DNA from: Gammaproteobacteria bacterium
GTDB lineage: Bacteria > Pseudomonadota > Gammaproteobacteria > SZUA-152
Direction of reading: 5' to 3'
NCBI GenBank assembly: GCA_015487095.1
Contig: WFQM01000320.1
Coordinates: 1 to 44,721, forward strand
DNA: 44,721 nt
Translations under genes and position numbers: made by a program
Shown here: positions 1 through 44,721 of the stretch, piece by piece
Layout of the letters: each line of letters begins with the position of its first letter
How positions within the stretch are numbered: the stretch's first letter is position 1
Notes under the pieces: generated by a model
Seen by the model: only the letters and a program-made list of their open reading frames with translations
Told to the model about the DNA's origin: nothing
The model's database searches: none

Positions 1-1
1 T

Positions 2-844
2 ATGTTGGCCGAGTTGGAAACCCTCGGTGCATTGCCTGCGCAATATCTTATTTTGGAGTTGAGCGCAGACTTGCAGGAACGTCAACGTGAAACCCTTGCT
101 GCACGGGTGCCGCATTTGCTGGAAAGAGTGTACTGGTTGCACGAATTACCTGCACCCGGTTTTCGCGGGGCAGTGGTGGCCAATGAATTGTTGGATGCAT
201 TGCCTGTTCACTGCTTTGTCACCCACAAAAACGGCTTGCAGGAACGTTGTGTGAGTTTTGCCGAGGGTCGTTTTCAATGGGTAAACAACGAGACGGATGA
301 GTTGTTATTGCCAGAGCACCTAACAGAAATCATTGCAAAACTGCCTCCGGGTTACACATCAGAAATCAATTTTGCAGCCACCGGCTGGATTCAATCCATT
401 GCTAATTTGCTGGATGCCGGGGTGGTGTTGCTGATTGATTATGGCTATGCCACTGCCGAGTATTATCATCCCCAGCGTGATGGCGGTACGTTGATGTGCC
501 ATTATCGGCATCGTGCCCATGATGATCCGTTTGTTTATCCCGGGTTACAGGATATTACCGCCCATGTGGACTTTACTGCCATTGCCGAAGCGGCGGTATC
601 TGCGGGGTTAGATGTGCGTGGTTACAATACTCAGGGAATTTTTCTGTTGGGCTGTGGCATCAGTGAACTGGCGCAACCCTTTGACGAGCTGGATGAGCGG
701 CAGCAGATATTACAAGCACAACAATTGCGTACCCTTACCTTGCCTACTGAAATGGGGGAGCGTTTTAAAGTAATTGCCCTGGCACGAGACTATCATCAGC
801 CCTTGTGTGGTTTTGTCATGCAAGATTTACGTCATCAGCTTTAA
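2..844 (+). CDS. SAM-dependent methyltransferase, MidA/NDUFAF7 family (5' truncated by window edge)
   Basis: Family motifs ANELLDALP, LLIDYG, GTLMCHYRH, PGLQDITAHVDF, EMGERFKV. Confidence 0.9.
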   Translation: MLAELETLGALPAQYLILELSADLQERQRETLAARVPHLLERVYWLHELPAPGFRGAVVANELLDALPVHCFVTHKNGLQERCVSFAEGRFQWVNNETDELLLPEHLTEIIAKLPPGYTSEINFAATGWIQSIANLLDAGVVLLIDYGYATAEYYHPQRDGGTLMCHYRHRAHDDPFVYPGLQDITAHVDFTAIAEAAVSAGLDVRGYNTQGIFLLGCGISELAQPFDELDERQQILQAQQLRTLTLPTEMGERFKVIALARDYHQPLCGFVMQDLRHQL

Positions 845-921
845 ACCTGGGTTAAATGTGAATTAAGGGCTAAATTGCCCTGTTTTCAGCGTTGCAGCAG
901 AGCCTGGGCAATGAAAACCCA

Positions 922-1015
922 ACGCAAAGGCGCGGAGACGCAGAGCGCGCAAAGAATGAAGGGATAACGGGCAAAGGTATCGCTTTGCGTTCTCTGCATC
1001 TCCGCGCCTTTGCGT
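922..1015. repeat. Intergenic 33-bp inverted repeat (REP-like hairpin)
   Basis: acgcaaaggcgcggagacgcagagcgcgcaaag (922-954) matches the reverse complement of 983-1015 with 3 mismatches; built from cgcaaag/cgcagag units. Confidence 0.85.
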
Positions 1016-1145
1016 CAGATTTTATGATGCGGTGATTCGTAGCCGGGGGATGGCCTGCTCTGCTGAATGTAAACCAATGGCTTTATTCGCCTGGATATTT
1101 TTAACACTTAATTCACATTTAAATGGAAAAACATTGGAACTGTTA

Positions 1146-1835
1146 ATGGGTAATAAATTACAACAAACTCAGGATATGCTCGCCAAACATCATCGGGATG
1201 GCGACGTTTTTGTACAATTGATGAAGGACACTTATGCCGGGCGTTTTAACGAGGATTTCTGGGCATTGTGGAATACGCGCATAGCGCCAATGTTGAGCGA
1301 ATTACCAGTGATTCTGGATTTGGGCACCGGCCCAGGCACCTTCTTGCGTGACATACATGAACGGTATCCGAAGGCCCGTGCCATTGGCGTGGAGTGTGCA
1401 GAATACATGCTGGAGGCTGCCAGCGATTTGCCGGAGGGTTGTGAAATTATCACAGCCGATTTACACGACCCTCATTTGCCGTTGGCTGATAACAGTGTCG
1501 ATGCAGTCGTTGCCTCTGTCGTGCTGCATGAAATGCACCAGCCTGTGCGCACTTTGCAAGAGATGCAGCGCTGTCTGAAACCCGGCGGTATTTTTTATGT
1601 GATGGACTGGGTGCGCGCACCGTTGGCGCAATATCTGGCAGACAGTGAGTTGGCCGTATTTGACCGGCAGACACCTGAAGAGGAATTGGAAGACCTGTTT
1701 ATTCATTTTATTGAACACAATCGGTTCAGTGTTGATGACCTGGCCTTCATGCTGGAAAACACTGGCTTCCGCGTACTGGAAAAAACACTGCTGAAGGAAG
1801 GGCGCATGGCGCGCCTTGTCGCGGAGAAAAAATAA
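1146..1835 (+). CDS. Class I SAM-dependent methyltransferase (UbiE/Methyltransf_11-like)
   Basis: ILDLGTGPG motif I, LPLADNSVDAVV, LKPGG; ATG at 1146 preferred over the track start at 1032. Confidence 0.85.
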   Translation: MGNKLQQTQDMLAKHHRDGDVFVQLMKDTYAGRFNEDFWALWNTRIAPMLSELPVILDLGTGPGTFLRDIHERYPKARAIGVECAEYMLEAASDLPEGCEIITADLHDPHLPLADNSVDAVVASVVLHEMHQPVRTLQEMQRCLKPGGIFYVMDWVRAPLAQYLADSELAVFDRQTPEEELEDLFIHFIEHNRFSVDDLAFMLENTGFRVLEKTLLKEGRMARLVAEKK

Positions 1836-1841
1836 ACCGCT

Positions 1842-2639
1842 ATGGATGCATTACACGCTGTTTTTCTTGCTCTGGTACAGGGTTTTTCTGAATTCCTTCC
1901 CGTTTCCAGTTCCGCACATCTTATTTTATTGCCGCGTTTGCTGGGCTGGCCGGATCAGGGGCTGGCCTTTGATGTCGCTGTACACGTTGGCACGCTGAGC
2001 GCGGTGGTATTGTATTTTCGTCGCGAGCTGGTGCCCATGACGCAGGACTGGGTGCAGTCAGTGCTTACTCGTAAGCAAACTGCAAATAGTCGGCTGGCCT
2101 GGGCGGTATTATGGGGTACTGTTCCCGTAGGGCTGGCAGGCCTGCTGTTAAAAGGTTTTATTGAAAATAACTTGCGTTCGGAGTTGGTCATTGCTGCGGC
2201 AACCATAGGCTTTGCTCTAGTGCTGTGGTGGGCGGATAGCAAAGGCCGGGGTCAGCGTGATGAATACAGCCTGCGTATCAGTGATATTGCTATTATTGGT
2301 GTTGCTCAGGCATTGGCGTTGATTCCGGGTACTTCACGTTCCGGTGCGACAATGACGGCGGGATTGATGCTGGGGTTGTCGCGTGAGGCGGCGGCACGCT
2401 TTTCATTTCTGCTGTCGATTCCGGTGATTACCCTGGCCGGGGGATTGCTGACACTGGATTTGATCCAGGATCCCGGTCAGGTGGATTGGCGGGCTATGGT
2501 TATCGGAGTGATGACTTCGGCGATTACCGCCTATTTGTGTATACACTTTTTTCTGAAGCTGCTGGAACGCATCGGCATGTTACCTTTTGTGATTTATCGT
2601 TTATTGCTGGGGGGGCTGCTGATTTATCTGTTTGCCTGA
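1842..2639 (+). CDS. uppP: Undecaprenyl-diphosphate phosphatase (BacA)
   Basis: VQGFSEFLPVSSSAH and ALIPGTSRSGATM signatures; multiple TM segments. Confidence 0.96.
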   Translation: MDALHAVFLALVQGFSEFLPVSSSAHLILLPRLLGWPDQGLAFDVAVHVGTLSAVVLYFRRELVPMTQDWVQSVLTRKQTANSRLAWAVLWGTVPVGLAGLLLKGFIENNLRSELVIAAATIGFALVLWWADSKGRGQRDEYSLRISDIAIIGVAQALALIPGTSRSGATMTAGLMLGLSREAAARFSFLLSIPVITLAGGLLTLDLIQDPGQVDWRAMVIGVMTSAITAYLCIHFFLKLLERIGMLPFVIYRLLLGGLLIYLFA

Positions 2640-3226
2640 GCCTGTTTAACCAGTCCCCATGTCAGCAAACCCAAGCCCAGCAAAGACAATGTGCCCTGGT
2701 AGTAAGGGTAGAATTCAAAGTCACTAAAGCCCAGTCCATAAAAGGCCACAAAACCTACCCAGGTAGCACCGGAGCAGTGTTCGATGGCCGTCATGTAGGT
2801 GAAAGCGGTTACCAGCAGCACAACCCCCAACAGTCCGCGCAACAGGCCGGTATTGTGTTGCGCAGTTTGTCGGGCACGATTGATCAGTTGCCCACCGAGC
2901 AGGGCAGCAAACAGGTAAACCAGGAGAGTAATGCTGTCGTATTGCAGTGTCCATAAATTCAACCCGCTACGTGGATCCTGATGGATAAACACAAACAGCG
3001 ATTTGGTAACAATAAATTTCAGTGCGCTGAGTGGTTGCTCCTGCCAGATGAGTTGGAACATGGCGATGTCGGCCCCGATGGGGAACAGCATGTGATTGAC
3101 CATGCCTCCATTAAGCAGGACCATGGCAGCCAGACCGATAACAAAAAAGCTGACAAACAACAATGCGCTCATTGATAGCCAGTGATTTGGTTTTTTGGGC
3201 GGGTGAACAATCAGGGTTTTATCCAT
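2624..3226 (-). CDS. Hypothetical integral membrane protein
   Basis: 200-aa ORF with about 4-5 hydrophobic segments filling the uppP-apaH gap; overlaps the uppP 3' end by 16 bp. Confidence 0.7.
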   Translation of the reverse strand: MDKTLIVHPPKKPNHWLSMSALLFVSFFVIGLAAMVLLNGGMVNHMLFPIGADIAMFQLIWQEQPLSALKFIVTKSLFVFIHQDPRSGLNLWTLQYDSITLLVYLFAALLGGQLINRARQTAQHNTGLLRGLLGVVLLVTAFTYMTAIEHCSGATWVGFVAFYGLGFSDFEFYPYYQGTLSLLGLGLLTWGLVKQAQANR

Positions 3227-3307
3227 GGCTGGAGTTTACCTGAACTGTGTGTCTTGCGTGTTATTCTACGCAGGAATATTTGCTTAATGGGCTCCACAGG
3301 TTGAAAA

Positions 3308-4141
3308 ATGGCGATTTACGCAATAGGTGATATCCAGGGGTGTTACGACGAGCTGATGAGCTTGCTGGAGTTGATTCATTTTGATCCGGCAGATGATCAG
3401 GTATGGTTTGTCGGCGATCTGGTCAACCGTGGTCCGGCATCGTTACAGGTGCTGCGTACGGTGCGCGAGCTGGGCAACAGTGCGATAACGGTATTGGGTA
3501 ATCATGACTTGCATCTATTGGCTGTGGCTGAAGGCAGCAGATCTCCTCACAAAAATGATACGCTGGGTGATATTCTTTCTGCCCCGGATCGTGATGAATT
3601 ACTGGTATGGTTACGCCAACAACCGTTGATGCATCACGATCCGGCACTGAATGTCGTTCTGGTTCATGCGGGTCTGCCGCCGCAATGGGATCTGGCCATG
3701 GCGCAAGCTTGCGCAAAAGAAGTGGAAATCGTTTTGCGTAGTGATTATTACACGGCTTTTTTTCAGCACATGTACGGCAACCAGCCCGATGTGTGGCGTG
3801 ATGACCTGGAAGGCTGGGACCGATTGCGTTTTATTACCAACAGTTTTACACGGCTGCGTTATTGCGACACCACAGGGCATTTTGATTTTAAAGCCAAGGG
3901 TGAACCGGGTACACAGCCTGAAGGTTATCTGCCGTGGTTTGAAATACCTGGGCGGCGTAGCGAAGATTTGCGTATTGTTTTTGGGCATTGGTCCACACTG
4001 GGTTTACGTCGGGAACGCCATATTATCTCGCTAGATACGGGGTGCCTGTGGGGTAAACAACTGACAGCAGTACGGTTGGGCGGAAATGATGCGGTTTTTT
4101 GCGTAGAATGCTCAGGGTATCGTTGCCCAGGAAGTGGATAA
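3308..4141 (+). CDS. apaH: Symmetrical bis(5'-nucleosyl)-tetraphosphatase
   Basis: GDIQGC, GDLVNRGP, LGNHDLHLL, HAGLPPQW, FGHWS, LDTGCLWG. Confidence 0.96.
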   Translation: MAIYAIGDIQGCYDELMSLLELIHFDPADDQVWFVGDLVNRGPASLQVLRTVRELGNSAITVLGNHDLHLLAVAEGSRSPHKNDTLGDILSAPDRDELLVWLRQQPLMHHDPALNVVLVHAGLPPQWDLAMAQACAKEVEIVLRSDYYTAFFQHMYGNQPDVWRDDLEGWDRLRFITNSFTRLRYCDTTGHFDFKAKGEPGTQPEGYLPWFEIPGRRSEDLRIVFGHWSTLGLRRERHIISLDTGCLWGKQLTAVRLGGNDAVFCVECSGYRCPGSG

Positions 4142-4197
4142 TGAAAACTTTTTCGTGGGACATATTTGTTTAAGCAGGTAACAAACAGGATTTTGAA

Positions 4198-4707
4198 ATG
4201 AAAAATACATATTTTCGTGTGTTGGGCTTTGTTTTTTTGTCAGCAGTTATGGTTACAGTACAGGCTGCACCACAGGCGAAAGTTGTTGAACGTGGTTATT
4301 ATAACTTTATCGATGAGACCGAGCGTCTGGCATCGCCGTTGATTTCTTCAGGTTATGTGAAACGTGGCGAAGCCGAGTTGGTGAAAGATACGCAGCGTAT
4401 TCCTTTGGAAATAGGGCGCTTGTTTGGCTTTCGTTTTCATATCTCCGGGATCGATAGAAATATTGGTGTTATTCCCTTGGAGCTGGTTGTTGTACACCCG
4501 GAAATGAAAAAGTCTGATGGCTCCATTTCCTCGGGCTATCGCTATAACGTACATTTAAAGCTTAATAACGGCATGGTGGAAGACCAGGTTGGTTATAGCA
4601 TCAATGAAGATTTTGAAATGGTTGAAGGTGACTGGCAGTTTGAGTTTCTCTTTATGAACAAAACGCTGCTTAAACAAACGTTCACAACTTATTTACAGGA
4701 TAAATAA
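4198..4707 (+). CDS. Exported protein, DUF3859-like
   Basis: Signal peptide ending VQA; IPLEIGRLFGFRF, HPEM, MVEGDWQFE resemble DUF3859. Confidence 0.65.
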   Translation: MKNTYFRVLGFVFLSAVMVTVQAAPQAKVVERGYYNFIDETERLASPLISSGYVKRGEAELVKDTQRIPLEIGRLFGFRFHISGIDRNIGVIPLELVVVHPEMKKSDGSISSGYRYNVHLKLNNGMVEDQVGYSINEDFEMVEGDWQFEFLFMNKTLLKQTFTTYLQDK

Positions 4708-4708
4708 T

Positions 4709-5083
4709 ATGGATGATAAACTCAGGCAAAATATGACAGCTTCTGAAACCTGGATGCGCGGACTGTTTATGTTGTTGTTTGTTTTTTTATTGGTGGTGGC
4801 ACGAGTAGTGACAGGTGCGGTGGTGGTGATCCAGTTTTTGTTTACGGTATTTACCGGGCAATGCAATGCTAATTTGCGTGAGTTTGGTGCGAGTCTGGCA
4901 ATGTATGTTTATCGGGCATTATTGTTTGTGACTTATAACAGCGAGGACAAGCCCTTTCCCTTTGCTCCGTGGCCATCCCGTGATGATGCTGAGCTGGTTG
5001 TCGATACCGTTGCACAGCCTGTTGCTGAAACACCCGTGGATACACTGGAATCGGATGAACCAGACAAACGCCCCTGTTCCTGA
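4709..5083 (+). CDS. DUF4389-family membrane protein
   Basis: WMRGLFMLLF ... VIQFLFTVFTG ... NLREFG ... TYNSEDKPFPF pattern. Confidence 0.8.
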   Translation: MDDKLRQNMTASETWMRGLFMLLFVFLLVVARVVTGAVVVIQFLFTVFTGQCNANLREFGASLAMYVYRALLFVTYNSEDKPFPFAPWPSRDDAELVVDTVAQPVAETPVDTLESDEPDKRPCS

Positions 5084-5262
5084 ATGACCTTTTTTATTGA
5101 GCGGTTAGTCCGTGTTTGCAAATCACTGCGACACAAATCTGCTCTCTTTTTATACAAAATCAGGTTATAATTCCCGCCCCACATAACCGCTGTCATGTGC
5201 AGTTTCATAAACTGACACCATTGGCGGCAACCCCTTTGGCAACTAACCACCCTGTGCATCCT

Positions 5263-7491
5263 ATGCAGTCTGCTCCTGATATTTTTTCCTACCGCAAGTT
5301 CTGGGCCCAACGTTTTGGCCCGGCACCGCAATTGCCTATGTCTCGTGAAGAGATGGACGCGCTGGGCTGGGATTCATGTGATGTGATTCTGGTGACGGGG
5401 GATGCTTATGTGGATCATCCCAGCTTTGGTATGGCCGTGATCGGTCGAGTGTTGGAAGCGCAGGGTTTTCGTGTTGGTATTATTGCCCAGCCGGATTGGA
5501 CCAGTGCCAATGATTTTCAAAGGTTGGGCCGACCCAATCTGTTTTTTGGTATCACTGGCGGCAATATGGATTCCATGGTGAATCGTTATACCTCGGACCG
5601 TAAAAAACGTTCCAACGATGCTTATACCGCTAATGGCGAAGGCGGCAAGCGGCCTGACCGTTGCGTGGTGGTTTACAGTCAACGCGCGCGTGAAGCATAC
5701 AAAGGGGTGCCCATTATTATCGGCGGCATCGAGGCCAGCCTGCGGCGCATCGCGCACTTTGATTATTGGTCGGAAAAAGTACGACGTTCAGTGTTGCTGG
5801 ATGCCAAGGCGGATTTGTTGGTGTACGGTAATGCCGAACGACAGATCGTGGAAATTGCACATCGTTTGTCGCAACGGGAGGCCGTTGAAAATATCACCGA
5901 TGTACGTGGCACAGTGTTTGCCTGTCGCGACAGCAACGGCCGCCCTGAACGCTTACCAAAAGATTGGGCAGTGCTTGATTCCACCGAGCTGGATAAACCC
6001 GGCATCGTTGAAGCGCCAATTGATCCTTATCTTGCAACCGGGGTGATAGCGGAACAGGGCGCGCCCTGCGTAAGTGGAGGGGAACAAACGAATGAAAAAA
6101 ATAAGAGCGTAGTGGTGACAATCACGCCCGTGCCTGCCGCAATCAACAAACGTCCAGCCGCAGATAAAACCCTGGTCTGTCTGCCTGACTATCATCATGT
6201 GCGAGAGGACCGGGTATTGTATGCCCATGCCTCACGGGTGTTTCACAAAGAAACCAATCCCGGCAATGCACGCGCGATTTATCAGTCGCACGGTACTCGC
6301 GGTGTATGGATGAACCCACCACCGATTCCCTTGCAAACCGAAGAGCTGGATCAAGTGTTTGAGTTGCCGTATACACGCAAACCGCACACTGCCTATGGCA
6401 AGGCTAATATCCCTGCCTACGAAATGATCCGTTTTTCTGTGAACATAATGCGCGGCTGTTTTGGTGGTTGTACCTTCTGCTCCATTACCGAGCATGAAGG
6501 GCGCATTATCCAGAGTCGTTCCGAGGATTCCATTATTCGTGAAGTGGAGGCCATTCGTGACAGCGTACCGGGTTTTACCGGCGTGATTTCCGATCTTGGT
6601 GGCCCCACCGCAAATATGTATCGGCTCACTTGCAATGATCCAAAAATTGAAGCCAGTTGTCGGCGTCCATCCTGTGTACATCCGGGGATTTGTAAAAACC
6701 TTGGTACCAATCATCAGCCACTGATCCAGCTCTATCGACGTGCGCGAAAGTTGTCGGGGATTAAAAAAGTGTTGATTGCCTCCGGGTTACGTTATGACCT
6801 TGCCGTGGAATCACCCGAATATGTTAAGGAGCTGGTGACTCATCATGTGGGTGGCTATTTAAAGATAGCCCCGGAGCATACTGAAACTGGCCCATTATCA
6901 AAAATGATGAAACCCGGCATGGGGACTTATGATCGTTTCAAAAGAATGTTCGATAAATACAGCAAGGCTGCGGGTAAGGAGCAATACCTCATCCCCTATT
7001 TTATTTCGGCTCACCCCGGTACCACGGACGAAGATATGATGAACCTTGCCATTTGGTTAAAGGCTAATGGTTTTCGTGCAGACCAGGTACAAAATTTCCT
7101 GCCTTCACCTATGGCTACAGCCACGGCCATGTATCATTCTGGCAAAGACCCTCTGCATAAAGTAGGTTCACGCAGTGATGTGGTGCCAGTAGCAAAAGGT
7201 GCTAATGCCCGGCGTTTACACAAAGCTTTTTTGCGTTATCACGATGCCAATAATTGGCCGTTGTTACGCAAGGCATTAAAGCGCATGGGACGTGCAGACT
7301 TGATTGGCAATGGTAAACGGCATTTGATTCCGGTATGGCAGCCGAGAGGAACCGGTGATGATGTTGGAGGGCAGAGGGCAGGAAAGACAGTGCGTACCCA
7401 ACATACGGGGTTGCCGAAAAACCCTAAGGCGATAAAAACAAAGCCTGCGCAAGCAAAATCCTCAAGAAAAGGTCGGCCGAAAAAGCGATAA
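5263..7491 (+). CDS. ygiQ: YgiQ-family radical SAM protein (UPF0313)
   Basis: [19 protein letters not shown], CxxxCxxC (CFGGCTFC), [17 protein letters not shown], basic tail; ATG at 5263 preferred. Confidence 0.93.
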
Positions 7492-7507
7492 TTATTTTGG
7501 ATATTTT

Positions 7508-9100
7508 TCAGCCAGTAGAGTCCTGCCGACATTCCTTGCAATAAACCTTACCCAGTCGAACATGATATTGCACACGTTCGCCCACCAATATTTCCTGCTG
7601 GCAGCTATCACAAAGTGTTGCATCATCCATAGTCATTTCATCAAAACCTTCAACCGGCAGCTCTTTGCCAAACACTATTTTTTTCCAGGGTTTATCTTTG
7701 ACGATATCTTTTCGGTATATTTCTTCTATCGCACGGAAGCGTCTTACTAAATATTCCGGTACGCCAAAGCGTCTCAGGCTTGATTCCATTAATGCTTCAC
7801 GATGGTCAAGCAGCTCATCAGAAATTACCATCCAATGATGGGCGCTGCGTGGGCGTTCACCAAAATAAACATCTTCACCTGTTAGCACCTGACACATAAA
7901 ATTATATTGTTTCTCAATCAGGCGTTGTTTAGTAGCGCCTTCAAAAAAAGGAGACAGCAATGGATCATCGTAGACATGGTCATAAAAATCGATCAATACT
8001 TTTGACAAAAGACGACCTTCATCGAGTCCTTTCCAAAGCTCAAGGTCTGGATCAGGATAGTTGCGGAGTTCTGCACAGCGAATGCGTTCTGCTGTGTCGG
8101 CATCTGTATCATTTAGATTGGCGTCATTAACGCTAGCCCAGTCCCAGAATGGGTCGGCGTGAATTTCCTGCGGGTTAGCGCCTGCCGTCTGAGTGGCTTG
8201 TTGCATGTCTTCCACCATCTTTGGGTGGCCGCATAAATAAACCCGCCATCCTTTCAGGTCTGTATGGTCTGCCAAGGCAATATCATTAGCGCGTCCGGCC
8301 CGATGATTTCTCGGGGTTGCATGCCCTGAAACACACGAAACAGGATGAAAATTATCATGCTGTTCAGACAGTTGCTTCAAAATGGGTTGTAAATATAAAC
8401 CGTGTGGATATCGGCTACCATGATACAAATGAATGGGGCCGGTATGTCCGCTGGAAAGCGCATCACGTACAATTCCCAGCAATGGAGATAAACCTGTTCC
8501 GGTACCGATTAATAGTAATGGCTGGTGTTGCTCACCGGGTACATAATAATTGCTGCCTACGGCTCCCTGAAAATCAAGTTCATCATTTTCTGACAGTTCA
8601 TCAAATATCCAGTTACTCATTACACCATTGGATACACGCTTGACATGAATCTCCAGAAAATAATCTTCCTGTGGCACACTGGATAATGAGTAGCTTCGCA
8701 TCTCACCTTGTTGGTTGCGGATATTAATAAACTGTCCGGGGTGATAATAAAGTTGTGTAGCGGGCTCCAGTAATAAGCGACATACATCAGGTGCCAGTAA
8801 TTCTTTTTTGTAAACAACTGCCCGGTTAAATAAATCAGTATCTCGTGGCAGGGAGATTTCCATGTCGTTTTCGGGCATACATTTGCAGATTAGAAAATAA
8901 TCTTTTTCTTTTAGTGTTTCCCGTAATCCTTTTTGGGCTTTTGGCGGTATAAGTCCATTTTCACAGCGCTGTAAACAAACATGACAGATGCCATTCCCGC
9001 ACGAAAAAGGAACGGTTATCCCGTGGCGCATAAAAACCTGTAAAATGGTTTCGTTTTCACGGCACTGGTAACTTTTTCCTTGGAAGTAAATTTTATTCAT
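7508..9100 (-). CDS. Fusion: 2Fe-2S ferredoxin + FAD/NAD(P)H ferredoxin reductase + group I truncated globin + C-terminal Cys4 finger
   Basis: CGNGICHVC...C; RSYSLSS, GTGTGLSP, YLCGHPKM; DFYDHV..DPLLSPFF..Q..F..LTG..Y.G....AH globin pattern; CDSC...CKEC tail. Confidence 0.85.
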   Translation of the reverse strand: MNKIYFQGKSYQCRENETILQVFMRHGITVPFSCGNGICHVCLQRCENGLIPPKAQKGLRETLKEKDYFLICKCMPENDMEISLPRDTDLFNRAVVYKKELLAPDVCRLLLEPATQLYYHPGQFINIRNQQGEMRSYSLSSVPQEDYFLEIHVKRVSNGVMSNWIFDELSENDELDFQGAVGSNYYVPGEQHQPLLLIGTGTGLSPLLGIVRDALSSGHTGPIHLYHGSRYPHGLYLQPILKQLSEQHDNFHPVSCVSGHATPRNHRAGRANDIALADHTDLKGWRVYLCGHPKMVEDMQQATQTAGANPQEIHADPFWDWASVNDANLNDTDADTAERIRCAELRNYPDPDLELWKGLDEGRLLSKVLIDFYDHVYDDPLLSPFFEGATKQRLIEKQYNFMCQVLTGEDVYFGERPRSAHHWMVISDELLDHREALMESSLRRFGVPEYLVRRFRAIEEIYRKDIVKDKPWKKIVFGKELPVEGFDEMTMDDATLCDSCQQEILVGERVQYHVRLGKVYCKECRQDSTG

Positions 9101-9506
9101 GTTTTTTTTGATTGGCATCATATTTTTCAGAGTGGCTGTGTATAACAGGGATTTTTATATAATTTTCTTTTAGGATATGGATATTAACGGCCGTTTTGGC
9201 AAGGTCGGCAATATTTTTAAAGCCTTTGCGCAGCACGATTTGTAGTAGAAAATCAGAGTTGCAATCATACTCACGACATACTTTTGGCCGCTTTTTCCAG
9301 TTGGTGCAGCGGCTATTGTTACGATCAAAGTGGATGCAGTAACCTTCCGAATCTTTATCGACGAAACCTTTGGGTGGAGTGTTGCCATTCGCGGGCTCCA
9401 TTTCATCAGGCTGTAAACGTACCAGTTTTCGACAACAAAAAGTTGCACAGCCCATACGCTGCCCTTCATCACAATTTACAAGGTATGTTTTTTTGCAGTT
9501 ATCCAT
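9093..9506 (-). CDS. YkgJ-family cysteine-cluster protein
   Basis: C..GCATFCC, CIHFD, RCTNWKKRPKVCREYDC; stop overlaps the start of the globin fusion. Confidence 0.8.
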   Translation of the reverse strand: MDNCKKTYLVNCDEGQRMGCATFCCRKLVRLQPDEMEPANGNTPPKGFVDKDSEGYCIHFDRNNSRCTNWKKRPKVCREYDCNSDFLLQIVLRKGFKNIADLAKTAVNIHILKENYIKIPVIHSHSEKYDANQKKHE

Positions 9507-9562
9507 TTTACCCCCGTAGTTTTTCGGGATAACTATTCAATTAATCGATAAAAGCTTATTTA

Positions 9563-9592
9563 TATACCCGTGGCGATTGAGGTTCAGGTATA
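9563..9592. repeat. 30-bp collapsed remnant of the ERIC-like element at 25276
   Basis: tatacccgtggcgattgaggttcaggtata versus tatacccgtagcgattgagatttagg at 25276. Confidence 0.65.
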
Positions 9593-9638
9593 TGTTATCA
9601 CTTGGCACTATCTGCTACTGACAGGGTTCTACAATAAG

Positions 9639-9683
9639 ATGCCAGTGAATTTGTTGCATAACCAAGAACAAACTCACTGGCAT
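9639..9683 (-). terminator. Stem-loop, probable terminator of the G-protein operon
   Basis: 17-bp inverted repeat atgccagtgaatttgtt / aacaaactcactggcat (1 mismatch) just downstream of the stop at 9710; weak U tract. Confidence 0.55.
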
Positions 9684-9709
9684 ATAATCTTTATATTTTC
9701 AGATTTTAC

Positions 9710-10114
9710 CTAAATAGCCGCTTCAATAGACGGCATAGACGAACGCGATTTCGTCAGAACCATACCGAGGTTGGCTGATTTTCGACAAACAAAAGTCGCT
9801 ACATGTTCTTCATTGCTTTTGGAACGTAAAAATACGTGTAACAAATTATCACTGTTAATAATGATTTCCTGAAAATAATGGTGGTTATCATTTTCCACTC
9901 CGCGGGCCTTTTTGAACATACTTTCAATCAGGGACACATTGGTTCCCTGAAAAAGGTCTGCGGTTGCAGCAGCAACAACCTCCAGCACTTCAGCCGGGTG
10001 TGAGTCCACAGTCTTGGCGCTTAGTAGCATACCGGTGCTGAGGTCCACGAAACCTGCGGCGACACATTCCGGAATGGATGCGATGGCTGTTTGTAGGGCT
10101 TTATCTAATGACAT
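9710..10114 (-). CDS. Roadblock/LC7 (MglB-like) fold protein
   Basis: 134 aa; IPECVAAGFVDLSTGMLL...VAAATADLF...EIIINSDNLLHVF...ANLGMV roadblock/profilin-like pattern; AAGGAG RBS before ATG 10114. Confidence 0.7.
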   Translation of the reverse strand: MSLDKALQTAIASIPECVAAGFVDLSTGMLLSAKTVDSHPAEVLEVVAAATADLFQGTNVSLIESMFKKARGVENDNHHYFQEIIINSDNLLHVFLRSKSNEEHVATFVCRKSANLGMVLTKSRSSMPSIEAAI

Positions 10115-10146
10115 TTTTTTCTCCTTGATAGTAAATGATATGCGGT

Positions 10147-11508
10147 TTATGACGACGCAATATGTCGTCCGTTGCTTATGCCGGAATTTGCTACCGCCAA
10201 CGCAAATTCCTCCAAAAATTCTACTTGAACATCTGATTGCACCCAACGAGGCTCAATGCTACGTGCGGCCTCCAGAGCATCCAGAGCAGTTTCACCTTCC
10301 CAGATCAACTGCGCAACGAGCATAGTGCCGGTACGACCCATGCCGGCTTTGCAATGCATGGCAATAGCTTCGCCCTGTTCGGTCAATTCACCCACCTGTT
10401 CGCAAAGTTTGAGAGCGGCTTCAATGGTAGGTACTCCCATATCCTTAATTGGAAATGCAATTCCCTTGATGTCGTATTCGGCAAGTATAACCGGATCAAT
10501 GGGTTGAGTTGTCAGGGAAACCAGCACGCTGATTCCCACTCGCTGTAGCGCAGCGAGATCATAATCCAGTTCGATTAATAATCCGGGACGTGGCGTGCCG
10601 GCCAGGTCACCTTTTCTAAGCCAAAGAAAATTACGAGGCCCAAATGCATCACTTTTGTATTTCCGAGCCTCCTCGGGTATTTTGGGGCGAACCGTTTTAA
10701 GCGGTGCAGCTGGCGTATCTATGGCTTCTGTTACGGGGTCATTCAGATGTTCGTCGGGTGTGTCTGGGGCAGAAACACAACAGGAGCCACTGCGCACAAA
10801 ATCTCTGGCCGCTTGTGATTGAGGTGCTGCAAAAAAATCGGCGGTGGGTTGTGTTTCATGAACCCAGCCACCGGCCAATAATGCGGTTTGTCCACCCAGT
10901 TTGATAGCTTGTTTCTGGTTATGTACAACGACCACCACAGCGCGGCGTTCGGCTTCCATGAGCAGATAATCCAACAGGCGATGGGTTTCTGCTTCATCCA
11001 GCCCGGCAGTGGGTTCGTCTACAAAAATTAATTTGGGGTTAGCTGCTACAGTACGGGCAATTGCCAGGTGGCGTTGCACCGCCAGTGGAAAATCTGAGGC
11101 ATTGTCATTCAGCCGGTCAACTAATTCAGTCAGGCCTGCCTTGCTCAACAGGCGTTGTGCCACATCCCGTTGCTGGGAGATATCCAGTGTATGGCGTTCG
11201 GGCATATCATTAACAATATTCTCACGAATGCTGGCCATGATGAGCTTGGTTTTCTGTGCCACCAGTGCAGGTGACTCAGACTTTCCCAAAGGCATGCCGA
11301 CATATTCGGCCTTGCCCCAAGTGCGTAGAGAAGGATTGGCATTGTTAAGGCCGGAAAGTGTTCGTAGCAGGGTGGATTTTCCAGTACCGGCTGGGCCCAA
11401 CAACACGGTCATTCCCTGCTCGGGAATATCCAGGTCGATACCGTTAAGAATAATTTTATCACCAAAAGCGACACCATACTCTCGCAAAGATAGAATTGAT
11501 TCGCTCAC
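10147..11508 (-). CDS. PstB-like ABC ATPase domain fused to a Cys-dependent (dual-specificity/Tyr) protein phosphatase
   Basis: Walker A GPAGTGKST, Walker B IFVDEPT, H-loop VVHN; general-acid loop FPIKDMGVP and P-loop HCKAGMGRTG (10333-10356); GTG start overlaps the GTPase TGA. Confidence 0.88.
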   Translation of the reverse strand: MSESILSLREYGVAFGDKIILNGIDLDIPEQGMTVLLGPAGTGKSTLLRTLSGLNNANPSLRTWGKAEYVGMPLGKSESPALVAQKTKLIMASIRENIVNDMPERHTLDISQQRDVAQRLLSKAGLTELVDRLNDNASDFPLAVQRHLAIARTVAANPKLIFVDEPTAGLDEAETHRLLDYLLMEAERRAVVVVVHNQKQAIKLGGQTALLAGGWVHETQPTADFFAAPQSQAARDFVRSGSCCVSAPDTPDEHLNDPVTEAIDTPAAPLKTVRPKIPEEARKYKSDAFGPRNFLWLRKGDLAGTPRPGLLIELDYDLAALQRVGISVLVSLTTQPIDPVILAEYDIKGIAFPIKDMGVPTIEAALKLCEQVGELTEQGEAIAMHCKAGMGRTGTMLVAQLIWEGETALDALEAARSIEPRWVQSDVQVEFLEEFALAVANSGISNGRHIASS

Positions 11509-12053
11509 GCGGCTTCTCCATTCAGACCAGGGTCCAGAGAATAAAGCAGAGCCTGAACCAGCATCATGACATCATCATGTTGACGGGCATCCACCTCGAA
11601 CACAGGCACATTCAGATCCAGTTTTGTCAGAGTTGCCTGGTAGTCCTCAAGCTTTAATCCTTTGCGCAATTCCATTCTTGTAATGCCAATGGCCACAGCA
11701 TTATTTTGAATAAACTCTTTAAAGGCGCTGATAAAGGCCTTTAAGTCATCCAGTGGAGCGGGATTGGCATCGTCCAGCATAATAATTACACCAAGGCTGC
11801 CATCGGTGAGCAAGTCCCACATAAAATTGAAACGCTCTTGTCCGGGTGTACCATAAAGATGCAGTGTCTCTCCATTATCCAGACGCATACTACCGTAATC
11901 CATTGCCACTGTGGTCAATTCTTTTTTGTCTTTTGTTTCATCTGTTGCAGTCTGTTCTGTGGAAAATGGTGCAATATCACTAATTGCGGTAATTGCGGTT
12001 GTTTTGCCTGCACCTACGGGGCCGGTAAAAATAATTTTGTACTGACCAATCAT
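11505..12053 (-). CDS. Small GTPase, MglA/conservon CvnD type
   Basis: G1 GPVGAGKTT, G2 TTVAMDYG, G3 LYGTPGQERF, G4-like TRME, G5 DAR. Confidence 0.9.
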   Translation of the reverse strand: MIGQYKIIFTGPVGAGKTTAITAISDIAPFSTEQTATDETKDKKELTTVAMDYGSMRLDNGETLHLYGTPGQERFNFMWDLLTDGSLGVIIMLDDANPAPLDDLKAFISAFKEFIQNNAVAIGITRMELRKGLKLEDYQATLTKLDLNVPVFEVDARQHDDVMMLVQALLYSLDPGLNGEAA

Positions 12054-12091
12054 AATTAATTCCTGTTTTTCAGGTTATCATCGAGTTACTG

Positions 12092-13255
12092 TTATTTGCT
12101 GATACGGCGTAAAATAGAGGCTAATAATCCGCGCCTTGTGGGTTTGTCTTTCATGACTTCTTTGGGGGCAATTAGTGAGTCTGCCCGGCGTGTTGCAGAC
12201 CCTGTTAAACCTGTTGTTATTGCTGCACTATAAAATGAATACACATGGGCTTGATCAATATCCAGGCTTTGGGCGATGTTATCCAATGTGCGTGGATTTC
12301 CTGCCCATAAAGAGGCAATACGCATGCCGTATGGTGTATGTGGAAGACGAGGAAAATTGGGCCAGGATTGCAAATAATACGGTGCAGATAAATCAGTACC
12401 TTCCGGCACGCGACCGCGTGCTGTACGCAAAGTCAGATCCCATATCAGGTAATTAATGGATATGGATCTCAGGTCGTCGGTTTCATCTGCGGGTAATTCT
12501 TTTTTGCCTGTATTGCAAACACGATTGATCTCTATTGTAAATTCTTCGCTCAATGTTGCCACGCCCAGGTTTTTTAGCTGACTGTCAGTTAAATCACTAT
12601 AAGCACGATCCTGGTCGGGCAACAGGATGAGTCGGCGATTTCTCCAACATTGCACGTAGAGAATACATTGTTGCCCAACACTTTTTTTAAGGCTGGAGAG
12701 AATACGTCCCAAGAGATAATTATCCGGATTATAATAAAGTTCAGACTCACTCTGTATACCGGTTTGTTGTATCGATTTCAAGTTAATACTTGTTGTCTTG
12801 AGCTGTGTATTCAGTGAGTGGGCTGCCGCGTTAATTCCTGTTGTATTGGTATCCAGTTTTGTTGATGCTTCTGAATTATCATCAGAGGCTGGAGGGTTTG
12901 CTGAATCAGTATTGCTGATGATTTCTGTGGTTGGCGGTAATCCTGTTACCAGGTCAAAAATAGATTCCCACAATAAATCCAGCTTGGCAGGTTTGGCGAC
13001 ATAAGTAGCCCCCTTGATTTTTATGGGGGATTCTGACATGACAATAGCGGGTAGATCAGGATGTTGTTGTTGATATTTTTCCCAAGCATTGGCCTCGCCA
13101 TCCAGATCAACAATACCCAGATGTGCGTCCTCATTTTGCGCAAACTCGCAACGCCCTTTGAAGATAATTTTAAAAATGGTGCCCATCCTGGAAATAGACC
13201 GTTCATCCATGCCGACTAGAATAACTTTTATAGGTGAGTGTACTTCTGTTTTCAC
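12092..13255 (-). CDS. Hypothetical protein with degenerate receiver-like N-terminus and HTH-like C-terminus; first gene of the GTPase operon
   Basis: AHLGIVDLD...PDLPAIVMS...YVAKP REC-like pattern; S/T/N-rich linker; WPNFPRL...RIASLW...TLDNIAQSL...VYSFYSAA; basic tail RRGLLASILRRI. Confidence 0.7.
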   Translation of the reverse strand: MKTEVHSPIKVILVGMDERSISRMGTIFKIIFKGRCEFAQNEDAHLGIVDLDGEANAWEKYQQQHPDLPAIVMSESPIKIKGATYVAKPAKLDLLWESIFDLVTGLPPTTEIISNTDSANPPASDDNSEASTKLDTNTTGINAAAHSLNTQLKTTSINLKSIQQTGIQSESELYYNPDNYLLGRILSSLKKSVGQQCILYVQCWRNRRLILLPDQDRAYSDLTDSQLKNLGVATLSEEFTIEINRVCNTGKKELPADETDDLRSISINYLIWDLTLRTARGRVPEGTDLSAPYYLQSWPNFPRLPHTPYGMRIASLWAGNPRTLDNIAQSLDIDQAHVYSFYSAAITTGLTGSATRRADSLIAPKEVMKDKPTRRGLLASILRRISK

Positions 13256-13870
13256 GAGCTTTGCTACCCCCTGTTTGTTGTTTGTTGCGCAGCCGAATGC
13301 GATTTATAAAACAGGATATGTGAGGCGCTGTTTTTATGTCTCTACCCAGGCTCCACGTCCATCACTCATATTAAGCGTAATACCCACCATTTCTTTCAGA
13401 AGCGGCATCGGGTAAAAATGCGAAAACTTTAGTGATAGCGTGCCATTTGCAATATAAATTTACGATAAAGGGTGGTGGGAGTATCGGTTTTTGATATAAA
13501 TGGTGGGATGATTATCAGAGAGATGGGCAAAAAAACAATTTGACTAGATGTTGTCAGAATAAAATGAAATGCTCCAATGTATTGAAAACATTGAACATTT
13601 ATCTGTGCTGGCAATGAGGGCATGGTTGCGTGGTATTTTGTTTTCTATTGTGATTGCTGTGTTGTTAGAAGCAGAGGGGAGCAGGATCAAAAAACCTGGG
13701 CATTTAAGGGATGTGTCAATTGAAGCGTTGCACATACTCATCGCAGGGTAATATACCGATGATCACGGTACCGTCCAGATTACAAAATTATACATATTTG
13801 TAATAGACCGGGGGTCGGGGCAGTATCACTGTAAATTATGAAACTGAGTAATAAAATGGAGAAATATACA

Positions 13871-14200
13871 GTGGCATGGGTTTATTTGATCATTGCTGCC
13901 CTGTTTGAGTGTGGATGGGCAATAGGCTTGAAATATACGGATGGTTTTACAAAAATTTGGCCTTCCGTCTTCACAATAGTTGCAATGATTGTGAGTTTCC
14001 AGTTTTTATCCATGGCTATGAAAACAATTCCTGTGGGTACGGCTTACGCAATATGGACGGGTATTGGAACAGTGGGGGTTGCTATTTTGGGTATGGCGCT
14101 ATTTGGAGAATCCAGAGAAATAGCAAGAATATTATGTATAACACTGATTGTTATTGGGGTTGTTGGTCTTAAAGTATTTTCCGGACAGCATGCCGGTTAA
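13871..14200 (+). CDS. sugE: SMR-family guanidinium exporter Gdx/SugE
   Basis: [39 protein letters not shown]; GTG start with GGAGA RBS. Confidence 0.9.
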
Positions 14201-14574
14201 TAAGGATGAAATAGTATTAAGGATATTTTCAATAGTAAATAATTTAATGGATAAATTATTTTTTGAAAAAAATGAAAGACACGCCCCCTCATTTAAAAAT
14301 ATACGTTAGTGGATATGCAGAATCTTTATATGGAGTGGAATAGGTTCGAGATGAAGATGGTGGATAGCGATTGAGCTTATACAAACAGAAATAACATAAA
14401 GCACAGAAACAAAACGCTTCCTGTGATGATGGGGGGCGAATTGGTGTTGCCCGGCTTCCTGCACATACTCATTTTAGTCAGATTGCCAGTGTGTTGCTGC
14501 TGGTCGGCATTGATGGCTTTATTTGGTTATGGTGGGTTAGTGAATACTCGCTAACGAGCAAGATTTCATCTGAA

Positions 14575-15663
14575 CTATGGCCGATGTGCCTGCGCAAGAT
14601 AATCATTGCTGCGCATTTCCAGCAATCGACTTACCGTGCGTTGAAAATCAAAGGTATGGCGACGACCGTGATAGAGGTGTGTGGGCTCGTTATCGGCGGT
14701 GATCAGCAGTTTGACGCGCCGGTCATAAAACTCATCCACCATGTCGATAAACCGATGAGCCCACTCTTCTTCATTTTCACCCATGTCAGGCACGCTGGAA
14801 ACAAGTATGGTATGAAATTGTCGGGCGAGCTCAATATAGTCAGCACTGGCGCGAGGACCATGACAGAGCTGATAAAAATCAAACCAGGCAACATCGTCAG
14901 TACGACGATGGCAGGTAATTTGGCGGTGATTGATGTGTAATGGGATATCAATCAATGCTGTACCAGGGGCAAGTTCGTTAAAGCGCTGTTCAATAGCACG
15001 TTCACTGGCGGTGTTGAGCGGTGAAAACCAGGTATGAGTCTGTTTGAGTTTGCGCAGACGGTGGTCCGTGTTGCCGGTCAACTCAATGACTTCAGTATTC
15101 GTTTCAATGAGTTTGATGGCGGGCAGGAAATGCTCGCGTTGCAGGCCATTTTTATACAATTCTATCGGTGCAAGGTTAGAGGTGAATACCAGTGTTATAC
15201 CCTGGTCACTGAATGCGCCGAGCAGGCGATAAAGAATCATCGCATCAGTGATGTCCTCCACATAAAACTCATCGAGACACAATATGCGCGCTCGTTGTGC
15301 AAAGTGTCTGGCGACGATGAGCAGAGGGTCACGCTGTCCTGCTAATTGCGTAAGCTCATCATGAATTTCCTGCATGAAATGACGAAAGTGCAGGCGTAGT
15401 TTTTGATCAAAGGGCAGGGTATTGAAAAACATGTCCATGAGCCAGGTTTTCCCCCGGCCGACATCACCCCATAGGTATAATCCGCACGGTATTACGTTAC
15501 GCTTAGCAAATTTTTTGCATAACTGCGTTGCCCATCCTTTTTGCTCGGGCTGTTGTAGGCGTGTGGATAATATTTGAAAATATTTCAGCGCCGCGAGTTG
15601 GGCCGGATCAGGCTTAAAATGCTCATTATGCAAAGCGTGCTGGTATTGTGCGCTGAGGTCCAT
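14575..15663 (-). CDS. zapE: Cell division ATPase ZapE (AFG1 family)
   Basis: GLYLWGDVGRGKTWLMD, CLDEFYVEDITDAMIL, TSN, VDEFYDRRVKL, FQRTVSRLLEM. Confidence 0.93.
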   Translation of the reverse strand: MDLSAQYQHALHNEHFKPDPAQLAALKYFQILSTRLQQPEQKGWATQLCKKFAKRNVIPCGLYLWGDVGRGKTWLMDMFFNTLPFDQKLRLHFRHFMQEIHDELTQLAGQRDPLLIVARHFAQRARILCLDEFYVEDITDAMILYRLLGAFSDQGITLVFTSNLAPIELYKNGLQREHFLPAIKLIETNTEVIELTGNTDHRLRKLKQTHTWFSPLNTASERAIEQRFNELAPGTALIDIPLHINHRQITCHRRTDDVAWFDFYQLCHGPRASADYIELARQFHTILVSSVPDMGENEEEWAHRFIDMVDEFYDRRVKLLITADNEPTHLYHGRRHTFDFQRTVSRLLEMRSNDYLAQAHRP

Positions 15664-15750
15664 GCGTGAAAATCTATATTTATTGATAAAGGATAGCGGC
15701 CAGTATTCTTGCTGGCTTTATTGGTACAGTGTTCGGTATTATGCTGCACT

Positions 15751-16170
15751 ATGCAAAACTTAATTAAAAGAACGGTTTATTTGGGGGTGATGTTGCTGGC
15801 TATCTTGAGCTTAACGGCCTGTGACGAGAAAAAACAACGGGTAGCGCCCTCAGGGGACCATGCTGTGTTAGAGGAATTGGCAGCAGCTTACCGTAAGGTT
15901 AGCGAGAAATACCCTGTACAGCCGCAGGCCATGCCACCTAAAGGGCGCAAGGAGTTCTTGAACAAGGTTTTTACACAAGCCGGTTATAGCTATTCGGCAA
16001 CGTTAATTGCGATGGGGCAGGCGGCTACTGATCGCAGCAATAAAGAACAGCGTGATTTGGTAGAGTTATTGCTGCTACCGGTGAAGGGGCTGTCAAATGA
16101 AGTGCGGGCAGGCCTGTATACTGATGATGAGCTGGTGGCAATGCAGCGCTTGCAGATAAATTTTCGATAG
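15751..16170 (+). CDS. Hypothetical lipoprotein
   Basis: Signal peptide with lipobox LTAC. Confidence 0.7.
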   Translation: MQNLIKRTVYLGVMLLAILSLTACDEKKQRVAPSGDHAVLEELAAAYRKVSEKYPVQPQAMPPKGRKEFLNKVFTQAGYSYSATLIAMGQAATDRSNKEQRDLVELLLLPVKGLSNEVRAGLYTDDELVAMQRLQINFR

Positions 16171-16288
16171 AGATGTAGATTTGTATCAGGTTGCCTGTTG
16201 AATGACTCATGCGGCGATTGATTGTTTCACGGCCCGTAAGCGCCCAGTTAAGCCTCTTGGCCGCAGTCGCTGTGTGGCTCTGATGACG

Positions 16289-16654
16289 TCAAATTTCCAA
16301 TTCGTTACTGATTTCAGACAATATGTAGCGGGCCATTGCTAAATTGCCACTAGTCTTGTCGAGTATAAGGTAGACGAAGAGTCCATCCTTTTGGGGTAAA
16401 AGCCGAATCAGGTGGTATTGTGTACCGAGGGTAATCAAAATATCTTCAAGGCTATCCTTCAACCCCAGGTTTCGCATCGTCGTACGTTTTGCACGTACTA
16501 TTTCAGTGTTGCCAACGGCAGCTAAACTGAGATTGAGTTTTGTGTCACCTTTTTCAGAGTCGAGCATCAGGCCACTGTTACTATCAACGATACAAGCACC
16601 GATGAACCCGTCGAGTTTACGGGTTTTTTTAAGACTCTCTTTCAAACTTGCCAT
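16289..16654 (-). CDS. Roadblock/LC7-like protein (second copy type)
   Basis: LDGFIGACIVDSNSGLML...AAVGNTEIVRAK...LEDILITLGTQYHLIR...GNLAMAR; GGAGA RBS. Confidence 0.78.
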   Translation of the reverse strand: MASLKESLKKTRKLDGFIGACIVDSNSGLMLDSEKGDTKLNLSLAAVGNTEIVRAKRTTMRNLGLKDSLEDILITLGTQYHLIRLLPQKDGLFVYLILDKTSGNLAMARYILSEISNELEI

Positions 16655-16706
16655 CACTGTTCTCCATTCCTAAATCATAGTTTTTAACGTGGTGAGCATA
16701 CATTTT

Positions 16707-19700
16707 CTATACGGGTGCTTTGATTTGCCGGTTTTTCCATAGCATGTATAAAACAGGAATTAATATCATAGAAACCAAAGGTGCTGTAATCATGCCACCC
16801 AACATGGGGGCTGCAATACGCTGCATGACTTCTGAACCGGTTCCTGAGCCCATCATAATCGGTATTAAACCTGCAATCACAACGGCAGCCGACATGGCTT
16901 TTGGTCTGACTCGCAAAACTGCACCATCAATAATCGCTGCGCGCAGTTCCTGTCTGTTACTGGGTTTGTGTTCTTTCATTGCCTGATCAAGATAGACCAG
17001 CATGATGACACCAAATTCAGCTGCTACACCTGCCAATGCAATAAAACCGACACCAACGGCGACTGAGAGGTTGTAATCCAGCACATAGATTATCCAAACG
17101 CCACCCACCAGTGCCAGTGGCACTGTGCCCATTACCATGAAGCATTCTGTAAAATTACGGAAGTTTAAATAAAGCAATAAAAATATAATTACTAATGTCA
17201 AAGGCACGACATAGGTCAATTTTTCTTTTGCCCGCAACATATATTCATATTGTCCAGACCATCCCACTGAATAGCCTGCGGGCAAATCAATTTTCTCTGC
17301 AACTTGCTTTTGCGCATCTAGTACATATCCCCCCAGGTCCCGGTCTTTTATATCGACGTATACCCAACCAATTCGTCGGGCATTTTCACTCTTAATCATC
17401 CCCGGGCCATCCACAATTTTTACTTCTGCCACTTCATGTAAAGGAATCTGAGCTTTGCTTGGGGTGACTATTGGCAATTGTCGAAGTTTGGCAATCGAGT
17501 CACGTACGCCTCGTGGATAGCGCACATTGACAGGGTAACGTTCCAGCCCTTCAACGGTTTGGGTTACATTTGCACCCCCTACAGCTTTGCTGATGACCTC
17601 TTGAATATCAGCGATATTGAGCCCAAAGCGGGCAGCAGCGCGACGATTGATATTAATATCAATATAACGAGCGCCTGCTACGCGCTCTGAAAATACAGAT
17701 AATGTTCCTGGCACGTCTTTAATAACTTTTTCTATTTCTTGACCAATTTTTTGTATTTCCATCAGGTCTGGCCCCGACACCTTTATACCCAGCGGCGTTT
17801 TGACACCCGTAGAAATCATATCGATACGTGTTTTGATTGGCATTACCCATGAATTGGTTAACCCTGGGATTGAAACAGTTTTTTGCAGTTCCTGTTTGAG
17901 TTTCTCCATTGTCATACCTTGACGCCATTCACTTTTTGGACGCAGCTGAATGGTTGTTTCGATCATTGTCAGTGGCGCAGGGTCTGTTGCTGTTTCAGCG
18001 CGTCCAACTTTTCCAAATACCGTAGCAACCTCTGGGATGGTGCGAATAAGCTTGTCTGTTAGTTGTAATAATTCACCCGCTTTACCAATCGATATGCCGG
18101 TAAATGTTGTTGGCATATACAATAAATCACCTTCATCCAGTTCTGGCATGAACTCTGATCCTAATCGAGAAAGTGGGTAAATTATGGACATAACTGTAAG
18201 TATGCATAATACAATGGTAATAATCGGGAAGCGTAATACGCAATGGATGATCGGCATATATATTGCTACCAGCAGTTGCCGTAGAATATTTTTTTCTTCG
18301 GGTAAAATACGGCCACGAATAAAGTAGCCCATGAGCACGGGCATTAACGTAATAGATAATCCGGCAGCGGCTGCCATGGCATAGGTTTTTGTAAAGGCAA
18401 GTGGGCTAAACAGTTTTCCTTCCTGCGCTTCTAATGTGAATATGGGCAAAAAACTGAGCGTAATAATGAGCAGAGAGAAGAATAATGCGGGGCCCACTTC
18501 AGTTGCTGATTTGGATATTATGGCCCATCTATTTTTATCGGTAATACGCTCTCTTTCCATGTGTTTATGCGCGTTTTCTATCATCACAATTGCGGCATCA
18601 ACCATTGCCCCCACGGCAATTGCGATGCCACCCAGGGACATTATGTTTGCATTTATGCCTTGTTTTTGCATGACGATAAAGGCGATTAAAATGCCAATGG
18701 GTAAAATAATGATGGCGATAAATGCCGAGCGTAAATGGAACAAAAATACGATACACACCAAGGCAATAATTAAGAATTCCTTGATGAGTTTGTCGCGCAA
18801 ATTGCCGACCGCATTTTCAATCAGAATGGAGCGGTCGTAGGTTTCGATGATTTCTACTCCATCAGGGAGCCCCTTTTTTAATTGGCTGAGCTTTAATTTT
18901 ACGGCCTCAATCGTATCTAATGCATTCTCTCCCCAGCGCATCACAACAATTGCACCGACGACTTCACCTTCACCATTAAGCTCAGCAATGCCGCGACGCA
19001 TCTGTGGTCCCAGGCGAATGTCAGCAATGTCGTTGAGTAAAATGGGCGTTCCTTTATCGTTTACACTGACGGGAATTTGTTTAAGATCTTCTACGTTATT
19101 TAAATAGCCGCGCGCACGAATCATATATTCCGCCTCAGCCTGTTCGATAACCGAGCCACCCACTTCCTGATTGGCGCGCCGTATTGCCCGATTGACTTGC
19201 TCTAGCGGAATTCCATAGACTCGCAATTTATCAGGGTCTAAAACAACCTGATATTGCTTGACCATTCCGCCGACTGTGGCGACTTCAGATACGCCTGCAA
19301 CGGTTTGCAGCTCATATTTTAAAAACCAGTCTTGTAAGCTGCGTAGTTGTGAAAGGTCGTGATTTCCCGTGCGGTCTACTAGTGCGTATTGATATATCCA
19401 GCCCACACCCGTGGCATCTGGGCCAAGTTGTGGCTTGGCTGTGTCGGGTAAGTTGCTGGCAACCTGACTTAAGTATTCAAGTACACGGGAGCGTGCCCAA
19501 TAAATATCTGTGCCATCTTCAAAGATGACATAAACGTAAGAATCACCAAAAAATGAAAACCCCCTTACTGCTATGGTTCCTGGTACGGACAGCATTGCGG
19601 TAGTAATGGGATATGTCACCTGGTCTTCCACAACTTCAGGGGCTTGGCCAGGATAGGAGGTTTTTATAATAACCTGGAGATCGGATAAATCAGGAATTGC

Positions 19701-19811
19701 ATCAAGTGGTGTGCGCAATAAAGAAAATATACCCCAGCCAATTAATAACAGGGTTAAAAGTATAACCAGTGGCCGGTTTTTTATGGACCAATTAATCGTA
19801 TGCGCAATCAT
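16707..19811 (-). CDS. cusA: Cu(I)/Ag(I) RND efflux pump
   Basis: [36 protein letters not shown]; CusA Met triad in LLYMPT, PLTMIET, IDMIST. Confidence 0.95.
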
Positions 19812-19923
19812 TTTTTATTTTTCATCACAGGGAAAGCGAGGTGGTATGCAGGGTATGTCTTTTAATAATATTAAAGACATAACGCTGAATTGAAAGGTGC
19901 CGGTGGATGCGTGATAAAAAGGT

Positions 19924-19946
19924 AGCCCGGCTCATATTGCCGGGCT
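19924..19946 (-). terminator. Stem-loop between cusB and cusA
   Basis: agcccggc / gccgggct 8-bp stem; on the minus strand followed by ACCTTTTT. Confidence 0.5.
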
Positions 19947-19955
19947 TTAATTAAT

Positions 19956-21386
19956 TTAACCGCCACTCATGCGTAATAAACTGGCTCGTAAATTACTTTC
20001 CGAGTCAATAAGAAACTGGCTCGATACAACCACTTCATCACCTTCTTTCAGGCCATGTAAAATTTCAATTTTATTATTTGACTCGATGCCAACCTTTACG
20101 GTGACAGGTTTAAATTTTCCATCCCCCAATGCAATGATAACTCGATCACCTTCACCGGTACGAATTAAAGATTCTCGCGGTATAATCAGCACTTTACGTT
20201 TAGGCTCAGTGAAAATTTTTACATCGGCATACATGTTGGCTTTTAGTAATTCATCGGGATTGTTGAACCGCAAACGCACTTCCAAACTGCGTGTTTTGGG
20301 GTCCAGAATCGGGTAAATATAGTCGATAGTTCCATCCCAGGTTTTACCTGGCATGAAAGGTAATTCGGCTGTTGCTCGATCACCTATTTTCACCCAATCT
20401 GCTTGGCTTTCAAAAATGTTGGCAATCAGCCATATGGTTGTCATATCAACCAGGCTGATGATGGACTCGGAAGGTTTGACAAACATGCCTTCTCGTATGT
20501 TTAATTCAGAGACTACACCATTTTGTGGTGCATAGTAGTTTATCAGAGGAATGATTTTTCTGGATTTTTTGAGTGTTCTTATTTGGGATTTCGACATTCC
20601 TAATGCGATTAATCTGTCCTGTGATGCATCCGCTAGGGAATTGTTTTCCAAATCCAGAGACTGCAATAGTTCTTCTTGCGCATTCACAAGCTTTGGGGAA
20701 TAGATTTTGAATAACAAATCACCTTTTTTGACTCTTTCGCCTAATGTTTTGACGGCCAGGTGTTCTACCCAGCCATCAGTACGCAGATGCATATGGCTTA
20801 TTTTATTTTCGTCATATTTAACATTTCCCACGCTGTCGATATAGCGATATAAAGTTCTCCGTTTTACCTTACGGGTATGTACGCCAAGCATGTTGATAAC
20901 ACGGGGCGAGATGGATATGACGCCGGCTTCATCGCTGGTATTATTAATGACCACTAAGTCCATTCCACAAATAGGGCAGGTTGCTTTAGGGTCATTGCTT
21001 ATTACATCGGTATGCATAGGGCATACATAAGTCGGGTCTGTATGCTTTTTAGCATGCTCCAGCGCACTTTCACTGGTAGCCTGAATCGGCTCGGGTGTGT
21101 TTACGGATGCAGGTGTATCGATTGGGTTGAATGTGTTTACAGAGGCAACGGCATCAAAATCAATGCTTGATGAGGTGTAGTAACTTAAGCCAACAGTTGT
21201 AAAAATCAGCAATGTGGCAAGTAGTGCTTGTTTTTTCAACACCGATAAAAATTTATCAGCCGCAGGTTTAAAACGATAATCATAGTTATATCGGTAGTGG
21301 TATCGGTAGCGATAACTACAATTGAGCAACCATTTTTTATAATGTTCTATTTTGCCCCTAAAATCAGTCTGGTTGTTATGTCTCAT
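19956..21386 (-). CDS. cusB: RND periplasmic adaptor with heavy-metal-binding domain
   Basis: YVCPMH...CPICGMDLV; VKKGDLLFKIYSPKLVNAQEE; QFLIDSESNL. Confidence 0.92.
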   Translation of the reverse strand: MRHNNQTDFRGKIEHYKKWLLNCSYRYRYHYRYNYDYRFKPAADKFLSVLKKQALLATLLIFTTVGLSYYTSSSIDFDAVASVNTFNPIDTPASVNTPEPIQATSESALEHAKKHTDPTYVCPMHTDVISNDPKATCPICGMDLVVINNTSDEAGVISISPRVINMLGVHTRKVKRRTLYRYIDSVGNVKYDENKISHMHLRTDGWVEHLAVKTLGERVKKGDLLFKIYSPKLVNAQEELLQSLDLENNSLADASQDRLIALGMSKSQIRTLKKSRKIIPLINYYAPQNGVVSELNIREGMFVKPSESIISLVDMTTIWLIANIFESQADWVKIGDRATAELPFMPGKTWDGTIDYIYPILDPKTRSLEVRLRFNNPDELLKANMYADVKIFTEPKRKVLIIPRESLIRTGEGDRVIIALGDGKFKPVTVKVGIESNNKIEILHGLKEGDEVVVSSQFLIDSESNLRASLLRMSGG

Positions 21387-22797
21387 GCCCGGTCCCCCCG
21401 GTTAGATAAAGCAAATTGACTTGTGCCTGTGCCGAATCAACAAATAATTGTATTGCTTGTAATTGAATATCCAACTCCATTAATCTCGCACGCATTAACG
21501 TGTCAAATTCAGTGGTCTGACTTCTATAGGCATTTAATGCAGCTTTGGCATTTTGGTTTGCCTGTGGTAATACGGTTTCTTTGTAGTGTTGCAGGCGTTC
21601 GTTTAAACGTAGCCAGTTTGAATATTCAGCATCCAGCATGCGCTGCAAGTTTCTTTTTTGTTCTGCCGTGGAATATTGAGCAGAGCTATAATCTTTTTCA
21701 CGGGCAGTTACCCATTTATCCTGTCGATTTGATGTGAATAAGGGGATGTCAACGATAAACATCAGCGATATAAGGTCTGCTCGTTGTTGGCCTGTGGGCG
21801 CTGTTTCTCGCATACCAAAGCTCAAATCAAGCATCCAGCGGGGGTAGTAGCGTGATTTGGCAATATTAATTCCTGCTTTGGCAGCATTTGCGTTGGCAAT
21901 GGATGCTTGTATCGAAGGGTGTTTTTCGAGAGATAAAGCCAGGGCATTACGCTCAGCAAGTTCTGGAATCGCAAGGGAATTCAAAGATAGTGGCCGATTG
22001 AACTGAGCCGCACCTACCCATTTTCCCAGTTCTGCCAGTGAATTTTCCTTCATGGCTTTGATTTTAATCGCTCGATCTTTCAGCAAGCTTCGTTCAAGTT
22101 GCGCCCGAACGACATTTTGCTGATTCCCTCGGCCTGACCGATATTGGGATTTTGTTATTTTAACCAGTTGTGTAAATAGCGCATCTGTTTTTTTGATGAT
22201 ATTGCCGGTATGGTGCTGTAAATAGACGCCCAGCCAGGCTTGCCGCACATTGCGTAATACTTCTTGTTTCTGGTTTATGGCTTTATGGCTTTTAGCTGCC
22301 CCCATCAGGTTCATCTGTTCTCTTTGCGAGCCGAGAAGACCATGCGGGGGAAATGCCTGTTGTAAGCCGATGACTTGTTGAGTCATTGCTTCCTGGTCCA
22401 GTTTCAGTGTGTCTGTCGGTATATTTATGAGGCCTAATTTCAATTTCGGGTCAGGTAAGCTACTGACAGCAATTCCTTTCTTTTTTAATGCAATGGATTC
22501 CAGGTCGAATTTTTTGGTCAATAAGTCATTTTTTATTGCCAGACTTTCTGCTTCCTGTAGGGTTAACGGATTATCATATTGAATATTACCGGGCGATATG
22601 GTGCCCACGGCAAGAGTGACTTTTGAATCATTCTCTGACCCACTTTCCCAGAATGGGGTGTTTTTTTCCGCAGCATACGTTCCGCTGGTGTGTAGCAGAA
22701 ATAAGCAAAAAACAAAATTTCGATATCTATTAAGCAAAAACAACGGAGTAACCTTCCATGCTTTGTAAAAATGGCAGTTTGGTTGATCTTCTGCCAT
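21376..22797 (-). CDS. TolC-family outer-membrane channel (CusC-like)
   Basis: LPDPKLKLG, IGLQQAFP, IPLFTSNRQD, helical OEP repeats; overlaps the cusB start; exact start uncertain. Confidence 0.88.
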   Translation of the reverse strand: MAEDQPNCHFYKAWKVTPLFLLNRYRNFVFCLFLLHTSGTYAAEKNTPFWESGSENDSKVTLAVGTISPGNIQYDNPLTLQEAESLAIKNDLLTKKFDLESIALKKKGIAVSSLPDPKLKLGLINIPTDTLKLDQEAMTQQVIGLQQAFPPHGLLGSQREQMNLMGAAKSHKAINQKQEVLRNVRQAWLGVYLQHHTGNIIKKTDALFTQLVKITKSQYRSGRGNQQNVVRAQLERSLLKDRAIKIKAMKENSLAELGKWVGAAQFNRPLSLNSLAIPELAERNALALSLEKHPSIQASIANANAAKAGINIAKSRYYPRWMLDLSFGMRETAPTGQQRADLISLMFIVDIPLFTSNRQDKWVTAREKDYSSAQYSTAEQKRNLQRMLDAEYSNWLRLNERLQHYKETVLPQANQNAKAALNAYRSQTTEFDTLMRARLMELDIQLQAIQLFVDSAQAQVNLLYLTGGTGHET

Positions 22798-22964
22798 TTT
22801 GCATTGTTAATGTGTAACTACTTTGAGTGCCTTTGGTTTTTCCGGTTATGACGTTATAGAGCGCTCATTTAGTGTGTAAACTCCGCGCCTTTTCCTTGTT
22901 GACGAAAAAAACGTCCAAACAAACCAAAGGCAATCTGGTTTGTGGCTGTATAACTGAAAAACCA

Positions 22965-23128
22965 GACTAGGGAATGGAAATCGAATAATCTATACAATTG
23001 GCATCTCCGCTTCAGCCCGTCTTCGCCTGTTCTTCAATCGCAAAAGCTCGAAATAGAGCAACTATTCCTGCGCTTTTGCTCAATCAGGACTCCACTTGTA
23101 TAAGTTATTCAATTTCCATTCCAGAGTC
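22965..23128. mobile_element. MITE-like 164-bp palindromic element
   Basis: 33-bp imperfect terminal inverted repeats gactagggaatggaaatcgaataatctatacaa / ttgtataagttattcaatttccattccagagtc; core aatagagcaactatt. Confidence 0.7.
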
Positions 23129-23146
23129 GTTGCATCAATATTTATA

Positions 23147-24283
23147 TCACTTGCTGTAAATATACTGATAACTGATGCCATACAGAACATCCGTCTCCAA
23201 TTGCGGACCGTTCAGGTCCTGATGAATGGGAATGCCAATTTCAGCACTTAGCATATGATACTTATTGCTATGACCGCTTACGCCAAGCAGGAGATCGACT
23301 CTTGTTCCGCCACTTGCATCAGGATCAGATGTTGGAGCCATCATTGGATTGATATCCGGGTCCTGTCCATCGATTTTGCCCCAGTCCAGAATATTTATGC
23401 GACTTGACAGTGTAAAACTAGGGTTAACGGAATATGTCCCCCAGGCAGTTACCTCTACCTGGTCCCCCAGCGTGTAATTATTATCATTTTCGCCTATACG
23501 CAATATATAAGTTGCCTGACCCCCAACATTCCATGCACCCAGGCCTTTGTTATAAGTCACGGCTGGGACCAGATCGTATGTACCTGAACCCAATTGCATT
23601 GCATAAGGTGCCTGGATTGGTCCGTTCACAGTTGACATGGCTCCACCAGTGTTCAAGTTTGTACCATTCATTCTCATTGTGATTTCTTCGTTGATGCTGC
23701 CGGTTGGAATGCTCCACCCAAGGCTTGTGACCAGCTCGTCGTTTACTTGATACATTACATCAATACGGGAGTCGCCCATCCCACTGGTATCCATTGAACC
23801 GAACATATCGCCTATCGGCATACCATTCGACATTTGCATATGCATTACCATGTCCATTTCATTATTCAAGTAATGCAGCATGCCCATAATGCTGATTTTA
23901 TCATCAATACCGTACATCATCATAAACATGTGCATATCCATGGTCATTTTTGTTGGTGACATCATGTAGTCAGATGTCCCGGCCCGGGTCGGCCCGTTCA
24001 TATTCATGAGTGCGCCTGAAATGCTCTCGCTGCTGATGCTATCTGTGCCGTTTAACAGTCCCTTCATATTCATACGCATAAACTTGTATTCAAACATGAA
24101 TCCGCCAGCGCCGTGCTCATGATGAATATGCATTGAGGATGCCGCTGTGTCATGACCACTGTGTTCCGACATGTCATGGTTGGAGCCATGTTGGCTGTGA
24201 TCCATTTCTTCGGCATGCACGGAAATGGAAAAGAAGCTTAAAACGGCAAAACAACAAGAGATTTTTTTAATAAGAATAGACAT
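23147..24283 (-). CDS. His/Met-rich exported protein, probable outer-membrane beta-barrel associated with copper handling
   Basis: Signal peptide ending VHA; MDHSQHGSNHDMSEHSGH; MTMDMHMFMMMYG; MQLGSGTYDL; alternating beta-strand C-terminus. Confidence 0.72.
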   Translation of the reverse strand: MSILIKKISCCFAVLSFFSISVHAEEMDHSQHGSNHDMSEHSGHDTAASSMHIHHEHGAGGFMFEYKFMRMNMKGLLNGTDSISSESISGALMNMNGPTRAGTSDYMMSPTKMTMDMHMFMMMYGIDDKISIMGMLHYLNNEMDMVMHMQMSNGMPIGDMFGSMDTSGMGDSRIDVMYQVNDELVTSLGWSIPTGSINEEITMRMNGTNLNTGGAMSTVNGPIQAPYAMQLGSGTYDLVPAVTYNKGLGAWNVGGQATYILRIGENDNNYTLGDQVEVTAWGTYSVNPSFTLSSRINILDWGKIDGQDPDINPMMAPTSDPDASGGTRVDLLLGVSGHSNKYHMLSAEIGIPIHQDLNGPQLETDVLYGISYQYIYSK

Positions 24284-24397
24284 CGACACATCCTTTGTTC
24301 TCGAACATCCTTGTTCTTGAATAAAATCCCTTTTTTATTTTGAATAATGTTTTTGTTGGTTCGAATTTTGTCTCGAACTCTGAATTTAATGCGAAAT

Positions 24398-24721
24398 TTA
24401 ATTGTTTGTATTGGGTTCTGATAAAATTTCTGTTACTTCCATATCCATAATTGTGAGCACACCCTTGTTATTTTCGTTGAGTGTAAATTTGATTTTGCTG
24501 CCGATGCCGACATCATTCAGCATTGCAGGATCTGCAACCTTAAAATCCATTTTCATTGCATCCATAAGACCTTTAATTGGGCCATGCGATATGGTCAGTT
24601 TTTGAGATGAAAGCTTGATAGCATTTACAGTGCCTTCTGCTGTAAATTCTTTAGCTGTTGCAGTAAAACTGAAGGTGATGAAAAAAAGTGTGGTGATCAG
24701 AAGAAATTTTCTTTTATCCAT
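24398..24721 (-). CDS. cusF: Periplasmic copper chaperone, CusF family
   Basis: Signal peptide; GTVNAI..LTISHGPIKGLMDAMKMDFKV..GSKIKFTL; AGGAG RBS. Confidence 0.85.
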   Translation of the reverse strand: MDKRKFLLITTLFFITFSFTATAKEFTAEGTVNAIKLSSQKLTISHGPIKGLMDAMKMDFKVADPAMLNDVGIGSKIKFTLNENNKGVLTIMDMEVTEILSEPNTNN

Positions 24722-25058
24722 GGTGAAGCTCCTTTACGTTATACATTCTGATATCCATCATGCATCGGGTATCCATACGCAATATCAGGCATCCATGCTG
24801 CGTCCCGTACTTGCTAGTAGAACACACCTTTTCATTCAAACACAATTGTTGTTAGGCCGTCAAGACAGAGTTGTCGTATTAAGAAGATACGGGCGCAATT
24901 GAAAATTAAATAATGGGCGGCTATAGATACAGTCCGCTTTGCGTTTAGAGTGTCGATGATTTTTGATTTTTTTGATACGTTTAAAAACAGAAAGACACAC
25001 AAATTGTGCGGCATAGACAGCATGAATCGAAAAAATAACAGTACGATTTGTTTGTATT

Positions 25059-25081
25059 ATTATCATTGCAATAATGATAAT
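25059..25081. promoter_or_regulatory. Fur-family-like operator palindrome
   Basis: ATTATCATT-N5-AATGATAAT; contains ATAATGATAATC, 12 contiguous bases of the Fur consensus. Confidence 0.4.
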
Positions 25082-25275
25082 CGGATAATATAAACAGAAA
25101 GTAAAAGCGTTAATCTTATTTGACGTTTTCGAATGGAAAGCCCACATATGGTGAACTTGGGCGCAAGCTTGCATGTCTTTCATTCAGCGCTATTTCAACA
25201 TACCGGGTCAGTAGAATTACCCTGCGGCAAATTGTCGCTCCTGTTGTGTCAGCGATATAGCCAATGAGCTGGTGA

Positions 25276-25436
25276 TATACCCGTAGCGATTGAGATTTAG
25301 GTCGTGTGCACGCCTGTTTCCTCCATGGCCGCGTTGAAACTCCTTGCAATAGAACGACTATATACGCGTCATCTCGCCTCGCCATGACGAAAATATGACG
25401 CGCACTTAAACCTGAATCCCAAACACCACGGGTATA
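25276..25436. mobile_element. ERIC-like 161-bp palindromic element
   Basis: Ends tatacccgtag / ccacgggtata; nested arms gattgagattta / taaacctgaatc and catggc / gccatg; core aatagaacgactat. Confidence 0.72.
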
Positions 25437-25805
25437 GTTTAATAATGGTAAGCGGGATTTGTGGTCCGCTTTGTTTTGCCTTTTTGAAGTTTTGAAAAAT
25501 TCAAAATGATTGTTGATCCCCCCCAAACACATACGTTTATTTTTGTATTGCCGTTTTTGTTTTTTTATTTATCCTGGATTAATCAGTTGAACGGTCTGTT
25601 CTGGATATTTGTTTGGCTATGCAAACAAAATGCAAAGGTTGATTTTCAGTGCAGTTAATTATTGCAGATTGGCCGACATAAAAATTTCTGTGCCGGAAAA
25701 TATGTTTGTGGTTATCAGGTTATCATGGACAGGAGCAAGTAGTTTCAGTCAGGCGGGTTTGAAGTCAGGGATATAATATATTTTAACAATTATAACAATA
25801 GAGCA

Positions 25806-25823
25806 AATGACAAATTTGTCATT
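25806..25823. promoter_or_regulatory. CusR/CopR-type copper box
   Basis: Perfect palindrome AATGACAAATTTGTCATT, nearly identical to the E. coli CusR box; extra AATGACA half-site just to its right; AT-rich TATAAT-containing DNA toward cusF. Confidence 0.75.
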
Positions 25824-25955
25824 CACCGCAATGACAGCATTTTTATACGGGGGTTGGACAATTACCCTGGCTTGCCAAATAGGAAGTGCGGCCCATGGCG
25901 CTGTCTGTAGCCTTGGCGTATTATTGCCGCCATTAAATCTCACCATCGAGTCCGC

Positions 25956-28139
25956 ATGAATTCACAACACCGTTTTTTTGCCACGGCACCCAAGGGAATG
26001 GAAGGTCTGCTGGCTGACGAGCTGCGCCAGCTGGGCGCGGCCAATGTGGGTGAAACCCGTGCGGGTGTAGGTTTTCAGGGCGATCTCAGTCGGGCGTACC
26101 GGGTGTGCCTGTGGTCACGCATTGCCAACCGGGTGTTGATGCCGCTGGCGAGTTTCCCTTCCGCTGATCCTGAACAGCTCTACGCAGGTGTATTGGCCAT
26201 TGAATGGACTAAGCACTTGGCGGTGGATGGCAGTCTGCTCGTGGATTTCAGTAGTGTGCACTCGGAAATTACTCATACCCAATTCGGTGCGCAAAAAGTC
26301 AAAGATGCTGTCGTGGATCACTTTCGTCACGAAACCGGTGAGCGTCCTTCGGTGGATCGTGATACGCCGGATCTGCGCATTAATGTGTTCCTGTTTCGTG
26401 ATAAGGCCACAGTGAATATCGATCTTTCCGGAGACAGCCTGCATCGTCGGGGTTATCGTCTCGAAGGGGCGGTGGCACCGCTGAAAGAAAACCTGGCTGC
26501 CGGTATTTTGCAGCGTGCGGGCTGGGCGGAGATTGCCCGGCAGGGGGGAGGGATGGTGGACCCCATGTGCGGTTCTGGCACTCTGCCTATTGAAGCAGCG
26601 ATGATTGCTGCGGATATTGCACCGGGCATTGACCGGCCTTATTGGGGTTTTTCCGGCTGGAAGGGGCATGACGCTGATCTTTGGGCTGCGCTGTTGACCG
26701 ATGCCCGCAAACGTCGAGACAAAGGTTTGGCAAAATTGCCAGTGATTCGTGGTTTTGATGCGAGTGGCCAGGTTATCGAAGCGGCGCAGGATAATGCGGC
26801 CCATGCGGGGCTAGCTGATTACATCGAATTTTCCCAACGCGCCATCAAGGATTGCGCAGCTGCACCGGAAGGTCCGACAGGGTTGGTGGCAGTCAACCCT
26901 CCCTACGGAGAGCGACTGGGCGAGCACGAAGAGCTCAAATCGCTGTACAAAGAGTTGGGTGACTGCCTGAAGGCGCAATACACCGGTTGGCGAGCGACGC
27001 TGATTACCAGCGACGCAGAGTTGGGCAAGTGTCTCGGCATTCGCGCACGACACATCAATACGCTCTATAACGGTGCATTGGAATGCAAGCTATTGCGCTT
27101 CGAGCTGGACGAGCGCTGGTTCATGAAGGAGCGTGGTGATCGTGCCAGCGAGCCGGGCGCACAGATGTTCGCCAACCGGTTGCGCAAAAACCTCAAGCAA
27201 TTGTCGCGCTGGCGCAAGCAGCAGTCCATCAGTTGTTATCGTGCCTATGATGCCGATATGCCGGAATATGCTTTTGCCATTGATGTATACGAAACAGTGG
27301 CCTCAGCACAAAGTACGCAGGAAGCGGGGCGCTGGATTATCGTGCAGGAATATGCCGCACCAGGGTCTATTGATGTGCGCAAGGTACGTGCGCGCCGTGA
27401 ACAAGTGTTGGCAGTGCTGCCGCAGGTGTTTGAGGTGCCCGAGGTACAGGTGGTGTTAAAAACCCGTGAGCGTCAGCGGGGTAGCAATCAATACGAAAAA
27501 CAGAGCGAGACACGCCGTTTTCATGAGGTACAGGAAGGACCATGCCGATTGTGGGTGAATTTTGAAGACTATCTCGATACCGGTCTGTTTCTGGATCACC
27601 GTATTACCCGCAGCTTATTGGGAGAGCTGGCGGTTGGTCGCTCGTTTCTGAATTTGTTTGCCTACACTGGAGCTGCCTCTGTGCATGCCGCTCTGGGTGG
27701 AGCGATTGCCACCACTACAGTGGACATGTCGCGCACCTATCTTGGTTGGGCAGCACGCAATATGGCGCTCAACGGTCTTCGCGGCGAAGCGCACCAAGTG
27801 GTGCAAGAAGATTGTCTGTTGTGGATCGACAAGGCGTTGCTGCGTGGTTTACGTTTCGGCGTGATTTTTCTCGACCCGCCGACCTTTTCCAATTCCAAAC
27901 GTATGGAAGCGAGTTTTGATATTCAACGTGACCATGTGGAGTTGATCCAAAAAACAGCAGCGATGCTGGAGCCGGGCGGGGTACTGATTTTTTCCAATAA
28001 TTTCCGGCGTTTTAAAATGGATATGCCGGGGCTGAGCGGACTGGAGGTGGAGGACATGACGGCCAGCACCCTTCCAAAGGATTTTGAGCGCAATGCTAAA
28101 ATTCACCGCTGCTGGAAAATCAGACAAGCGCCAAAATGA
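25956..28139 (+). CDS. rlmKL: Bifunctional 23S rRNA m2G2445/m7G2069 methyltransferase
   Basis: THUMP region, SLHRRGYR, APLKENLAA, DPMCGSGT, NPPYGERL; YLDTGLFLDHR, LNLFAYTG, DPPTFSNSKRM. Confidence 0.96.
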   Translation: MNSQHRFFATAPKGMEGLLADELRQLGAANVGETRAGVGFQGDLSRAYRVCLWSRIANRVLMPLASFPSADPEQLYAGVLAIEWTKHLAVDGSLLVDFSSVHSEITHTQFGAQKVKDAVVDHFRHETGERPSVDRDTPDLRINVFLFRDKATVNIDLSGDSLHRRGYRLEGAVAPLKENLAAGILQRAGWAEIARQGGGMVDPMCGSGTLPIEAAMIAADIAPGIDRPYWGFSGWKGHDADLWAALLTDARKRRDKGLAKLPVIRGFDASGQVIEAAQDNAAHAGLADYIEFSQRAIKDCAAAPEGPTGLVAVNPPYGERLGEHEELKSLYKELGDCLKAQYTGWRATLITSDAELGKCLGIRARHINTLYNGALECKLLRFELDERWFMKERGDRASEPGAQMFANRLRKNLKQLSRWRKQQSISCYRAYDADMPEYAFAIDVYETVASAQSTQEAGRWIIVQEYAAPGSIDVRKVRARREQVLAVLPQVFEVPEVQVVLKTRERQRGSNQYEKQSETRRFHEVQEGPCRLWVNFEDYLDTGLFLDHRITRSLLGELAVGRSFLNLFAYTGAASVHAALGGAIATTTVDMSRTYLGWAARNMALNGLRGEAHQVVQEDCLLWIDKALLRGLRFGVIFLDPPTFSNSKRMEASFDIQRDHVELIQKTAAMLEPGGVLIFSNNFRRFKMDMPGLSGLEVEDMTASTLPKDFERNAKIHRCWKIRQAPK

Positions 28140-28319
28140 TTACCATAAAAAAGAATTAGATCTTTTCCAGGCTTGGGCTCGGGTGGTAGACTCCGGTTCT
28201 CCCGCTCGTAAAATACACGTATTTTTATACGGTGATTTTATCGGCGGTTTCATATATTTCTAACAACGTCTTTAGTGTATGTATCAAATAAAGCAAAGAC
28301 AAAAAGTGAGGGTGTTCTC

Positions 28320-28925
28320 ATGGGAGTTCTCGTAGGCCGCAAGGCGCCAGATTTTACAGCCCCCGCCGTACTCGGTGATGGCTCGATTGTTGATGAATTT
28401 AACTTTTCCAGTACTACCGCAGGCAAACCGGTAGTCGTGTTTTTCTACCCGCTGGATTTTACATTTGTTTGTCCTTCCGAGCTGATCGCTTTTGATCACC
28501 GCCTCGGTGAGTTTAAAAAACGGGGCGTGGAAGTGATTGGTGTTTCCATTGATTCTCATTTTACGCACAACGCTTGGCGTAATACCCCAATCAATAAGGG
28601 CGGTATTGGTCCTGTTGGTTACACGTTGGTGGCTGACATGACTCACGGTATTTGCAAAGCCTATGACGTGGAAACCCCTGATGGTGCAGTGGCCTTCCGG
28701 GGCTCTTTCCTCATCGATAAAGAAGGTGTGGTGCGTCATCAGGTGGTGAATGATTTGCCGCTGGGTCGTAACATTGATGAGATGCTGCGCATGATTGATG
28801 CTCTGCAATTCCATGAAGAGCATGGTGAAGTCTGTCCGGCCAATTGGAAAGAAGGCGAAAAAGGTATGAAGGACACCCCGGATGGTGTGGCCGAATATCT
28901 GGCGGAGAATGCTGACAAGCTGTAA
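28320..28925 (+). CDS. Typical 2-Cys peroxiredoxin (AhpC/Prx1)
   Basis: FFYPLDFTFVCPSE, GRNIDEMLR, GEVCPANW. Confidence 0.95.
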   Translation: MGVLVGRKAPDFTAPAVLGDGSIVDEFNFSSTTAGKPVVVFFYPLDFTFVCPSELIAFDHRLGEFKKRGVEVIGVSIDSHFTHNAWRNTPINKGGIGPVGYTLVADMTHGICKAYDVETPDGAVAFRGSFLIDKEGVVRHQVVNDLPLGRNIDEMLRMIDALQFHEEHGEVCPANWKEGEKGMKDTPDGVAEYLAENADKL

Positions 28926-28947
28926 ACAGAGTCCTGATTCTGTATTT

Positions 28948-28977
28948 AAAAGGCCGGTCTGATGACCGGCCTTTTTT
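28948..28977 (+). terminator. Rho-independent terminator (potentially bidirectional)
   Basis: aaaaggccggtc-tgat-gaccggcctttttt. Confidence 0.85.
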
Positions 28978-29112
28978 ATGCCTTAATAAATTTAATTTCA
29001 GGTCGATAATTCTGCACACGAGCAATAATTTATATGTGCCGGAATAGCCTGTAAAGCCCTGCCTATGAAGCATTGCTGAATTTTATGAGCTGCTGAAGGA
29101 AGAGAAATTATT

Positions 29113-30276
29113 ATGAGCAAAAGCTGCAATATTCTGGCGGTGGACGATGATGCCCTGAACCGGGGTGTTATCGAGCGCATTGTCACCCGCAAAGGACACA
29201 AGGTGACATTAGCCAATGACGGTAAGGATGCCTTGCATAAAATCAGAAGAGGCACATTTGATCTGGTGTTGCTGGATGTCATGATGCCCGGAATTGACGG
29301 GCCCGGTGTGCTGCGGGAAATACGTAATCATTATTCCATGACCGATCTGCCTGTCATCATGGTTTCAGCACTGAATGATAGCGATAAGGTGGTTGAATTG
29401 CTGGACCTGGGGGCCAACGATTATGTAACCAAGCCCATTGATGCAAAGGTGTTACAGGCGCGGATGGAAACACAATTAAGTGTTGTTTCCGCGAATAAAA
29501 AGGTTTTTGCATTATCGGAAGATGCCAAACGACGCAACAAACTGTTGTTGAATTTATTTGGCCGTTATGTCACTGAAGATGTGGTACGTAATCTGGTGTC
29601 TTCACCACAGGGCAGCAAAATTGGCAGTGAGCTTGAAGAAGTCACTTTGTTATTTGCCGATATTCGTGGTTTTTCGAGTGTGACCGAACATTTGAGCCCT
29701 GAACAGGTGCTTACAGCGCTAAACAATTATTACGACGTGATGATTGATGTGGTTAATAAATTCAAAGGCACCATTGATAAGCTCATGGGTGATGAAATGC
29801 TGGTGACTTTTGGTGTACCGAAAAAACGCGATGGCGATGCAGAGCGTGCGCTGGCCTGTGCATTATCAATGCAGCTGGCCATGCGTGAAGTCAATGAGCG
29901 TAATCAAGCGCAAAGTTTACCAGAATTGCAGTTGGGCATTGGTGTGAACACTGGCAAAGTGATGGTGGGAAATGTGGGGTCCGATAAACATGCCAGTTTC
30001 AGTGTTGTCGGCAAGGAAGTGAATTTGACCGCTTCCATTGAGGCGCATGCGAAAGGAGGAGAAATCCTGATTTCAGAAGCGACCTTTATGGGCCGTGAGC
30101 TTCAAGTCTGGACTGATGGTAAACGGGAGCTGCATTCCAAAGGGTTTTCCCGCAGCATTATGGTTTATCGTCTTACGGGAATGGCTGGAAAATATAAACT
30201 GAATTTGAATTCAGATGAAACCCGGGGGGGCGATTCGCCATCAGCATTGCCTGTCGATGCGAATGCGGGTGTGTGA
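29113..30276 (+). CDS. Response-regulator receiver fused to class III adenylate/guanylate cyclase
   Basis: REC: VDDD, LLDVMMPG, VSA, TKP; cyclase: LFADIRGFS, IDKLMGDE, GIGVNTG, VGKEVN. Confidence 0.92.
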   Translation: MSKSCNILAVDDDALNRGVIERIVTRKGHKVTLANDGKDALHKIRRGTFDLVLLDVMMPGIDGPGVLREIRNHYSMTDLPVIMVSALNDSDKVVELLDLGANDYVTKPIDAKVLQARMETQLSVVSANKKVFALSEDAKRRNKLLLNLFGRYVTEDVVRNLVSSPQGSKIGSELEEVTLLFADIRGFSSVTEHLSPEQVLTALNNYYDVMIDVVNKFKGTIDKLMGDEMLVTFGVPKKRDGDAERALACALSMQLAMREVNERNQAQSLPELQLGIGVNTGKVMVGNVGSDKHASFSVVGKEVNLTASIEAHAKGGEILISEATFMGRELQVWTDGKRELHSKGFSRSIMVYRLTGMAGKYKLNLNSDETRGGDSPSALPVDANAGV

Positions 30277-30295
30277 TTTGTAGTGTGTTCCTGCC

Positions 30296-30322
30296 AAAAA
30301 CCGGTCAATGACCGGTTTTTTT
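30296..30322 (+). terminator. Rho-independent terminator
   Basis: aaaaaccggtca-a-tgaccggttttttt. Confidence 0.82.
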
Positions 30323-30375
30323 ATGTGCTTGTTTAGGTCTTTTTTATCAATCTGTTTTGCGGCAGGATACATAAG

Positions 30376-30550
30376 CCTAAATTAATCAGTTGAGCCTACT
30401 GCGAACGTCTAATGCACTCAATCTAAATGACTTTTTCGAACATTTTGAACTCACCGTATGGGTGATACGCTTTTATTCAAAATAACCGAAAAAGTCATTG
30501 ATCTTGAGCACCTTAGCCGCTCTCGCTACGGCTCAACCGATTAATTTAGG
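30376..30550. mobile_element. MITE-like 175-bp palindromic element
   Basis: 21-bp terminal inverted repeats cctaaattaatcagttgagcc / ggctcaaccgattaatttagg (1 mismatch); inner arms aatgactttttcg / cgaaaaagtcatt. Confidence 0.75.
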
Positions 30551-30574
30551 ATAAAATCAAAAAGGGGAGTCGCA

Positions 30575-31705
30575 ATGCCGGAAGCGTTTAAAAATGTATT
30601 TAATTCATCCATGGTTCGTGGCATGGCAGCGCACTTTAAACAGCACTGGTCAGCATTCGACGATAAACGGTTTATTCGCACGGCAATAAAAAATCTACAG
30701 GGGCTGGAGCTAAAAGCGCGTTCTCAGCAAATTACCCAGGCAATGATTCAATATCTGCCCGATGATTATCAACATGCGGGAAAAATTATGCTGGCCAGTT
30801 TATATCCCGTGGATGGTGGTGATATTGCTGATCTGGGCGTCGAAAAAGAAGGCATTGGAGGGTGGGCAATGATGCCCATGACCCACTATGTTGCTTTGCA
30901 AGGACAGGATGATTTTACGTTATCGATGAATTTGCTAAAAGCAATGACCCAGCGTTTCAGCGCAGAGTTTGATATTCGTTTCTTTTTGCTGGCAGCGCAG
31001 GATGAGACCATGGCGGTGTTGCATAGATGGGCAAGTGATGAAAATTATCATGTCCGGCGGCTGGTGTCGGAGGGTACACGCCCACGTCTGCCTTGGGCCA
31101 TGTGTTTGCCGCCATTTGTGGAAAACCCTGCACCGGTGATTGCCTTGTTGGAAAAACTGAAAGATGATCCGGAAGAATATGTACGGCGTTCAGTAGCCAA
31201 TAATCTGAATGATATTGGCAAAGATCACCCGGATGTGGTGGCCGATATTGCTGCCCGCTGGATGAAAAACGCAAGTAAAAACCGGGCACGACTGGTACGT
31301 CATGCCTGCCGCAGCCTGCTTAAGGCCGGGCATAAAAAAACACTGAAAGTGTTAGGTTTTGGCCCACCCAAAATCCGCAGTGTCTCTTTGCAGGTATTAA
31401 CGCCCAAGGTGGTTTTTGGCGAGAAGTTGCAGTTTGAGTTGTCTCTGACATCCCGGGCAAAACAGGCCCAACAATTGATGGTGGATTATGTGGTGCATCA
31501 TCAAAAGGCCAATGGCAGCACATCACCCAAGGTGTTTAAGTGGCGGTCAACCACATTGGAGCCGGGGGGCGTGCTGAACGGAATAAAAAATCATGCCATG
31601 AAAAAAATTACCACACGGGTGTATTATCCCGGTGCCCACAAAATAGAAATTATGGTGAACGGTACCTCTGTGGCAATGGCGGATTTTCAGTTGATAATGC
31701 CTTGA
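30575..31705 (+). CDS. DNA alkylation repair protein (AlkC-like HEAT-repeat)
   Basis: RFSAEFDIRFFL, HVRRLVSEGTRPRLPW, YVRRSVANNLNDIGKDHP; C-terminal beta domain ITTRVYYPG. Confidence 0.88.
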   Translation: MPEAFKNVFNSSMVRGMAAHFKQHWSAFDDKRFIRTAIKNLQGLELKARSQQITQAMIQYLPDDYQHAGKIMLASLYPVDGGDIADLGVEKEGIGGWAMMPMTHYVALQGQDDFTLSMNLLKAMTQRFSAEFDIRFFLLAAQDETMAVLHRWASDENYHVRRLVSEGTRPRLPWAMCLPPFVENPAPVIALLEKLKDDPEEYVRRSVANNLNDIGKDHPDVVADIAARWMKNASKNRARLVRHACRSLLKAGHKKTLKVLGFGPPKIRSVSLQVLTPKVVFGEKLQFELSLTSRAKQAQQLMVDYVVHHQKANGSTSPKVFKWRSTTLEPGGVLNGIKNHAMKKITTRVYYPGAHKIEIMVNGTSVAMADFQLIMP

Positions 31706-31953
31706 TTTAACAGCTCTTCACCCGTCTTGGGCGGCATTTGAAAATAATAGCCCTGCTCTGCTAATTGACGCATGACATCGCTTACGTCTGCCTGGGCCAG
31801 TTGGCGCTGGGTAGATAGTTCCAGACTGAGAACCAGCTCCAGGCATCCCAGCATATCCAGCAGAGCTTGTGGTACACGGGAAAAATCATCTTCTTTTTCA
31901 ATGTACAGATAATGGTCAATTTTTTTGTTGCCTTTGTAAATGGCGCACTGCAT
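31687..31953 (-). CDS. ycgL: YcgL domain protein
   Basis: CAIYKG..YLYIEKEDDFSRVPQALL..LAQAD..QGYYFQMPP. Confidence 0.88.
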   Translation of the reverse strand: MQCAIYKGNKKIDHYLYIEKEDDFSRVPQALLDMLGCLELVLSLELSTQRQLAQADVSDVMRQLAEQGYYFQMPPKTGEELLNQGIIN

Positions 31954-32110
31954 GGAGGCCTCCCGTGTGTATTTGGTCAAAATTATGGCGGGGAGTTTAG
32001 CGGAAAGGTTGATGCCTGTGCAGCAAATGTTTTACTGCTATGTCTGTACAAAATTGCTGTGCTCGTCTATAGCTTAGGCAGAGTGGTGGGTAAGACAGAA
32101 GGAGGTTCTC

Positions 32111-32581
32111 ATGGCAGTAGCAGCAACATTACGGGAATATCTCAATCGCTGGGGTGTGGAATATGAGGTGGTGCCTCATGCGCATACCAGTAGCAGTCTG
32201 GAAACCGCAGAGGCGGCACATGTGCCTGGCGACAAACTGGCTAAATGTGTAATGACGGAAGACTACCGTGGTTATCTTATGGTGGTGGTGCCAGCCAGCC
32301 ATGAAGTGGAGTTTTCCCTCCTGGATGAGCAGCTGGATCGTCGTCTGGAATTGGCTACCGAAGAGGAGCTGGCGGATATTTTTGTCGATTGTGAGCTAGG
32401 CGCTATTCCACCGCTGGGTGAGGCCTATGGTATTGATGTTGCGGTGGATCGCCGCCTGGCCGAGTGCGATGATATTTATTTTGAGGCGGGCGATCATGCT
32501 GAACTGTTGCATCTTCGAGGCGAGGATTTTCGTGATCTGATGGCCGGTGCCGAACACGGTAATTACAGTCGGCATTTGTAG
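32111..32581 (+). CDS. YbaK/ProX-family aminoacyl-tRNA deacylase
   Basis: LAKCV, LATEEEL, DCELGAIPPLG, IYFEAGDH. Confidence 0.88.
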   Translation: MAVAATLREYLNRWGVEYEVVPHAHTSSSLETAEAAHVPGDKLAKCVMTEDYRGYLMVVVPASHEVEFSLLDEQLDRRLELATEEELADIFVDCELGAIPPLGEAYGIDVAVDRRLAECDDIYFEAGDHAELLHLRGEDFRDLMAGAEHGNYSRHL

Positions 32582-32633
32582 GATACCATGCGGATTCCTG
32601 TAGGTTATTGTATTTGCAGGAGAAGAGCGGGTA

Positions 32634-33704
32634 TCAGGTGTTTTTCTCACGTCGTGTCCGCACTGCGGCGGCGAGTTCGTGTAGCAGCGGTACACTGCTT
32701 TCCCAGTTGATGCAGGCATCGGTGATGCTCTGCCCGAACAGTATGTCCTGCCCCTCAGTAATATCCTGTCGGCCTTCCTGCAAATGACTTTCGATCATTG
32801 CTCCTTTGATGCGGACATCGCCCGCAGCAATCTGCGCGGCCACGTCCTGGCCCACTGCAATCTGGCGTTGGTGTTGTTTACTGCTGTTAGCATGGCTGAA
32901 ATCAATCATTAAGCGTGGTGTCAGTCCACCATTTTGTATTTCCTGTGAAGCTGTTTCCACGCTTTGTGCGTCATAATTGGGCTTACCGCCGCCGCCACGT
33001 AAAATAATGTGGCAGTCTTTGTTGCCGGTGGTGGAAAAAATAGCGGAATGCCCGGCCTTGGTCAGTGATAAAAAGTAATGTGGCTGGCTGGCAGCATGTA
33101 CTGCATCGATAGCGATTTTGAGGTTGCCGTTGGTGCCATTTTTGAAACCTACGGGACAGGACAGGCCGGAGGCCAGTTCACGATGGGCCTGACTTTCGGT
33201 AGTGCGAGCGCCGATGGCTCCCCAGCTGATGAGATCAGAAATATATTGCGGTGTAATCAAATCGAGGTATTCGGTGCCAGCGGGCACGCCCATATTATTG
33301 ATATCACACAATAATTGACGGGCCAGACTTAATCCATGATTGATTTCAAAGCTGCCATTGAGGAGAGGGTCGTTAATTAATCCCTTCCAGCCCACTGTGG
33401 TGCGTGGTTTCTCAAAATAGACACGCATGATAATCAGCAGGTCATCAGCCAGTTCTTCGCGCTGAGCTTTGAGGAGTGCGGCATATTCCAGTGCGGCTTT
33501 AGGGTCGTGAATGGAGCAGGGGCCAATCACCACCAGCAGGCGATCATCTGATGCGTGCAAAATATTATGCACGGCCTGGCGAGTCTGGGCCGTGGTTTGC
33601 ATGGCCGCGTCGGAAATTGGGTGCTCCGCAATGACTGATTCCGGTGCCACCACTTCTTTGATGGCCTGAATGCGTAAATCGTCTGTTTTGTATTGTGTTG
33701 GCAT
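32634..33704 (-). CDS. 3-deoxy-7-phosphoheptulonate synthase, class I (AroG/AroH type)
   Basis: IGPCSIHD, MRVYFEKPRTTVGWKG, IGARTTESQ, DFSHANS, GQSITDAC. Confidence 0.95.
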   Translation of the reverse strand: MPTQYKTDDLRIQAIKEVVAPESVIAEHPISDAAMQTTAQTRQAVHNILHASDDRLLVVIGPCSIHDPKAALEYAALLKAQREELADDLLIIMRVYFEKPRTTVGWKGLINDPLLNGSFEINHGLSLARQLLCDINNMGVPAGTEYLDLITPQYISDLISWGAIGARTTESQAHRELASGLSCPVGFKNGTNGNLKIAIDAVHAASQPHYFLSLTKAGHSAIFSTTGNKDCHIILRGGGGKPNYDAQSVETASQEIQNGGLTPRLMIDFSHANSSKQHQRQIAVGQDVAAQIAAGDVRIKGAMIESHLQEGRQDITEGQDILFGQSITDACINWESSVPLLHELAAAVRTRREKNT

Positions 33705-33829
33705 AGTGCGCGTGATCATGAAATCGCTGTAAAGTGAGTGGCGTATTGTCGCCTAAACCGCCCGCTTCGTCGAGTTTGTGATGCATTCAGGCTTCAGGCA
33801 GACTGCGGCAAGCCGATGAACCGGGAGAA

Positions 33830-34717
33830 ATGATGCAATCATGGCTTTTGATAAAACGACGAGTAAGGAATTACGGGCGGGCTCATTCGATGATGAGCCT
33901 GTGCCTGTTGTTGGGTGCATTATTAAGCCTGCCTGCGGCAGCTTATCACCTGCCCAAATGGGAGTTCGGGTTAGGTGCGGGAGGATTGCATGTCCCCTCC
34001 TATCGTGGTGCCAGTGACAGGAAAAATATCGGGTTGCCAGTGCCGTATGTCGCTTACCGGGGAGATCGTTTCAAAGTGGATGAAGACGGTATGCGCAGTG
34101 AATTACTGCAAAAAAACCGGATGCATCTGGATTTCAGCGTGGCAGGCAGCCTGCCAGTGTCCAGTGGTGGGAGTGCGCGTGAGGGCATGCCAGACCTGGA
34201 TCCCATCGGTGAAATCGGTCCTTCCCTGAAATTTCTTCTGGGACAGCAAGGTCATCGCCATCAGGGCTGGGAGCAGCAATGGTGGTTGCGTATACCGTTA
34301 CGGGCGGCATTGTCGGTGGGAGCCCCGTTGATTGGCCATCAGGGCTGGGTGTTTTCACCCTATCTGAACTGGGTGTGGATAAAGGGAGTGGCGCAGGCAC
34401 GGTGGCGCTGGAATTTGTCCGCAGGGCCTATTTTTGCGAGCCGACAATATCATGATTATTTTTATACCGTGTCTGATCGTTATGCCGACGTAGGCCGACC
34501 TGCCTATGCTGCAACGGCGGGGTACAGCGGTAGTCGGGTGACGCTGGGCCTGTCGATGAATTCCAAAAAGTGGTTTGTAGGTGCCTTTGTGCGTTATGAC
34601 AATTTGCGTGGCGCGGTGTTTGAGGACAGTCCGCTGGTGGAGACCCGTCGCTATCTGGCCGTGGGGGTGGGGGTATCTCGGGTATTTATGCAGTCCAGCG
34701 GACATGCTCCTCACTAA
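33830..34717 (+). CDS. MipA/OmpV-family outer-membrane protein
   Basis: Signal peptide; WEFGLGAG..PSYRGA..PVPYVAYRG; REGMPDLD; FEDSPLV; start may be about 33890. Confidence 0.8.
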   Translation: MMQSWLLIKRRVRNYGRAHSMMSLCLLLGALLSLPAAAYHLPKWEFGLGAGGLHVPSYRGASDRKNIGLPVPYVAYRGDRFKVDEDGMRSELLQKNRMHLDFSVAGSLPVSSGGSAREGMPDLDPIGEIGPSLKFLLGQQGHRHQGWEQQWWLRIPLRAALSVGAPLIGHQGWVFSPYLNWVWIKGVAQARWRWNLSAGPIFASRQYHDYFYTVSDRYADVGRPAYAATAGYSGSRVTLGLSMNSKKWFVGAFVRYDNLRGAVFEDSPLVETRRYLAVGVGVSRVFMQSSGHAPH

Positions 34718-34850
34718 AAAATGTAACCCTGTCCAGGTTGCCTGGCTGTCACGGCATTATGCAGCGGAACCTGATAAAACACTGTTTGTGTAAAAAATCA
34801 GGATAATCCCTGTAACCCATTTGTGGAAGGGGGGGTTATGGAGTACCATT

Positions 34851-35276
34851 TTACGGGAAAACGATGGGGTCGCTTATCAGATACCAGCGCTTGTTCTCAG
34901 GAAAATATTTCCATTCGTGGCGATGTTTTACACTGCGCTCACGTAAATCATCGGTATTGTAATAATGCAGAGTAACTGTTTGTTTCATGACCAATTTCTG
35001 TTGATCAAATCGTTGGTTGGATGATTCGTATTTTGTAACACGGATATTTTCCATATTGGCGGGGATGTCGGCTTCCTGATCTGTTTCCCATTTGTGGTAG
35101 GAATAGACGGCATCAAACTTGGCCCAGCGTACCGCTTTTTCATAACCGCGCAGGGTTTTGTTGAGATCGTCCATCATTTCGCCCTGAGTGGCGCAGGCAC
35201 TGAGCAACAAGGCAGCAAGGCTGAGTCCGGACAAGCTTAGGAAGGAGAGGGTTTGGCTCCGGCGTGTAATCGGCAT
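34851..35276 (-). CDS. Hypothetical lipoprotein
   Basis: Lipobox LSAC; YEKAVRW, IRVTKYE, W.Y...KRWYL. Confidence 0.72.
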   Translation of the reverse strand: MPITRRSQTLSFLSLSGLSLAALLLSACATQGEMMDDLNKTLRGYEKAVRWAKFDAVYSYHKWETDQEADIPANMENIRVTKYESSNQRFDQQKLVMKQTVTLHYYNTDDLRERSVKHRHEWKYFPENKRWYLISDPIVFP

Positions 35277-35380
35277 GTGTACGGTTTCCTTGTTTGATAT
35301 CGTCACAAATACAATGGCTTGCTAAAAGTATAACGTTATTTTGGATTGTTCAGGGGGAGCGTTCAAAATATACCTAAACC

Positions 35381-35416
35381 TAACGATAGTTTAACGATAG
35401 TTTAACGATAGTTTAA
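35381..35416. repeat. Three perfect 11-bp tandem repeats (TAACGATAGTT)
   Basis: Units at 35381, 35392 and 35403 plus a partial TAA; lies in a divergent intergenic region. Confidence 0.9.
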
Positions 35417-35653
35417 TCAATGATTTTTTGCTTTTAGTTGCCACTTCAAATGATAGCTTGTTAGCAGGCGATGCGTATTTGTCCCGTTCAAATGGTGTTA
35501 TTTGATCCATGTGTGCAGTTTTGATGTTGCTGGTTGTGCATTGTTCCGAATAGTTTTCCCCCTGAAAAATAAAGGATTATTTGAGGATTACTTAAGTTGT
35601 ATCGAGCATTAATTGGCAAGCAGCACCTATTACGGGGGTTGGGGAGGCCGTTT

Positions 35654-37507
35654 ATGGGGATGAAAAATTTGTATCAAAAAGATGGCGTTAAATTGAGTTT
35701 GTCAGCGTGTTTGCTATTAGTTGCGCTGGTGGTGGGGGGAGTGGGCTGTGGTAATACTGAAAATAACAAACTGGCTGCACAGGTTCCGATACAGTCTGTA
35801 ACGATCAATGTGTCGAGTGCTCTGGTAACGCCGACCTATACCCTGAACGGTGCTGCATTTGAACAAAGTGAATACAATGATGGCAACTTTGTGTTGCGTA
35901 ATACCGTATCCGCTGGTGACACGTTAGTGCTGGGCTCCAGCCATGATGCAAGCCCAGCGGCAGTGCGCGTCATACAGGATACATATGATGTGCTGTTCCA
36001 GCATGAGACTGGCAACGGTGTGCCACAAAATGTGGATACACAGGTGCAGGTCAATGAGGTGGTTAATAGTGACAGGGATATGTTCATTGATGTGCGCGCG
36101 TGGGAAATAACGCCCTCGTTTACGCAAAATGCCAGCGCTTTTCCACCGAATGAATATGATACAGGGATGTTTTATTTACAGCCCGATGCTGGTGGTGAAC
36201 GTATTTTTATTGGAAGAAGCCACATGGCATTACCTGCCCCTGTACAGGTAATGCAAGGCACTTATGATGTGATCTACTCACTGGAGACTGGTGGTGAGTT
36301 TGTTCCCAATAATCAGGGTGCTGTTGTTATGGCGGGTGTATCTATCACTGTGGCTGGTGCTTTGGCTGTGGATGTTGCCAGCGTACGTTTTCAGTTTGAT
36401 GCCACATTGGATTTGGCCGCTTTCCCGACTGATCAAAATCATAAAGCACTGTTTTTTCTACGTAACGTCAGTACAGGTGATCGTGTGGAACTGGGCGCGA
36501 GCTTTGAATTGCCGGTCACGCTGTCCGTAGTGGAAGGTACTTATGACATTGTTTATCAACATGTTCGAGGCGATGCCCTGCCCGTTAATACGGATGCTGT
36601 TGTGGCAAGCAATATTATCATCGATGACACAAGTTTATCGGTAACGATTGATATCGACAGTGTGGTAATCACACCTTCGTTTAGTTTGGATGGCAGTGTT
36701 TTTCCGCAGGATGAATACAATGATGCCAATTTTTATTTGCGGGCGATTAATAATTACGATGATGTCATGTTTTTGGGGGCGAGCGAGACGGCCGCTACAG
36801 CGGTGCGTGTGATCAGCAGTGATATGGACACGGCCCCGGGTGTGAGCGAATTATTGTTGGGGACATATGACGTTTTATACCGGCATGAGTCAGGTGAAGA
36901 CGTGCCGCAAAATATCAATGCGATAGTGCCAGGAAGGGGTAACATAGCGCTAAATAGCGACCAAACTCTGATGGTGCCGGTAACTTCGGTCAATATCACC
37001 GGTCGTTTTACCCTCAATGGCAATAGTTTTCCTGGCGATATCAACAACAGCGTGCAGTTTCTGTTACGTGATTCCAGTAATGACAGTGATGAATTTTTGT
37101 TTGGTTTTAGTGATATCAGCAACGAGGCGGTGAAGCTCATACCGGGTACTTATCACGTCGTAATGGACCATCTCTACGGCAGTGCCGTACCGCAGAATAA
37201 AATGCATGAAGTGGATTTTAATAACGTGTTTAGTGAAGACCAAACCCTGAATGTGAATGTTCCAGCGGTACGTGTTAACCCCGGGTTTACCTTGGATGGC
37301 CAGGCTTTTCCAGCCAGCGTTTATCAAAGCGCCACCTTTTATTTATATGACTTTCGTACTGAAACACGCATTTTTTTGGGGCGCAGTTACAAGAAGAATA
37401 CGCCCGTGATGGTGATCAAGGAAAACCACGAAATAATCTACGAGCATATGAATGGTGACCAGGTGCCACAGAACACGAATAACAATCTTGGGGCTGTTGA
37501 TTTGTAG
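35654..37507 (+). CDS. Lipoprotein with six tandem ~95-aa beta-rich repeats
   Basis: GGAGG RBS; lipobox GVGC; repeat consensus TPxFTLxGxxFPxxxYxxxxFxL...LGxS...GTYDVxYxHxxGxxVPQN. Confidence 0.8.
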   Translation: MGMKNLYQKDGVKLSLSACLLLVALVVGGVGCGNTENNKLAAQVPIQSVTINVSSALVTPTYTLNGAAFEQSEYNDGNFVLRNTVSAGDTLVLGSSHDASPAAVRVIQDTYDVLFQHETGNGVPQNVDTQVQVNEVVNSDRDMFIDVRAWEITPSFTQNASAFPPNEYDTGMFYLQPDAGGERIFIGRSHMALPAPVQVMQGTYDVIYSLETGGEFVPNNQGAVVMAGVSITVAGALAVDVASVRFQFDATLDLAAFPTDQNHKALFFLRNVSTGDRVELGASFELPVTLSVVEGTYDIVYQHVRGDALPVNTDAVVASNIIIDDTSLSVTIDIDSVVITPSFSLDGSVFPQDEYNDANFYLRAINNYDDVMFLGASETAATAVRVISSDMDTAPGVSELLLGTYDVLYRHESGEDVPQNINAIVPGRGNIALNSDQTLMVPVTSVNITGRFTLNGNSFPGDINNSVQFLLRDSSNDSDEFLFGFSDISNEAVKLIPGTYHVVMDHLYGSAVPQNKMHEVDFNNVFSEDQTLNVNVPAVRVNPGFTLDGQAFPASVYQSATFYLYDFRTETRIFLGRSYKKNTPVMVIKENHEIIYEHMNGDQVPQNTNNNLGAVDL

Positions 37508-37542
37508 CTTTTGCGGGGTGCCACGAGGGTGTTTTAGAGCCT

Positions 37543-37932
37543 TCAATTATTGGAGAACTTAAATTCCTTGCGGGGGTGTTGCGATAGCTCATCCAGCATT
37601 TGGTCGATATCATCACTGCCGTCAATGAGTAATTTCAAAAATGATTCATGATGCGGGGTGTCGGCGGAACCAAATTGCAGGCCGATGCCATCATCCTTGC
37701 GATGCGCAATGGTGCAGCTAAAGGCGACACGCACCCAGCCTTCTTCTGCCTTGATGATGAGTTCAAGATCACAGGGCTGACCGGCTTGCACGCCGGGTGG
37801 GGGAATGAGCAGGACGAACGCACCATCCAGGCTGATATCCGCAGTTTCGCCATAGAGGCGGCTACCATCTTCCAGTTTGATTTCCACAATAACATCAAGG
37901 GGCAGGCGGGTGAATTTCCGATGGTCTGTCAT
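37543..37932 (-). CDS. Stand-alone PilZ domain protein (c-di-GMP receptor)
   Basis: RxxxR (RKFTR) and DxSxxG (DISLDG), GIGLQF. Confidence 0.88.
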   Translation of the reverse strand: MTDHRKFTRLPLDVIVEIKLEDGSRLYGETADISLDGAFVLLIPPPGVQAGQPCDLELIIKAEEGWVRVAFSCTIAHRKDDGIGLQFGSADTPHHESFLKLLIDGSDDIDQMLDELSQHPRKEFKFSNN

Positions 37933-38060
37933 GATTGTCTCGGTGCAGGTGTTAAGGATGATAGTGTTACGGTCATCTTGAGTTTAGCCTGCTTGCATCC
38001 GTTCGTCATCTTCGGTGCGTATCCATTCGTAAATGTAGTGACGGGTGAGGCTGGGTAAAT

Positions 38061-38096
38061 TAAAAGGGCGCGTCAGCAATAACCTGACGCGCCCTT
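38061..38096 (-). terminator. Rho-independent terminator of the rhodanese gene
   Basis: 13-bp stem aagggcgcgtcag / ctgacgcgccctt ending in a T run on the minus strand. Confidence 0.8.
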
Positions 38097-38127
38097 GTTA
38101 TTGGCAAAAAAATGTTAGGCAGCAGGC

Positions 38128-38937
38128 CTACTCGTTACCCAAGGCGATGAGTTCTTTGTAATAACCTTTAGCCCCTTTTTTCATGAAATAGTATTTTTTG
38201 GCACCTGCTTTTTCCAGCGCATATTGCAGCCAGCGTACCTGTTTGCCGACTTCGTCATAAATAAGCAAAGTACGATTTTGCTTGAGTGCTTTTTTGATGT
38301 AGCGATCCAGCTTTTTTTGCTGGTCGAGGCTGGCCCAGCGCTCGATGCCTGGGTAAAAACCCACGCCTGCACGCTGGAATTTGTCGCGTACGTCGATAAT
38401 CATATATTTCTGCCGATCTATTGTGGCGCGATCACTGAAGTCATCCGGACTGAGCAGGCGTTTTTTGAAGGTCGATTTGGGGATTAGATGGGCAAGGTTT
38501 ACCGGGCTGTTGCCCAGCAAAACGGCTTCATCCGGGTACGCTTTGGTCCAGTCAAAAATACCCGCGTCAAATGCATACACATCATTGACGTTGACAGCCA
38601 TCGCTTTTTTGGCCGAGATGTACGACTTCATGCAGGTGTGGCCATTGCAGTAAAAGACAATAGGTTTGTTCGTGGTCGCTCGCAGTTTGACGATTTCGGC
38701 TTCAAAGCTTTCGGCGGCTACTGGAATATTGACAGCAGTTTTGATGCGCAGGGTGTCGAATTCCAGCTTGGAGCGGGCATCGACTACGACCACATCGTTG
38801 ATTTTATTGTAGAGGTCTTCCCGCTCGATATAGGGGATTTTTTTGTATTTTGCCCGGCCAGGGAATTCGTCGTCAGCAAAGGCGGTAGAGCCTAGCAGTA
38901 GACTGACAAGGGCAATAATGCTGGTGATTTTTCGCAT
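38128..38937 (-). CDS. Exported tandem rhodanese-domain protein
   Basis: Signal peptide ending AFA; VVVDARSKLEF..IKTAVNIP..IVFYCNGHTC..AGIFDW; second domain IIDVRD..LIYDEVGKQ..GAKGY. Confidence 0.85.
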   Translation of the reverse strand: MRKITSIIALVSLLLGSTAFADDEFPGRAKYKKIPYIEREDLYNKINDVVVVDARSKLEFDTLRIKTAVNIPVAAESFEAEIVKLRATTNKPIVFYCNGHTCMKSYISAKKAMAVNVNDVYAFDAGIFDWTKAYPDEAVLLGNSPVNLAHLIPKSTFKKRLLSPDDFSDRATIDRQKYMIIDVRDKFQRAGVGFYPGIERWASLDQQKKLDRYIKKALKQNRTLLIYDEVGKQVRWLQYALEKAGAKKYYFMKKGAKGYYKELIALGNE

Positions 38938-39346
38938 TTGAAGCTCCATTTGTCATGATCTCCGTGCTGCGATCATGTTGATGTGGTTAACATTCGCTCA
39001 TGTAGACTTGGATGAATGTGTTACCAGAAGGCTCATCAGGAAATGTATTGCGTCTTTTGTCTTATCGGCTAAAGAAAAGAGTTGTTGAGGCCTTATTAAG
39101 CAAGCTCGTAGGAAAGACCAAGCAATTCATACATAATTTGCGCTTTTTGGCTAACTTGTTGTCCCAGTTTAGCGCGTTGTTGCGCAAATTGCTTACTTTT
39201 TGCTCATTGTTGCTATTGTTGGTTTTCTTAGTACAACCACTGATTCTTATCAGTGTTTATTTAGCGGCCATAGTCTTGATTCCTCTGGTACCGGTCGCTT
39301 TCACCCTTTATCCTGTGATCTCTTTCGTTAAGGTTTCCCATTAATA

Positions 39347-40246
39347 ATGGCTGCGCTATTACAGGTTACCCACCTGGTCAAACACTTCGATGCTGTTATC
39401 GCCGTTGATGGCGTTAGCTTTGCACTGCAACAAGGCACTTGCTTCGGCCTGTTGGGGCCTAATGGAGCGGGCAAAACCACCACTATCGAAATGCTGGAAG
39501 GTATCACTGAGCCCAGCAGTGGTGAAATCCATTATCGTGGCCAACGGGTGAATGCCGGGGCTGCGCGCGAGGCATTCCGCAATGATGCCGGTATCATGTT
39601 TCAGTCCACCGCGTTGCAGGACTTTATTACCGTGCGCGAGGCATTGGAGATGTTTGGCCGTCTCTATCCACGCACCATCGATAGCGATGAGTTGATCCAA
39701 ATTTGTGCGTTGGGTGAATTTCTTGACCGCGATACGCGCAAGCTTTCCGGTGGTCAGCGCCAGCGCTTGTTGCTGGCTATGGCCTTGGTCAATGATCCTC
39801 AGGTGGTTTTTCTTGATGAACCGACGACGGGGCTTGACCCTCAAGCGCGGCGTAATTTGTGGGCATTGGTACAACGTATCAAGGCACAGGGTAAAACGGT
39901 GCTGCTGACCACCCATTACATGGAAGAAGCCTATGAACTGTGCGATGAAATTGCCATCATGGACCATGGTAAGATTATCGCCCACGGCTCCCCCAAGGCC
40001 TTGCTGGCAGAACATTTTGATGAGGTAGTGTTGCAACTGCCACGTTCGGACATCCTTGGTCCGATTGAAAACCTGCCACTGAAGTTGAAGGTGCAAGACG
40101 ATATCGTGGAAATTCTTAGCTCTGATATCAATGCCGCAGTGCGGACTTTGCTCGCCCATGATGTTTCTCTGGCGGGTTTACAGATTCGCCCGCGCACCCT
40201 CGACGATCTGTTTTTAGCCCTCACTGGTGCGGCGTTGCGCACATGA
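39347..40246 (+). CDS. ABC-2 type exporter ATP-binding protein
   Basis: GPNGAGKTT, LSGGQRQR, FLDEPTTGLD, TTHYMEEA. Confidence 0.93.
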   Translation: MAALLQVTHLVKHFDAVIAVDGVSFALQQGTCFGLLGPNGAGKTTTIEMLEGITEPSSGEIHYRGQRVNAGAAREAFRNDAGIMFQSTALQDFITVREALEMFGRLYPRTIDSDELIQICALGEFLDRDTRKLSGGQRQRLLLAMALVNDPQVVFLDEPTTGLDPQARRNLWALVQRIKAQGKTVLLTTHYMEEAYELCDEIAIMDHGKIIAHGSPKALLAEHFDEVVLQLPRSDILGPIENLPLKLKVQDDIVEILSSDINAAVRTLLAHDVSLAGLQIRPRTLDDLFLALTGAALRT

Positions 40247-41307
40247 ACTTGCGTCGCTTTCTCACTGTATTGGCTGCCCGCAACCGGGAATTTATCCGCG
40301 ACCGTTCGGCGTTGGGCTGGAATATCCTTTTTCCGGTACTGATTGTGGCCGGTTTTGCCTTTGCCTTTTCCGGCCAACCGTTGGATCAGTACAAGGTTGG
40401 CGTATATGCCGAGGCACCGCTACAGAAACTGGCAACAGTCAAAGAAGAGCAAGCTTTTTTTCGCACCAGCTACATTCAGTTCATCCCGGTTGTCCGGCTG
40501 GACCCGGCTATTATCAAAGTGGAGCGTCATCAGCTGGACATGTTGTTTGATCTTGATAACGGTCACTACTGGATCAACAGTGATTCCCCTAAAGGCTACA
40601 TGCTGGAGCGGGTGTTGTATGGCGCGGTGATTGTGGATGCTGGTGGAGGGAATGCGCCAGTAGCTGTGGAGTCGGGAGGGTATCAGCGCCAGACCGTCAG
40701 TGGCCGCGAAATTCGTTATGTGGATTGGGTTATCCCCGGAATATTGGCGATGAACATGATGTTCAGTTCTTTGTTCGGTGTCGGCTATGTCATCGTGCGT
40801 TATCGCAAAAACGGCGTTCTCAGGCGTCTCCAGGCGACCCCTCTCAGTGCTTTTGAGTTTCTCTCTGCACAGGTTGTTTCGCGTCTGTGGTTGATTATGG
40901 CTATTTCCATCATGGTTTACGTGGGTGCCAATCTGTTCATTGATTTCACCATGTTTGGCTCCTATTGGAACCTGCTTCTGGTTTTCTCTCTCGGCGCAGT
41001 CAGTCTTATCAGTATGGGGCTGCTGGTGGCAGCGCGTATCCGCAGCGAAGAACTGGCGGGCGGCATTCTCAACCTTGTTAGTTGGCCGATGATGTTTCTT
41101 TCCGGAGTGTGGTTTTCGTTGGAGGGTGCCAATCCGCTGATGCAAAAGCTGGCACTGATTTTTCCGCTTACTCATATCATTGATGCGGCGCGAAGTATCA
41201 TGATCGACGGAGCAGGTCTGGTGGAAGTGAGTACACAACTGGTGGTGCTTACGGCGATGAGTGCGATTTTTCTGTTGCTGGGGGCGGTGTTGTTTCGCTG
41301 GAAATGA
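40243..41307 (+). CDS. ABC-2 type exporter permease
   Basis: YVDWVIPGILAMN, RKNGVLRRLQATP, FLSGVWFS, PLTH; ATGA overlap with the ATPase gene. Confidence 0.92.
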   Translation: MNLRRFLTVLAARNREFIRDRSALGWNILFPVLIVAGFAFAFSGQPLDQYKVGVYAEAPLQKLATVKEEQAFFRTSYIQFIPVVRLDPAIIKVERHQLDMLFDLDNGHYWINSDSPKGYMLERVLYGAVIVDAGGGNAPVAVESGGYQRQTVSGREIRYVDWVIPGILAMNMMFSSLFGVGYVIVRYRKNGVLRRLQATPLSAFEFLSAQVVSRLWLIMAISIMVYVGANLFIDFTMFGSYWNLLLVFSLGAVSLISMGLLVAARIRSEELAGGILNLVSWPMMFLSGVWFSLEGANPLMQKLALIFPLTHIIDAARSIMIDGAGLVEVSTQLVVLTAMSAIFLLLGAVLFRWK

Positions 41308-41666
41308 GCAAATCAATCCCGATGAACCTGACATTATCAGGGCTCGTAGGTGTTGCAATAAATTGTGTTCGTTCTATCTATCTATTACAGACACAGACGA
41401 TTAAACCTGCTGTTTTGTCGTCCCATTGCCGGAATAATTTATACCATACCCGATAACCATTGGGTTTTTACCGATTAACAACACGTAATTTAACCGATAT
41501 CCTAACCAGAGTTTGTTGATGTTTCATTATCATCATCGCTGGAGTTGCTTTTTTTCGCCCTGTTAAGGAGGAAAAATGTCGCAGGGCGTAACGTTAATGG
41601 TTGAAGGGTATGTGTTCAGCTGAGTCGTTACAAAATCAAAAAACAAGGGATTGGAGGAAGGACGTC

Positions 41667-44300
41667 ATGTCGTCAGTGAAGTGGATTCAGGGTATTGTTA
41701 TTTCTTTATCGTTGTTATTGGGAGGCTGTGGAGAAGAGAATGATCCCGATGGGGACGACACATCCAACTTAGCCCCCACAGCGGTTATCACCAGTCCGAC
41801 GAATGGAAGCGTTCACTCCGGGAGTCGTAATATTCTTTTCGTTGGCAGAGGTACGGACGATGAAGATGGCGCATTGAATGGAGCCCGCCTCATATGGTCT
41901 TCCCATATTGATGGTCAACTGGGTACAGGTACAGATATTTTCTCCACGCTTTCCGCCGGTAGTCATACCATTACGTTAAAAGCCACAGACAGTAACGGAG
42001 CGACAGGTACCGATACAATTGCAATCACTGTTAATGCCGCACCTAATGCCGCACCGGTTATCGATAATATGACGGTAACCCCTGCCAGCGTGAATGTCGG
42101 CATGTCAGTGACAGTCAGCTGGAACATTACTGATGCAGAAGGTGATACTTTGATCTGCAATCTGGACATTGATGCAGATGGCTCAAACGAGCACACCATT
42201 GATGATTGCGCCAACAATACCTCTCAAATACATACCTACACACAGGCCGGGGATTATCAGGTACGTCTGACCGTTGTGGATGGTATTAATGCGCCGGTAC
42301 AACAGAATGTGAGTGTGACGATTACTGAGCCGAACACCGCTTCAGCACCGAAGATTATGGGTTTTTCTGCAACTCCCGGAACTCCAAAAACCAACAATTC
42401 TATGACCTTCGGCTGGAGTGTCAGCGACGCTGACGGTGACACATTAACCTGCAAACTGGATGTCGATGCAGATGGTACGGATGACTACACTATCAACGAT
42501 TGCGCCAGCAATACCTCACAGGCGCATACCTACACGCAGGCAGGCGTTTATCAGGTTCGTTTGACTGTTGAAGATGCTACGAACGCTTCGGTGCAAACAT
42601 CGATTGAGCTGACGGTGTTATCGACATCGCCGGTTATCAGCCAGTTCACAGTAGATCCGAACCCGGCCTATTCGACGGTAGCGACCACCTTTTATTGGCA
42701 AGTCAGCGACCCGGAAGGTGACACGCTGACCTGCACGCTTGATATCAATAATGATGGGGCAGACGATTACAGCATTGATGACTGCGCCAATATTGCATCT
42801 CAGGAACATACTTACGCTTCGAGTGGTGATTTCACCGCGCAGCTGACAGTCCGTGACAATGCCAGTGAAACTCAAACCACATTGTCGTTGGCGGTCAACC
42901 CGCAGCTTTTGCTTGAAGTCTCTGTTAATGAGCCAGTGAGTGCAGACGGAAGAGCACTTTATACGATGACGGTGAGTAATGTATCAGCGCAGCCGGTCAA
43001 TGATGTTTCCGTGGTGTATACGACACCGATGGAACTCCGGTTTGATGCTGGCAATGATGCTGAGCCAAATGCGGAAGGTTGCGGAACAACCTGCACCGAT
43101 GGCCTGGAAGCTGCGTGGGCATTGGGCTCGCTGGCTGAAGGTGAAAGTCGTACTATTACCATCAATGCACAGGTTCTCCCAGGCGTGCTGGCAGATGAGC
43201 AGATCATCGCACCTGTACGGGTCACCTCTTCCAGCATAACCGATATCGTCAGTGTGTCCAGGACGGTGGTGGTGAATAACAACCCCAAATCACAACTGGC
43301 CATGAGTGCTTCGGAGGACCCGCTCATGCCGGGTGACAGCCTGACTCTCATCGTTGATGTTGGCAATATCGACAACGCTGTGCTTGATAACATGGAATTG
43401 CGCACCATTCTACCCGCAGGTATCAGTGTGGATAGCATCAGCGATAGCGGCACCGAAGATACCGTCACTGGCGACATTGTCTGGGATGTCAGCAGCCTCG
43501 CCGTAGGTAACGCCCTGCGGCGTACCATTGAGGGCACCGTAAATGCGACGGCCATCGCTGGCCAGATCCTCTCCATCCGCGCAGAGTTGCGTCATGACGG
43601 AGGTGCAAGCCTTGATGTCAGCGCCGAGCAGGTGGTAACTATTGTCGAAAAAACGTTTCCCCTTACTCTCGATATCAGCGCCACCCCCGATCCGGTCGCG
43701 GCGGGTGAGCGTTTGCGTTATGAGTTCAGCATCAACAACGTATCCGCCGCGCCCGTTAATGACATTAGCGTGCTGCTCCGCGTACCGCCTGGGCTTCAGT
43801 TTGACGCTGCAAATGATGCCGAGCCTGATGCGACGGGCTGTGGAACAGTATGTATCGATGGTCAGGAGGCCTCCTGGGTATTGGGTACGCTAGGCGGTGG
43901 CGAAAATCGCACTATTACGGTGAACGCCCTGGCGGATGTCGGCCTGTTGAGTGGTGGCTTGATAACAACTCCTGTTCGTGTTACTGCGACAAATTCAGGG
44001 GATGATATCGACCGTGTGAAGACGGTAGTCGTAGCTGCTGAACCTGTTATTGGTGACCTTGACTTGGCGCGGCAGAGCGGCTGTCTGGCATGTCATGCCA
44101 TTGATGATCCATTTTTCGGTCCCGCATGGAGAGATATTGCTGACAGATATAAAGACACCGCCAATGCAAAAGCCATATTGGTTGATAAGATCAAAAATGG
44201 TGGAAGAGGCAATTGGGGTAATACACCAATGCCCCCCTACTCGCCGCGTGTATCAGATGTAAATATCGAGGCTTTGGCTGATTTTATCCTGAGTCTGTAG
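41667..44300 (+). CDS. Lipoprotein with PKD/Ig-like and DUF11-like domains and a C-terminal class I cytochrome c (c551/c552-like)
   Basis: GGAGG RBS; lipobox LGGC; three HTY..G.Y/F...LTV.D repeats; CLACH at 44082-44096; GPAWRDIA, GNWGNTPMPP. Confidence 0.85.
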   Translation: MSSVKWIQGIVISLSLLLGGCGEENDPDGDDTSNLAPTAVITSPTNGSVHSGSRNILFVGRGTDDEDGALNGARLIWSSHIDGQLGTGTDIFSTLSAGSHTITLKATDSNGATGTDTIAITVNAAPNAAPVIDNMTVTPASVNVGMSVTVSWNITDAEGDTLICNLDIDADGSNEHTIDDCANNTSQIHTYTQAGDYQVRLTVVDGINAPVQQNVSVTITEPNTASAPKIMGFSATPGTPKTNNSMTFGWSVSDADGDTLTCKLDVDADGTDDYTINDCASNTSQAHTYTQAGVYQVRLTVEDATNASVQTSIELTVLSTSPVISQFTVDPNPAYSTVATTFYWQVSDPEGDTLTCTLDINNDGADDYSIDDCANIASQEHTYASSGDFTAQLTVRDNASETQTTLSLAVNPQLLLEVSVNEPVSADGRALYTMTVSNVSAQPVNDVSVVYTTPMELRFDAGNDAEPNAEGCGTTCTDGLEAAWALGSLAEGESRTITINAQVLPGVLADEQIIAPVRVTSSSITDIVSVSRTVVVNNNPKSQLAMSASEDPLMPGDSLTLIVDVGNIDNAVLDNMELRTILPAGISVDSISDSGTEDTVTGDIVWDVSSLAVGNALRRTIEGTVNATAIAGQILSIRAELRHDGGASLDVSAEQVVTIVEKTFPLTLDISATPDPVAAGERLRYEFSINNVSAAPVNDISVLLRVPPGLQFDAANDAEPDATGCGTVCIDGQEASWVLGTLGGGENRTITVNALADVGLLSGGLITTPVRVTATNSGDDIDRVKTVVVAAEPVIGDLDLARQSGCLACHAIDDPFFGPAWRDIADRYKDTANAKAILVDKIKNGGRGNWGNTPMPPYSPRVSDVNIEALADFILSL

Positions 44301-44367
44301 TTCATCAGTATGTGTTGTGCCATCATATGGTGATATTTTTTCTTGCCAGATAAATGTTGTTGCAGCA

Positions 44368-44400
44368 GGCCTTCCCTGTTTGAATCACACGGGGGAGGCC
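44368..44400. terminator. GC-rich hairpin between convergent genes
   Basis: ggccttccctgt / acgggggaggcc with G-U pairs; no clear U tract. Confidence 0.4.
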
Positions 44401-44500
44401 ATTCTCATGGGAAGGGGTTGCCGATGGCTATACTCCGTTCGTACGAAGCATGACGCTATAACGTCAAAATATTTTTAATTCAGATGTTCCATATGTTGGG

Positions 44501-44721
44501 TTATGTTTCAATTTCATCAGCCGTAATAATTCCCGTTTCGAGCTTTCCTGCTTCTATCCACTCAATTGTCTCCGGGTGTTTTAACACGCTGTTTTCGTAG
44601 TTTTCTTCAGCTCCGTTTAATGGGGCATAATAACTTTCTTGTTTGGTGTCCGGCAATCTGTTGTTTAAGTTTGTTGTCGGGTCGCCACCCATAGAGAGAG
44701 GTTGCCAGAATACATCATGGA
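44501..44721 (-). CDS. 3' end of a hypothetical protein (truncated by window edge)
   Basis: Frame stays open upstream of the track ATG to the window edge (HDVFWQPLSMGGDP...). Confidence 0.5.
   Translation of the reverse strand, partial: HDVFWQPLSMGGDPTTNLNNRLPDTKQESYYAPLNGAEENYENSVLKHPETIEWIEAGKLETGIITADEIET

Follow-up and report, generated by a model that had tools for sequence, protein, structure and literature searches.

The stretch of DNA analysed here, the window (44,721 nucleotides; contig WFQM01000320.1), encodes a protein in which an ABC-type ATPase is joined to a phosphatase of the dual-specificity type. The question is whether such a protein still powers a transporter or serves another purpose. 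It is probably a signalling enzyme without prior study rather than a transporter part, and our literature search found no paper describing an ABC-phosphatase fusion. More precisely, we suggest, with a probability of about 0.6, that it is a cytosolic enzyme with a PstB-type nucleotide-binding domain (NBD) tethered to a cysteine phosphatase, working with a neighbouring Roadblock protein (Roadblock-A) and, in beta- and gammaproteobacteria, placed within a Group 3 MglA-type operon. The features are collected in Table 1.

Table 1. Genes of the operon region, with the domains and motifs of the fusion protein.
Feature	Position	Strand	Detail or basis
Fer2 - FAD/NAD reductase - truncated-globin protein	7508-9121	(-)	Pfam
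CxxCxxCC protein, putative Zn/Fe-chelating	9093-9506	(-)	Pfam PF03692, 30.9 bits
Roadblock-A, Roadblock/LC7 (MglB-like) fold	9710-10114	(-)	134 aa; predicted structure and fold search
ABC NBD-phosphatase fusion gene	10147-11508	(-)	453 aa
Fusion: NBD, PstB-derived	aa 1-240		signature and D-loop degenerate
Fusion: Walker A	aa 38-46		GPAGTGKST
Fusion: Q-loop	aa 85		Q85
Fusion: Walker B	aa 160-167		LIFVDEPT
Fusion: H-loop	aa 196		H196
Fusion: linker	aa 244-285
Fusion: CX5R phosphatase	aa 286-440
Fusion: general acid	aa 356		D356 within PIKDMGVP
Fusion: phosphatase P-loop	aa 385-395		HCKAGMGRTGT
Small Ras-superfamily GTPase, MglA/CvnD kind, Group 3-like	11505-12053	(-)	motifs
Receiver-like protein	12092-13255	(-)	387 aa; AF2 model and fold search

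The fused gene and its spread

The earlier note had read the protein as an ABC ATPase joined to a dual-specificity-type phosphatase, and both parts are indeed found above the Pfam cut-offs. ABC_tran covers residues 21-168 with 61.7 bits (cut-off 25) and Tc-R-P covers residues 307-406 with 63.4 bits (cut-off 27), PTP-SAK being matched as well. The reading frame starts with GTG and ends with TAA at 10147-10149. Its start overlaps the stop codon of the upstream GTPase gene in the sequence GTGA, and this overlap, together with the Shine-Dalgarno sites of the operon, indicates operon coupling. The scan for promoters and terminators stayed at chance level.

If the homologues were always encoded by two separate genes, the fusion could be an assembly artefact. 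This is not the case, as the fusion is encoded in at least 466 species genomes (confirmed among 600 candidate stretches) and occurs at full length in more than 150 protein clusters at 50% identity, the 150th-ranked of which still reaches 428 bits. Among the matches listed, all 120 are 434-469 aa long and contain both domains. The 21 short matches to the phosphatase alone are probably cut genes, since most of them lie on contigs of 1-4 kb. Culturable carriers include Exilibacterium tricleocarpae, Microbulbifer rhizosphaerae, Thiohalophilus thiocyanatoxydans and Sulfurifustis variabilis. For conservation we used an alignment of 49 homologues with 37-89% identity, all of which keep K44, S45, Q85, D164, E165, H196, D356, C386, R392, Q424 and Q428. 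In PADLOC the fusion drew nothing beyond generic ATPase matches and its three partner proteins drew no match, hence a known defence system is not indicated for the locus.

The phosphatase and its linker

The complete HCxxGxxR phosphatase with its general-acid Asp, noticed earlier from the sequence, is borne out by the family, with C386, R392 and D356 in 49 of 49 homologues. The domain has the hallmark of Cys-based PTP/DSP enzymes, which is the HCX5R(S/T) P-loop with a general-acid Asp, and it matches PF22785 (63.4 bits) and PF22784 (44.7 bits; cut-off 27 for both). The best-matching Pfam phosphatase families are described in non-signalling settings, namely toxin systems and NAD kinase fusions. 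With the atypical DSP/Cdc14-like phosphatases (PF22785, PF22784, PF00782; PDB 25xa, which aligns to residues 293-437 with E 1.2e-19) the domain shares the HCX5R(T) P-loop, the upstream general-acid Asp and the fold of about 150 aa. It differs from them in always standing behind an NBD, after a conserved SDAFGPRxFLW lead-in, and in an invariant EPRWVQSxxQ segment.

We regard it as doubtful that the phosphatase acts on a small molecule or a nucleic-acid end (nucleotide, inositol or lipid phosphate, polyphosphate, RNA 5' end) and not on a protein, with the NBD binding or delivering the ligand and the Roadblock protein and GTPase responding to the product. The non-classical nature of the best Pfam families (Tc-R-P, PTP-SAK, PTP-NADK), a weak match to PTP-like phytases (E 0.0095) and the lack of a protein kinase gene in the operon, which counts against a phosphoprotein switch, speak for it. 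So does the Lys beside the Cys in the P-loop HCKAG(M/L)GRTGT, a neighbour of the catalytic Cys seen in phosphatases of acidic substrates. However, the classical Y_phosphatase model PF00102 also matches, from the acid loop to the VQSxxQVxF segment (27.7 bits, cut-off 20.9). Q424 and Q428, invariant in the 49 homologues, lie in a segment that presumably resembles the Q-loop of tyrosine phosphatases, and the nearest solved relative, 25xa, is deposited just as 'dual specificity protein phosphatase family protein'.

The two domains are joined through GSCC at residues 241-244, followed by a Pro/Thr/Asp-rich stretch, in agreement with the SCC and Pro/Thr-rich linker described before. The linker is 23-75 aa long across the 49 homologues and its conservation is 0.32, against 0.57 and 0.62 for the two domains. 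In long forms of the fusion the NBD and phosphatase are about 350-450 residues apart; a 'Rosetta stone' screen for longer forms revealed N-terminal extensions and long spacers but no extra Pfam domain. Because the linker is variable and the long-spacer forms exist, a tether fits the sequences better than rigid allosteric coupling does.

An ABC domain without its signature

The earlier note had placed DFPLAVQRH at the ABC signature position with Walker A, Walker B and the H-loop intact, and both statements hold. In the alignment to E. coli PstB (9k3x), F140-P141-L142-A143-V144 stand opposite L-S-G-G-Q and are followed by QRH, and K44 and S45 of Walker A, D164 and E165 of Walker B and H196 of the H-loop are invariant in 49 of 49 homologues. 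The loss of the signature is family-wide. The first Gly is present in none of the 49 homologues and the second in 14, the Ser is kept in 15 and the Gln in 7, and SGG is found in none. The D-loop (SALD) Asp, present in the window's own protein as Asp171, is kept in 14 of 49 homologues, and the others have S, E, N, P, G, A or R there. Hence, of the canonical NBD features, those acting within one subunit (Walker A, Q-loop, Walker B Asp-Glu and H-loop His) are found in all 49 homologues, while the LSGGQ signature and the D-loop Asp are not kept across the family.

In canonical ABC proteins the signature motif completes the ATP site of the partner subunit. The combination of invariant cis catalytic residues with a relaxed signature and D-loop therefore points to the loss of the canonical head-to-tail NBD dimer rather than to a simple loss of hydrolysis. 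The earlier suggestion of a 'possibly non-hydrolysing' domain is not supported, since Glu165, the catalytic residue, and His196 of the H-loop never vary among the 49 homologues and only the trans-dimer motifs are relaxed.

Taken to its full form, that suggestion has the NBD bind nucleotide without hydrolysis and control the phosphatase allosterically inside a single chain, with no need of another protein. We consider this quite unlikely. The signature lost in all 49 homologues and its established role at the partner's ATP site are in its favour, but a Walker B Glu and an H-loop His kept in every homologue would be unexpected if hydrolysis were dispensable. The poorly conserved linker of varying length and the wide separation of the domains in the long forms also stand against it, and a Roadblock neighbour as regular as this one (78 of 80 loci) suggests a device of several proteins, as in the reading which we prefer.

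The NBD is PstB-derived, in line with the transporter origin proposed earlier, yet distinct from the genome's own PstB. Over residues 6-239 no ABC family matches better than PstB of the PstSCAB phosphate importer (TIGR00972; PDB 9k3x/9k3s). The match extends to the C-terminal end, the likeness of which to PstB had been remarked on before. TIGR00972 is also the best NCBIfam match of the fusion (139.6 bits, against 80.6 bits for the next family outside the phosphate models). The fusion remains below the equivalog cut-off (139.6-141.3 against 343.2 bits), whereas the true PstB of the genome is another gene, on contig C35, with 422.2 bits. Walker A, Q-loop, Walker B and H-loop are shared with PstB; the differences are FPLAV in place of LSGGQ, a D-loop Asp which is not conserved in the family, the fused phosphatase and the lack of pstS, pstC and pstA genes alongside.

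In heterodimeric exporters of the CFTR/TAP type a degenerate signature faces a partner whose Walker B or H-loop is degenerate too, next to one site that has kept the consensus. As in those degenerate sites, a non-consensus signature would here accompany altered ATP handling; unlike them, the single NBD type of the fusion has every catalytic residue and lacks only the motifs that act in trans.

Neighbours of the fusion and a proposed mechanism

The gene for Roadblock-A follows the fusion, its ATG (at 10114) lying 7 nt downstream of AAGGAG. This near-obligatory neighbour was overlooked in the first reading. Of 80 loci, 78 have it on the same strand and at most 800 nt downstream of the fusion; one of the two exceptions is cut by a contig end. 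A strong Roadblock-A match is present in 5 of 301 sampled genomes of the class, and besides the window's genome all four of these have an adjacent fusion; the fusion is in none of the five genomes with only a weak paralogous Roadblock match. The median identity of Roadblock-A (66%) is above that of the fusion (48%). The protein is identified by fold search only: there is no Pfam match on 17 members and none in NCBIfam, the best PDB profile match (ribosomal S5) has E 0.052, and a protein atlas gave a weak Roadblock lead (0.89). In Foldseek its AF2 model (pLDDT 87.8) matches 3kye, MglB (3t12, 3t1r, 1j3w, 6hjm) and LAMTOR with E 1e-7 to 1e-5. A complex prediction for the fusion with two Roadblock-A copies scored 0.17 against a mark of 0.32, which has no bearing either way on binding. 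Cys17, His39, His79 and His93 are invariant in Roadblock-A. The second Roadblock of fusion-less Group 3-type loci is homologous to it (hhalign probability 98.3%, 26% identity), and the one classical paralogue aligned has no Cys17, His39 or His79, residues that set the fusion-linked clade apart in this comparison.

The upstream GTPase contains GPVGAGKTT, GTPGQ, GITR in place of NKxD at G4, and VDAR at G5. It occurs in 57 of 80 loci, and at least 95% of these 57 sequences keep PGQ and the D and R of DAR. The 387-aa protein upstream of it has a receiver-like fold (aa 7-107), a disordered linker (aa 106-169) and, in the AF2 model (pLDDT 71.9), a C-terminal alpha/beta region ending in three helices, possibly a winged helix. 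Response regulators match it at Z 10-11 with rmsd 2.1-2.8 and receiver domains fill the fold match lists, while no Pfam match appears even at E 10; tblastn finds it in 40 of 80 loci. In the planctomycete locus the upstream protein has no similarity to it, and in Myxococcota loci the upstream genes encode TPR proteins or unknowns.

From these motifs and the adjacent Roadblock, the fusion-Roadblock pair of beta- and gammaproteobacteria appears to lie in a Group 3 MglA-type operon. Group 3 systems are known from the same two classes, and their partner protein begins with a receiver-like part and, after a variable linker, ends in a winged helix, as set out in the main text of Wuichet and Sogaard-Andersen 2014 (PMC4316618). 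The first reading had missed that the GTPase and REC-like genes are of the kind described in that text.

A truncated-globin redox protein, whose globin part matches group I truncated hemoglobins, is possibly part of the system. Of 80 loci, 41 have the globin part; among the 68 whose downstream sequence reaches at least 2.5 kb, 39 do. The CxxCxxCC gene, which overlaps the start of the globin gene, is present in 12 of 80.

Among the loci with upstream sequence, 19 (Myxococcota, a planctomycete, Rhodanobacteraceae and others) lack a GTPase within about 5 kb. The link to the GTPase is thus not universal, and the fusion-Roadblock core may function independently of it. It is rather improbable, however, that the pair forms a self-contained device older and wider than the GTPase operon. 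There the Roadblock would regulate an ABC-type ATPase and make up in trans for the lost signature and D-loop. Its clade-specific Cys and His residues would pass on a signal of redox, metal or heme nature, connected with the globin-ferredoxin neighbour, so that the tethered phosphatase is released. To our knowledge, Roadblock proteins are so far known only as GTPase regulators.

Very improbable is that the fusion still energises a permease encoded elsewhere, with the phosphatase as an accessory. Its ABC_tran domain is complete in cis motifs and PstB is its nearest family. However, no permease or binding protein adjoins it in the window, as had been seen before: within about 10 kb there is none, and the genes found around the operon encode an SMR pump, an AFG1 ATPase, a radical SAM protein and an AcrB pump. 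Nor does a transporter partner accompany the fusion in the 80 related loci, whose inspected stretches contain genes for the GTPase, the Roadblock and the globin. Across the family the signature and the D-loop are degenerate, a true PstB above the cut-off is encoded elsewhere in the genome, and the conserved partner is a soluble Roadblock protein.

We return to the proposed signalling enzyme acting with Roadblock-A. Its domains and motif pattern, the conserved fusion, the gene neighbourhood and the folds of the adjacent proteins are observed; for its partners, substrate, direction of control and input signal we infer the following steps.

Step 1: The PstB-type NBD has kept all within-subunit ATP residues and lost the signature and D-loop that close the head-to-tail dimer. 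The flexible linker ties it to a phosphatase which is catalytically complete by sequence, and the fusion would work together with Roadblock-A, the product of the next gene. This pair shares an operon, in beta- and gammaproteobacteria, with the receiver-like regulator, the small GTPase and one or more Roadblocks.

Step 2: The ATP state of the NBD may govern association of the fusion with the Roadblock/GTPase platform, and the change in association would place or release the tethered phosphatase.

Step 3: The phosphatase would take phosphate off a component or a target of the switch. The fusion might be the ATP-using enzymatic arm beside the GTPase, roughly at the place of the kinase-like CvnA in actinobacterial conservons. 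As for the input, the frequent globin/ferredoxin neighbour and the Cys and His residues particular to this clade of Roadblocks give a hint of a redox or O2/NO signal.

Bacterial small-GTPase switches beyond Myxococcus and the actinobacterial conservons are barely understood, and we know of no input or enzymatic partner of Group 3 systems. The fusion and Roadblock-A are a defined and conserved enzyme pair inside small-GTPase systems, in several hundred species, some of them culturable. They also present a natural experiment on the ABC mechanism, in which all cis catalytic residues are kept and both trans dimer motifs are lost, so that the biochemistry of the fusion would reveal which activities are left to an ABC domain once the ATP sandwich is gone.

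With Group 3 MglA as described in PMC4316618 the locus shares an MglA GTPase with deviant G4 and DAR G5, MglB/Roadblock homologue(s), and a protein whose receiver-like N-terminus is followed by a variable linker. The main text of that paper has 0 occurrences of 'phosphatase' and no ABC-phosphatase component; in loci of the fusion-bearing subtype, the gene for the fusion lies between those for the GTPase and the Roadblock. The hallmarks of conservons are absent: no kinase gene is encoded in the operon, and CvnC/DUF742, considered for the C-terminus of the 387-aa protein, gave no HMM match at E 10 there or anywhere in the genome. With the actinobacterial conservons/AGPS (CvnA-D, Mfp; PMC13343842) the locus has in common an MglA-type GTPase, a Roadblock and an ATP-using enzyme of phosphoryl chemistry in one operon. 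However, CvnA there is membrane-bound and histidine-kinase-like, whereas here, in different phyla, the corresponding protein is a soluble ABC NBD fused to a phosphatase.

The fusion gene and its conserved residues

Coordinates of the features in the window
Feature	Position	Strand	Description
122-aa ORF	16289-16657	-	adjoins AcrB-type pump gene
387-aa protein	12092-13255	-	receiver fold at residues 7-107
GTPase	11505-12053	-	small Ras-superfamily GTPase
Fusion ORF	10147-11508	-	453 aa; open frame, GTG start, TAA stop
Roadblock-A	9710-10114	-	134 aa; fold match to Roadblock/LC7
CxxCxxCC gene	9093-9506	-	precedes and overlaps globin gene
Fer2-FAD/NAD reductase-truncated-globin protein	7508-9121	-	Pfam; Cys-rich tail

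The GTG start of the fusion and the TGA stop of the gene before it share bases (GTGA), the ATG of the next gene, Roadblock-A, lies 32 nt past the fusion TAA with AAGGAG 7 nt before it, and 38 nt separate the end of the 387-aa gene from the downstream GTPase ATG. Hence, the four minus-strand genes between 13255 and 9710 look like a single operon. Pfam places ABC_tran at residues 21-168 of the fusion and the cysteine-phosphatase families Tc-R-P, PTP-SAK, DSPc and Y_phosphatase at residues 291-433. The top NCBIfam family is PstB (139.6 bits, with other ABC families at ~80 bits), short of the PstB cut-off of 343.2 bits. Residues 6-239 align to E. coli PstB (PDB 9k3x), F140-P141-L142-A143-V144 taking the position of LSGGQ, and residues 293-437 align to 25xa, a solved stand-alone dual-specificity phosphatase (E 1.2e-19). 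The earlier note had read the gene as an ABC nucleotide-binding domain (NBD) of lost signature joined to a phosphatase; all the sequence elements it listed are in place and its observation is confirmed, while its interpretation as a whole is partly supported.

The fusion has 1587 matches in a large protein collection, and the best 120 of them (434-469 aa, 54-100% identity) all carry both domains, which speaks against an artefact of two separate genes. At least 466 of 600 candidate stretches from one-genome-per-species contigs were confirmed as the fusion; those listed belong to Gamma- and Betaproteobacteria, Myxococcota and one planctomycete. When 1.84 billion cluster representatives were searched with a profile, the match ranked 150 still scored 428 bits, thus the family exceeds 150 clusters at 50% identity. 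Phosphatase halves alone occur in 21 short proteins, most on contigs of 1-4 kb, and are read as cut genes, not split forms. Long forms (P0145-P0165, P0142, P0143), 650-1900 aa in length, are extended at the N-terminus, show no further Pfam domain and have ~350-450 residues between NBD and phosphatase; some of them may reflect over-extended gene prediction in genomes of high GC content. The open-access literature yielded no publication on the fusion, and the family appears to be without published study.

Conservation was counted in 49 homologues (37-89% identity). The linker from Cys243 to Ser286 spans 23-75 aa (median 32) and is less conserved by column (0.32) than the NBD (0.57) and the phosphatase (0.62); Cys243 itself, located where the NBD ends, is present in 47/49. 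The phosphatase residues D356, C386, R392, Q424 and Q428 are kept in 49/49. A small-molecule substrate for this enzyme is one rival to the signalling role that we suggest below. In the NBD, the Walker A Lys and Ser, Q-loop Gln, Walker B Asp-Glu and H-loop His are likewise kept in every homologue. The signature Ser is retained in 15/49, its first Gly in none, its second Gly in 14/49, its Gln in 7/49, and the D-loop Asp in 14/49; SGG is absent from all 49, so the signature loss that the earlier note proposed to check is conserved. The fixed residues are those acting on nucleotide within the subunit, and the relaxed ones, in the signature and D-loop, those acting across the canonical head-to-tail dimer. 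This pattern suggests that the family has given up the classical ATP sandwich and retained nucleotide binding. ATP hydrolysis is probably retained too, because Glu165 (Walker B) and His196 (H-loop) are under selection; their fixation in 49/49 argues against the “possibly non-hydrolysing” NBD proposed earlier, and with it against a purely intramolecular, non-hydrolysing switch. A transporter role, to which the PstB likeness might point, is the weakest rival: as noted earlier, no ABC permease or binding protein is nearby (none within ~10 kb of the gene), and a true PstB (422 bits) is encoded on another contig of the same genome (3.6 Mb, 96.8% complete).

Roadblock-A and the Group 3 core

Roadblock-A has no sequence match in Pfam, NCBIfam or PDB. 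In a Foldseek comparison, its AlphaFold model (pLDDT 87.8) hits Roadblock/LC7 proteins, among them MglB and LAMTOR subunits (E 1e-7 to 1e-5, probability 1.0), pointing to that fold. It lies downstream of the fusion, on the same strand and within 800 nt, in 78/80 loci; one exception ends at a contig end, and in the other, L077, the sole Roadblock-like match is upstream of the fusion, at 34% identity only. Its median identity is 66% vs 48% for the fusion. Across 17 members, Cys17, His39 (SHP), His79 (HYF) and His93 do not vary, and Cys110 is near-invariant; the set could form a putative metal, heme or redox site.

The GTPase carries GPVGAGKTT, GTPGQ, GITR at the NKxD position and VDAR, and 95% or more of 57 homologues retain PGQ and D.R. 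The receiver fold of the 387-aa protein is predicted with Z 10-11, in agreement with Foldseek, and is followed by a disordered linker and a C-terminal domain. Group 3 MglA systems of beta/gammaproteobacteria, as the main text of Wuichet and Sogaard-Andersen (PMC4316618) describes them, combine an MglA homologue with deviant G4 and DAR G5, one or two MglB homologues, and an uncharacterised protein whose receiver-like N-terminus is joined through a variable linker to a C-terminal winged helix. By that description, the 387-aa protein, GTPase and Roadblock trio is probably a Group 3 MglA system; the winged helix is a feature of the published proteins and a possible one of the 387-aa protein. Nineteen loci that include upstream sequence (Myxococcota, planctomycete, Rhodanobacteraceae, others) have no GTPase near the fusion, and TPR proteins or unknowns are encoded upstream there; the invariant unit is the fusion plus Roadblock-A. 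Gene order differs in L003 and L011, where this pair has the GTPase and receiver-like genes downstream of it.

Among 301 sampled genomes of the class, Roadblock-A has a strong match (above 230 bits) in 5 and a weak one (43-71 bits) in 10. The fusion is directly upstream in 4/4 strong genomes besides the window's own, and in 0/5 genomes with a weak match. Six of nine weak loci retrieved have a GTPase, a Roadblock that Pfam recognises, MglB-1 (Pfam run on one locus), and a second Roadblock, MglB-2, and four of these six a relative of the 387-aa protein. MglB-2 is homologous to Roadblock-A (hhalign probability 98.3%, 26% identity) and lacks Cys17, His39 and His79 in the one fusion-less paralogue aligned. 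This distribution and homology argue that the fusion is an addition to the Group 3 core, placed before an MglB-2-type Roadblock, which would then have gained its own conserved Cys/His set.

An MglB-1-type gene follows Roadblock-A in 47/80 fusion loci (Pfam run on two loci), and none does in the window; the genome's own orthologue is on contig C301, 90% identical to that of the fusion locus L002. C301 (about 839-3196, minus) holds a second, GTPase-less module in which a paralogue of the 387-aa protein (49%) is followed by two Pfam Roadblock genes, one of them the 90% match of the Roadblock-B gene that L002 carries within its fusion operon. Contig C254 (3-1806) may be a third G-protein module: after the terminal part of a further small GTPase gene (40 aa at 55% identity) come two ORFs of unknown kind, of 215 and 199 aa, and a Pfam Roadblock gene, with a response-regulator-like gene on the opposite strand. 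The 122-aa ORF of the window has a segment, GACIVDSNSGLML, reminiscent of Roadblock proteins and a weak tblastn match to a Group 3 MglB-2 (E 0.002); hhalign against the Roadblock-A profile lent it no support, and Pfam gave no match.

Proposed mechanism and related systems

We suggest that the fusion is most likely a soluble signalling enzyme whose partners are Roadblock-A and, in loci that have it, the Group 3 GTPase switch. Association with the Roadblock/GTPase platform would depend on the ATP state of the NBD, and this association would bring the phosphatase, on its flexible tether, into position at its substrate.

The globin part of the neighbouring reductase protein has its matches among group I truncated hemoglobins. 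Whether or not the reductase accompanies it, this part is found near the cluster in 41/80 loci, and in 39/68 of those having at least 2.5 kb downstream; some loci have Fer2-globin without reductase. The CxxCxxCC protein precedes the globin protein in the window and occurs in 12 of the 80 loci. Three features make it plausible that the input is redox or gas: the globin-ferredoxin neighbour, the Cys/His residues in Roadblock-A, and Cys243, which is almost invariant.

In actinobacterial conservons, as far as described in PMC13343842, CvnA, an enzyme that uses ATP in phosphoryl chemistry, accompanies a Roadblock protein and an MglA-type GTPase, and the fusion seems alike in position and chemistry. 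The fusion operon has no kinase gene, and no DUF742 was detected in the 387-aa protein or elsewhere in the genome; conservon membership is therefore rejected. With respect to Group 3 MglA systems, the main text of PMC4316618 nowhere mentions a phosphatase, and the fusion loci add one.

Follow-up and report, generated by a model that had tools for sequence, protein, structure and literature searches.

A gene that fixes a single-haem electron carrier to the far end of a long folded stalk is conserved and under selection, and the charge of its haem domain is reversed relative to that of its free relatives. An electron carrier is usually either a free periplasmic protein or one wired into a chain of haems, and a carrier held so far from the membrane on a stalk is an unusual arrangement. 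No description of a PKD/DUF11-stalk cytochrome c architecture was found in open-access PMC papers or on bioRxiv. On sequence comparison the protein is a tether-swap derivative of a widespread but unstudied design, the lipoprotein-tethered c551. We put at a little under even the chance that it is a functional envelope lipoprotein, that is, a tethered one-electron carrier on a stalk that has replaced the tether, anchored in the outer membrane and displayed outward.

The gene is a single open reading frame of 877 amino acids with an ATG start, which spans positions 41667–44300 on the forward strand of the window (the whole 44,721-nt stretch of DNA analysed). Its features are as follows.

41654..41660, + strand: Shine-Dalgarno-like GGAGGAA, 7 nt 5′ of the ATG at 41667 (sequence reading)
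41667..41729, + strand: lipoprotein signal peptide, residues 1–21, with lipobox L-G-G-C21 (translation; 15-sequence alignment)
41730..41774, + strand: acidic tether, residues 22–36, GEENDPDGDDTSNLA (composition; AlphaFold2 pLDDT)
41775..42044, + strand: D1, Ig/PKD-like beta-sandwich, ~residues 37–126 (K319L-like_PKD and PKD_4 matches; AlphaFold2 strands 38–122)
42045..42908, + strand: D2–D4, three PKD domains, ~residues 127–414 (Pfam PKD and PKD_4; AlphaFold2; motif and Cys positions; conservation)
42909..44036, + strand: D5–D7, three DUF11 beta-sandwiches, ~residues 415–790 (Pfam DUF11, three stretches; AlphaFold2; invariant Cys)
44037..44054, + strand: linker AAEPVI(G), residues 791–796 (low pLDDT over 790–805; comparison with same-genome free c551 precursors)
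44055..44297, + strand: c551/c552 (class I, c8-type) monohaem domain, residues 797–877 (PDB phmmer; Pfam PF00034; invariant ligands)
44298..44300, + strand: stop codon (end of the open reading frame)

The leader, MSSVKWIQGIVISLSLLLGG-C21, is composed of an n-region, an h-region and the lipobox cysteine (it ends LLGG-C21), as in bacterial lipoproteins that are substrates of signal peptidase II. Across the 15 aligned sequences C21 hardly varies, and the lipobox of orthologs and paralogs reads LLGAC. The tether that follows carries 6 acidic and 0 basic residues among its 15 and is modelled by AlphaFold2 with pLDDT <50. Gly occupies the +2 position after the lipobox cysteine in every copy seen. 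In E. coli, Asp at +2 leads to retention in the inner membrane; by this rule, which may not be that of the host lineage, Gly in place of Asp would predict the outer membrane.

The AlphaFold2 model of the 877-residue protein, which is of moderate confidence (mean pLDDT 69.5, pTM 0.33), contains seven beta-sandwich domains (38–122, 131–220, 229–318, 323–410, 416–535, 543–659 and 666–789). Pfam matches are well above cut-off: PKD_4 scores 67.7 bits (cut-off 27) in four stretches, PKD 65.6 bits (cut-off 23.5) in three and DUF11 (PF01345) 60.4 bits (cut-off 24.6) in three. For the PKD domains (PF00801 / PF18911) a score above the gathering threshold coincides with a beta-sandwich in the model; the DUF11 repeats likewise exceed their gathering score. 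Each of D2–D4 bears a D-x-[DN]-x-D-G loop (at 167, 265 and 359) enclosed by a conserved Cys pair (164/181, 262/279 and 356/373), while D5 and D7 each contain an invariant C-x3-C (472/476 and 725/729), giving five conserved Cys pairs overall in a mature protein of pI 4.05. The stalk domains would be stabilised by disulfides and probably also by Ca2+. The linkers between the seven domains are 4–8 residues long and disorder before the haem domain extends over 15 residues only: the flexible low-complexity linker of cytochrome cy and of lipoprotein c551s is absent. With seven such domains the stalk is expected to measure ~25–30 nm, and it has no cofactor sites able to wire the haem to the cell. Searched by Foldseek, the full model hit nothing but generic tandem-Ig proteins such as mastigoneme and alpha-2-macroglobulins, which gave no functional clue.

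The tip is helical in the model (residues 797–876) and matches Cytochrom_C (PF00034) over residues 803–877 with 33.2 bits (cut-off 21.3). A phmmer search of the PDB finds solved c551/c552 chains that it matches along their whole length (1dvv, E 6.4e-20; 1a56, E 8.5e-20): positions 9–85 of the query align with 6–80 of the 82-residue 1dvv, CLACH and PMPP are aligned, and M855 falls on the PMPP methionine of both chains. CLACH (C806-L-A-C809-H810, nt 44082–44096) is the one CxxCH in the whole protein, and C806, C809, H810 and the axial Met855 (nt 44229–44231) are invariant in 15/15 sequences. We infer that haem is attached to this motif by the periplasmic cytochrome c maturation system. The tip thus has the CxxCH, the distal Met in P-M-P-P and the full-length similarity above family threshold of a c551/c552; it forms the C-terminal 81 of 877 residues, however, and is not a small free protein exported to the periplasm by a signal peptide of its own. 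Comparison with same-genome precursors shows that it starts at the position of the mature N-terminus in free c551s.

The original prediction had read the sequence as a lipobox and an acidic tether followed by about four PKD/Ig-like domains, about three DUF11-like domains and a haem domain with CLACH and a distal Met in MPP. The translation bears out the first two elements, Pfam and AlphaFold2 agree on the domain counts, and the haem motifs hold in the PDB alignment and in all 15 sequences. The geometry claimed is also supported: one haem domain lies beyond ~790 residues of short-linked Ig-like domains behind a lipid anchor.

The stalk-tip junction lies near 44040. Among the 120 clusters listed, 15 combine PKD and/or DUF11 with PF00034 (66–88% identity over 86–100% of the query), and these are drawn from four sources (ncbi, jgi, ena, logan). 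Run X5 contributes a 3579-nt contig spanning 42173–44600 and run X7 a contig spanning 43673–44103; both bridge the junction, and they come from two different, further studies. Full-length copies were found in 5 of the 14 genomes (species) of genus g1, with two genomes holding two paralogs each, and in 0 of the 18 genomes of the order's other six genera: the architecture is confined to 5/14 species of genus g1. Purifying selection acts on stalk and tip alike (dN/dS ~0.17 each): by the NG86 method, comparison with the ortholog gives a dN/dS of 0.163 for the whole gene and 0.177 for the tip, and comparison with the paralog 0.205 and 0.175. An assembly chimera of a stalk gene and a small cytochrome gene, or a functionless, decaying fusion, might be suspected from the fragmented, metagenome-type source assembly (348 contigs) and from repeated stalk paralogs able to mislead an assembler. 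Yet the same junction recurs in the 15 clusters, in five species genomes and in the contigs of two other studies, the frame is intact with dN/dS of 0.16–0.2 throughout, and the haem ligands are invariant. The chimeric assembly on which the original prediction could have foundered is thereby excluded, and an artefact of either kind, refuted by these data, retains a negligible probability.

It had also been assumed that c551/c552 cytochromes are normally small and soluble. This has to be revised in view of the nearest relatives of the tip: of the 111 closest single-domain representatives, 64 carry a lipobox-like motif, are 150 residues or longer and look like lipoproteins with a long disordered tether. 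The typical nearest relative is a short lipoprotein with its c551 on a disordered tether of 100–150 residues; one such tethered c551 lipoprotein, of 200 residues, occurs in a sister genus. Tethering itself is therefore common, and the novelty lies in the folded stalk. In a quick tree of the c551 domain all 15 stalk tips are recovered as a single clade (SH-aLRT 97) within the tethered-c551 radiation. The lipoprotein-tethered c551s, which are uncharacterised proteins of 170–250 residues, share with the stalk protein an N-terminal lipid anchor and a C-terminal c551 (58–65% identity). Their tether, however, is disordered and rich in Pro, Ala, Glu, Thr and Ser, whereas the stalk protein has seven folded domains and five to eight times more residues. 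The haem domains differ in charge as well. All 15 stalk-borne c551 domains are acidic (pI 4.4–6.8; 5.1 in the protein described here), whereas pI exceeds 7 in 58 of the 64 tethered forms, in 100 of the 111 single-domain relatives as a whole and in both free c551s of the same genome (pI 8.9 and 9.6). The shift suggests a change of partner or of surroundings.

The genome encodes four stalk paralogs: two are tipped with c551, one with an orphan beta-rich domain and one is apparently tipless. Both types of tip are also encoded as free secreted proteins in the same genome, and a tipless stalk lipoprotein of 899 residues is present in genus g2. Together these define a small family of stalk lipoproteins with an interchangeable C-terminal head: c551, the orphan beta-rich domain, or none. 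The orphan tip has no Pfam match; the atlas gives a sub-threshold lead to a jacalin/VOMI-like beta-prism (score 0.86), and the AlphaFold2 model of this tip has a mean pLDDT of 37. In more distant relatives the stalk is joined to subtilisin, cadherin-like, HYR and other modules of extracellular type. That most near c551 relatives are lipid-tethered, and that one scaffold carries alternative heads which also exist free, suggests testable rules for the positioning of envelope proteins.

The host is a hydrothermal-vent sulfur bacterium. No redox-partner, secretion/flipping or haem-maturation genes lie beside the gene, either in the window or at the syntenic locus (L011), and promoter and terminator scans gave results at chance level. 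The gene is 88% identical to its ortholog; syntenic neighbours are 84–97% identical, five of the six being higher than the gene itself (89–97%). Elsewhere in the genome are SoxZ, a haem-copper oxidase, two RuBisCO genes, a T2SS GspL gene and a borderline Slam-like match (21.4 bits). The genome also encodes cytochromes that carry 63, 36 and 21 CxxCH motifs and MtrC/MtrF-like domains. Three candidates resemble fused cytochrome-porins (Cyc2-like) by layout and have no match in Pfam or NCBIfam; a search for PF11854 (MtrB_PioB) in this genome, which is 96.8% complete, found nothing. Of the five genomes with the gene, two yielded giant multihaem cytochromes (the other three are 73–86% complete), and their co-occurrence with it is unsupported.

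We favour a location at the cell surface over one in the periplasm. The protein would be exported by Sec and then lipidated at Cys21, and CLACH would receive its haem from the periplasmic maturation machinery. A c551-type haem domain (His810/Met855) would thereby be held at the far end of seven very acidic beta-sandwich domains, with the anchor (Gly at +2, no Asp) in the outer membrane and the stalk pointing outward. Pivoting on its short tether, the stalk could swing the haem back and forth, with redox proteins of the outer membrane or the extracellular space on one side and solids or cells no more than ~30 nm away on the other, as a non-diffusible shuttle suited to flowing vent fluid. The leaning towards the surface draws on the pI of 4.05, the three D-x-[DN]-x-D-G loops and the five conserved Cys pairs; on the extracellular modules to which distant stalk relatives are fused; on the divergence of the gene (88% identity to the ortholog, against 89–97% for five of six syntenic neighbours); and on the presence of GspL, the 63-, 36- and 21-CxxCH cytochromes with MtrC/MtrF-like domains and the three cytochrome-porin-like candidates. 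The purposes put forward in the original prediction – contact electron transfer to minerals, sulfur or partner cells, or spanning of the periplasm – are putative.

Several observations run counter to surface display. Secretion or flipping genes are absent beside the gene and the Slam-like match is only borderline; the multihaem co-occurrence is 2/5, MtrB/PioB was not found in the genome and the Cyc2-like candidates lack a family match. Large multi-Ig lipoproteins can be periplasmic, and the fold matches include one, the alpha-2-macroglobulin of E. coli. A periplasmic carrier role is probable for the nearest c551 relatives, and gonococcal Laz, a comparable lipid-modified carrier, was shown not to be surface exposed (PMC6277709). 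One haem is also unable to wire 25–30 nm, so that the surface model would need mechanical swinging. It is possible, although we think it rather unlikely, that the protein stays within the envelope, with its anchor either in the inner membrane or in the inner leaflet of the outer membrane, and that a roughly periplasm-wide stalk holds the c551 at the opposite membrane. Its clients would then be bc1, the haem-copper oxidase, Sox or outer-membrane porin-cytochromes, as for cytochrome cy and the c551 lipoproteins with disordered tethers. The c551/c552 cytochromes, to which the tip clearly belongs, are periplasmic carriers; the 100–150-residue Pro/Ala/Glu-rich tethers of its nearest relatives have an extended length similar to that of seven Ig domains; multi-Ig lipoproteins exist in the periplasm; and the genome has SoxZ, the RuBisCO genes and the oxidase. 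Cyc2-like outer-membrane candidates would need a periplasmic partner, on the model of PMC13741234, and membrane-anchored cytochrome cy is an established precedent (PMC7876108). But a folded stalk of 790 residues is costly compared with a 100-residue linker if reach alone is needed, and the peptidoglycan layer would restrict a rod. Sister paralogs have a non-redox tip or none, so the stalk is not specific to respiration, and acidic stalk tips set against basic free and tethered carriers argue against shared partners. The combination of extreme acidity, calcium-type loops and disulfides suits an adhesin-like stalk outside the cell, although the periplasm too is oxidising.

The same paralogs, which have the same leader and stalk, could indicate that the family is mainly structural or adhesive – a surface coat or adhesin – and that the c551 head is an accessory for redox sensing, for scavenging of peroxide or other oxidants with a partner peroxidase, or for binding a cytochrome-decorated partner surface. 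Arrays of PKD and DUF11 domains typify adhesin-like proteins, no redox-partner gene adjoins the gene in the window or at locus L011, and the jacalin/VOMI-like lead for the orphan tip (0.86, a lead only) points the same way. We nonetheless regard this as improbable: the haem-binding and axial ligands are invariant, purifying selection is as strong on the tip as on the stalk, and we know of no non-redox role for a His/Met c551 fold. The lectin lead is, moreover, sub-threshold and belongs to a tip modelled with pLDDT 37.

The outward-displayed carrier can be given a more specific form, that of a 'fishing-rod' shuttle in which an outer-membrane anchor and a short hinge allow a rigid, Ca-stiffened rod of ~25–30 nm to swing a single acidic c551 haem between redox proteins, in the outer membrane or outside the cell, and the surface of minerals, sulfur or neighbouring cells, the stalk being the lineage's general modular platform for the display of otherwise free periplasmic proteins. 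We offer this version tentatively and would not yet bet on it. If true, it would add a third strategy to the soluble shuttle and the multihaem wire, in a setting where flowing vent fluid carries diffusible shuttles away; any display of the haem outside the cell would amount to a new mechanical solution for electron exchange with solids in vent chemolithoautotrophs. Should the protein stay inside, the length and stiffness of a carrier tether would be under selection.

Parts of the arrangement have counterparts in known systems. Soluble c551/c552 (Pseudomonas c551, Nitrosomonas europaea c552, Hydrogenobacter c552) match over their full length (E 6e-20 to 1e-16), and their CxxCH, PMPP methionine and helix pattern are all present in the tip; they are free periplasmic proteins of ~80 residues with their own signal peptide, whereas the tip follows 790 stalk residues. 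Shewanella MtrC/OmcA are, like the stalk protein, lipoproteins with beta-sandwich domains and are displayed on the surface through T2SS. They are, however, decahaem proteins docked on MtrAB, whereas the stalk protein has a single haem and does not show their combination of about 10 CxxCH motifs with an MtrAB-type porin partner. A transmembrane helix followed by a flexible linker anchors cytochrome cy, which works at the inner membrane and lacks an Ig-like stalk. The stalk protein resembles it in its N-terminal membrane anchor and C-terminal class I cytochrome domain. In Rhodobacter capsulatus, cytochrome cy is a membrane-anchored class I cytochrome c on a linker that carries electrons between complexes (PMC7876108). 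PgcA of Geobacter sulfurreducens, a 'haem-tethered redox string' (PMC10570954), is extracellular and combines monohaem domains with non-redox spacers for mineral contact. It has three haem domains and low-complexity links, whereas the stalk protein has one haem and folded spacers in place of several monohaem domains and low-complexity repeats; the haem domains of the two need not be related. Neisseria Laz is a small electron carrier of periplasmic type turned into a lipoprotein with a spacer (PMC6277709). Laz is a cupredoxin with a short repeat spacer, where the stalk protein is a cytochrome with a folded stalk.

The stalk-cytochrome is encoded by a single open reading frame, and the structure of its product was predicted with AlphaFold2 on a 15-sequence alignment (mean pLDDT 69.5, pTM 0.33). 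The gene and its product comprise:

41667-44300 (+), stalk-cytochrome gene, 877 codons
Preceding its ATG start (+), Shine-Dalgarno-like GGAGGAA, by sequence reading
N-terminus to C21, lipoprotein signal peptide, MSSVKWIQGIVISLSLLLGG-C21
Residues 38-122, 131-220, 229-318, 323-410, 416-535, 543-659 and 666-789, seven beta-sandwich domains (D1 to D7), AlphaFold2
Residues 797-876, helical tip, AlphaFold2

The tether that follows C21 is 15 residues long, six of them acidic and none basic, and the linkers between stalk domains span only 4-8 residues in the model. By Pfam, PKD-type matches cover four stretches, DUF11 matches three, and Cytochrom_C residues 803-877, all above gathering scores. The tip aligns across the full length of solved c551/c552 cytochromes (1dvv, E 6.4e-20; N. 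europaea c552 1a56, E 8.5e-20), its CLACH and PMPP methionine falling on theirs, and it shows every tested sequence hallmark of that family, differing only in not being a free protein. Translation, Pfam, AlphaFold2 and PDB alignment together bear out the original prediction of a lipobox, an acidic tether, about four PKD and three DUF11 domains, CLACH and the PMPP methionine. The protein is a conserved lipoprotein whose long folded stalk ends in an intact c551 domain; we infer that the tip is haem-loaded and exchanges single electrons.

A search of a 5.8-billion-protein set gave 400 matches at E ≤ 0.001. Among the 120 clusters listed, 15 (66-88% identical; from NCBI, JGI, ENA and Logan) combine PKD and/or DUF11 with PF00034, so that the predicted architecture recurs. 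The stalk-tip junction near 44040 is spanned by contigs of public vent metagenomes from other studies (X5 record 11, 42173-44600; X7 record 28, 43673-44103). C806, C809, H810 and M855 are invariant in all 15 aligned sequences. Nei-Gojobori dN/dS is 0.163 overall and 0.177 in the tip against the syntenic ortholog, and 0.205 and 0.175 against the in-genome paralog: the gene is under purifying selection. Recurrence, bridging contigs, invariant ligands and low dN/dS exclude a chimeric assembly or decaying fusion, and an artefact of any kind has next to no probability.

In a set of 32 species genomes that covers the order, with its one family and seven genera, genes joining a full-length stalk to the cytochrome occur in 5 of the 14 genomes of the window's genus and in none of the 18 from other genera. 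The window's own genome and one other species genome (G025) each hold two such paralogs, about 73% mutually identical. The gene has housekeeping neighbours, with an ABC-2 exporter and a rhodanese on its upstream side. Downstream, the syntenic locus carries genes for beta-lactamase-like, YkuD and sucrose-phosphate synthase proteins, and no redox partner, secretion or haem-maturation genes were found among these flanks. Identity to the orthologs is 88% for the stalk gene and 84-97% for the six syntenic neighbours (five at 89-97%). The locus appears to be a hotspot of stalk-gene exchange. Rhodanese-domain genes (window 38128-38949 (-); C336:12710-13576 (+)) each lie less than 3 kb from a c551-tipped stalk paralog.

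The window's own genome (3.6 Mb, 348 contigs, 96.8% complete) contains four stalk paralogs with near-identical leaders. Besides the window gene, the relevant features are:

C336:14253-16859, the other c551-tipped stalk paralog
C348:443-3694, stalk paralog (about 1084 aa) that has two additional DUF11 modules and ends in an orphan domain of some 200 aa
C117 and C279, stalk paralog that reaches a contig end, apparently tipless
C117:1619-2218 (+), free secreted 200-aa copy of the orphan all-beta domain

The apparently tipless paralog resembles an 893-aa protein cluster (P0015) and an 899-aa tipless protein of another genus. Both tip types also occur free, with ordinary signal peptides: the two free c551s (107 and 108 aa) are about 58% identical to the tip, and the start of the fused c551 coincides exactly with the N-terminus that the free ones have once the signal peptide is removed (DL[DEA]LA..SGC). 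Three G-[LF]-G-[FA]-R-like or A-V-A-M-R-E motifs occur in the orphan domain, which has only seven standalone homologs; it matched no Pfam family and AlphaFold2 gave no usable model, the sole fold lead being a weak beta-prism (jacalin/VOMI) match. The stalk is thus a modular scaffold with interchangeable heads. At L010:5469-9530, a syntenic locus in MAG HyVt-540, a 510-aa PKD-only stalk protein is encoded directly after the ABC-2 transporter that precedes the window gene; 220-aa and 406-aa ORFs, both without Pfam match, lie before it, and a histidine kinase/response regulator pair follows it, as another such pair follows the apparently tipless paralog of the window's genome.

The 86-residue tip, searched against 1.84 billion representatives, returned 3548 matches (859 at E ≤ 1e-10). 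Among the best of these, 111 carry just one CxxCH, within a c551 domain at the C-terminus; classed by a simple regular expression, 64 are at least 150 aa long and show a lipobox-like motif among their first 45 residues, 22 reach that length without the motif, and 25 are shorter than 150 aa. Lipid-anchored, tethered c551 is therefore a common, uncharacterised design. Those tethered relatives whose sequences were inspected run from lipobox through 100-150 Pro/Ala/Glu/Thr/Ser-rich residues to the c551 domain, and a 200-aa tethered c551 occurs in a sister genus of the same family. The window protein has seven folded domains in place of this disordered tether. In a quick maximum-likelihood tree (94 columns, many forks unresolved) the 15 stalk tips form one clade (SH-aLRT 97) within a tethered-c551 polytomy, separate from the genome's two free c551s; one fusion event may account for the single clade.

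The c551 domains on stalks are without exception acidic to neutral (15 of 15; pI 4.4-6.8, net charge -5 to 0), whereas 100 of the 111 related domains are basic and the genome's free c551s have pI 8.9 and 9.6. Docking of small cytochromes is largely electrostatic. This shift in charge suggests that the tip has other partners, that it is adapted to the highly acidic stalk, or both.

The mature protein has a pI of 4.05, with 116 Asp+Glu against 38 Lys+Arg. D2-D4 each carry one D-x-[DN]-x-D-G loop flanked on both sides by a conserved Cys pair, and D5 and D7 each have one C-x3-C invariant in the alignment; judged from these motifs, the loops and Cys pairs look like Ca2+ sites and disulfides. No cofactor-binding motif was found in the stalk, and the sole CxxCH belongs to the tip, so electrons cannot be conducted along the stalk; the donor and the acceptor must therefore both be within range of the tip. 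Ig-like domains are roughly 3.5-4.5 nm long, which for seven domains would give a stalk of about 25-30 nm; the Gram-negative periplasm is of similar width.

Two geometries fit, of which we tentatively favour surface display. The rod would pivot on its 15-residue hinge, and the tip would ferry electrons between redox proteins of the cell surface and any solid or cell no more than about 30 nm away. In E. coli, Gly at lipoprotein position +2 predicts outer-membrane sorting, and the window protein has Gly there. The acidic stalk with Ca-type loops and probable disulfides resembles extracellular adhesin stalks; distant stalk relatives, among the matches listed, are fused to proteases and adhesin modules; the charge of the tip has changed; and the organism invests heavily in extracellular-type cytochromes. 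Spending 790 folded residues on what a cheap disordered tether could do also makes sense if survival and stiffness are needed outside.

A periplasmic tethered carrier is the less probable of the two. In its favour, cytochromes of the c551 class work as carriers in the periplasm, as their tethered relatives probably do, disordered tethers and stalk are of similar extended length, near the periplasm's width, and multi-Ig lipoproteins are known from the periplasm, E. coli alpha-2-macroglobulin among them; Laz of gonococcus, a comparable lipid-modified carrier, is not surface exposed (PMC6277709). That the stalk family serves a structural, adhesive or sensing role, with the haem an accessory, seems improbable.

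The genome contains two genes for RuBisCO large subunits, along with SoxZ, a haem-copper oxidase, a T2SS GspL gene and a borderline Slam-like match; at 96.8% completeness, it yielded no MtrB/PioB. The window stretch is present in hydrothermal-vent metagenomes. Other candidate redox genes of the genome are:

C231:16618-26505 (L017:4631-14506 in a matching locus), three adjacent ORFs with 21, 36 and 63 CxxCH (539 aa, 955 aa and, open-ended, at least 1507 aa)
C115:740-12834 (matched by locus L018), second multihaem cluster, with 7, 7, 8, 6, 6, 3 and 4 CxxCH
C341:3603-4874 (+), fused cytochrome-porin candidate, by layout
C285:3164-4321 (+), fused cytochrome-porin candidate, by layout
C39:18549-20126 (-), fused cytochrome-porin candidate, by layout

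The C231 ORFs, which follow a TPR CcmH-like gene and share their contig with SoxZ, match Cytochrome_C7, Paired_CXXCH and MtrC/MtrF domain II/IV. Giant cytochromes related to these, with frames as long as 2508 aa, are widespread in the family (19 of the order's 32 genomes), but only two of the five genomes with a stalk-cytochrome have them, the remaining three being 73-86% complete. The C115 cluster looks like an envelope electron conduit; one of its products is a Fer4 membrane protein, another an NHL-repeat beta-propeller with a cytochrome fused to it. Each of the three cytochrome-porin candidates starts with a signal peptide; its only CxxCH lies some 40 residues in, and 380-500 residues follow, ending in an aromatic or aliphatic residue (Phe in two of the three). 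They resemble Cyc2-type proteins in this layout, which PMC13741234 describes, with no match in Pfam or NCBIfam.

The stalk-cytochrome is a real, conserved, lineage-restricted form of membrane-tethered class I cytochrome c. It would work like a membrane-tethered cytochrome, as lipoprotein c551s and cyt cy (PMC7876108) do, but it lacks their flexible linker. PgcA likewise joins monohaem domains and non-redox spacers, for contact electron transfer (PMC10570954); the window protein differs in having one haem and folded spacers. Unlike MtrC/OmcA it has a single haem, and no MtrB was found in its genome. No description of a PKD/DUF11/c551 lipoprotein was found in the open-access PMC and bioRxiv literature; its features of note are the modular scaffold with interchangeable heads and the charge-reversed haem domain.

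Elsewhere in the window, 7508-9121 (-) encodes a 537-aa protein whose domain order is unusual for a globin-reductase fusion, with 2Fe-2S ferredoxin and FAD/NAD-binding reductase domains and a C-terminal bacterial-like (truncated) globin. At 10147-12053 (-), a 453-aa protein joins an ABC-type ATPase domain and a dual-specificity/tyrosine phosphatase domain; directly downstream (upstream on the + strand), overlapping by 4 nt, lies a gene for a Ras/Roc-like small GTPase of 182 aa, and the two may form a signalling pair. At 35597-37507 (+) is a 636-aa probable lipoprotein (..VVGGVGC-GNTENN) with no Pfam match, conserved in syntenic loci of two relatives (L010, 73%; L011, 89%).
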